DNA of 64,000 nt from the human T2T-CHM13v2.0 reference genome, Homo sapiens: assembly GCF_009914755.1 (NCBI RefSeq), contig NC_060939.1; one strand, 5' to 3'. Positions 1 to 64,000 of the stretch are shown piece after piece (the first letter of the stretch is position 1; each line of letters begins with the position of its first letter). A program made the position numbers and the translations under genes. Under the pieces are notes generated by a model. That model had not been told where the DNA came from. It saw nothing but the letters and a program-made list of their open reading frames with translations, and ran no database searches.

Positions 1-2594
1 CATAAAACAAAAATGGGACTGACTCCTCAGTGTGGGGGGGATGTTTGCAAACTTGTTCAGGGCAGGATCTTGAGATGGTATATAATATTTCAGTGATAAC
101 CAACTTGAGCAATGGATGAGAAACAGATTGGCTTGCCCCATCTCTGGAATTAGAGGGGCACAGGACTGCAACTAGTTGTCAGATGCCCACATTAAGCTAA
201 GGACACTCAAGTGACAATCTAGCAGGCTTGCTCCTAGCCCAGTGCTCTTCTCCTGCCCCATGCTAACCGTTTTGGTTCACGTTCTAATTCAATTTGAGTG
301 TCTGAGCTTCATATCTGACTACTTGTTTCAGCCACAAGATAGGTTCAATAACCTGCTTAAACTACTTCACATTTATATTTGCACTTACTACTATTTGTTA
401 CTCAGGAACAAATTCAGTACCATTTCCCCCAGAAAATTAATTAATTAAATAAAATCTGAATCAAGTTTTTGTTTCTCGAAGAAAACCAGTCCTATCTTTA
501 AATATGAAGGTTTAAAGAAACTCAAGATGTAGTCTCCCTTGAAAAAGCCTTAATTTCATGAGCTCCAAAGTGCAGAAAGTCAAAGGGTATGTGTCGATAA
601 TAAGAGGAAAGATGAGCTATAGATGACTTTAAGAAATCACACATGTGATGCACACTTCATTGCAAATGCATGCACACAAAGATCAACGGAAGCGACACAA
701 ATGGGGCATATGGATTTGTATACCAGTAGGATTGTGGAGGCTTTTGTGTGTGTGTGTGCGCATATATGTACACACGAATAAGTATAACATAAATAATTAA
801 AAACGTGAATGTAGTTTGCACTATGAGCACGAGCACCTAGAATAAAACACAATGTTGATAATTGCTTTTAAATAAAGTCATCAAGATTGCCTCCGTATGA
901 TTTTTACCTTTTTCAGCCCAGAAAGATATCTTTCCAATTCATAAACACAGTGTCCTTGGCTGGAAACTTCCAATTCTCCTAAAGAAATACCTAAGAATAT
1001 GCAAGGAGATTCTTATTATTTAAATGAAAGACAAGAGGCAAGTAGGAAAAACAATTTCAAAGGGAATTAGAATCAGTAAAATCTCAGAGAAAATTGTTAT
1101 CCAGACTTCAGGGTAACGTATTCTAAAACCCTGAGGTAAGTTTCCAAAGACGCCTGCAACCATGCTGAGCAACTCTGTGGAGTCTGAAGGTGACTGAATC
1201 TAACCTGAAGGCCTTTTCTCAAAACTTTGGATGTAATCAATGGCCCTATTTTGCAGAAAAGTTGCAATTTCAGCTTTGAGGTTCTATGTGGCTGTTGTGC
1301 CACAATGTGGAATTATAGAGTGAGTCTGGCTCATTCTGGAGCCAACCACTCCTTAAAGAGATGACAAACCAGTGCTTAGAAAACAGCTACATCTTTTGTC
1401 CCAGTTGGGAGAAACAGGAGCTGTGGCTGCCTCTCTTGTAAGGACCATAGGAAAGACCTGCACAAAAGACAAACACCTTGTCCTTCAGAATCCATCTGTC
1501 CGGCCTAGACGCAGTCATGACCTTGTTGCAATGGGATCTTGAATCCCTAGAGGATTGCAGAGCCCAGAGCAGGGCTCAATGACTTAGGACACACTAATTC
1601 CTTTTAAACCATTTCACTTTGTGCAGCATTAAGATATGCTGTGAAACTGTCATCAGCAGAGTGTTTTTCATGCCTTAATTTGCAGTTCCCTCAGGGGAAA
1701 CCCAATACAATGACAATCTCTGTCACTCTAAGCAGAAAGCCTGGCTCAGCATCATGGTCAGAGAAGGCCCAAACTCCCTCTCCTAGGGTCAGATCTCAGC
1801 CACGGCTCCTCTGCTCCTGGAGGCTAAAAGTTTATGGACAGAGAAAGCAGAGTCAGTGGGGAGAGGAGGGTTGCTGAGGGTGGGCCACCACGGGTTCCAG
1901 ATGGGATTTGTGGAGACACATCACATGCATCTCAATGAGCTTTGCAGTAAAATTCACTGCACAGAGGTTAATCTAGATGTCAACATCGTCTGACAGCACT
2001 GAAATTACTCCAGGGCAGGGCTTCTTCAGAAGTCTTAATATAACAGTCAATTCCATCCTGCCTACAGGAAATGAAAGTTTTCTGCTTTGTGTGCCGAATC
2101 ATTCGGTCCAATTTTCTCACTGTTTGAAGTCCAAACTGTTTGTGGCTCTGGGATTCACCCTGTATTAAGACTTTCGTGGAGTTTGAGAAGCTGGATTGTC
2201 AGTCCCATGGAAGCAGGAGGATAGAAGCCAAAAGAAAAAGAAAAAAGAAGAAATATGAAAAAAAATCTTCTTCACTGAGATTTACTTCTCCACTACAAAT
2301 GGCAGAAATCAAATCACCTGGACCACGTTTATTTATTCACTCCAGAGGTAGGCTCAGAGGCATCAGTTACATGCCAGGTAGCTATTAAATTGAGACAGAA
2401 CATGGACAGATCTCCAATGAGGAAAAAAAATTGAATGTGTCCTACCATTTAACATATTACAAAATTAGTTTTTAAAAATAATATGTGAAACTCCCATGTG
2501 TTCTTCTTAAATGAAAGAATAATTATCAGACTTGGACTTCAGTGTTTACACGTCTTGTTGGGTTTTAGGGATGTTGCATGTAAAAGAATGTCAG

Positions 2595-2761
2595 TAATCC
2601 CGCAGCCCTATTACTGGGTATCTGCCCAGAGGAAAAGAAGTCATTATACATAAGAGATAGAGATACTTGCACACATATGTTTATAGCAGCACAATTTGCA
2701 ATTGCAAAAAGTGGAATCAACCCAAATGCCCATCAATCAATGAGCAGATAAAGAAACTGTG

Positions 2762-2802
<41 letters not shown>

Positions 2803-3201
2803 TATATATGTATGATGGAATACTACTCATCCATAAAAAGGAATGAATTAATGGCATTCGAAGCGGCCTGGGTGAGATTGGAGACCACTATTCTAAGTGA
2901 AGCAATTCAGGAATAGAAAACCAAACATCGTACTTTCTCACTGATATGTGGGAGCTAAGCTGTGAGGATGTCAAGGTATAAGAATGACACAATGGACTCT
3001 GCGGACTCAGGGGGAAAGTGTGGGAAGGGAGTGAGGGATAAAAGACTACAAATATGGTGCATACTGCCTGGGTGATGGGTGTGCCAAAATCTCACAAATC
3101 ACCACCAAAGAACTTACTCATGTAACCAAACACTACCTGTTCCCCAATAACCTATGGAAATAAAAAATATGTATATATAAAATAAGTCTTGAAAAATAGA
3201 A
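2595..3201 (+). mobile_element. 5'-truncated LINE-1 3' end (L1PB-like) with internal (CA)n
   Basis: L1 ORF2-end and 3'UTR text (ccagaggaaaagaagtcatta, catgtaaccaaacactacctgttcccc, ggaaataaaaaat); target-site duplication taaaagaatgtcag (2581-2594) / taaaagactgtcag (3202-3215). Confidence 0.85.
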
Positions 3202-6200
3202 TAAAAGACTGTCAGAGTACACCGTAAGTATTTGAGCTCTCAATCTACCTTTGGCCTTTCAAGAAAGATGTCTAAATTTATCATTGCTAAAATGAGAAGA
3301 AACCAACTCCTTTTGTAAGATACTAAACTGAAAAGCAAGACCTGAGTGCCTCAGTGATTCTCAGAAGTAGATGTTCAACAGGCCTTTCCTCACCTCTGTT
3401 ATCTTGATACATCTTCTATTAGAAACTTCCAGCTTTGTCAGCTAGAAGTATCCCCTGCAAGCTATGAATGTGGGTCACGACACTGAACAAAAAGCAATAT
3501 TTGCCTGGGTGATTAGGAAAAATTAATACAACTTACTGCCCTGCCTCCCTATGATGAAAGAAAGATAGCCAAGCTCACTGGTTCAAGACATTATCTCCTA
3601 CTGCAAATGTCAAACTGGGTCTTGTTTTAAATTTGGAACTTAGAAGCAAACTAGAAAGAAGAGAATCTGAGTTTTATTTCTTTGATAAAGAATTCCAAGT
3701 ACTTTGAAGGAACACCCCCCACCCCAATCCAACCTCCACAGGTCTCACAGAAAAGCATCTATTCTAGTACACTGACACTTGAACCAAAGACAGTTCTTGT
3801 TGCAAACTATAGATACTTTCATAGGAAAATAAGGAAAATATGCTTGAGGAGAATGTGTCATGCAGAGCTTCTGTCAGAAGCCAAGATTCAGCTCTTCAGG
3901 GTAGGGCAGCCCATGCTCAGAGCAAAAGTTCTAATACCCAATGCAGTGACACAAACATTCACCACACCTACTATGGTCAGCAGTGCCTTTCAGAAAGAGC
4001 AATCAATGATCAAAATCTCACATTCTCTCTGTCTCACCCCTCCTAGGGGGTGGTTTTCCCTGCAGTGCTGGTGGCGTCTATACCAACCCCCAAATAAGAT
4101 GTGATAGAAATGACTCCTGTGTGGTCATCTATCAGGCAACCAGGAAGAATGATTTTCAGATGCTCAGAATGTTAGTCAGCATAATTTAGTTCAGAGAGCA
4201 CCAAATGATCCAACTTTACAAGATGACAGATTTCCCATCGTAATCTTCCTGAATGTTTCTGAGGCCAGTTCATCTCCAGATTTCTTATCCCCAAGAACGG
4301 TAAGGCTAAAAGAGAATCCCAAATTGAAATCAATTTGCTGACTTCAAACAGGCCTTCTTTGAAGCCATTCCAATCCAATATATAGAAATAAACACACAAC
4401 GTACATATATGTATACTTTCTTTAGAAGACACTCCCAGTATTATTAAGCAACACCAAAACATTTTCCCAAGCCCATATTGATGTCTTAATAATGATGCAT
4501 AAACTTGGAATTTTCCTTCAAAACCTTAAATATTTAAATCCTTAAATATTGGCCAAAACAATTTATTTGGTATGAAAAAAGAAAGTGGAGCTTCAGGAGC
4601 CAAAAACACAGTGACTTCAGCACCCAAGCCCGGAACTAAATGTGCCATTTTTTTTTCTCTCTAAGGCAAATGCCCTTGAGTCTTCTAGCAGGTTGGCTCC
4701 CTACCAAAGCAGACAATAGACATCTCAGGGGCCTTTGGGACAGCTCTCTGGACTGCTGGCAGGTGGGTTCATTCAACAAACATCCCTAGACATTTCCTTG
4801 CTCCAGATTCCGAGCAAAGCACTAAAAAGACCCTTAATCTCAAGACTGTCCATTGCAATCACTGTACTTTGGAGTCAAGGTAATACTGCTGCTGTTTGGT
4901 TTGGAAAAGGGGAACAAAGAAAGTCATTAGTCATTCCTGAATAGAAAAGGACTTTGGTGAATAGTCTGCAACTTAAGACGCTGCCCTCTTTCAAACATCC
5001 CGGCCTCTTACAATAAGCATTAAAAGATAAAAATCTTGTCGGTTTTGACCCAGAGTTGATTTCCAGTGGCCTGCATGAGAGATGGGCAGGCCTCTCTCCA
5101 TATCTTGGAATAGTTTCTGCCAAGTGTTAGCATGTTGGTTTTGAACAGGGAAGGTTGACTAGCTGAGGGGAACAGCCTGGTGAAACGCAGGCAAGTGGCT
5201 AGGCCAGTGACCTCCTGTGAAGAGCATAAAAATGAAGTCTCTGGCTTGTCTGCCTGGCTCCCTGTACAATATTCCTCAAATCTACCAGTCACCAGGCCTT
5301 CTTTCATTGTCTTCTATAATCAATCCTTTGCCATTGGTAACTTTTCTTCGTCTCCTTCCTTATCTTTCACTTCATCTCTTATTTTTAACAAGCAAGTACA
5401 TATATATCAGGTGGGACCAGAACCTAGCTTTAAAAAAATGAAAAGGACTCTAAAAATATCTATACAAACCTCTTAAATGTCTCAAATGAGAAATAAGCTG
5501 ATTTGGCCAAGGCCACGTGGATAACTAATAGCAAAATCAGAAATTTTGCTGGTCTTTTCACCCTGCCACTTTTCTACTTAACTTCCAATGCACCCTGTAC
5601 TCTCCCGGCATGGCTGACTCACTTCTACTTCTGAGTTGAGTCTCGTGCAGCCCCAGAAGCTGGCTGACAGCTCTCCCGTTGGTGTTGGTTTCTGCAGTAT
5701 TTAGCACCAAAATGACTTGCACTAGTGTATTCCGCAAAGTAGGCATCACTAGAGAAGAACATTAATGTTCAACCTGAACCCAGAAGGACCAAAGATCCTT
5801 TGCCTCAAGTGGGAAGCCTCTGTCTAGGAGTAATTTGTGCATGATCTGCTGAATGGAGGAAGCAGCACCTCCTTTTTCTTGTTTCTTGACTAGAGGAGGT
5901 TCAGTGATGCCCAAGGTCCCCTCAGAGTTCAGGGATATCATTAGAGGGCAGAGTTAGGTTCACATCCAAAGAAAGAAGAATTGGGAGGTCCCATGGCCAC
6001 AACACCCTACTCCAAGGTGGACACCCAACAGCAGGTCACTCTCACTCAGTCCAGGAGAGGATCCGGTGAGGTTGGCATGGCAGAGAGACCAGCCTGGGTG
6101 CCCTGGAGCGTTCATCAAAAGACACAAAAGAGCTCACTTCAAAGCTAAGCTCTCAGAGGCGATGTGACATGGTCTTCTAAAAGGTGGACTTTGGTATGGG

Positions 6201-7614
6201 AAAATGAGGGTGAAATGAACTGGAGTGGCCATATTGGCTAATAGGATGTCATTTCACAACACATTTCATCACATTAGGCTCTTCATAAATAAATAAATAA
6301 ATGGACCGTCGACAGTGCTTTTCTGGTATGTAGGAATGCCAGGATGGGAAGCCGACCAAATGCTCCCCTCCTGGCTTACAGTCGTCTCAGACACTTCAGA
6401 CTCCGAAATGTTGAGACAAGGGGCAAAGAAGGAGAGGAGTGTCTTATTGGAACTCAGCCTTGCCCAGGCCCAGTGAGCCTTCAGCGGCAACTGCCCCCCA
6501 CCTATGCAAGGCTGTCCTGCCATTCCAGAATGGTATTGAGAAAAATGGCACAGTGACACAACGTTGTCAGAATCTAAGAACTCAGAGCTAGAAGGGGCCA
6601 GAGATTAGCAGGTGTACCCCTTATTCTGCAGATGGGGAAATTAAGATACAGTGTACTAAGCCTTATCAGTCCTGTCCCAATATAGGAGGGACAGGTGTGT
6701 CCCAGTACATGCCACACTCCCCAGAGCCATAGTGTACCCTGCAATTTCCATGGCCCTATTTTCTGCCTCCTTTACTCTCCAAAATAAATCTTTTTTTTTT
6801 TAATCTGCCAAGGCTAATATATCAAAGTAGACTCTGTATAGACAGGACAGCCAGGGCTGAAGGATGGCAGGTCTTCCCTCGCTACCCTTCCCTGCTCTGC
6901 CCCTCTCTCTCTGGCACTCTTCCACAGCCAGCTGCTTACAATGGACACAGTAAGAACATGACCCCAAGATCAGCGTGAAAGCCCGTGGGCCTAAGGTGGC
7001 AGCAATCTGACAACTGCGGTCTCCTTCAGTGCTTCTTGTTCCCCCAAGGAATCACCTTCTTTCATTAGGCCATGATGAATCAGTGCCCTGAAGATAAAAC
7101 CATAGCATGGTCCTTATTCCCAGTTTTCCACCCATCTCCAACCCAGTTCTTCTCCTGCTTCTTCCCAGCCCATCAGTGACTATCAGTTTTGAAACACACA
7201 GCCAAGAAGACAGAAGCCACACAGTGTTTGTTCAGGAGAGGATATGGGAGAAGGGAAGCAACAGGAGCATTGGTGCTTCACTTCTAACCAGAAGATACTT
7301 TTCCCTCAGGCGCCTCCAGACCATGCCCTCCCTGAACACCTGTTCTTAGCTACCCAGATCAAAGCCAGATTGTGCAGCTTCAGCCAGAACTCACAGCCCC
7401 GGCATAACGGTCCTCTAGGTGGAAAGACAAGAGGAGTAATTGTCATAGGACAGCAAAGGAGTTCCTTGAGGTGGTCAATCCAAACAGCTTTCCTGCAAAG
7501 TCCTCAGGGGCTAGGAGCACAGCACAGTGAGAAAACCAACACCAAATTCCCATCTCACCTGCCTCCCCTCCCAGTCCAGCTAACCAGCCTCGTTGATCCC
7601 AAATCCCAACCATG

Positions 7615-7700
7615 GCTACAATCTGAGCACAGCTCTTTACTATTCAAATAAAAATATTTGTGGGTCTACAAAAAGAAGCAAAACCACAAACACATAATTC
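7615..7700 (-). terminator. Candidate alternative polyadenylation signal (variant AGTAAA at 7641-7636)
   Basis: Minus strand reads a U-rich stretch with UGUA (ttttgcttctttttgtag), then ...tttgaatAGTAAAgagc, then a GU-rich downstream element (tgtagccatggttgggatttggg). Confidence 0.45.
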
Positions 7701-9325
7701 AGTACTAAACCCCACATAGGGAGGCCCACATTTCAGCTGCCTTCAGCTAACCAGGACGTCCAGGCTGCCGGCAGTCTCTTCAGCTGGCAGGGAAAAGGGT
7801 AGGCCAGAGGCCCCCGGGAGGTGAGCTCCAGTGTGGCAAAGGTCAGTCCCTTAGGTAGCTCTGTGCTTGGGGCAAGGCAGAGGGGCCCCGTGGCCTGGGA
7901 GGAACACATCCTCTCCTCTCCAGCAGAGGAGATCTGTGGGGCCAGGCTGTTGGCTTCCATGTTTCATGTGACAGGGAGGCCCAGAGGTCGGCCCCACTGT
8001 GGTATGTGGCAGCAGCCAGGAAGGCAGTGATTCCCCAGTGCTGGGGCAGAGGGAGCAGGCCCCAGCACAGATGTTTCCTTCCCTCTCTCCGGTCAGGGCT
8101 CAGGCCTCATTAAGATTCCAAGCCTGCAGCACTGGCCGCTCATTGGACATCTCCCAGAGAAGCCTCAGCCCTTCCCCCTACCCCAGCCCACAAAAGTGAT
8201 TTCTCAGCCCCTGCGTTTTCACAACAGCTCAAAGGCAGATGCATCAATCCTCCCAGGGGCTGGAAACGTGAGGAGAATGCCAAGGGGCCTGGCACAGGTG
8301 CCAAGTAGATTCTCCCCTGCTGGCTCTCACCCACTCCACTGCTTGCTTTCCTGAAACACTCACTGCTGCAGCCTCTCACTAGACCTGGCTCCCTTCCTTG
8401 GCAGTGGGGTTTACCTGGGACTCAGTAGAGACCCAGGAAGTGGGGTCTAGGATCTAGGGAAGCAGGATGAGAAACTGAGAGGACCAGGGGGCATTCGTTA
8501 TAATGACCTACAAGCAACCAAGTCTCTTGCTATTGCAACCCTAAAGCGTGCTGTGTCTACATTCAAAGATAACATGGGGACCTGTTTCCTAACCCCCTAA
8601 GCTTCCCAGGGGCCTGAAAGTGGGAGGTGAGGCCAAGGAATCTTTGCAATGATGGAAAAGACAGGTGGCAGTGTCTTGGCAGGGTTCAGGTTTCAGCTAT
8701 TTTTTCTTCTGTGGTTCTTTTACTCCAGAAAGTCCAGTTCTTTAAGTTCTGAGAATAGAAAGACACATCCTTTGCAACTCCAGCAAGAAGCTTACACCCA
8801 GGATGGATGCGGTCAGCTCTTGTCATGGTTTTGTGTTGTGGGGTTGTCTGTTCTGTGTTTACCCGTAGGTGCCATCATTGATTCCCAAAAGCATCAAGAT
8901 TACACTTTTTAGAATGGACAAATTAGAACATTGTCCTGAAGTGGAGGAAATGGGGAAGAAGTGGAGGCAAGGACCCTGCTCAGGCATCATTTCTTTGCTG
9001 AGCACAGCCATGCAGTCCCCACATGTGCCTGTGGTGAGCTTCCGGGGTAACAGACACACACAGCAGCGACTGAGCACCACCTTAACTCCTCCCGTCCCAG
9101 AGCTCTCATCCCAAAGATTGTCTCTCTGCATGGTCCAGGTCTTCTGCTCCAAAGAGCCGTAGCATTAGAAGCATGGGCCACAGCTTAAGTCAAAGGGAAT
9201 TTTCCTTTGTATTATTAATATTTTAGAGTTTCTGAGTTGTTAAAGTCTTGTGGTTTTCTGTATCAGCAGCTTCTCTGTGTACTAGAGAAGGTAACTCTCT
9301 GTAGATATAGATTGATAGATAGTTA

Positions 9326-9326
9326 G

Positions 9327-9357
<31 letters not shown>
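9326..9357. repeat. (AT)n microsatellite in the proximal 3' UTR
   Basis: Direct reading. Confidence 0.9.
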
Positions 9358-9358
<1 letters not shown>

Positions 9359-9554
9359 TTGCCAAACTGCCTTACAGGGTTTTTTTTTCTTTCTTTTTTT
9401 TTCCTTTTTTCAGTGTTGTATGTGTAGCAGGCACTTGAGTTTATATGAAGATGTTCGCTTCAGTCAAGGATGGAAGGAGTTGTGAGGTGGAAGGGAGATG
9501 TGAGGCAGGGAGAGAGGAGGCAACAGAGTATGAATTCATGACCACCAGCCACCA

Positions 9555-9740
9555 CTAGCCAAGAATGTCCAGGTAGATTGGGGTGGCCTTCCCCAAAGCA
9601 TGGAGGATTTTGTAGATCTCCTTGATGTTCAACCGCTGCTGTGGTTCCCTCTGCCAGCACCCCAGCATGACATCGTACACCTCTTTGGGGCAGACTCGGG
9701 GCCGCTCCAAAACACGACCTTGGGTAATGCACTCAATGAC
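9555..9740 (-). CDS. NTRK3: NTRK3 last coding exon: [61 protein letters not shown]
   Basis: Acceptor ctctttcag|GTC; kinase subdomain XI ([10 protein letters not shown]); C-terminal PLC-gamma docking motif YLDIL; TAG at 9557-9555. Confidence 0.98.
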
Positions 9741-13048
<3,308 letters not shown>

Positions 13049-13893
13049 CTAAAAGGGGTTGAGATAGAGGCACACAGAGTGACCAGATGGCCAGAATGAG
13101 TGTTATCTGTCTGCACTCTTCACACATAGATGCACTCTTGATGCATCCTATTCTAAGATAGTCACAGCTTTATGCAACTTCTATCAGAGGTGTGTGAAGA
13201 TGCTGACTTTGGAGACCTACGATAAAGGAGACAGCTAGACTAGCAACTAGAGGTAACACCTGAGGGAAGGTAGGTTCCTTGGCACTCAGTGTGTAGAAAG
13301 ATCAAGGTAATCTGAAGTGAGAGAGAAGGTTTCAGAATCTAGCACTACAGAAAAATCTAACCTTAAGAGCAAGTCCAGCAAGAAGTCAGCAGAATGACTA
13401 AGCCAGTCACCAAGGATCAGTATCTGCAAACATCAGGTTAGATTCTTGGCTGCAGTGGCACAGTATATTCCATGTGCATCTGATCTGCAGAACTTTAGCT
13501 TCTAACTGACAATCTCGAATCTCTCACCACAATTTAGGACTCAGTGTTTCAAGTGAAGGAGACAGAGACATTCCAAAAGCGTGGAAGACCACGTGCTAAT
13601 AAGGTAGGAGATGGACAGAAAGAGAATTCACCACAGTTCTTAGTAAGATCTCAAAGGACAGTAGGGAGAGTCTTTAAAAATAGCCTAAGGAGGATATCAA
13701 CCACCTGTGAATCTGCCAAACTGAAAGCCAAGGGGAAAAGGAAGTGACTGACAAGGATAAACACCCAGGGTACCCTTTACTGAGAAAAACATTAGGGAAC
13801 TCCTCTTTGCCCAGCAGGCTAGAGATGTTAGCATAAGTGGGAGAAAATTCACAGCATGTGTGAAAACTCAGGAACTAACTGCATCATTAGTAA

Positions 13894-14326
<433 letters not shown>

Positions 14327-14497
14327 TAAAGTTCTTATTTCTATGGGGGGTCAGTTAGAGAAATAATAACAATGAATAATTAAGAACGAATAAGTTGGGA
14401 GATGGGCAATCTTGTTTCCAAAAAGGGAAATCATGTTTGCCTTAACCACTTGAAGAATTTTAGGAGGTAAATTATAATACAAGTTTGCAGAGCAGTT

Positions 14498-14803
<306 letters not shown>

Positions 14804-17800
14804 AGAAAAGTTATTTTCAACCTGGGACTTTCTAATCAGGATAGTTTTGTATCCAGTGTAAAGAAAACTGAAGATACTTCTTTCAGACAAGCAAAGACTC
14901 AGAAAGCTTACCACTCACATCCTTTCAGAAAATATAGGAGCCAAGCTAATTGAATACATATTCTAGAAAAACAGTAAAAATAACCCAAGCTATGCAATTA
15001 TTGGAACATAACAAAAAATGCAGAGCAAATAAGCCACAAAAATGCAATTTAAATTTGAATAATGGTTGTTAATTTGGTAGTAAAAGTAATACAATTACTA
15101 ATAAAGGCTTCCTGTAAAATAGAGACATAAAGTAAATAATAATACTAATAATGCTATTAGTACTACCACTGATACAACTAACATACTTATCTGGAATGAA
15201 ACTTTCCAATAATTTCAACCATAAATGCATAGAAGAGTAGATATAGAAATAATTAAAAGCCTGATAAAGGCTGTATGTTATAGAAAGGAAAAAAGAAGCT
15301 TACAGTGATTAATTGTTGAGATTAACACTTTAAATTTAAATATGCTTACTAAAATTTTAAAGTAGCTTCTAGAATAGAAATAGTACATATAGCTTTCAAA
15401 CCGTTTTTTAAATAAAGCCAAAATCTTTAACTAATACCAAAAAGACTACAGAAAGGCGGAGTAGGATAATGATGACTAAAAAGCACAAAATGAAAATGAA
15501 GCTTAGAAAACACCACTAGAGACAATAAGTACAAATGAGTTATATCACCTCTTAAATGAGAGAGAAATTTAGGTTAGAAAAATCAAGTTGCATGTTATTT
15601 AAAATAGACATGTCTAAAACAAAATGGCAGAAAACATTGAAAATGGAAGAGTGCTAAAAATACAACTATACATAAAAGAAAAATATAATTGGCTACATAT
15701 ATGCATATATGTGCATATACATGTATATATATATATGCATATACAGATATATATAGCCAATTACATTTCTTTTATTGTGATTTACACGTTGTCTGTTGTT
15801 TCATATATATGTGAAAAAAAGGATTCAAAATGTCAAAAACTAAAGTAAGACTAAATAATTTATATTAAATTTATATCATAATTAATATTATATTTAAAGC
15901 TGGTAAAATTCACCATTACGATGATGAAGTTTATGCTCCAATTAATATAGCAACAATATATAAAAATTTATAAAAATATATAGAAATAATACATATATAT
16001 GTATATGTGTGTGTATATATATATATAAAGAGTAAAAACAAGTTATAAATAAAAGAAAACTGACAAAGCTATCATTATAATGGAAAACTAAAATGCTTCA
16101 CAAATTGAAAGATCAAGAAGACAACATAAATGAAGATACACTTTAAAAATACAAATAATGGGTTTCAATAAGTAGATATGAGTGTTGTGATTGTGTGCAT
16201 CTTTCAGCTTCCTTAAAAAATTGCACATTATTTTCAATTACCTAAAAAAAGTATCAAAACCAATCACATATTAAATCTCAAAGGAAAACTGGAATTCCAA
16301 GATAAAAAATAAATATGAAGTAAAAATAAGAAACATTTTCTGTATCAAATATAATAAAATAAAAGTTAACAAGAAAGAATAATTTTTTAAAAGTTGTCTT
16401 TGGGCAATTAAATTATTTGGTAAAGAAAAAACTGAAAATAAAATGTAAAAGTATTTATTGTAACAATAACTAAAGTCCTATTTCTTGAAATCTATGAAAT
16501 ATAACTGAAGTAATTTTTGAAAAAAAAATTACAGCATTTAAGCATTTATTTTTAAAATAGTGAAAATATAATTAAATTAATAAGGATTCAGCAAGAAAAA
16601 AAAAAAAGGCAGTAAAGATCCACTAAACAAATGCAAGAAAAGTAAGAAGAAATAAACAATAAAATAAAATAAATACTGATTAATCAGTGTAAAACAAACA
16701 AAGCAAAACAGCCAGCCAAAAGGAAAATAAAAATCAGAATTGATCTACACAATCAATTGTTAGTTCTCTCAAAAGTTACATAAACTTTTGGCAAGATTAA
16801 TAAGGGATGTAGAGGAGACAAATGTAAAATGTTAAGACTATTACATCCATAAATTTGAAAGTATACATGCATTATTGGTTTACTAAAAATATTAATTTTT
16901 TAAAAGTTAAATAGAAAAGTTGAATACAAAAACCATAATTGTAAAAAAAATCTATACATTAAAAAATTAGAAGGTTCAGATGGTTTTCTGGTTGAGTTCT
17001 ATTAAAGTTTTCTGTCTTATTTATACTTTTTCAAAGCAAAAAAAGATAGAAACTTTCCCAAACCATTCTATGTGGTTTAAACGTCCCTGAAGACAAAATC
17101 AGTCAAATTTAACATACAGCCTTACATGTATATTTACATAATAAATATCAACATACATAGTTATCTATATGTGTGTAAAACTATGTTATGAATATACTCT
17201 CCAAATACAAATAAAATATTTATCAAATCAGCACTATATTACAAGAATTCCATATTATATATAGCTCAATAAGGTTTACCCTAGAAATGTAAGAATGTCT
17301 CAACCTTGGGGAACCTACTGTTAAATTTACTAAATTAAAAGATAAAAGAAGAAAAACCATATTTTCAAAAATGCCAAAAATTTCCAACATCTTTTTCTGA
17401 TTAAAAGTCTAATTCATAGAAGGTAACTTCCTTTATTAAATATACTAAATATCATATTTACTGACAAAACGTTAGGAAAATACAAAGTATCTTCTATCAC
17501 GAATTTTATGTGACATTTTTCAAGAGGTCCTAACCAATGCAATAAAGCAAGAATTTTTTAAATGAGGTAGAAATATTGAAAACAAAACGTCAAACTGCCT
17601 GTTGTATGGATATGATATGACTATTCAAGACAATTAACGAAAAAGCAGTTAGAACCATTATATGATTTAGCAGCCTACCCAGAAATAAGAGAAACACACA
17701 AAAATCAAACTATTCTCACATGCCGGTGGCAATGACTTCAAAATACAATGGAAAATAAGATTATTTGTACAATAACAACAGAAGTGTTTAAAACACCTCA

Positions 17801-18302
17801 GCATAAACCTTAGCAGAAAATGTCCAAGGTTATTTAAATAAATGCATTGAAAAACATAAAAGAGGATCTGAACAAATGAAAAGTTGTGTCATTTCCTTGA
17901 ATAGGAAGACTCAATGTTATACATATTTCATTTCTTCTTTAGATTAATCTGAAAAGTTAACACAATATATATGAAAACCCAAATGAAATGGTGTATGGAA
18001 ATTGACAAGATGAACCCAAAATTGATCTAAAGTAGTAATTATTTGATAAAAACTAAGATATACTTGAAATAGAACAATACGGGAGAGTTACTCTATCAGA
18101 TAGCAAAGCATTTTATCAAACTATGTAATGAACACATTGCATTTTGGCATAGGGTAGACAAATTTATTAATGGAACAAACTAGAGAGTCCAGAGGCAGAC
18201 CCATGTATAAATATTGGAATTTAATATATGAAACAATGGCTTAGTAATTAAAGTGTTGGGACAATGAACTATTCATTAAAAAAAATACGCTTAGATACCT
18301 AC

Positions 18303-18344
18303 CTCACACCATATACAAAAATCATTTCCAGATGGATTAAAGAG
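18303..18344 (-). CDS. NTRK3: NTRK3 alternative cassette exon, 14-aa kinase insert [14 protein letters not shown] (42 nt, phase 0/0)
   Basis: Reverse complement reads ttttgttttttatgtttag|CTC TTT AAT CCA TCT GGA AAT GAT TTT TGT ATA TGG TGT GAG|gtaggt. Matches the known TrkC 14-aa insert placed between DYYR and VGGHTML. Confidence 0.95.
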
Positions 18345-19285
18345 CTAAACATAAAAAACAAAACAATAATAATATTAGAAGAAAACTTAGAAAAGTATTC
18401 TTTATCCTCAGAAAAGGAAGGCCTTCCTAAATAAGACACATGTTCAAGAAGCCATCAAGAATAAGATTTAGAGATACAACTTACAAAAATTAAATTCTTT
18501 TGCATGGCAAAAGACAACGTAAGCATAGCTAAAAGACAAATGGCCAAAAAAGTACAATATATGTAACAGACAAAGAATTAAAATCCATATAATACAAAGT
18601 GCTCCTTCAAATTAGTTAGGAAAAGCAACCCAGCAGAAAAATGAATACAGGGTAAGAACAGATGATCCACAAAAGGACTAGAAATGGCCACAAACATATG
18701 AAAAGATGCCAATTAAAACAACAGAAACACATTTCTGAATGTCAATTGGGAAAGACTGAAAAAAATTGTTGCTATCTTGTGTTTGAGAGGGGTGAGGAAA
18801 GAGTTATTCTCAAATGCCACTGGTGAGAAATGTTTCTGCTTTTTCTGAGGGCAGCTTGGTAGAATCTGTCAACATTAAAGGTGCAAGTGACTTTGAACCC
18901 AGCAATTTCACCTCTAGGAGTCTTAGAAAGATAATTCACTCAGGTAAGCAAAAATACTGAGTTAAAGGTGTTTATTTCATTCATTCTAAAGGCAAAAATT
19001 TGTTCACCATTAAAGTTATAGGCAGCAGTTAAAAAGAATATAGTAGAGCTATGTGTACTGATATGTAAATATATCTAAGATATATTAAGTGACAACACAA
19101 GGCATTGAAAAATATATTGTAGTATTCTTATTCATGTAAAAATGTATATGTGGATACAGATGCAAATATATAGTGATACCATGTAACCTTGAAAATGCAT
19201 AGAAAAATGTTCGGAAAACCAACAAACCAGTGGCTTCCTCTATAGTATGTGAGTAATGACCAAAGAGAAAAATCCCACTTTTTGC

Positions 19286-19288
<3 letters not shown>

Positions 19289-19331
<43 letters not shown>

Positions 19332-19396
19332 CATATATACACACACACACATACACACACACACATAAACACACACACACACATATATATATATAT
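19289..19396. repeat. Compound (AT)n/(CA)n microsatellite
   Basis: Direct reading. Confidence 0.9.
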
Positions 19397-21278
19397 TTCT
19401 ATGCTGTTTGAAATTTTGTGATAATCATGTATCACACTTGAAAATTTAAAAATAGTAAAAAAAAAAGTGCGAATATAAGGAAACCAGTGGACCTAATTTA
19501 AGTTCTATTTATCAAAAAATTAATATTTTTAAAAGAAAAATTATGTTTGTGATAGAATATCATAGACTGGTTTATTGCACTTGGTTTGTTGATGTAAAAA
19601 AAATAGAAGTCAGGAATATAGGAACATTTCTCTTGATGAAAATTTTTCAATAACAGAGTCCTAAAAATTGATGCTGGTGTGTATCTCATTTCATAATTTT
19701 AAACACAACCCAGAAGAGGTATTCCAGTTTGAAAGCCTCAATTTTACAGACAGAAATTCAAGTGTCCTGGGTGTAAACTGTAATGCACTTAAGTATTTGA
19801 GCAAAAAAGTGTCAGAAGGATATTAATTGGTCATGGAGACTCCCCTGAGAAGAATCTTCAAAATTCTAACCAAGCAGCACAACCAATGTGGATGAAGTTT
19901 ATACTGCATTCTTCCAGGAATGGACTATTAATAAAATATTTCAAGAAGCCTGTGATACAACAAAGAGCATGATGTTGGAAGTCAGAAGCCCTGGGTTCTA
20001 AATGTCACTTTTGACAAGCACTTAACACCCTGTGCACTTCAGTTTCCTTATCTTCAAAATAAGAGTGAAGCAACAGCCTGCCTAAAATGAGATTATGTAT
20101 GTAAAAACCCATTGAGCATCGTTAAGTGCAAAAGTATATACACAAAGTACAGTAACTGTTCATTGTGTGTGTCTTTATATGCTACTGTGCAGCATAACAA
20201 ACCTAATTTCCTCAAATTTCCTTATTTCCCATAAAAATCCATGCTGATCTTCCTCCAAGGTGACCAATACCATTCTCTGGAGAGACCCTGTCTGGGAAAG
20301 GTAGTGGTCAAAGCCTTCCCCGGTAAAAAATTATTGACAAATACGTCCCATGGTAAAACTTAGCCAGACATAAACTAGCCAGAAACAGTAATATGAACAA
20401 TAAGAATAGTGCTAATTAATTAATAATGAGTGCTGGCCACAGCATGTTACATACATCCCTTATTTAAGCTCTCTCCATTCCTGTGTGATAGAAGCCTCTA
20501 TCATCCCCAAGTCACAGATGAAGATAGGGTACCTTGCCCAAGCACTGCATAAGAAATATTAGCTACTGACCCAAGCTCTCAATGAGATAATTAAGGATTT
20601 TAAGGCTGAACCCTGAAAAAAGAGATGTAAGTAATAAGGCACAGGAAATATTCCAAGGAATGATTCTAGAAATAAAAATAAGTACTTGGAGGGAAACAGA
20701 TCTTTGGATTGCACTGGGGAAGAGCCCACGGCTACCTTGGTACCTTCCACCGATCATTGCCTTTCCCTGACCTATCACACATGCTCACAAAGAGGATGAG
20801 AGTTTGAAAAATTTGGGAGGCTGAAAGTGCTCATGGGGAATGAGCACTAATTAAAGAATGCAATCCTGGTTGCATTATTAAGACCGTTTCTCAGAAAAAT
20901 GACCACTCCTGGTACACTACGGATCAAGCTGGAGCAGAACGAGAATGTCACTATCTCCATAAAATTCCTTTTATACCCAGAGACCAGATGGGTTCTGAAT
21001 GATTCCAGATTTTGTGTAGAGAGACAAGAGGTACCTGATCAACTCAGGCTTTAGGATATCCATGTCAAGGTCAACTACAAACCAAGAACTTACAGGAGAG
21101 CATCAAGTGCCTATTCCCAAATCTGGCCAAGCCAGAGAAGCTCAGTCTCTGTGAACTCTGAACCTTCCCTGTAAGCAGCTTCCTGATGATTCCCATAGTC
21201 CCTTGGCAGGGGGTGACCTTGACCCCTTTCCCACCAATATTTTGTTAAATGCTTTTACTAATTTGCTTCACACGTTAG

Positions 21279-21474
21279 CAGGGCTGCCAGATTAAACACA
21301 GGATGCCCAGTTAAATTTGACTTTCAGTTGAACAACATTTTAAAAAATTATACTTATGTCCCAGATATTGCATAGAACATACTCATACTAAAAATATGTT
21401 GGCTTTTTTTTTTGTCTAAAATTCAAATTTAGCAAGGTGTCCTGTATTTTTATTTGCAAAGTCTGGCAACTCTG
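21279..21474. mobile_element. MER53-like palindromic hAT MITE
   Basis: Termini cagggctgccagat...caggatgcccagttaaatttga and aaattcaaatttagcaaggtgtcctgta...tctggcaactctg are near reverse complements; about 195 bp. Confidence 0.75.
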
Positions 21475-21938
21475 GATTGCAGACCTGGTGAGGAAGTTGA
21501 CATTATGCTCCAGAACATCCTCCTTTTATCCGCTGGGCTTTCTGCACGTGTGCAGGCTCTATCTCACTCCCTTTGGCTCTGCCTCATCCTAAAGAAGACT
21601 GATGAGTTAGGGATACAATGCACAGAAAAACTTTCTTCTCTCTCCTCCTGTGCTCTTCCCAGCCTTCTCCCCCTGTTTCTCCTTAGCATCCTCCAGTGGG
21701 GTGAATGTGGCAGAGAGGGGACATGGCAGCCAGGATTTTCCCCTATAAACACAGCTCTGCTACCTTCTAGCTGTGGATCCCTGGGCAAGTCATTTTTCCT
21801 ACTTAAGCCTGTTTTCTGGTGTGAAAATGGAAGGGATAACTATATTCACCTCCCAGGGCTGTTTGCCTGATCATAAGCACCTGGCATGCTTGTTAAAAAT
21901 ATAGATTCCTAGGCTTGACAGCAAACCCAATGAATTAG

Positions 21939-22344
<406 letters not shown>

Positions 22345-22439
22345 ACTTAGACTCAAAGGGTAGGAGAACCAGAGACATATGGTTTTGTTGTAGTGTTATC
22401 AAAATACTAATAATGCCTTAACACCAAATACCATTCAGT

Positions 22440-22571
22440 GTCAAAAGTTCCCAAATGTTTTCAAGTGATTTTTGAAAGTTGGATCCAGAAAAGATCCACA
22501 CATCACATTTAGTAATGTCTCCTATGGTCTTAATCTATAGGATTCCCCTACCTTCTGCCCCAACTTTCCAT

Positions 22572-22610
<39 letters not shown>

Positions 22611-23191
22611 TTGTTGATGATCCCGGGTCACTTGTCCCAAAAATTTCTCAAAGTCTGTTTATTTCACTGTATCCCCATGGGTTATTTCACCTGTTCCTCT
22701 ACCTGCCGCATTTCCTATAATCAGGAACACTTGATGATACCTGACCAGGTATCCAGAGCCCTGATTAGATCTAGGTTCATAAATGGTGCTGTTTGCTTCC
22801 TTCTGTAACACAACACCAGGCAAACTTCTTTGTGATGTTAAGACTGATCAGTGGATTCAATCTGATATTATAAAGTTCCCTTTCACCTAGCAATTTTAGC
22901 AGTCACTGATGATCACTGCCCAGGTCCATTATTTCTTTAGTGGCTGCAAAAGGGAGACATTGTAATTATAGTATTCCTTCTGCATATATTAGCTGGAAAT
23001 CTTTTATAAATAAAAAGTTCCTTTCATCAGCTATTTGGCTACACTGGAAACTGTTTATACAGGACCGGTAAGATAAATTCATTCTCTTTATTTGCTAGTT
23101 ATTAGAATAATGAATTCATCCCATAGCATCCTCCAGAGGTGACCAATGAGAGGTTTGTTTTGGTTTTGGAAAGCATTACCAATGCTTGTTC

Positions 23192-23227
<36 letters not shown>

Positions 23228-24400
23228 AAGTGTTTCATTCTATTGTAGTTAGTAGTTATTATTTCTGATGCCTGGTGTTTCATCTTTGGGAAATGAAATC
23301 CTATGCCTGTGTCTTCTCACATAACGCCAATAAATAGTCTTCATAGCATCCTTGCTTTCTGACATAAAATAATACTCTAGGCTCATCTTGTATATTTCCC
23401 ACTCCAGCCTTTGAATCAGCCGTATCTCCAGGGATTCCTGGATCCTTTTGGAGGGCAATGGAATTTAAAGACCACAACATGGATCGTTGGAGTGCTCATC
23501 TCTACTGGGGTGGTTATTATTTCTAGGTCTTTGTTATAAAAATAGCTAGGAAAAAAATTTCTTAAGAGAAAAAATATCATGACTTCTTATTGATTTTTCT
23601 CATATCAAATTTACAGAGCTTTTACTTCTTTAATTTTATGTTTGTGTTCTTTCTCATGCAGAAAATCTTGATTCCTATTAACACTCATAATATTATCTGC
23701 TTTATCCTAATTTGTTTAAATAATATACAGTATATTAGAGAGAGTTTCAAAATAACAGTTCAAATATTATTACTAATAATATGATTACTGAAAACAACCT
23801 TCAACCTACAATCTTTGCAGCTCTTTCTGTCCTTAGAATCTACCTACTAGGGGCATGTAGAAAACATAGCTATGTTTTAAAGTCATTTGTAGTAGCTCCT
23901 TTCTGTGTGGTGAAGCCACCAGTGTAATACACAATTAGGCTTATTTGTTTCATGTTTGCTTTTAATTTTTAGGACTTGCTTTGTTTTTTATTTTGCATTT
24001 GATTTAATGTTGCTTTATAATGATGTAAAAACTGAGACACTGTTTCAAAGTCAAAACCACAAAACAAGGTACATTCAAGCAAAATTTTGTCCCATCTCTG
24101 CTCAGTCTCCTCACCCTGTTCTCTTCCTCCTACAGATAACCATTTCTGTTTGGTTTTAGTTTATCTTTCCATTGTTTCTTACATAAGCAAATATGGATTT
24201 ACATTCACTTCATCCCTATCTTAGATAAAATGTAACATACCATATCTGTTCTGTTCTTGGGTTTTTTCACTGAAGTTCACTCATTCTTTTTATAGCTGTA
24301 GAGGATTCCACTGTGCTTAAAGATGCCACAGTTTCTCCCACTAACCTCCTATTAATAGGCACTTTGATTGTTTCCAGTCTTTTGTTATTGTCCATGGGGA
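22440..24400 (-). mobile_element. Old LINE-1 (L1MC/L1ME-like) 3' region
   Basis: T-rich with L1M 3'UTR-like phrases (aggctcatcttgtatatttcc, ttgtttccagtcttttgttatt); boundaries approximate. Confidence 0.55.
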
Positions 24401-24698
24401 AGTGCACTTTTTATATATACCTCATGTTATCCATACACACCCTGAAGAGCAACAGCCACTGTCCCATGGGATGAGGTCTAGAATTTCCGTGCCATGTAAT
24501 AGGCAGAGATACAGTACAGTGTCCATGCAAGAGGTTTCAAACCAGAATATGCAGAACATGAAGTCTATCCAGCGTGTACTCAGGCAAGGATAGTTTTGAG
24601 GGACTTTGCAGATGCACAACTCTCACATGGATTTTTTCTAAAATTAAATGCAGAGCCCCTGTGAGCCATCAATCCCTTGTCCAGTTGCCCCCACCCCC

Positions 24699-24733
<35 letters not shown>

Positions 24734-27700
24734 GCACACACCACTCTCCAAAAGGAAGGACAAACTTCTCACCCATTCTAAATCTCAGGAGTGAAACCCT
24801 ACAGAGTACAATGGAAGGAACTGTATAAAATACTGGTACAGGTGTTGAAAATGAATCTCTAATGATTGGGGAAATATCTGTTTGCAAGTTGGATAGTTTT
24901 CAATTATTTTCAAACGACTGGAGAGGGACAAACTTAAAAGAATTATCAGCTGAGAGAAGATTGAAAGTAATTTTTGATAAGAGTCCAATATGTGATTTTA
25001 GGAGTATAACTAGATAATAGTTCAAAGAATTGAGTTACATTTCAATAACAAAATGTCTTTCTTTTCCATCAATTTATCTTTCTTAGTTTAAAACAATATT
25101 CATTAATGAATACATGAACTAATTGAAAATATGAGATGCATTTCCATTAATATTTTACATTTTATCTTTTATATTCCTCAAAAATTGATATGTATATTAT
25201 TTTGTCGACGACTTTTTTGTGCATCACTAATAATTATACCTTAATTTCCAATTTCTGTGTATTACTAGTAATCATAATGATAACTCAAACCAAAAACACT
25301 TAACATCTAGAAATGTATGATCATTGGCCATTAAAAGTTAAATTTAAATCTTCATACATATTTTTGTCACAGTAAATTATGATAGAGTGGCCAATAAAAG
25401 GATTTCATGCATAAAAATATATAAAGATAAAATTCAGTGGGGTAACTGCAATGAAAATATAAATTCAAGGAACAGGAGCCATGTAAAACTGACTGTTTAA
25501 GAACTTGTTCATGTGTTTAATAGATGATGTACCAAATTGCTCTGGTACTTAAAGTTCATCAGATGTGTTAAAGGAATGATGTATTTTTAATGTCAATATT
25601 TACAATATTCTGGAAATGACATTGAATGCAACTATTCAAAATTACTTTGAAGATTTTTGATGGCAACTTAAGATGTGCAACGGACATATATATTTTTTCA
25701 ACATTCTTATAGGAGCATAAACATTTCAAGACCACAGGTACAGAGACTGAGCATTTAATGGTGCAAAGTTCAGAGTCCTGCTCCTCTTGTCTTTCCCCAA
25801 GGCTGTATCGTACCCCTCCTCAAGCCATCAGCTCTATATACTGGGAGAATGGGACAGGAGGGGAGCAAGAGCAGCAGTTCCACCTCCAGCCCTGGGATGC
25901 CTAGCTGAAACCCCCAAACCCCATCTTTTTCATTCAAGTCCTTAGGGCTCACACTTTGCCCCACTCCTCAGGGCCAGAAATAAGTGGTGCAGAAGGTGTT
26001 CGAAGTCTAGTGGCTACAAATTCTCAGGCTCCAGGTTCTACTTGGGGCAGAATGCCCCGCATGGCAGTGTTCCACTCTGGGGAATCTCCTACCTCCCAAC
26101 TCACCCAACCACAGCTGTCCCTCCTCTTCTAAGCCAGCCTTTCCTGAAAAGAGAATTGTCTTGCTCATTTCCATTGAGTGACTGCAACTTTTCTTCAGTT
26201 AGAGGGAACCCACCGCTTTGGGTTAAATAGAAACTCAGCTAAGTTCTACAAGGTTCTCAGGCTTCCGCATCTAATTACAGAAGGAGCCAGCTGGTGGATT
26301 CCAAAAATCACAGAGAAGCCTGCTTCTCACTGAGAGGTTCAAAACATCTATACTCACACAACTCCGATGAGGCATACAGGACAGGAAGTAACCCATATTC
26401 CAGATAAAGAAACCGAGACCCAGCAAAGATGAGCAAGCGTGGATTCACAGGGCGTAATATTTCTGGAACCAATGGAGGGATTCAAGCCTCCTCTGTATTC
26501 CCTAATCTGCATGGGCTGAGTCATGAAGTACATGAGAAAGCAACTCATCTACTTTGGAGGAGACAACTCTGAAGAGTGGTAAAACCTTGGCAACATATGT
26601 TAATGATAAATGGTCTATCAGGAGATTGTCATAAAGGGTGTCATTTATGGTAAGTGCCATTTTTTTATTTATTAAAATTTAATCTTTCTTGATTCCATGT
26701 CTATTCACATAGAAAAGTGGTTATGTGCATTAAGAAAACATGAAAAACTAAATCTATGCCTTCGTCATTCCCTGGGAAGTCTGGTTTCCCACACGCCCCA
26801 GTGGCCTTGGCCTGTTCCACCTTGCTTGGCTGTCTGAGGACGGCATCAGCTATGGCTAGCAGTCACCTTGAACATGATCCCACTAGCAGTCCCAGCAGCC
26901 ACCATAACAGTCTTTAAAATCATCGGCACTCTTGGTCCAGAGGGTTTGGGAATTCACTTGCATGGCTGCACATAATGGGTTAGCTACATGTAATATACAT
27001 ACACACATCCATACACTGTGGGGAGGTGGTTTAGATGGACATGTGTGTGTGACAATGCATGTGCATCGTGTGTACAGTCATAGATACAGACCTGGGCCTG
27101 TCGGTCCTGCCCTGATCATTCCCTGATGGTATGGGGTTGGTGAAACTTCCCTTGGACATTTCCAGAAATAAATGGCCTAAATGGAGGAGGAAAGACCCAA
27201 AGTCTTCCTCTAATGTGTTCTGTCTCCAAGCAGTGAAGAGAATGCTTTGGTTTTAAACTAGTTAATCAGAATGATATAGCCCTCCTTCCTGGAATGAACC
27301 TTTCTCACTGCCCCCCTTCTCCAACTGTTGGTATGTCTCAATAGTTCCTTCCCCACATATGCAAGAGGCTGCCAGAATCTTAGAAATAGCAGCCTGGTCT
27401 TCAGAAACTCTCCCCTAGTTCCTACCTTTCCTCCTCCTCCCCTGCTCTACTCTCTCCTCACTGTCTAAGACTATTCTGAGTTGTGGATACTGGACACTGT
27501 ATTTTGAACCAGTTCTTTGGCTCTCTTCTCAGCCACCTGATCATTTATTAGGCATATCTCTTTGGTGGTTCATCCTACTTTCTCTCCAGATATCATCTGG
27601 ATTCCTGGTATATCTTTGTGGGGGTGGGGAGCAGCCCTACCCTGTAACTGTACCTTGTCCAGCTCCTCAAATCCAAGTTTCTCAGAACCCAGGGCTTGAA

Positions 27701-28397
27701 AGGAAAGATTCAACACTAAAGCTGTAGCTAATAAACACACAGGGTTGGAAGTTACCCAGCCTACTTGTAGACATAGAAACCTTGGCCAGAAAAGCAATGA
27801 CTTGTCCAAGTCACTAAGAATAGTAAATGAAACAGAACTGAAGTCCCACAGTGTCTGGTTATTGTTTTTAATGTAAATGTACTACTGTACTATAGCATAC
27901 ATACACAAAGGCAAACAAATCAGAAATATACAGATTGAGTCTCTGAATGAAGTTTACATTTTGGTTCTGAGGATGAAGCTCGGAATTTTTTATCTTGCCC
28001 AAATTCCTATCTAAGGGGTCTGGGGAGTATGCCCTAGAAACCACAAATTCTCATCACATGGGTTTTATTTAACCTTGCATATCATGACTTATTTTCCAAT
28101 CTGACTTTGGCATAACAAGGAAAAAAATCAAAATGTTTTACCCCAAAATATATTTCCTTGCCATACCTTGAAATTGCCCTGCAAAGTCTCTCGTGGGAAA
28201 AATCCACATTATATGGAGAATCTCCTTCCCCCTTTGTTTTCCTTCGTCTCTTTCCAGATCCGGGAGATAATCAGCTAAGAGCCAGGCACCGCTTTAGGTC
28301 TGATAAGAAACATTTTACAACCTGCTCGCTCTCTGAAGTCTGCTTTCTGAGAGATTCCTCTGCACAATACAACTTGGTCTCCACAATCCTTTATCTT

Positions 28398-28471
28398 TTT
28401 TTTTCATTTTATTTTATTTTATTTATTTATTTATTTATTTTTATTATACTTTAAGTTTTAGGGTACATGTG
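28398..28471 (-). mobile_element. Extremely 5'-truncated young L1PA/L1HS-type insertion (~30 nt of 3' end plus tail)
   Basis: ttattatactttaagttttagggtacatgtg is the young L1 terminus; perfect 16-bp TSD cacaatcctttatctt (28382-28397 / 28472-28487). Confidence 0.88.
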
Positions 28472-28805
28472 CACAATCCTTTATCTTAACCTGAACATTC
28501 CTTCCCATTGATCCAGATCTTCAGATAAATTCAACCAATTGTCAACCAGAAAATGTTTAAATATACCTATAGCCTGGAACCCACCCTCACCTCCCCACGT
28601 TGACTTGTCCTGCCTTTCTGAACCAAACAAATATATTTCCTAAATGTATTTGATTGATGTCTCATGCCTCCCTAAAAGTATATAAAACCAAGAGGTACCC
28701 CGACCACATTGGGCACATGTTCTCAGGACCTCATGAGGGCTGTGTCTGGCCATGGCCATGGTCACTCATATTTGGCTCAGAATAAATCTCTTAAAATATT
28801 TTACA

Positions 28806-29276
<471 letters not shown>

Positions 29277-31319
29277 TTAGTTTGGATATCCTTTTGATTT
29301 CTGATCTACAATACATGAGTGTGCACTCACAGATACATGTCCATCTGTGGCCTCGCCCCAGTTATGGAAACCCCACAGATGAAAGCTTTATACAAGAGGT
29401 TATGACTTTTCTACAGTGACATCAGACTTCTGACTTATTAAGTCAGAATTGCTTGCCTTCTTTTTGCCTCTCCTCTTCCCAGTAAAGCAGGACAGACTAT
29501 TATCTAGCTTCTTAGAGACAAACTGAATATCTCAGCCCCGGGTCTAGTAGGTGCTTGAGATTCTTTGGAGGGAAAATGCAGCGAAAACTCACAAAGACAT
29601 CATTATAGTATTGCTCCCTCAGAGCAGGGCTTTCTGACAGTTTACGCAAACAGCATCCATTTAGCAGAATCTCAGTGGAACGGCTGTCTCAGTCTGAGCC
29701 TCTAGCCCCAGGATTAGGAAAAACCCTTGGAGTCTTCCAAAAATACAAGGAGTTGAGAGCCAAGCCGTTTAGCAGTGTGAGCCTAGAGGATAAATAGGCC
29801 CATTGTGATTCTCCCCAGTTCTCTTACCTAGAGCTGCATCTGCCAGGAGCAAAGTTCTGAGGGAAGCCCCAGGAACACATGCCTTTTATAACTTATTTTG
29901 TTTTCCTCTTTCTTAATCCTGCCTAAATTCTAGCACTCTTTCTGACACCTCATTGTCCTTTACTGCCCCCAAGCAATGTATTTTTTAATAGAGCAGACAT
30001 TTCAACTCCAAAGATGTGAGTTGAAAAATAATTTGGCCCTTATTTCCTTTTGCAAATGGCTCCACTGAGGCCTCCTGGCTGCACTAATATCTTCTAGTGG
30101 AAACAAATTTTAAGATGATGTTAAAAGAGCTCAAGTCACTCAACAAAGCTGGAGGTCTCAACCAAGCTCAGATCCATGGATCACACTAGATTCAAAGGGA
30201 TCCACTCAGCCCCCAAATGCAGGTTATAATACCATATTCGTAAGTAAACAATGGTAGAATACATCCTTTTAATGATCCTAGATTTTGAAAAATCTGACCC
30301 TGCATAGCTCAGGTACTGAGAGTTAGGTTCTAGTTTAGATTCAGACTTATTTAGCCAAAATAAGATAATTTCTTTCAAATAAGATTGACTTTACTAAATA
30401 GTTAGAGGCCAAAAAATATAAAAATTATAACATATCAGAATTATATACATATCCTGTGTATACAGGATAAGGAAATAGAGGATCCAAAAGAACGAAGGAA
30501 ATAATGTATAACTCAGCCAATGCTCTTTGCTAGCTAAGCAACCATAGAGAATTTATTTAACCTCTGGAAGACTTGACTTCCTTGTGCATAAAAATGGGAA
30601 TAATAACACACTCAGAACATGTGCAGAAATTAAATGAGATAGTAAGTGAAACAGAGGCATGGCAAGGCTTCAAGACACCTGCACATACATAATACTTTGA
30701 ATCTAAATCTTCCTTGAAAGATGCTAATTTCTCAATGATTATGATCATGTGTGTTACACAGCACTTCCTATTTTTTCTAAGGACTTAGACATTCTGCCCA
30801 ATTACCCTTACAATGAGACAATAATCCCAAATGTATGGATGAGAAACCACTTCAGGGATGATATGCCAGCCAGTCAGCATGGTAAAGCCAGAGATAGAAG
30901 TTAATCTATTGCCGCACTCCAAGTCTTTCTTTTTGTGGGTTTTGTAGGTTCAAGGCAGTTCCACCTAAGTTCTGGAAGCAGTTTAAAGGAGCTGCCAGAT
31001 CTGTGTGACTGCCAGTCTGGATCCTTGGATTCAGGCTGTTTACAAAAGCGGGGCTTAGACACTCAGGAGGAGCAGCTAAAGTGAATTTTGAAGACAAGGG
31101 TGGGCTGGTTAGAATGTGCAGTTTTCTACGGTGGACTAGGCTCAGAGACTGCATATTCTGTGTGTGAAGCTTCTTTTTACTTTTTTCCACAAAAGGCAAA
31201 CTTAGCTAGGAATGGGCTCACTGAGTCATCCTTTAAGCGACATTAATAATATCTCTTATTGATTGAATATCCCACCAGCTTTAAGATGATGGCATTGGAT
31301 CCTTGAATCAGGGATTCTA

Positions 31320-31523
31320 GGCTGGGTGCTGTGGCTCACGCCTGTAATCCCAGCACTTCAGGAGGCCAAGGCAGGTGAATCACCTGAGGTCTGGAGTTCA
31401 AGACCAGCCTGGCCAACACAGTGAAACTCTGTCTCTACTAAAAAAAAAAAAAAAAAAAAAAAATACAAAAATTAGCCAGGTGTGGTGGCACGCACCTGTA
31501 GTCCCAGCTACTTGGGAGGCTGA
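31320..31523 (+). mobile_element. 3'-truncated AluS with expanded middle A-tract
   Basis: Left monomer, linker of about 24 A, right monomer ending abruptly at gggaggctga; no tail or TSD. Confidence 0.88.
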
Positions 31524-31821
31524 CACACATAGACATTTTCAATCCAGTCCCTCATCTTATTTAAATCCTGGACCCAGAGCACGCTTCTTGCAAATATTTA
31601 TAAGCGAACAATACTACTAACACCATAACAACTCTAATTGCAACTGTTACTTACTAACATATCTTGGGGCTTACCAAGTGCCAGCCCAGTCATTGGGATG
31701 AATAAGAGTTGTAATGGTGTCAGTAGTGTTGTATAAATATCTTATAAATATTTGCAAGAGGTATTCTCTGGGTCCAGGATTTAAATAAGGTAAGGGATTG
31801 GATTTGGAACTTCTATGAGTG
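31524..31821. repeat. Long inverted repeat (arms ~116-121 bp, 61-bp spacer)
   Basis: Perfect 24-bp (31556-31579 / 31766-31789) and 19-bp (31586-31604 / 31741-31759) reverse-complement blocks plus degenerate extensions. Confidence 0.9.
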
Positions 31822-33305
31822 CAGGTAGATGGGCATAATTAGTGGTAAGGGATGGTAAAGATTTAGGCTGGATTAGGGAGTAATTTTCAAGTGTCTTGGA
31901 CTGTAGCTCTTTCAACGTAAGGCTGTCATGAGGAAAGATAAGTCTTTGCTGGTTTGTGCTGCTATAATAAGCAAAAGGAGACCCACCCCTCCTTTCTCCT
32001 TCCCCCACCCCCTCAATTTCTGTGCCCTTAATCCCCTGCCCCTTTCATGAAGCATTCGAACTCCATCAGTCAGGACACACATTGCAGGTTGGACAGATCA
32101 GCCAGAAAGGCACAACTGTAGCTAGAGGTAATATCTACTACTTCCAAACCACTCCAAATTAACCATTCTAGCTGGAGGGAGACCCGAGCCTTTGGGCCCC
32201 CCTTTTGTTTTATTAACTGCCAACAGAAAATGCCAGAAGGAGCTGGAGAGGGAGCCCAAAAAGGGGGACCAGGAACACTTTGCATATTTTAATTTCTTCA
32301 GTAAACAATACATAGCACAGCAGAAACCTACTACTGATGGCCACATCCCCAGGCAAAGGGTAGTCGGATGCACATCATGGGAGAGGACATAAAGAATATA
32401 CAAGTCCTTCGCAGGCTACAGGCTGCCTTATCTAGCTTCTCTGAGCTGGAGCTGAATTTCCCATCTGTTCACTGACTGGCTGCTGGAGGAGCTTTGATAA
32501 GGGCAAGGAGAAGGTGGAAACAATTAGCCTTCTCACACACCTAAAGCTTTCTTGGGAGTTGAATGTACTCTTCATCCAATGGAAAATGGGATTTGTCTTT
32601 GAGTCATGAAAAAAGACCCTTTAATTCTAAAGGAAGGATGCTTGCTGCTGAGAGGAGAGAGCTCATAGATCACTTGCAGGACCACAGACATGAAACGGTT
32701 GATAAAGTCCTTTATCTTCATTTAAAAGTGGGGATTCAACTTGGAAAAAATAACAGCGTTAAATTCTCAAGGAAGTCTGAGGTTGGGTGGTAACAGCAGT
32801 CAAAGCACTCTGGGAACTGCAAGGTGATTCATCAAAAAAAGAAGTACCACCACTCTTTTTAAGCACCATAGGTTTCTAGTTGGGCCTTTCCCTGGGAAAT
32901 GCCAGGAAAGGGGCATCTATTAACCCAGCCACACAGCCCTGGCAAGGCCTAGAGGCATCTTTAGCATCCTGGAATGGAGACAGGCAGAGGGAAGGTCTGG
33001 CACCAAGATAAACCAGGAACCTTAGTGAAAAGAGCACTGGATTCAGACTCAGGTCATCTGGGTTCTTGTCCCAGTTCTACTAGTGTGCCATCCTGTGGTC
33101 TTGGCAGCCCATGTTTTCTTTTGGTCTCAATGTTCATACTTGGAATAATGACATAGTTGGACCAGAGTTTTGCTAAGATTCCTCTCTGCTCAAAAATTGC
33201 ATGAGCATAATTTTCTCATCTGAATCAGGACATCAAGAACACTGAACGAAAGCTCAACTCAAGGCCCTTCCTAACACCTGCAGCATCAGCAGCCTGACTT
33301 TACAG

Positions 33306-33308
<3 letters not shown>

Positions 33309-33352
<44 letters not shown>
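33309..33352. repeat. (GT)n microsatellite
   Basis: Direct reading. Confidence 0.95.
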
Positions 33353-33357
<5 letters not shown>

Positions 33358-36300
33358 AGGCAGTGAAGGAGAGCATGGGCCAGAATTCAGGAGCTCCACG
33401 GCCCTGCCTTAGTTTGCATCATACCTCCTGGCTCACCCCTGGCCTTCTGTGTTCTCATCTGCATAATTGGTAGGGTGAGGGAAAGACTTCGACTAGTTGA
33501 CCTTTAGGGATCATCCAGTTCCAAAAGGGGATGATTTGGTCAAGTAGAGACTGGATAATCTTTGGATGCCCCTCCTGGCCCTGTGAGAAGGTTAGAGCTC
33601 TGAGGTCCACTTCGTTCCACACAGCCTGCTACTCTACAACTGGGTCCTGGGGTGCCTCTTGGCAGTGAAGGGTGTAGGCCAAGGGCAGGTTCAGATGAAA
33701 GAGATGGAGGAGCTGTACCTCCATGCAGCATCTGGGATTCCAGGCCATAATCTGAGGCCTGCAGCTGTGGGCTGCTCCATCTCTCTTTATAAACAAGCCC
33801 TGCCTCTTGGCTTCTCCTTCAAGGTCAAAAGGCAGGAGAGGACTGCTCTGAGGATGAACCTACAAGAAAGTCTTAAATGTGAAGCCAGAAATCACAGTTG
33901 GAGAGTTGTTATTCAAAGGCATTCCTCCTCTGTTAACACACATTCCTGTTTCCAAAAAATATAGAAGGGGAATTTGAGCAGGTGGACTTCTTGTTTGTAG
34001 GCTAACGAAACTGGGATGAAGTATCTTTCTCAGGGTCACCTAGTGGGTCCCCAAAAGGTCAAGCCAGGCTGAGTGCTGGGGTAGGTAATCCCCAAGGGTA
34101 GAGCCCTCATCTTAATTTATCTGAAGCTCTGGCCTCCACCATAACAGAGGTAGAAAGAGATGCTTTCAGCATTCCAAGTTTGGGAGTTGAGTTGGGCTAA
34201 GTTCTTGTCCCAGTGAACATGGATATAGAACAACTTATTGCATGTTTATACTGTGCTAGGATATATGCTAAATGAATTAAAATGCACTGCTTCGCTCAAT
34301 CCTCCTAAAACGCATTGGCTATGAAAACTACTATTATCGACAGCATTGTATTGAGAAAGGAAGAAAGGAAGGAGGAAAGTTGGGGAGGGGGGGAGAGAGG
34401 GAGAAAGGGAGAGAGGAAGGGAAAAAGGAGAGGAAGAGGTTAAGCATCTTATTCAAAAATGCTTGAGATAGAAAAATCCAAGTCTTGTACCCAAATTATT
34501 CTGATTCCAAAACCAAAGTTCTTATTCACCACCAAGTTAAAGTTCTTATACATTCTAAATTAAAAAAAGACTCATTAGTAAAAATGTTTTAAGGCATGTA
34601 AATTGATAGGTTAGGGTGGCACATTTTGGACAATGTGATAGAAATCCTATAAATGTGATTTATATAAAACACTCAGAAAAGCTGAAGGGGAATTTTCATT
34701 CAGAAATATCTAAATCAGCAGATTCAATGAAGTAAGATGGGAACCTACACCAGCCCAGAGAGCACTCATAAAGATGACATCAGAAAATATCTATGTTCCT
34801 CCATAGACAGATTGGAAAAAAGAAGCCAGTCATGGACTTTGCTTCCTGTGTCTTTCTCTTGGAGCTTTTCTCTGCATAATGTCCAGTCCCACTCTTGTAG
34901 AAATGGCACTGATAATTTCTCACCTCATCAGCTAGGCTCCTGATGGCAAGGCCTCCCTGACGAGGACAAGCCTTCACTACTGAACATCTAGGTCCCAGAT
35001 AATGTGTTCAACTGTGGCAGCATTTGTCATCATAATTTTCAAAATACATTAGCCTTGATTGTTTGGAAATCTATTTCCCGTTAACATCTCTTTCTCTAAG
35101 ATCATGGTCTTGGGCAGACAAAGAGAGAGGCAGAGAATGATGATGAAATTATGGAAAGAAGTCAGAGTAGAGATGAGAAGGAAGAAGGGAGAGAGGAAGC
35201 AACAGGCTCTACATGGTGACATTATTTAGGTCTTAGAATGAAGCCAACACTAGAAATAATTCCTAAACCTGGAAAACAAAAATTTTATTATAAAGACAGT
35301 ACATTGCCTTTTTGCTTAAGGTAGAGAGTTTTCTGTCACAGCTGAAAAAATCCTGAGAAAACACTAGAAAATTCGACTCTCAAGTTAGTTTCTATTTCTA
35401 GAAATACAATGTCTATTTCTAGAAATGAACCAAAGAAAAAAGATTCAGAGAGATCCCAGAGGCCCATGTAAAAACCGACATGCCCAGCTAGGATGAAACT
35501 ACGATAAGCCTCCTCTCACCCCGACTCCCCCTTGCTCCTTCCCCACCCTACATGTCTGCACCCAAATGCCAGAGCTTCACTGGCCATAAAGCCTCACAGG
35601 ACACAGTTCACATTGTGGGCTCTGAGACCGGTGTCTGAACTAAAAGCTTTCCTTGGAGGGCTGCATTTGCCCCGGTGCCAGGATTCTTCAGCCGGATGCA
35701 TCTGCCTGGAGATCTACTTTCCATTAGGGCTAGCCACAAGTGGCAGGAAGAGAGGAGGCAGCACTAATCAGAGGAACCAGCTAAGGCTCAAGAGAGGTGG
35801 GCACCAGTCTAGAAATAGCAGAACCCACATCATCGCCAGACAGGAGGCGGTGTCACAATTCTTGTAGTCATATGAATTTCTCATGAGTCATTTGTCCCAA
35901 AAGAATTGCGGAAGCAAAGGGACTTGACCAGCTTTGAAGATAAGATGCAGACCAAGAAGTCCCATCACGAGACTAGGGCAACATTCTCAGTGAGTGGTCC
36001 TGGATGGCACAACCAGAAAGATTCCCTCCCCTCCTCCATCATCTTCCCTGTAGCTCCTACAACCCCTTCCCTTGAAGACCTGAGCCCCACTGCATTCCAG
36101 GCCCCTTTTATCATCCTGTTCTAGGGGCTTGCTCTGCTCTGAGACACTATATTTCTTCAGATCATCAGAAAGCAAAATGCTAAGGCAACTGAGAGTTCAA
36201 AGATTAATTACTATTTAATGGGCAGATTTCTTATCTCTGGATAAATCTCCAGTTAAGAACTCAGAGGACTGGGACTAAGAACAGACAACCAAACTCCCTA

Positions 36301-36757
36301 AACTAATGAGGACATGCGATACCCTGTACATTCACAGGCATCTTACACAGGGGACTGTATTGGTTTTCCCCAGAAGGCCAGTCTTAATGATCTTGGATCA
36401 CAAGACTTGGGATAGCAATGAAAAGGGGGGAAACCACATTCCACAATTTCAAAACCATTAAACTACATTGGTGTTTGACTTTGGGAAAGTCCTAGTGGGT
36501 TTTAGAATAATCTCTAGCTTATAGACATCTTCACTGCAACCAGACCCTCTCCACAACCTCAGTGATGGCTGGAAAACACTCGCATGCCAAGAGGGGTGAA
36601 CAAAGCTTGTCTTATGCTCTCCTTGTGTACCCTGGACATGGAAATAAACAGGTGTGTGTCCTTAGGTTCCTTAGAAATACTAAGTTTGTTTGGGTGGGGA
36701 GATATCCCAGCATGCTACTTTAAAGGACCTGTCTATGACCAAGACATGCCCTGCTAG

Positions 36758-37079
<322 letters not shown>

Positions 37080-39594
37080 ACAATAAGCCTTTTAATATGG
37101 GCCTTTGGGATCTCTCTGAATCTTTTTTCTTAGGTTCATCTCACCCCTGAAATCCCGGCGTACTGCTGTAAAGGATGCATCTATGACCAAGTCTCTAAGC
37201 AGATTCCCAGACCGAGGCACACTCATGACCAGGTGCCCTTGCAGACTTGTGTCTAAGGCATGGGTATTATTCTTTTAAGCTTCAGCTAAGCCCTTCTGGA
37301 ATTAAGACATATCTTGTATGTGTGAGTGGCAGGGCGGCCCATATGTAACCAGAAAAAGAATGACTATCCTTGTCAGTTTGAAATATAACCAGACACTTCT
37401 CATCTTTACCCTGATTCCCAGCTGGGACTCCACAGAGCACACATATGCAGAAGAGAGAAGCCAACTGTGTTGAGATGCGTTAATATTTTAGAAGAAAAGC
37501 TAATTTGCTTGCTTATTTGTTTCTACCAGAGGGAGAACTCAGATAAGTGAAAGTGGAGAATCCTATGGAGGAAGATGAATGATGCTTTCCTCCTCAGCCC
37601 TCAAGTATCAAAATGACGGGGGAAACTAGACAAGGGTCCCTAAAAGCAGTAAAGAACCAAAACTTGATGAGGTAACCCTACCCAACAGTTAGAAGACCAC
37701 AGCGAGGGACATCCCAGTGCTTGGAGTATATTTCTGTGATGGTAACAATGTAATGAAAAAGAAAATCCTTGCCAAATGACAAGAGTATGGCTTCTCTCTA
37801 CCCCTATGACACATGTTGTGAAACTAAGAAACATTGTCTTGACATGCATAGAGACCCTGGGATAAATATGCTCTAAAACTCCAAGGAAAGTATAGCATCA
37901 CAGGTAGAAAATCTTCTACTTTATCACAAAAAGAAAACTGGAGAGGGTTATTGGCATCCCAAAGTAATTCTTTACTTTGTTGTAGCAGGTCTCTCTTCCG
38001 CATCTAAATGGTGATTTGCTTGAAACATAACCTTATCAGGAGGTTACCATATTATGCGTAAAACAACAGGTTACCTATTTGTTTTCTGGGAAATATATGA
38101 AAGTATACCACAAATAAATGCAACATTACACAGTGATATTTAGGTTAAATATAACCATCATATCTGAGATGTGGTCCAGAGACATCCTGTTTCTTGCTAA
38201 TAGCATCCTAAGACTGGATGAGGTCAGTCTGTGGATTCCATTCACAAAAGACAGACAGGAAATTTAGGATTATCTTCAAACTCAACTCTTCGCTCAAACC
38301 CCTGTCGAAAAACCTTTGTTCAGTCTCAGCACTCTGCATGCATTCTCCCCACCTCTATTATCTATACATAGACACCATGCATGGTCCCTCCTTCCAACGT
38401 GCGTGAGCCCCAGGAACACTGACTCACTGAAGTTAAGCCTCCACCTCAGCCGAGGATGGAAGCCACACAGGAAGATTTACTCTCATGCCCCCAAAATTTC
38501 CCATGCCCATCCCCATTTCCAGTGACAACACTCAAAAAACAAAGCAGCAGAAGTTGCTGTGCCTTCATGCGCAATCAGCAAAGACATGGACAACCACCCC
38601 AACACATCTACTGCTCCTGATCCAGCCATGCAAATCAGCCCACACATGGGACATTCGGGTCACCCAGTGAGTCCTTTTCTTACTTCCACTTCCTGCCAAC
38701 TGGTATCTGTGGAAAGATGCTGAGGCTAACTGATAAAGGCAGAATTTCAGACATAATTCAACCTGGATTTAAATCCTGGCTCCACTATTTTCTATTTCTG
38801 AGCTTAAACATCAGTGTTCTCATCCTCAAAGTGGAACTATAATAATGTCTTCATGAGAACAGAATAAATTAAACAAATTAACTTACTCAAAGCCCCTATC
38901 AAGGTGCCTGGCTAGAGCAGGTGTTCAGCAGCTGTAAGCTGCCCTTCCGTTACCCCACAGAAAGGCAGATGGGAGAAGGAAGGGCCTTAAGATGCTCTGA
39001 ATGGCCAGCACAAGTCAGAGATTAAGGGACTTTCTACAAAGATGCTCCCCAAATAGATGAATCCACAGCCATGTTCACTTTCTGATGCCGTCTCAGTGGT
39101 GTCAGAGGGAGATGAAACCCGTGCTGACCATCAAGCAGACAAGGTATCCTTCCAGTGCCACAGCCACCTGGTTTTCTCTCTTTGCTTTCTGTCATTATGA
39201 AGTTTGTGAGTATTTCTTTATTTGGACTCAGAATTTTCAGATACGATTTCATCCATACAGTAAGTTTTAGCTGAGTCATGAAAGCCCTCCTTGGAGAAAC
39301 TAAATAAACTAAAATATTTCGTATTCTTTAAGCAATGCGATTGCTTTGACGTCCCTACCTAAACTACACACACACACAACACTAACTACCACCACCAACA
39401 CCACCACTATTACTACCACCAAGTACTTCTTTTTCTCCTCTCTGCTTTCCTTCTCTCTTAAGAACCTATCACTCTTAATTTGCTATATACTTTACTTTAT
39501 CTTTATTTTTTTATCTCCCTCAGTAAGGGCAGCGATTTTTGTCTGTTTTACTCACAGTTGTATCACTGGCACCAACAATAACTCAGGATACATG

Positions 39595-39727
39595 GATAAA
39601 ATGACTGTATGCCCCAATTTACCAAGAAAGGTCTAAATTTATGCCTGTAGCTCCTATTTAATTATTAATAACTTCCCTTTTCATTCTCAGAAGGGTCCAA
39701 CTTTAGACAATCAAACATACACAGTTG
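39595..39727. mobile_element. MER94-like hAT MITE
   Basis: tttatgcctgtagctcctatttaattattaataacttcccttttcattctcagaagggtccaactttagacaat resembles the recalled MER94 core. Confidence 0.5.
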
Positions 39728-41112
39728 ATTAATATTAAATGTTTGTTGAAATTAATTAATAAATTTGACCAATTTGATATTTTAATGCAACCTGTCAGTT
39801 CCTAAAACCAAGAGTTTGAACCCGATGCGACTGAAATACATACAATATTTTAAAAGCATGAGAAGAGATTGATTAATCTTCTATAATGGTTCTGCTTGCA
39901 AAATTCTCATAAGGCTGCCAAGCATGTTTGTTCTGAAATACCCTAGCTATACACACTTGTTAGTACTGAAAATCTTAAACTTTCATGCTGTTGTTAGGAG
40001 CAGTGTCAAGAAGAGAAACCTATAAAACTGATCCTGAGAGAACCTGGGAGGTTATGCTTAATTTACCTCCCTAACCAAATTATGAGAGAAATGAATGAAA
40101 CTGTAAAAGCCTTCCTTCCCATGCACCTGCCCATAAGACTGCAGTATCAGGATAATACTGTATATTAGAAACCAGAAGCTTCTCACTTCAAAACTGACTT
40201 AACTACCGCACGCCCTGTCAGTGTTAGGAAGCAGCCTCTGGCCTGTGGAAAGCCTCTCAAGATGGCAAGCAGAACTTGTGTCTTCTTAGTCTGGGATGGA
40301 TCTTTAAGGCTGAGTAGGTGAATTCTGTGGTTCTGTTTTCCCAAGTGAACTGTTTCCCAAATAGAAGAAAAAAGCCCCCAAGCAAAAAGTGGAAGGAAGT
40401 CATCCAATACAGTCTGATGATCAAGGTAAGACAGATGGAACTTCGACTGACTCTGCAGTATGTCCATCTCCCTGCCAGAAATTACCATAGAAATTAAAAT
40501 GGGGAGGGCAAAAGCCTCCCTGCAAGCACTGGGGGATCTGACTCAGTCACAGAGGATCTGTAGTGACCATCCTGAGCATCAGGTCTGTTAGACCACGCTT
40601 CATCTGAGGTCAATGGGGAGACCTCCAGTTCTTAGACCCTCTACTCTGTGCAATTAGGGCATTCTTATTTCCTTACAGGGAGTCTCCTATGGAGTGTAAG
40701 CACCCAAAGTGTACTCAAAACTCAAGGTCACACCTCCTGAAATGCAAGAAAGCAGCCAAACCACTCGTCCATGCAGAGCCTTCAGCCTCCACCACACGCA
40801 CAGGTCTGGACAGAAGCCCTGGCAGCCATGTGAACTCCAGCGGCTCTCCCGGCTGTGCACCTAATTTTAGCAGATTATGGCCCGCCACCCCCCACCATGC
40901 TGTCTCCCCATGAGACATCCCAAGCACATCAATGGCTTTGGCAGGAAACTTCCATGGAAGTTAAATGATGCTCCACGGTGGGAGGCAAGGAAAAAGAGGT
41001 TGGAAGCAGGCCCCAGCCCATGGAAGTGCCTCTCCAAAGCCTGCAAGCTGTCTGTCTGTGTGTGGACTGCCCTGCCCAGCCCCCTGGCCCCAGAAATCAA
41101 ATCCAGACTCAC

Positions 41113-41187
41113 TGTGGAAGCTGCCGTTGCTGCTAGCCTCTGCCGCTGCCACACCACGCTGAACGGGCCCTTCTGGCATGGCCCTTC
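41113..41187 (-). CDS. NTRK3: NTRK3 alternative cassette exon, 25-aa kinase insert EGPCQKGPFSVVWQRQRLAATAAST (75 nt, phase 0/0)
   Basis: Acceptor cattcactgtcag|GAA preceded by a ~80-nt CU-rich tract; consensus donor ACA|gtgagt; 25 codons with no stop. Closely resembles the rat TrkC 25-aa insert as recalled (EGPCQKGPFNVSWQQQRLAASAAST). Confidence 0.88.
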
Positions 41188-42235
41188 CTGACAGTGAATG
41201 AGGGGAGAGAGTGGGAAGGGGGAGAGAGAAGAAAAGGGATGAAGGGAGAGGAAGGAAGCATGGAAGGATGAAAGGAGGAGCATGAGGAAAGCAGGGGGAT
41301 CTTTAACTGAATGGCGTGTCTCTCCTGGGCAGGGCCTCAAACATTTGTCCTGCATCATTAGGGAGGACAGCGGAAGACCGCAGCAACCCACCTTCAAGGC
41401 CCTTACTCTGGAGTCCGCCCAGAAACACAAGGCACTCGGGGCTCCACCAGCACATCATGACACCACTCCCAGCACATGACACCCAGCTGTCTTCCTCTGT
41501 GGGACATGAAGACGCAATGGGCTTCCCTCCACGAGCTTGGTTCTACTCCCAGCAGGAGCCTCCCAGCCAACCTACTGCTTGGAGAGGAAGTGGGTTCTAT
41601 CTAGAATTTTCAGCCCCTTAGGTCAAAGAAACAGCGCTTTCTCCAAAGCTTCTGAGAGAATTATTGCTCTTAGTGTGTCCCGCAGAAAATCCCTGAATTC
41701 ACCACTGCTTTTAGGGCTACCCAGATTCCCTCTCCTTTCCTTCCTGATTTAGAAAGGTTAACTCACTGAATGTCACCACCATGGAGCCTCAGCCCTCCTC
41801 CTCCTTGCTGTCCATGGAGTTAACATTTGTGTTCCCCCTCACCACTCAGGAAAAAAGCTCCTAAGCAAGGCCTTTCCCTTGAAAGGGCTCCTGAGAAGTG
41901 AGAGGAGGGGGGTGCATGAGGAGGGACTCACAGTAACTTAGCAATGGCATTTCTCAAGTGCTTCCAAGTCAAGGGCTGTGTGCAAGAGACAAGAGACACA
42001 GTCTCTGCTCTCAATTGAGTCAGAGGCAGAGAAGCAGCACTGGAATGACCTGGAGGAGAGGCAGATTCATGAAGTAACATGTCCCTGTGCACAAACTCAT
42101 AGGGTGAGGCTGAAAAGACCATCCAGTGAAGACAATGAAATGGGGATTGCTGAGTGCTGATGGCAGGGAGGGACGAACAGAAAGAAAGAAGACGGAGATG
42201 AAAGAAAGGACAGATGGGCAGTTGGGAAGAGAAGG

Positions 42236-42626
42236 TGTGATGGACTGAACTGTGTGCCCCCCAACACATGCTCATTATGGGGAAGTCCTAACCCCAAGTT
42301 CTTCAGAATATGACTGTATTTGGAGAGAGAGCCTTAAATGAGGTAACTAAGGTTCAATGGGGTCTGTAGGGTGGGCCCTAATCCAATAGGACTGGGGTCC
42401 TTATAAGAAGAGATTAGGACACAAACCACACAGACGGATGACCATGTGGGGACACAGTGAGCAGGCAGCCATGTGCAAGACAAAGAGCGAGGCCTCTGAA
42501 TGAATGAACCCTGTTGGCACCTTGGTCTTGAACTTCCAGCCTCCAGAGCAGTGAGAAAATCAGATTCTGTTGTTGAAGCCCCCAGTCTGTGGAGCACTGC
42601 TATGGCAGCCCGAACAAATGAACACA
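42236..42626 (+). mobile_element. MaLR solo LTR (MLT1B-like)
   Basis: tgtgatggactgaactgtgtgcccc...gggtgggccctaatccaata...tatggcagcccgaacaaatgaacaca; near 5-bp TSD gaagg/gaggg. Confidence 0.85.
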
Positions 42627-45552
42627 GAGGGCCTCATGCAAAGGTGGAAATAAGCAACTGGCGCTGGGCCACCGGGGACAGACTGGCTGGGATGGAGCCA
42701 AGGGGGCTTCTTGTGGAAGGTCAGGAAGGAGACTGGCAGGGGCTTCAGGACCCAGTAGGCCAGGGCAAGAAATTTATATTTTGGTGAAATGAAGATTTAC
42801 TCACACAAGGCTCCAAAAACACAGGAGGGATGAGGAAGTTCGAGGAGCCCTGGGGGAAGAGCTCCAAGCCTGAAGGTGTGTGCGTGGATTCAGGTTTTGG
42901 ACTGACCAGGCATGGACCCGGGCAGCTCCTGCCAACGTGCAAAGAAAAAGTGGCACTGAGGTGCTATAAGGAAAGACATAGCAGGCTGGTGATAAAGAGA
43001 CAGGTTCAGAAATGGCTCCCCTTTGGGAAGCTCCCAAGAGAGTTTTCACGGATGCTAACGGTTGCTGAGGTGCTAGCACTCAGAGAAGCAGGAGGAGGCC
43101 ATGGTGAGTTTTATTTAAAACATGCCGTGTTTCAGTCTCCAGTGAACTCTCCAGGGGAGGCTTACAGATTAAGCAATCAAAGAGAGAAGAAGTGGAGGCT
43201 GCAAATGTAAATTTCAAACAGATTCTGTGTAAAAGTAAAAAGGGGTTATAACCATGTGAGTGCATGAGGTTTGCAAAGCAGATGTCTAAAATAGCAGCAC
43301 CCAAACTTAAAATGAGAGGAAGGAGAGAAACCAATGGAGCAGGGAAAGAATGACCAGGAATGGTTATAACTTGTGGAACAAAGCATAACTGAGGCATTCA
43401 ACAAGAATACTATGCATCACTGGCAGTTGCAGGGGGTGCAGGGGAAAGGGTAAATTATTAATAATGTCATTCAACAATAGTTCAGGAAGGGTTAGACTTG
43501 AAGTAAGAAATTTAAATTTGGTCGTGAGAGATAATTAGTGACCCCAAAACTGCAGATTCAATTCAGTGGTAAGATCAGAAGCCCAAAAAATTAAGACAGA
43601 AGATGAAAAGTACTTATTTCAATATTCAGGCAAAGTTAGAAGGGATAGAAAGGTCAAATGAAGATTTTTCTTTAATGTAGGATAGATTGTGGATTTTTAG
43701 AGTTGAAAGGAGGGAGAAATGCCTCAAGAAAGCCTTCAGAGCAAGATAAACACAGTCACAGGGAGAGACAAGAGACAGGGCAAGTGACAGGTATTGAGGT
43801 ATGAGCGAAGTGGGAAAGGATTCAGGCTGTGAATGTGTAGATATGCAGAGGGTGAATTTGGCTTAATATTTGATAGCATCATGAAAATATATACTTGACA
43901 CAGTTCCTTGCACGTACATAATTATGAGTCCTTAAATTGCTCTACCACTTTGCACTTATCTAAGCAATCTCTGTTGTAGAGTTGGCTTTTAGGATCTCAG
44001 AATTAGAGAAAAGCAAAACTTTGAGATCATCTTCTGAAACCTCATGTCCAGCACAGGCATCTGTATAATGTGGTTCTAAGGATTTTCTAGAAACCCAATG
44101 GGGATGGAGAACCCACTATCTTGTAGGACGGTCTGTTCCATTTTCACACAATAAGGGTAACTTCCTGCAGCACTGTGCTTCACCACCCTCAGGTGTCAAC
44201 TATCTCTAGCGTTTTCCAGTCTTGCCACCCCTGTGGGTGAGGAACACATTGCAGAGCCCACTCATTGCACCAAAATAATGGAGGACAACCCTTGCATACA
44301 TCTCTGTACTGAAACCTGGCTTTGTGATCTCTGATTGTTCCAAATTAGGGTCCTTGAGCATCATCCCAGATCAGTCATTCGCTGAGAAGAACACCTGTCT
44401 CCTGGTTTATGTCATTTAATGAACATTTATGAAATGTCTACCATATATCATGTATAGTCCTAGGTACAAGGGTTATATAATCAGTGAAATAAGGCATGAA
44501 TACTGCCCTTAAAGAACTTCTAAGCTACTGTGAATGATTATGTGTCAATCAAAGTTCTTGAGAATACATTTTCACAATAAACATTAAAACAATTACTTCT
44601 TGCAACACATTTCAAGGCAATAGGACAATACTCCTCAACTCTGAGCACCACCTCCCTTGCTTCTAATATTCCTTCCTCGCCCTTCAGTTTCACTGAATCT
44701 GTGTTACATTTTACAGACTACAATCACCTCAAATCACGTTGCTGCTGGTTGCTTTAAGATTACATTGGAGAGCCGAAAATCTCTAAATTAAATCATCTTT
44801 GCTTGCTGCGTTGACTAGGCTTGGGTCATCCTGTTTTCCTCCTTTGCCTTGAATGGCCTTGCCACAAAGCCTTATTAGAAAAATAGATCATGGAACTCAA
44901 TTATTACAAGCTCACACTTCTACTTAACCTCATGGAGACTGTGCTGTATTGGTGTGCTCTTTAAACATTCTATTCACAAGTAAACTCTCATCCCTTGAAA
45001 AACCTAACTTAACCAGAACACCAAACCCAATTCCACCCCTCATTTATTGTACAGTCTGGGGAATGATCACTAATCTCTCTGAGCTTTAATTTACTTGTCT
45101 GTAAATAGGGAGAATCATGCCAGCCCATTGACCTCATAGCACTTTGATGGTGGTTAGAGAGGAGCACTGAATTCACAGGAAGGGAGAAGAATGTCCTTGT
45201 CTTCACTCTACCACTAACTAGGTGTGTGATCTTGAGGGACATCTGCTCTCTCTCTCTCTCTCTCTCTGGCTGGCATTCAATGTATTCACCTGTCAAATAA
45301 GTGGGTTTGAAAGATGACCTCCAACTTCATTTCTAGTCAGGATTTCACAAGATTGCCAGTGTAGATGCTTACCCAAATTTCATCCAGACGTTTATCAAGG
45401 TCTCTCATAGAATACTTACAAAACAGTTGGGTGGAGTAATAAAAATGCATAGACCATATCCAGAGAATGTTGATAATTGAATCAACGTCTGCTTGGGAGC
45501 AGAACTCTAGCGGCAAACCCTGATCTTGGGCTGTTCAACTTTTCAAAAAGTA

Positions 45553-45555
<3 letters not shown>

Positions 45556-45607
<52 letters not shown>
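45556..45607. repeat. (AT)n microsatellite
   Basis: Direct reading. Confidence 0.95.
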
Positions 45608-45609
<2 letters not shown>

Positions 45610-47593
45610 TTCAAGATCCTGCTGCTACATTGATAAAAGTTGGCTCAGAGATGATGGCATAGAGCTGGCAGGGAAAGCTGTATCTAGACTACTAAACACC
45701 TTGGCAGTGTGTAAAGGGGAATCAAATCTACCCAGAAACAAGGCACTTTTGCTATATACAAGTTGTAAGAAAAGAAGAAAAAATCCAACTATTTAGTTGA
45801 AATGTGAGGGAAAGGCCAGTAGAAGAGAATTCAGAATTTGGGGATGCTAGTCTCATTTATGTGATGGGGAAATTAGCCCCAGTAAAGCAGATCCGCCTGG
45901 CAAACCCCTTTCTCTGAATATGATCCTTCAACACAGGTGCACTCAATAAACTCAATATCTATGTCACATTAGAATCCCTCCACTTGTGTGAATCCAAGGT
46001 TAGAGCATGCCTAACAGGGTCCAGCAGAATCCCTGAATTGAGAGCACTGCTCAGGATGACATGTGTCAGAACAGGACACAAGTGCCACCAATCCTCTTTT
46101 CTACTTTCATGGCAGATGTCACCAGCTGATCACCACTTTTTCACTGATCCTAGATGCAACCACCAAATTCTTCTCATCACTCCACTCTGGGCAATCACCA
46201 GTCAATCAGAACAGGCACTTGAAATCTATTAATATGTACCCTCCCTGGGGCATGTAATACTAGGTATCAAGGCAATAAGATTTGCAAGCAACAAAAGGAC
46301 TCATTTTTAGGTGTGAAAGCAATTCAGTGACATGGGAAGCATTAGGGGCTGTAATAAAGTGGCTCCCAAACATTTGAAAATGAAGAAAATACAATTGGCC
46401 TCTTTACGATCAGCAGAAAATGAATGAAAACATGGATGTATATCCAAGGTTGTCTGAAAAATCTTGAGTGGCTCTTAGGCTATCATGGCTGCATTGTGCC
46501 CTGATTGATACAGATGAAGAAATAATGTATCTCTCAGATGGGGCACTGGCTGATCCTGGAGGCCTGGGAAAGAATGAGCCTTGGAACTGGATGGTGGAGA
46601 TGTTCATCCCTTCCTGGCTCTGGACAAGGGAGAGAGGAGGATTTAGGCAAAAGACATGGAGTATTTCTGAACCTGCTGAGAAGCCAGGAACCCTGTTGTT
46701 AGGCTTTCTTAGCTGGATGTCGTTGATTATTTGACTCTTCTAACATCCTTGCCCTGATTTCTTCCTCTTTAAGCAACTTTCACATTATGATCCAGCTTCC
46801 CACATGGACTAGCTCACTGAGAACAAATGCTTTGATGCTATGGCCTTTGAATAATGTGATTCTCTGTGTGCAATAATAAATTTCCTTTTGGTGCTAACTC
46901 CATTCTTATGGGTATTTTAATTATTGTGAGACCTTCTCCAGTCCTCTGCACTGATAAGCAGATGTCAGATGTCAGGGCCATTGGCAGGGAATCAGATCCA
47001 GCTGGCTTTCCCTTGGTGATACCAGTGCATCTTTCAAATACACATACTCAGAGTCCCCACATACTGACCATTGGTGCCCAGTGAGTGGGAACCAATGAGG
47101 ATTCATGTAAGAAGATTTAGGCAAGTGGGGACATTACTCTTTTCCCATTACAAACATCTAATATAGTATTATGTATTTTTTAATTAAGTAACTTTTATTA
47201 AGCATTTTTAATGTAGAAATCACTGTGCTAAACGTGGGTGAGCTCCTTTGCCTTCAAGGGAACTTATGCTTTATTGAGGTATGGAACAAACATGTACCCA
47301 AGTGTCTCAGGATGTGAAAAAATAAATACAAAGATCAGGAAGTTGGGGATTGACCCACTGGGTAAGGAAATGACCAACTACAAGAACAAACCGGGCTGCA
47401 AATCAAAGTTCCAAGCTGGCTGAAGAGGCTGGAAAGCATGACTCAATGGAGGAAGGCAACCAAGATTGTCGTGATGATTGGCAGAGTTGGAGAGCTGGAG
47501 TACAGACCACCACCTACCAGTCAACTTTGGAACATTGATGGATTCAATTTATTTTTCCAGGGTGTACATGGTTATTTACTAAGCACAGACCAT

Positions 47594-47761
47594 AATGGTG
47601 ATAACAGCGGTGGCTATGGTGTTGGTGATGGTGTTGGTGGTGTTGGTAATGATGTTGGTGATGGTGGCGTTGGTGATGGTGATGATGGTGATGGTGGTGG
47701 TGGTGATGGTGTTGGTGATGATGCTGGTGATGGGGGTGGTGATGGTGGTGGTGGTGGTGAC
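47594..47761. repeat. Degenerate (GGT/GAT/GTT)n trinucleotide repeat
   Basis: ggtgttggtgatggtg... tract of about 165 bp; it produces the poly-His/Thr/Val/Gly pseudo-ORFs in several frames. Confidence 0.92.
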
Positions 47762-49401
47762 AAAACCACCAGCACTCAAACCAACAGTTTACAAAGAACT
47801 TGCACATCCATTATGCATATGCATATACACTTGCATATTTCATGCTATGCATAATAATAAGCAGTAACCATCATATAGCCAATGAAAGGAGAAAGGAGGT
47901 AGAGCTGGACTTAAGCCAGTCTTTTCTCTATCCCCAAGGCTCCAGGACAGGTGCATCACCCTAAGCTCTCCCTCTGGGATGATGAGGGACAGCACACACT
48001 AAGGACATCTGGAGAAGGAGGTTTTAATTCTGAAGACCTTTGTCTACTGCAGAATTCATGGTCCACAGTTACAAAAATTAGCTCCTGGTTGTAGCTACTA
48101 ACTCCACAATAGAAAAGCTCTTCCTGCAGATGCCTAAAAGTGTTTTCTCTTTCCTCCTGGGCTTCCAACAGATCAACTCAAATGTCTAAACCAGTCCTGG
48201 AGGAGTGGGTGGCTTTTTTTATTTTAAATTTCCCTAAATTCTCTTGAGTAGGTTCTTCTCCTCTCTAAATTTAGTATCCAGCAATAAAGATCCATCATAG
48301 GGAAAACCTTGGCTTGTAACTTAAAATGGTTTAAAATTTCTGATATATAATTTCTACCTTATTCTTTTACATAGAATAATAGCCATCTATTGGGTGCCTA
48401 ATGGGTACTGGCAATTTGAATACTTATCTTATTTAATGTGCACAAAAGAAGAAATTGTTTTTTTTTCAGATGAGGAATCTAAGTCTTAGTGAATTTAAGT
48501 AAATTTCCTAAGGCCAAATAGCTCTCAGCAGAAGCTCAGTGATTCAATTGAATATCTGCCTGACTGCAATGTCAGTGGGTGCTCGGCCCATCTGCTCTTG
48601 GGCTATCAACTTTCCTACCTCCAACTTTGCTCTTAGGGATTAGCAAAGCCTAGAAAAAAACAACCGAGAGTAAAAACTGTGTTTGAAGTTCTGAATTTCA
48701 GATGCTTTGTATTGACCCAGTCTTCTGATTCCTCCTCCTCCTCCTCCTTCCGTTTAGACACTGACAGATCACAAAATCTTGGGCTATGAGGATTATGAGA
48801 GAAATACAATTCCCTACCAGGAGGAAGTCAAGGGAACACAACATTCTCTTTACTTGCAAATATCTTAATTACAGCTAGTAAAGAAGATATCTGTATGGAA
48901 ATTTATGTATCTTTTTATGTTATATATTCAGTTTGTCTCAGGAAAAAAAAAAAAAAGGCCTTTTGCACTTGAGGAAGGAAAAGGAGATCCTGTTATGACA
49001 CATCCGTAAGGGCCCTCCACAGGAGTAGAGAGACGTGAATGACTCAACACCAGATTCAATGGTCTCCTTCAGCCTTTTCCTCTCCTTTCCCGAGGACAGA
49101 ATCCAATATAAGCATGCTTCAACGTCTCAGAATTTTCTTATGGGGCATCTTCCCCGTCTTTTTTCCCCAGTATCAGTCCTCATGCCTGCACAACCTTCAA
49201 TGAGAGAAGAAAACAACTGGATTTCTAAACTGCAGAGAGAAGAGACTAAGTTTAGGAGATAACTAGAAACCACCCTCAGAAATAGGTTATTATTTTTTGG
49301 CAGGATTAGGGGGCTAAATATTTTTATTCCACTGGTTTCCCACCAGTCAAGATACAAACAATGCATAAAATATAACCAATTACCTATGAAAAGCACAAGG
49401 C

Positions 49402-49697
49402 TTTTTTTTTTTTTAGACAGAGTCTCACTCTATCACTCAGGGTGGAGTGCGGTGGTGTGATCTCGGCTCACTGCAACCTCTGCCTTCTGGGTTCAAGTGA
49501 TTCTCCTGCCTCAGCCTCCCCAAGCATGTGGGACTACAGGTATGCACCACCATGCCCAGCTAATTTTTCATATTTTCAGTAGAGACAAGGTTTTGCCATG
49601 TTGGCCAAGCTGGTCTCGAGCTCCTAACCTCAAGTGATCCCCCCGCCTGGGCCACCCAAAGTGCTGGGATTACAGATACAAACCACCGCACCTGGCC
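49402..49697 (-). mobile_element. AluS (Sx/Sz-like)
   Basis: Poly-T, full dimer, acctcaagtgatcc. Confidence 0.9.
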
Positions 49698-50187
49698 ACA
49701 GGGCCATTTTGGTCACATTGAGGTTCTTCTTAGTTTTTCTGAGTCTTATAATGTCTGTTTTATAACATAAACCACATTTATCTCCACTAAGGACATAGGA
49801 TGAAACATACTTACCTTGTAGCAGGTAGGATTCTCGCTAGACACAACTGAGAACTTCCCACTTCTAAAGAATGTTAATAATTAGAAAGAAAAAGACAAAT
49901 CTCTCACTGAAAATAGCTTCCCTCTCCCACAGCTGAAAGGAATAAGGAAGGAAACCTGTGGAATCCCAGAAGATGCACTGGAATAGAGTGAGCAAACCAT
50001 CTGTCTGGGATGATTTTGATGCTATTCTGCCTGGTCCCTCAAGGGTGAAATAGATGACATTTAAGGCTCCTTCCAGCTATATATTTCTTTAAAATTGAAT
50101 GATTTGGCATCTGCTCCGTTGTTTCTAACACTTTAAGGATGCAGAATGGACTTGGTGGCCTAAAAGATGCAATTTAAAAATCCATCC

Positions 50188-50598
50188 TGGTTTATTTAGG
50201 TATTTGTCACCTCCAAATCTCATGTGGAAATCTGATCCCCAGTGTTGGAGGTGGGGCCTGGTGAGAGGCGTTTGAATCATGGGGGTGGATCCCTGAGGGA
50301 ATGGCCTGGTGCCATTCTCCAGGTAGTAAGTGAGTTATTCATCTTAGTTCCCATGAGATCTAGTCATTAAAGAGTCTGGCACCACTCCTTCCTCTCTCTC
50401 TTGCTCCCTCCCTCACCATGTGACACTCCTGCTCCTCCTTTGCCATGATTGGAAGCTTCCTGAGGTCCTTACCAGAAGCAGATGCTGGCACCATGCTTCT
50501 TGCACAGTCTTCAGAGATATGAGCCAATCAAATCTCTTTTCTTTATAAATTACATAGCCACAAGTGTTTTTTATAGCACCTCAAAATGGATGAAGACA
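50188..50598 (+). mobile_element. MaLR solo LTR (MSTB-like)
   Basis: ccaaatctcatgtggaaa...ttggaggtggggcctgg...agaagcagatgctggcaccatgctt...gaagaca; perfect TSD catcc. Confidence 0.87.
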
Positions 50599-53529
50599 CA
50601 TCCTGACCCTCCATTTCACTGTTTTTTTGTGTTTTTTTTGTTTTTTATTTGTTTGTTTGTTTTCATAGTTGCCCCTTACAAACTGCAAGTGGCTTTGAGC
50701 CTGTGGGACCAGCCAGTCTCCAGTTCGTAGTCCTGAGCCCATGGATTCTAATGGCTTCTCTTCCATACTCTATGGCTACCACTGTGGCACAGGATCTCAC
50801 TGCCTCTTTCCTGGGCCAGTGCGATGGCCTGCCTTTATGGTCTTAGTTTCCAGCAATCTATCCCACATGCCACTGCCTTATGAATTGTCCTTACACATGA
50901 CCTGATTCACACCTCAACAGATGACAAATCCTCTGTGACTGTCCATTGACTACCTAAGCCAAAATAGTTGGCCTTTCAAAAGCTGCCATGGTGGTCTTTC
51001 CTTTACTAACATTTCTTTCCATGCATCTTCCATAGATCCTTAGTTTCGGCCAGTTGAATCACACACCGTTCTAGATCATTCTTCTGGTTTCCTTACCTCC
51101 AACCTTCCTCCATGACTTTGCTCATGCTAACCTCTCTGATGGAGATATCTTCCTAAAATTTAATCCAGACTGCCAACCAACCCCTCAAGACCCATGCCAT
51201 TCCTCTACTTAGATAAGCTTTAGACATTCTTAACTGCCTTTTATACAATTTGCCTCCCTTTGGCTTATGATAGAGCAACACATTTTTATCTGTTCTTATA
51301 TTCCCTATGAGATTTTTATTTCCTTGTGTTCTATTCATCTTAGCACATGGACAAGGAATTGAATTGAATCCCATCCCTCACACATGGATCTTGCGAATGG
51401 CTAGGGAATGTGGTATGAGGGTAGGAAATAAACCAACATGGACAGGGTTAGCAAATGTGCAAATGTGTTTGGAAACTAAGCATCTAATTTAACCTCATGA
51501 GAGGGAAGTGTTAACTAGAGTTGAGGTTAAGAACACTGATCTAAAGACAATGTCATCAAAGAAACCGAGTGACTGAACTGGGACTCAGTTCTTTCAGTCC
51601 CAGTCCAGGAAAAAAAGCAGTAAAGCCATGGATGTATCTAAAAAGGAAACTTGAGTACATCCCACAAACTCTCAACCTAGTTTCCATGCAGTGGCAGACA
51701 ATAATGCTATTGGTGTGGCCAGTACTTGTGAAAAGATGAAAAGCCTCACAACAGTGTAGAAGAAAGATGAGAAATGTCCACTTTACAAATGAGAAACTCA
51801 GGTCCTGGGCAAGAAAGGGATCTGTTCCATGTCAGGAGTCATGGCAGAGAGACTGAATCTAGGCTTCTTGGCTTCTACTCCTGCATTCTAGTTCCCACAT
51901 CTGTCACTGGCTGCCAAGAGCCCAAAAACAAAAATGGGAGGGCACTTCCCAGGACTAATATCCTCAGGCCACTGCAGGGAGAATTCACAAAATAACTTCA
52001 TCACTTCATTGTTAGAGCCCGGTTCTTTGCACCTCAACCTCCTGGTCATCATGCCCTCTCCACGTCATCTTCTCTCCAGATTGCCGGAGTGTCCCAGGGT
52101 GGAAAATACCAGATTCTTTTCTGTATTCAGTTCTATACTTTTCAGAATACCTGAGTTGCAGGTAGATGTCCCCAACATTACCACCATATTGAAATAAAGT
52201 ATAAAATGCTCTAGAAAGGGTGGAGGTATAGGAGTGCAAAGATGATAGCAATAATTAGATAATCCTCATCCTTGGAAAAATACAAAGAAATTCTGTTCAG
52301 GTAATTCTTCTACCCACCAGGGTGAATCTTGGACAATTATCCTCAATATCTCAAAGAAGAAGAAGAGGGTGGAGCAGAAATTAAACTTCAGTCACTAAAC
52401 TAGATCCAGGTAATGTAGAAGAGTCTGCTTCAAAACTGGAGTTTGTTTTTTTATTTTATCAGGAAGGAAAAAACGGGGCTGAGATGTGGAAGAGCTATGG
52501 TCTAGGGTCAAAGCAACAGTACAGACTGGTTAAGACAACTTTGACGTTATTATTCTACCTTTGGCCATGTCCCCCTCCTATCCTAAAAAAATCAAGTCTT
52601 CTTCTCACTTATTATTACACACAGAACTTAGTTCAACAGAAGGCAAAACCCCAAAGAGATCATATGGCTGGAATCCAAACTCCAGATTTTAGAGATGAAA
52701 GTGAAATCTCTGATTTGGAACCTGGACACAGAACTGACACTGAGACCAAGATGTCCTAAATCTCAGCCCTGTCCCTCAACAGACTTTTGTATTCCAAAGT
52801 GACTGATATTTTGTAGATAATTAGTGTGCAGATCCACTGGCTTTAATCAAGGAAATAAGGTTGTAATACTTATAATTAGCATAAATGTATCCCACACACC
52901 TCCTTCTGTGTTCATTCCCTCAGCAGCTCTGTACAACTTAATAGGTCTTAGCATTTAAGTTGTTTTTCAAAATTCACCTGAGATGTGCATATCACGACAC
53001 CCAGTCCTACAGCAGATGCTCAGGTAACTAAAGCTCTGAGCCCCACTTGGAAGTCTCTCCAGTCTGTGGCCACGTCTCCTGATTAGCACAAAGCACCCTC
53101 TCCCAAAGCTGAAGAAGAGAACAAACGCATGGTTTAGGGCTGGGAATTTAAGAAGATCCCATACCTTCCTCTAGACTCCTAAACTCCAGCAGAGAACAGT
53201 AACTCCAGCCCTGTCCACTTGCTATATGAAGACGGCTGCCCCAGACTGCACAGTTCTAAAAGATTCTTGTAAGAATCTGGAGTTATAATTTGCTCACAAA
53301 ATAGGGTTTCTCAGCACCTCTGGGACTGGTTTTGCAGGAGGGGGTCTTATAGCCCACCTATCTCTGTTGCAGAAAATTGAACCATGGAATCCTGGAGGCT
53401 CCTAAGGGTGCATCGAGGGCATAGGGTATCAAAGGAGAGACTGTGGGCAATGGGGGATCCATCCCCTCACCCCTGCTTTGACCACGGTAGTTCCACTGCC
53501 CTTAAGTAAGATTGGTTTGGTATCGCAGA

Positions 53530-53768
53530 GTGAATCCTGAGACAGTAAAATGTGCATTAGTGGAAAAGCTGGTAAAATCCAAACAAAGGCTGTAGTTTAG
53601 TTAATAATTTGTGTCACTGTTAATTTCTTATTTTTTGCCAAGGTACCCTGGTTCCATACGATGCCAACAGGAGGAAAAACTGAGTGAAGGATATATGGGA
53701 ATTCTCTACACTATTTTTGCAACTTTTCTGTACATCTAAAATTACTCTCAAATAAAATTTTGTTATAA
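53530..53768 (+). mobile_element. Old L1 (L1ME/MD-like) 3' terminal fragment
   Basis: tgtagtttagttaata...gggaattctctacactatttttgcaacttttctgtacatctaaaatta...aataaaa. Confidence 0.7.
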
Positions 53769-55809
53769 AAATTTGGGAAAACCACTTCCTCGGGAATGGA
53801 ATACAACGCTCCTCCATTGTTCTCCTCTATATAAATAGGACGATGGTTAAAGAATGATTACGATATTTCAAAAACAGCAAAGGAAGAATCAAACACAATA
53901 AACAGAGTCTGGTCACTGGACAACCAGTACAAGAACCTCATCTCCTGACAGCCAGCATCACTTCTTCATTGGTGCCTGGGTCTACTTAGGAGTACCTAAT
54001 GGCTAAAACCAAAGGGACAAATCTGGATAAGCCCTCTCCAAACAGGGTCAGCATCCCTCAAGAACCAGTATGCCTAGCTGCTAATCCTTTATCACCAGTT
54101 AAGCTAGGGGTCAAGCCTCCCTACTCCTGGCCTCAGAGGAAGGAACTATATGATTCTGAGTGTAGCTGGCAACTGCTTGCCTATGTGGACATGAATAGAC
54201 TTGAGATGGACCCCTTCCTCTTTGCACTGTTTCAGGCTTCCAACTACAGGGACACCTTATTGGAGTAACAGGTCTAATGCAGAGAGCTCTCCAGTCTTAA
54301 TCTCACCTCTTGGGAGAAAAAGCTTGTCTGATTTTGGGGACTGCGCATGGGGCCACAACCCCTTCCCTTTTCTGATGAGTATCTTCTCCCTACAAAGAGG
54401 AGCAATGAGCAGCAAAACTTCTGCCTCTGCAGAGCAAAGTCTGCAATATTTCCAGGCTGCTATGACTGAGCTGGAATGCCTAATCTTGCTATAAAGATTA
54501 GGGGACTTGGTATTAAAAAAAAAAAAAACTATTGTTGCTGCACACTGAAATCACCATCAGTAAGAATTCTATCATTATTCAAGTGTACTTTATAATCTTC
54601 ATCTGCCTGGCTTCTCAGCCTCAGTGGGCTCAAACACATCATCTGGGCAGAGAAGAGAGGTACCACTTATTAAATGAGATTCCCAAAGTTCCAACGAAGA
54701 GCAGAAAGCATGGTGGAACCCTGTGATCCTAAAAGTCAATTGCCTCAAATTACCATCATTAGCTTTTGTTTTTACCTTTAAAATTACCTAAAACCAAGTT
54801 ATCTCACAGACCACTGGCTCTCTTCAGTACACTGCCAACCACTTGACTTTCATCTGAGAGTTTCTCCCGACTTGAAGGCAAGAACTCACTGGTCAAAAAG
54901 ACTTAGAGGAGCCTCAGGCTCTCAGCTCTGGTGACTGAGTAATCAGTCAATGTTCTTGTTGATCATAAAACTGGAAGGCACCTTAGAGAGCATCTGATAA
55001 AGCCTCAGCTTTGCTGCACCTCAGGTCCTCCCATTAAACTAATGAGGGGGCTGCCCTCCAGAGCTCTCATATTGTTACAGTCCCTGGATCTCTGTCTTGT
55101 TCTCTCAGGACTGACATGCTGGGAAATTCATTTCAGTAAAGTCAATGGGCCATAAATATCTTTAGGATCCTCTTAAAAGCCCTGAACCGTCAAAAAACAA
55201 AAAATGAAATACAACACCCCACTCAATATTACTCATATAATTTTAGGAAGTCTTAGAGTTTCTGAAGCCCATCCTTTGACCTGCTGATGGAAAACAATAC
55301 AGGCTTTTAGTCAAGGATGTAACCCTTCTTTAGAAAATACTGGACGGCTTCAGTTAGAATTTTGACATACTCTGGATTCCTCCTTTACTACCATGGATTT
55401 GGAATAGAAGTTGCTCTAATTTGTATTTCTTCCCTGTTTTTCTTCTAGATGTGTTTTCTTATCTATTAACTTACATTCCCTTTGATTTGGAACATTGTTT
55501 CTTTCCCCCACCCAATTCATAGGATGTAGTTTCTTGAATTTACTCTTCTGCTTTCCTGGAGGATGAATCAAAGCACCAAGATGGCAGGTGGGACCAAGCT
55601 CTTCCATTGCTTACAAAAGCATGGGACACCAAGAGTTTGCAAGGAGAATAGAAAAGGGGATCTTGCAAAATAACTCTCTCCACATTCAGAGTAGCAATAC
55701 AAAGTAAGAATGGCTTGGCCTATCTTTCCTGATAAATCAGTGGATATGGGATGATTTCCTGCTGGGATGGAATGTGGAAAAACAATGTAGTTTTTCTTCA
55801 TCCTTAACT

Positions 55810-56247
55810 CTGGCAGAGATTGCCAGCTATGAAGTACAATTCATGTTTTTTCTCTTCTATGTGGGACACAGCTATGTTCCATTTCTCAGCCACCTTTTTA
55901 AATAGGAAGGTCATATAACTGGGTTCTTGCCATGAAAGAAAGTGATTAGTCCCCACTTTCAGGCCAGGTCTATTAACAACATCCCACACACATTCCTTCA
56001 TGCCAGTTTCTCCTTTTAGCTGGTTGGGACATAGATAGATGCCTAGCATGACCAAGGAAGGACCCCACACAAGGAAAAGGGTAGAGCTCCATGAGCCTGA
56101 ATGATGGTGTAGCAGAGGACTACTCCTCCAGTGAATTCACCTACTCATACTGTTAGATGACCTAGAAATGAGCTTCTATTTGTGTTGGAACCATTATATA
56201 TCTGAGTATCTATTTGATACAGCAGTTGGCCTACCTTAACTAATATA
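55810..56247 (+). mobile_element. Old MaLR LTR (MLT1J/K-like)
   Basis: tggcagagattgccag...catttctcagccacc...gatacagcagttggcctaccttaactaatata. Confidence 0.5.
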
Positions 56248-56308
56248 TCTAGGTAAGCCTTGTCCATTTTGGAATTGGAGAAAGCATTCATATTTTAGCT
56301 CCAATAAT

Positions 56309-56686
56309 TGCTAGGGTTTGAAAGTGTCCTCCAAAGATCCTCTGTTGAAAACTTAACCCCAATGCAACAGTGTTGAGAGGTGAGACCTCTAACAGGTGAT
56401 TAATCATGAGAGCTCTGCTCTCATGAATGGATTAATGTTGTTATCATGAGAGTGGGTTTGTTATCACAAGAGCGGGTTTACTATAAAAGCAAGTTTGGCC
56501 CATTCTTGGTCTTTTGCCATGTGATGTCTTCTGCCATGTTATGACACAGCAAGAAGGCCCTCACCAGATGAGGCCCCTCGATCTTGAACTGCCTAGCCTC
56601 CAGAACCATAAGAAATAAATCTCTTTCTTTAATAAATTACCCATTCTGTGGTATTCTGTTGTAGCAACACAGAACAGACTAAGACA
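56309..56686 (+). mobile_element. MaLR solo LTR (MSTD-like)
   Basis: tgctagggtttgaaagtgtcctcc...ctcatgaatggattaat...cagactaagaca; perfect TSD ataat. Confidence 0.87.
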
Positions 56687-56699
56687 ATAATTAATATTT

Positions 56700-56900
56700 A
56701 TTATTTATCATCCTAAGAGCTTTATATTTCTTAACTCTTAGTCCTTACAGAAAATGCGTGTGATAGGGGATGTTGGCTCCATTTTACAGTTGAAGACACA
56801 GAAAGGGCAAGTAACTTGCCGAAGGTCATACAGTCAGGAATTATAGGAGCAGAGATCAAACCAAGGCAGTGTGGGTCCAAGAGCTTACAACTTTTCATCT
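56700..56900 (-). mobile_element. MIR (representative; further MIR remnants near 10.75, 20.0, 33.1, 38.8, 45.0-45.3, 48.4, 58.7 and 62.5 kb)
   Basis: MIR core ccattttacagttgaagacacaga...aagtaacttgccgaaggtcatacag. Confidence 0.65.
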
Positions 56901-58073
56901 GCTATGGGGACACCAAGACATCCATAAAATCAAATATTCTTCCAGTAAGGTTGGCTTGTTCTAAATGATTCCCACTTCCTAAGGATTACTGTTACTGTCT
57001 TTCTAGGAGTTTCTGGGAACCCTGACCCAGAATCTCCAGCTTAGAATCCAGTGCCTTACTACCTGCTGCCAGACCTGTTTATGACCCACACCTGTGTGTC
57101 ATAAACACACAGGATTTTAGCATACTTACCCCATCATGTCCTAGACACTCTGTTCTGTCTCCTACCAGAACCTGAAGTGGGTCATCCTTGACTCAGACTA
57201 TCACTCGTTTGCCTCTTCTGAACATTCTCCCAGGATAATGCACTGCTTGATTAGATAAGACTTGCTCCTGCTGCCTGCAGCTGCATTCCACATCATCTCC
57301 AAAGGCTCACCTCCCCTAAGTGAGCATCTGGTTATCTGTCTAGGTTTCTCTTGGTCTGGAATGACCTATTTCCTAATTCTAAATTCCCTTTCTGACTTCA
57401 CTCATTCATACTTTTATTAGGTGCCTAACAAGTGCCAGGTACTGTCACACAGGACAGCACACAGGCACACAGGACAGCAGGATGAACAGAAAGGAACACT
57501 CCTGGAGCTCTACATTAGTAGGATCCCATTCCCCCCTCATTCCATTCCTCCCTGATCTCAGTGTATTGACTCCTCTCCCCAAATCAAAACATCTGAAAAC
57601 ATCTGTATTCTGAAATCTCAACCTTCTCCCCTTCAGGACATTCAAAACTTTAATACTAGATTTGACTATCAATCTCTTAGTGTTCTCTGATGTTCTTAGA
57701 AAGATATAATGGTACCCAAAGCCTACCCTTGTCAAAGCCAGTGTAAAGGTAATCTTGGAAGCATTGAGTCAGTGATTCACAGAAGGAAAAGGTGTTTGTC
57801 ATTGTGAATGTCTTAAGAAGAGAGAACAAATCGCTCTGGTGTTCTGGTGTGGGAACATTTGTTTTCTCTCTCTAAATGTGTAACAGGAAATTAGGCAGTT
57901 CACCTTTGTAAATCGTCTGTATACCACTTATGTATGAGCCAGATGGTGCCTCTTCGTTTTAACAAATTAAAAATGAAAAAGAAAGACTATAAGGAGGAGT
58001 TTATCTCCATCTCTCCCCATGCCCTTATATGCACATTCTGGAATCTGCACTGGGCAGGCAAGCACACGTGTAT

Positions 58074-58075
<2 letters not shown>

Positions 58076-58116
<41 letters not shown>
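58076..58116. repeat. (CA)n microsatellite
   Basis: Direct reading. Confidence 0.95.
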
Positions 58117-58118
<2 letters not shown>

Positions 58119-60183
58119 CCTGGATTATCTGCACTTAGTGGTGTTAGGCATAAGAAGCCAACAAACTCTTAGGCCCAAATGAGTTCAGTAATCAGTGATA
58201 GCAGAGAGGTACAAACCTGTCCGGGGGTATCAGCTCATAGAGAGAATCCTTCACAGTATTCTCGCGATCTGACAAATCAGAGCATTCCTCCAAGGCCTTA
58301 GCCGATGTATACTGAACAAAAAAGTTTTACACAAATCACCCAAATGCGGACTTAGCTCTAGGATTCATGAGCAGTATTTCCATACATGTTGAAACCTTAA
58401 GAAAGACATTTTCCTGAGGTGGTCAATGTAAAGATTCTACTCCTTTGGAGCAGCTGCATGATCCAGTTTATCTTCTAGTGGTCACGGAGTCCCTCTCTCT
58501 GTCCCAGGAATTGCATATGGAAATAAAATTATCCACAGAGTTGTCTTGGCTTGGATGTGAGGGGGACTAGTAAGATAATATAAACAGGAGTTTATCCAGT
58601 AAGTATTGTACTACAAGCTCTTTATACAAATTAACTTGCTTAACATCAACACAACTCTGTTGAGTGAATATTTTTGTTCTCACTTTAACAATAGAAAAAT
58701 TGAACAGAGGTTAGAGGAAAATGCATTCAGGTTACATGGTTGCTAATGGTGGTTGCACATTAGGATGTGAACACAGGTAAGATTAGGCCTAAATCCAAGA
58801 ATTCCATTGTCATTCCAATGTCTTCCAATATGGATAATAAGACTTCAGGGTTCATTTTGATGTGACTTCAGGCAAATCTACTTCTGCCTTTCATTTTACA
58901 GAAAAGTAGGGAATGAGGAGTGGTGTATACATTAGGACACTGTGAGTAAGTGAACATGAAGATATGCCACAAGCTGGTCTTTAAATGTCTCATCAGTAGA
59001 ATACACAGATTTCCAATGGTGTGCTGTGTATTTACTGTAAGAGTTATCCTTTTTTGTTCAAACTTCCTTGGGACCAAAAACATACATTTCGAGCTAGCTG
59101 GCCTTGGCTAACATCGCCCTTAGAACTCATGAAGAAGGAATTGAGGTTACCTGTAGTGTGTACATTTTCCCACCTCACTCTCCCTTCCTTAAATTCTAAT
59201 CTACCCTGGCACCTACAGAAATTAGATAGATGTATTCCTTGTAGCCCTTTTAGGCATAAAGAGCAACAGTTCACAGTTATTAAGGCAAGGACAAAGAAAT
59301 ATCAATTGGGGATGTGATCTTTTTATTTTTTGTTTTTCCTCTTTTAAACTAGTTTCAATAAATATTAACAGCACATCTAGAAGCAAGTTTGAAGGGCCAG
59401 TTAGCACATTCTGGTCAGACATAGTTTCCTGAGACTCCAGTGAAGTCAGTAGTTATCAGCTTGGCATAATCAAACATCTGCCTTTCACAGAGAAAAACAA
59501 TGAGCCATCCCTTGTTTTCATCAACACCTACATAGATCTGAGCACAGTCAGACAGACCAGCAAACCCCATTAAACAAAGTGGAAAGGCAATTAAATGATG
59601 CCAGCTCCAGCCCCACTCTAAGAAATCTATGACCCATCCCCCTCTTAGTAACCACACCAATGCCTCTCTTGGAAATGAATAAAAAATATGGTCTAGACAC
59701 TAAAGAAAGACTCCTCTTTGATATTTTCTGGCAGGTCTGCCCTGGCCATCGGTCTATGACTACTGCCACATCATGTCTCCTTTTCCATACCTGGGAATAC
59801 TGGATAGGACAGGTGGCTAGTGAGGCTACCCAGCTTGCTGTGGACACTGTATGCTTTGTCTTATATTCTCTCACAACGGTACATCATCTGCCATTCTTTG
59901 GTTGCACAACAAACAAGTCATTTTCTAACAACCAAGGTCATTTCTCAAACATTCCATTTTTCTCCAACCTATTGCTAAAATGAAGTATCTTGACTGATCT
60001 GTTTTAACGTCTGAGTGATCTCATTTAGGCCATCAGGAACATCAAGATAGAACTGACCTGCACACACCTCAAATTCCCAGCCTCTGGTCCACTATGCTCA
60101 GGTCAACAGGACAATCATATCTATTTGACTCACGGTATGATCACTCATTTCTCCAAAGATGAGACAATTGGCTGCCATGATCC

Positions 60184-60530
60184 TGGCAATACACTGAATG
60201 TTTGTGTACCCCCCAAATTCATATGTTGAAACAGCCCCAAGGTAATGGTGTTAGGACGTGAGGCCTTTGGGAAGTTACTAGGTTATGAGGGCAATGCATT
60301 CATATGGAAGAGATGCCAGAGAGATCTCTTAACCCTTCTGCCATATGGAGAAGACACAGCAAGCAGATGGCCATCTATAAATGAGGAAGCAGACCTTTAC
60401 CAGACAATTAATTTGTTTGCACCTTGATCTTGGAATTCCCATCCTCCAGAACCATGAGAAATAAACTTCAGTTTTTTGTAACCTATCCCATCTGCGGTAT
60501 TTGTTATAACAGCTGAAAAGGAATATGACA
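60184..60530 (+). mobile_element. MaLR solo LTR (MLT1A-like)
   Basis: ctgaatgtttgtgtaccccccaaattcatatgttgaaa...ctccagaaccatgagaaataaa...atgaca. Confidence 0.8.
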
Positions 60531-60614
60531 TCCCTTGACCTCCAAAACATTGTCCCACACTCTCCTTATAATGTCTATCCAAACTCCTCTTTCCTTTGAT
60601 GTCCCAAAAATAGA

Positions 60615-60925
<311 letters not shown>

Positions 60926-61837
60926 TTGGATCTTCTGTATTTTTCAGCAATCTGCCCTCACTCAGTTTGCAGAAGTTATCTCTGTGTCTCAGGTTGCACT
61001 CATACTTCCCCTTGCTGAGATAAGTGACACTCATGGCCATTCATCCTTTCCCTGGAAATAATAACACTATCAGAATCAGTCAATAATCCATGGAAAAAAA
61101 GATTCCCAAAGACTTAGGGAAAAAAAAAGATTCTAGGAGCAAAATAAGACTCTTGTTAATGTAAAGCAGATGACTATATGAAGGTAAAACTGAGCAGGAT
61201 GGATCTTCTCACAATCAGAAAGCTTTTCTAAGATCTAACCTGTCCTCTCTCCAAAGTTGGCAACAGATAACATGCTTCCTTTCCTCATCTGTTCCAGCCC
61301 ATTTGGATAATGCTCAGCAATATATTAGCCATCTTTGTTACTTTACTTAGGTTTCCTCTTCTCATCAAGATCTACTTTTGGAAACAAGATAATTCTTACA
61401 TAATCACAAGATAATTTCAGAGAATAAAATGTGTCATGGGTGAGGCTAGATCTGGGACTGGGTAGGGAGACATTAAATGTAGTATCAAGTTGGGTGTGTC
61501 TGTGTGTGTGTTTGGGCACATACATATACATGTATGAGTATGTTTACATGAAGAATGAGTATTGAAGCACGTAAGAACACAATGCGTATGTTATTGCAAT
61601 GTACAGATTACAGTTCAGTTAAATGTCCAAGAAGAAAGAAGGAGTGGGCAATTGAGAACATAATAAACAGGTATGTCAAGATGCAAGAGAGGCCAAAAGA
61701 TAACTGTTGAGTGCATGTCTGGGCATGGGTGTGTATATGTGTGTGCCAGAGTGACAGGGTTAATGGACAATGAAAAAGACATGTAAGCAAGGCGCTAGCT
61801 CTGTGGCTGAGTCCTGCAGCTGGGAAAGTCACTTTAC

Positions 61838-62081
61838 CCTGTAATAATCCGTGCTGTAGACATCTCTGGACATGCCGAAGTCCCCAATCTTCACTAGCAG
61901 ATTCGCTCCAACCAGGCAGTTCCTGGTGGCCAGGTCTCGGTGCACAAAGTGCTGGGAGGCCAGGTACACCATACCCGAGGCGATCTGACTGGCAATGTGG
62001 AGCATTTGGGAGAGCCCCAGCTCACCCTTGGCCTGGCGTGGCTGTCCATCCACAAGGATCATTGCATCTGGCCCATGGGCC
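61838..62081 (-). CDS. NTRK3: NTRK3/TrkC kinase-domain exon (244 nt): [81 protein letters not shown]
   Basis: Catalytic-loop [11 protein letters not shown] and Trk activation-loop YSTDYY motifs. Acceptor ctcttgcag|G (AG at 62083-62082) after a pyrimidine tract; donor AGG|gtaaag (GT at 61837-61836). The [15 protein letters not shown] segment is TrkC-type rather than TrkA/TrkB. Confidence 0.98.
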
Positions 62082-62604
62082 CTGCAAGAGCATGGGGAGA
62101 AGAGAGGGGGCAGAGAGAAATCAGGAGATCAAGGAGAAAGGCCTTCCTGGGTCCCTGCCCTCTGGAATGCCCCACAGAAATAAATAAAATTTCCCTTTCC
62201 ATCCTGCCTATGGCTTATTTTTATCTGCCCCAAATTAGATTATGTACGTGTGGGTAAGGGTGAAACTCCACAACCAGATTCTGGCTAAGATGAGAGCAGA
62301 CATACTCAAATGGAAGAGGGAATAAACCTACTCTTTTTAATATTTCACTGCTTCCTAGGATTTTCACAGGTGCTAGATGTCTATTATAGAATAATTAGCA
62401 AAACAACAAATAACTCTGCCATAGCCCTTACTATATGCTCTGATTGTTTTAAATATTGTAATTCACTCAATTTTCCCACCCCAATTTTGAAATAAAGAAA
62501 TTGAGGCACAAAATGATGAGATTGCTCAGCCAAAGTCCCAGAGGTCCAGAATGGCCATATGGGAAATCAGGAAGTAGGATCTGAAACCAGACATGTGACT
62601 GTAA

Positions 62605-62760
62605 AAAGTGAGCTTCTAAAAGGAACATTGGGAGTGCTTGTTCCAAGATTCCCTGGCCCTGCCCCCTAGGATTCTGATTGGCTAGGTGAGCTTGCTCATT
62701 TGCATTTCCCACTAGCTCCCAGGGCTGATGCTGGCAGTCCACGCTCAGTGGCCCTGGGAC
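62605..62760. mobile_element. MER5A-like hAT MITE remnant
   Basis: agattccctggccctgccccctaggattctgatt...tttgcatttcccactagctcccagggctgatgct. Confidence 0.55.
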
Positions 62761-64000
62761 ACTCCTAACCACTCCACCACACCGCTTAGCACTGGGTAAC
62801 TTATGGCCATAGCAGTGCACAGTGGAGAGAGCCTCTGACCTTGAAGCATGGGTCTGGGGTAACCCCAGAACCCATTCCATCCCAAATCAAGCCCGGATTT
62901 GTTATTCTAACACCTTGCCTGATCATATCAGTCACTTTTAGCATTCACTCTTTTCTCTAGAAAGCCCAGTGAGCCGTAACCACACCCAGGGCCCTTATTT
63001 ATGAAGTTGTGGACCAAGGAGCCCTGGTGTACAGCAAGGCCTCTGCCTGCTTTACTGCTTCTCTGATTTCCTCTGAAAAGCACCATTAAGTAGGAGCACA
63101 TCCCTTTTACTATCTCCGGTGGGCTCTGCCTACCTCACTCCTCAGAAGGAGGAAGGCTGCATCAGCTCACAAGGAAGAGGGGTCAGCAGAGAAGCCCTCC
63201 CTTCTGTCTGCCTGGAGAGTGCACTCCAGCCTGCCTCTCAACACCACCAATATGGAGATGTGAGAGCAGGCAGGGTTGGCCTGCGGGTTATGGAGGCTGT
63301 GTTTGTGAGAACAGCCGACAGGATGCCTCCCAGGAAGGGTTGGTGCGGCCTGTTGCTAAGAGCTTCTGGTCTCAGAGAATTCTTTAGAAGGTCACCCTCG
63401 ACTGATAGAGCCTAGGAAGACAGATTAATGGAACCTACTGGGAATCTGGTCAGTAGTGGAGGCTAAAGTTCAGATTTTGCTGCAAAATTGCCCCAGGAAG
63501 ACTGTCGAGCCTTGATTTAGAGAGACTCCCCCATGCTGTCTTCAGGAAGGGATCCCATAGAGACACAGAGGTCTTCAGAGTGTCAGCAAGTCCTTGTAGA
63601 ACTGTACTCACAGGCATGCATTCCCCATGCTGTCTGCCATGGAGAAGGCAAGGCACTGGCACTGCCCCTCACCTTATACACTTCTTTCTGTTTCTTCTGT
63701 ACTCCTTTTTCTTTTCTTCTTACTTTCTGCTTCTTCCACTCCTTATCTTTACTCTAGGCTCTCACTCTTTATTTCCCTCCTACTATCTTCTTTCTCTTCC
63801 CTTTTATCATGTATGACAGTAGTGCAGAGGCACCTAGGAGCTTTCTTTAACCCTGCTGGTGGCTCTTGGGGCTGGAGATACTGCTGAATGTAAGGATAGG
63901 ATGTGGTGAAAAGTAGGGCATGCCCTTTGGGCCCCAGGGGAACAAAAGGACAAAGTGAGGGCTATCCCGAATATTGAGAAAGAGTGTTGCCTAGATTAGA

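What the first reader, a model, noticed from the sequence alone, without database searches (positions are those of the whole stretch)
41113..41187. Intact copy of the 25-aa TrkC kinase-insert exon hidden mid-intron
Seen: a 75-nt stop-free phase-0 exon, EGPCQKGPFSVVWQRQRLAATAAST, with a consensus donor (gtgagt), a good acceptor and 4 retained CpGs in CpG-poor intron. It lies inside ORF 40867-41430, which the track shows only as one long ORF. Known (recalled): rat and chicken TrkC have a 25-aa insert and rat has a 39-aa (25+14) form, while human TrkC is usually described with only the 14-aa insert. Inference: this genome can make K25 and K39 isoforms that may be under-annotated.
Basis: partly seen in the sequence, partly recalled or inferred. 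Interest (0 to 1): 0.8.

Follow-up and report, generated by a model that had tools for sequence, protein, structure and literature searches.

The report
Known TrkC 25-residue kinase-insert exon
This is a real, intact and conserved alternative exon of the human NTRK3 (TrkC) gene that adds 25 residues to the kinase activation loop, but it is already in the RefSeq annotation, so the main claim is ordinary; the unexpected part is a single look-alike exon cassette in an unrelated gene on chromosome 2.

Summary
On the minus strand, 41187..41113 is a 75-nt, stop-free, phase 0-0 exon, cag|GAAGGG...TCCACA|gtgagt. It encodes EGPCQKGPFSVVWQRQRLAATAAST. It lies between the NTRK3 exon ending ...YSTDYYR and the exon starting [11 protein letters not shown], that is between positions 159 and 162 of the Pfam tyrosine-kinase profile. 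The upstream exon is 81/81 identical to solved TrkC kinase chains. Eleven non-human, unnamed ORFs carry the orthologous exon at 17-22 of 25 identical residues; 8 keep 25 codons and 3 are five codons shorter.

The claim that it is hidden or under-annotated fails. I could not test expression in human tissue. The human papers I saw describe only the 14-residue insert (passages of PMC3019150 and PMC10486691).

Side finding: the whole cassette has exactly one paralogue in this genome, at C2:178827111-178827185 (+). It is also 75 nt with the same splice sites and lies 39 kb upstream of oxysterol-binding-domain exons. The gene is probably OSBPL6 (name recalled). That exon is also conserved in other genomes.

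The parts
41113..41187 (-). K25 cassette exon of NTRK3: 75 nt, 25 codons, phase 0-0
   Evidence: Searches give the sequence, frame and translation. The hub RefSeq table lists it as an exon of other NTRK3 transcripts. Orthologous ORFs appear.
41107..41112 (-). Donor site gtgagt, a full match to GTRAGT; the last exon bases are ACA
   Evidence: The residues VS follow the exon in 11 of 11 non-human K25-lineage ORFs, which fits a kept GTGAGT-like donor but does not prove it.
41188..41200 (-). Acceptor block cattcactgtcag
   Evidence: It is 12/13 identical to the chr2 paralogue. It is translated as IHCQ in 5 of 11 non-human K25-lineage ORFs and in 5 of the 6 chr2-lineage ORFs that reach it; the others vary (VHGQ, GHGQ, IHGQ, VRCQ, VHCQ).
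41188..41302 (-). AG-exclusion zone of 113 nt, 86% pyrimidine, with CU-rich and YCAY motifs
   Evidence: The zones of the other four coding exons in the window are 38-61 nt.
41300..41311 (-). Conserved block ttcagttaaaga at the 5' edge of the AG-exclusion zone; a candidate distal branch-point region (inference)
   Evidence: TTCAGTTAAA is 10/10 identical to the chr2 module.
41008..41106 (-). Downstream intron stretch conserved in some genomes; a possible splicing-control region (inference)
   Evidence: the 35 residues translated after the exon (which include the donor) are 29/35, 27/33 aligned and 25/35 identical in P0009, P0010 and P0017. In the other eight ORFs the identical residues number 8-18.
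61838..62081 (-). Upstream constitutive kinase exon ending ...[15 protein letters not shown]
   Evidence: Pfam PK_Tyr_Ser-Thr profile positions 94-159; 81/81 identical to PDB 3v5q, 4ymj and 6kzc (NT-3 growth factor receptor).
18303..18344 (-). K14 cassette exon, 42 nt, [14 protein letters not shown]; included in the selected transcript NM_001012338.3
   Evidence: and the hub table.
12890..13048 (-). Downstream constitutive kinase exon starting [16 protein letters not shown]
   Evidence: Pfam profile positions 162-212.

Best explanation
41113-41187 (minus strand) is the human orthologue of the TrkC 25-residue kinase-insert cassette exon. It is an old, conserved, optional exon. When spliced in between the exon ending YSTDYYR and the exon starting VGGHTM, it places 25 residues directly after the activation-loop tyrosines. 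When the 14-residue exon follows it, the insert is 39 residues. By analogy with published work on insert-bearing TrkC, the insert should leave the receptor able to bind NT-3 and autophosphorylate but should weaken coupling to PLC-gamma, Shc, PI3K and MAPK. That would give a receptor with attenuated or altered output. A long pyrimidine-rich AG-exclusion zone, a conserved upstream block and a conserved downstream intron suggest tightly regulated, usually low, inclusion. The anatomy, the conservation and the annotation status are shown. The signalling effect and the regulation are inferred.
For: Exon anatomy and frame. Position in the kinase: Pfam profile 159|162, and 81/81 identity of the flanking exon to solved TrkC kinase chains. 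Tyr709/710 are named as activation-loop autophosphorylation sites in PMC11381775 (passage). Exon-like features are rare by chance: 2 candidates in 64 kb under the strict scan. Conservation: 11 non-human K25-lineage ORFs were found in two protein libraries. All are open across the exon; 8 of 11 have 25 codons and 3 of 11 have a five-codon-shorter in-frame form. They share 17-22 of 25 residues with human. In 8 of 11 the exon is much better kept than the translated downstream intron. Annotation: the hub RefSeq table lists the exon. Function of the inserts: a PMC6859819 passage says insertion into the TRKC kinase domain modifies substrate specificity and impairs differentiation. [quoted passage not shown] A PMC3760877 passage names TrkC-14, -25 and -39. 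The titles of Guiton 1995, Tsoulfas 1996 and Garner & Large 1994 were seen only in reference lists.
Against: There is no expression evidence for human. The papers I could read on human NTRK3 mention only the 14-aa insert. Human differs from all 11 other ORFs at residue 21 (T against P) and at residue 12 (V against S in 8 and P in 3). In the three ORFs with the best-kept downstream flanks (P0009, P0010, P0017) the exon is no better conserved than the downstream intron: 88/80/68% against 83/82/71% of aligned residues. Protein-level constraint on the human branch is therefore not shown. ORFs were found only where the frame is open, so broken copies would be missed. No DNA of orthologues was available, so there is no dN/dS. 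The functional data in print concern rat, chicken or the 14-aa insert, not human K25.
Confidence: 0.85

Rival explanations
1. Relic exon. The exon is intact by descent and was functional in the ancestor, but it is no longer, or hardly ever, spliced into human NTRK3 mRNA. On this reading the RefSeq models that contain it are predictions.
For: Human-specific residues occur at two otherwise fixed or nearly fixed positions. The exon is no better conserved than the adjacent intron in the three ORFs with the best-kept downstream flanks. Passages on human NTRK3 mention only the 14-aa insert. Three other genomes carry a shortened form, so the exon tolerates change.
Against: The frame, the acceptor, the perfect GTGAGT donor, the 113-nt AG-exclusion zone and the upstream conserved block are all intact. 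Four CpGs are retained. The exon is annotated in RefSeq (hub table).
Confidence: 0.12
2. Chance pseudoexon. The open stretch with splice-like ends arose by chance in a 43-kb intron.
For: Introns hold many AG and GT dinucleotides. One other exon-like stretch passes the same scan (42805-42963).
Against: Orthologous ORFs in 11 other genomes have a conserved frame and ends. The position is exactly at the known TrkC insertion site. The exon is in the RefSeq annotation. A conserved paralogous cassette exists on chr2.
Confidence: 0.02

Closest known systems
Rat TrkC 25-aa kinase-insert isoform (TrkC-25; ki25/K3 in the 1993 papers) and the avian TrkC kinase insertion
   Same: The insertion site after YSTDYYR, the 25-residue length and the combination with the 14-aa exon to give 39 residues are the same. 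TrkC-14, -25 and -39 are named in PMC3760877 (passage).
   Different: I could not align to the rat or chicken sequences: Lamballe 1993 and Shelton 1995 are not held, and no named vertebrate proteins turned up in the libraries. Orthology rests on position and on unnamed ORFs. Which species carry it (rat, chicken) is recalled, apart from paper titles.
Human NTRK3 exon 16, the 14-aa kinase insert (NM_001012338)
   Same: It uses the same insertion point, is also a phase 0-0 cassette and sits in the same intron system. Its published effect is weakened PI3K, MAPK and PLC-gamma signalling (PMC10486691 passage).
   Different: The exon is different (18303-18344) and its peptide is unrelated. It is well documented in human mRNA and in ETV6-NTRK3 fusions. 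K25 lies 22.8 kb upstream of it and has no human expression data in the papers I saw.
Alternative exons exapted from ancient mobile elements (for example the LF-SINE-derived PCBP2 exon; recalled, not checked here)
   Same: This is a possible analogy for the two-copy cassette in NTRK3 and on chr2: a short module with splice signals kept in unrelated genes.
   Different: Only two copies were found. No transposon hallmarks were looked for and no repeat library was available. Direct copying of a cassette between the two genes is equally possible.

Membership tests
TrkC kinase-insert cassette exons (14, 25 and 39-aa isoforms) | Lies in the NTRK3 intron between the exon ending YSTDYYR and the exon starting [11 protein letters not shown], on the gene strand | tested here: met
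   hub gene table.
TrkC kinase-insert cassette exons (14, 25 and 39-aa isoforms) | 25 codons, phase 0-0, no stop, in frame alone and together with the 14-aa exon | tested here: met
TrkC kinase-insert cassette exons (14, 25 and 39-aa isoforms) | Usable splice signals | tested here: met
   The acceptor is cag with 85% pyrimidines at -23..-4 and the donor is gtgagt. This is judged by consensus only; no quantitative splice-site scoring was run.
TrkC kinase-insert cassette exons (14, 25 and 39-aa isoforms) | Sequence homology with the published rat and chicken 25-aa inserts | tested here: inconclusive
   Eleven unnamed non-human ORFs carry the orthologous exon at 17-22 of 25 identical residues. The named rat and chicken sequences could not be obtained.
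TrkC kinase-insert cassette exons (14, 25 and 39-aa isoforms) | Inclusion in mature human mRNA | not testable with these tools
   The only evidence is the RefSeq listing in the hub table. No RNA-seq or EST data were available.
TrkC kinase-insert cassette exons (14, 25 and 39-aa isoforms) | The insert impairs downstream signalling | not testable with these tools
   Literature only, for other inserts or species.
Exapted mobile-element exon (considered for the NTRK3 and chr2 pair) | Many dispersed copies, or a match to a known repeat consensus | tested here: not met
   The own-genome DNA searches found 2 matches each way. The protein search found 5 matches, of which 3 have E of 0.2 or more. No repeat library was available, and old copies may have decayed beyond detection.

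The most novel reading that the evidence does not exclude
The K25 exon may be one of two surviving copies of a complete alternative-exon module. The module runs from an upstream TTCAGTTAAA block through a pyrimidine-rich AG-exclusion zone of about 105-113 nt, the CATTCACYGTCAG acceptor and a 75-nt open exon to a GTGAGT donor followed by TGGATTT. One copy sits in NTRK3 and the other in an oxysterol-binding-protein-related gene on chr2, probably OSBPL6. No copy was detected at the other OSBP-domain loci, nor anywhere else in the genome. This suggests that the module was copied between two unrelated genes, or was taken up twice from an extinct mobile element. It may still be read by the same splicing regulators, putting a related basic peptide (..KG.FS....RQRLAA..) into a kinase activation loop and into a lipid-transfer protein linker.
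Probability: 0.35. Interest if true: 0.55.

Novelty: already known. Interest (0 to 1): 0.25.

Why it matters
For the finding as given there is little to add, because the exon is already in RefSeq. What stays open is whether human neurons use K25 or K39 TrkC. That matters for reading NTRK3 variants, for fusion-kinase isoforms and for TRK-inhibitor pharmacology, since an activation-loop insert changes signalling.

The side finding has more potential. A single paralogous cassette, splice signals included, sits in an unrelated brain-expressed gene family. It would be a clean example of a whole regulated exon moving between genes, and it gives a testable prediction of shared splicing control.

Tried and rejected
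Papers. The search 'TrkC + kinase insert + 25 amino acid' found 0 papers. 'TrkC-25/K25/ki25/K3/-39' found 1 paper, PMC3760877. The hyphenated number terms gave nothing relevant. 'OSBPL6 + NTRK3 + alternative splicing + exon' found 0 papers. 'ORP6/OSBPL6 splice variant' gave no useful hits among the 12 listed. One search failed on a term that was too short. Shelton 1995 and Lamballe 1993 are not held. So I could not check what was reported for human 25/39-aa inserts, nor see the published insert sequences.

Orthologue DNA. The search for related loci in genome contigs matched 7 stretches, none confirmed. In viral contigs it gave 1 locus, L001. That locus matches only the low-complexity pyrimidine-tract translation (residues 11-44, 41%), so I rejected it as a relative. 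No dN/dS across species was therefore possible.

Protein libraries. The search for homologous proteins with 'near' lengths for K25 had no candidates. Of the 23 hits, 7 are long proteins (638-2932 aa) at 31-43% identity. I fetched 3 of them. They are repeat proteins matching a short GPFS.VW-like motif by chance. The other 4 were not fetched and were left out of all counts.

Other checks. Nei-Gojobori on K25 against the chr2 exon gave differences of 7/7/7 by codon position and dN/dS of about 0.87. There is no coding signature between the paralogues. Pfam PH_8 in the own genome gave no chr2 match, so the upstream part of the chr2 gene was not located. Rfam on 38000-45000 gave 0 matches. Pfam on the 25-aa peptide gave 0 families.

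Full report
THE OBSERVATION

Read on the minus strand (the NTRK3 strand), window 41187..41113 is ...cattcactgtcag|GAAGGGCCATGCCAG...GCAGCTTCCACA|gtgagtctg. It is 75 nt, open only in frame 0, and encodes EGPCQKGPFSVVWQRQRLAATAAST. It holds 4 CpGs. CpG observed/expected is 0.51 in the exon against 0.21, 0.18 and 0.15 in the +-500, +-2000 and +-10000 nt flanks, and 0.16 for the window. The surrounding stop-to-stop ORF is 40867..41454.

WHERE IT SITS

- The annotated upstream exon 61838-62081 ends on a codon boundary with ...[15 protein letters not shown].
- The 42-nt exon 18303-18344 encodes [14 protein letters not shown].
- The next exon, 12890-13048, starts [16 protein letters not shown].
- All junctions are phase 0, so skipping both cassettes, including either one, or including both (25+14 = 39 residues, K25 first) keeps the frame.
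- Pfam places the upstream exon at positions 94-159 and the downstream exon at 162-212 of PK_Tyr_Ser-Thr.
- The upstream exon is 81/81 identical to solved NT-3 growth factor receptor kinase chains 3v5q, 4ymj and 6kzc.
- The insert therefore lands directly after the activation-loop YY motif. Tyr709/710 are named as autophosphorylation sites in a passage of PMC11381775.

IS IT MORE THAN CHANCE?

I ran a strict scan of the whole minus strand of the window. It required a YAG acceptor, at least 70% pyrimidine at -23..-4, a GTRAGT donor, 45-200 nt in multiples of three, and an open frame 0. It returns 2 candidates: this exon and 42805-42963. The scan is narrow, and K14's gtaggt donor would fail it.

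The stronger argument is conservation. With a 45-residue in-frame stretch of the window as query, one library gave 4 hits. The representative library gave 23 hits at E of 0.001 or better.
- 7 of the 23 are long repeat proteins at 31-43% identity. I fetched 3 of them; they match a short GPFS.VW-like motif by chance. I set these 7 aside.
- The rest are read-through ORFs on unnamed contigs.
- 11 non-human ORFs belong to the NTRK3 lineage, judged by their downstream flank VS[LP].F..G..
- All 11 are open across the exon. 8 of 11 keep 25 codons. 3 of 11 (P0018, P0020, P0021) lack the first five codons but keep a CAG before the shortened exon.
- Identity to human is 17-22 of 25.

Caveats. ORF libraries only hold open frames, so broken copies cannot be seen. 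The species are unknown. No orthologue DNA could be fetched, so dN/dS across species was not possible.

In the three ORFs with the best-kept downstream flanks, the exon is no better kept than the 35 residues translated from the downstream intron: 22/25 against 29/35, 20/25 against 27/33 aligned, and 17/25 against 25/35. In the other eight the exon is far better kept. Human also differs from all 11 at residue 21 (T, others P) and at residue 12 (V, others S or P). A conserved downstream intron is usual for regulated cassette exons (general knowledge). These numbers still leave room for relaxed constraint in the human lineage.

SPLICING ANATOMY

- The donor is a full GTRAGT match but lacks the usual G at -1.
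- The acceptor is preceded by a 113-nt AG-exclusion zone that is 86% pyrimidine. The zones of the other four coding exons in the window are 38-61 nt.
- The zone holds CU-rich and YCAY motifs.
- I infer a distal branch point and repressor-prone, tissue-restricted inclusion. This inference was not tested.

WHAT IS KNOWN

The hub's RefSeq table lists 41113-41187 among the exons of other NTRK3 transcripts.

In the papers I could read:
- PMC3760877 names TrkC-14, -25 and -39 isoforms.
- PMC3019150 says three human variants are well characterised and that only the 14-aa insert form carries an insert.
- PMC6859819 says kinase-domain insertion alters substrate specificity and impairs differentiation.

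The primary 1993-1995 papers were not held. My statements that rat and chicken carry the 25-aa insert rest on recall and on titles seen in reference lists. Searches for K25-specific terms found 0 or 1 paper.

MECHANISM (INFERRED)

Inclusion adds 25 mostly polar and basic residues after YYR in the activation loop. By analogy with the published inserts, this should spare ligand binding and autophosphorylation but hinder adaptor and substrate docking. The result would be an attenuated receptor that could also dampen signalling in heterodimers.

SIDE FINDING: ONE PARALOGUE ON CHR2

- A DNA search of the window's own 3.1-Gb genome with the exon +-60 nt gave only two matches. One is the exon itself. 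The other is C2:178827081-178827197 (+), at 75% over 119 nt, E 2.2e-12.
- The reciprocal search returned only that chr2 site itself and the NTRK3 site (72% over 161 nt, E 3.3e-14).
- The chr2 copy reads ccattcaccgtcag|75 nt|gtgagt and is open as EGPPAKGQFSTTRRRQRLAAAVATT.
- Ungapped identity over 13 acceptor bases, the exon and 5 donor bases is 71/93. The expected number of such matches in the genome is about 9e-13.
- The similarity runs over about 215 nt. It includes a 10/10 TTCAGTTAAA block at the far edge of each AG-exclusion zone (113 and 105 nt), a CTTTCATCCTYCCAT block inside the tract, and TGGATTT after the donor.
- Between the two exons, the differences fall 7/7/7 on the three codon positions and dN/dS is about 0.87. 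The likeness is therefore not explained by shared protein constraint.
- Oxysterol_BP domain exons lie on the same strand 39-50 kb downstream, at C2:178865930-178877265. The chr2 exon therefore very probably belongs to an OSBP-related gene. OSBPL6 is my recalled name for it. I also recall, unchecked, isoforms that differ by 25 residues.
- The chr2 exon is well conserved elsewhere. P0005, P0006, P0007 and P0027 share 23-25 of 25 residues with it, and P0008 is partial.
- Two more distant ORFs (P0015, P0022) read ...KGQFSAAWQRQRLA.... That is intermediate between the two human exons, as expected from common descent.
- No third copy was found; the protein search gave three further hits at E of 0.2 or more. 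None of the matches lies at the other OSBP-domain loci listed.
- Whether the chr2 exon is annotated and in frame was not tested. A Pfam PH_8 search found no chr2 exon.
- I found no paper linking the two genes in this way. That search covers only the held library.

VERDICT

The exon is real, conserved and correctly identified, but it is already annotated, so the finding as stated is not new. What remains open is human usage. The two-copy cassette is the one item that may be new.

Noticed in passing
L003:1531-1605 (G000:C2:178827111-178827185, + strand); module about L003:1415-1620: This is the only paralogue of the K25 cassette in the genome. It is 75 nt with the same acceptor and donor and encodes EGPPAKGQFSTTRRRQRLAAAVATT. 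It lies 39 kb upstream of Oxysterol_BP domain exons on the same strand (probably OSBPL6, name recalled) and is conserved in unnamed ORFs P0005-P0008, P0015, P0022 and P0027.
   Followed up: partly
P0018, P0020, P0021 (unnamed ORFs): Three K25-lineage ORFs lack the first five codons (EGPCQ) of the exon and read ...VRCQ|KGPVSVPW.... This looks like a 15-nt in-frame deletion between the two CAG-ending repeats, which would leave a 60-nt exon.
   Followed up: no
window 41113-41187, residues 12 and 21: Human has V12 and T21, whereas all 11 other K25-lineage ORFs have S or P at residue 12 and P at residue 21. These are lineage-specific changes of unknown age.
   Followed up: partly
window 42805-42963 (-): This is the second stretch that passes the strict exon-like scan. 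It is 159 nt with an open frame 0, a GTRAGT donor and 4 CpGs. It is not in the hub's exon list and is probably chance.
   Followed up: no
P0004: This 209-aa database protein begins with 45 residues identical to the human intron/K25 read-through and then continues as a bacterial-type membrane protein (Pfam PF06541). It looks like a chimeric assembly of human and bacterial DNA.
   Followed up: no
window 41008-41106 (-): The roughly 100 nt of intron after the donor are kept about as well as the exon in P0009, P0010 and P0017. This may be an intronic splicing-control element.
   Followed up: partly
L001 (IMG/VR giant-virus contig): The only viral contigs match is to the translated pyrimidine tract (41% over 34 residues). 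It is a low-complexity false positive.
   Followed up: yes
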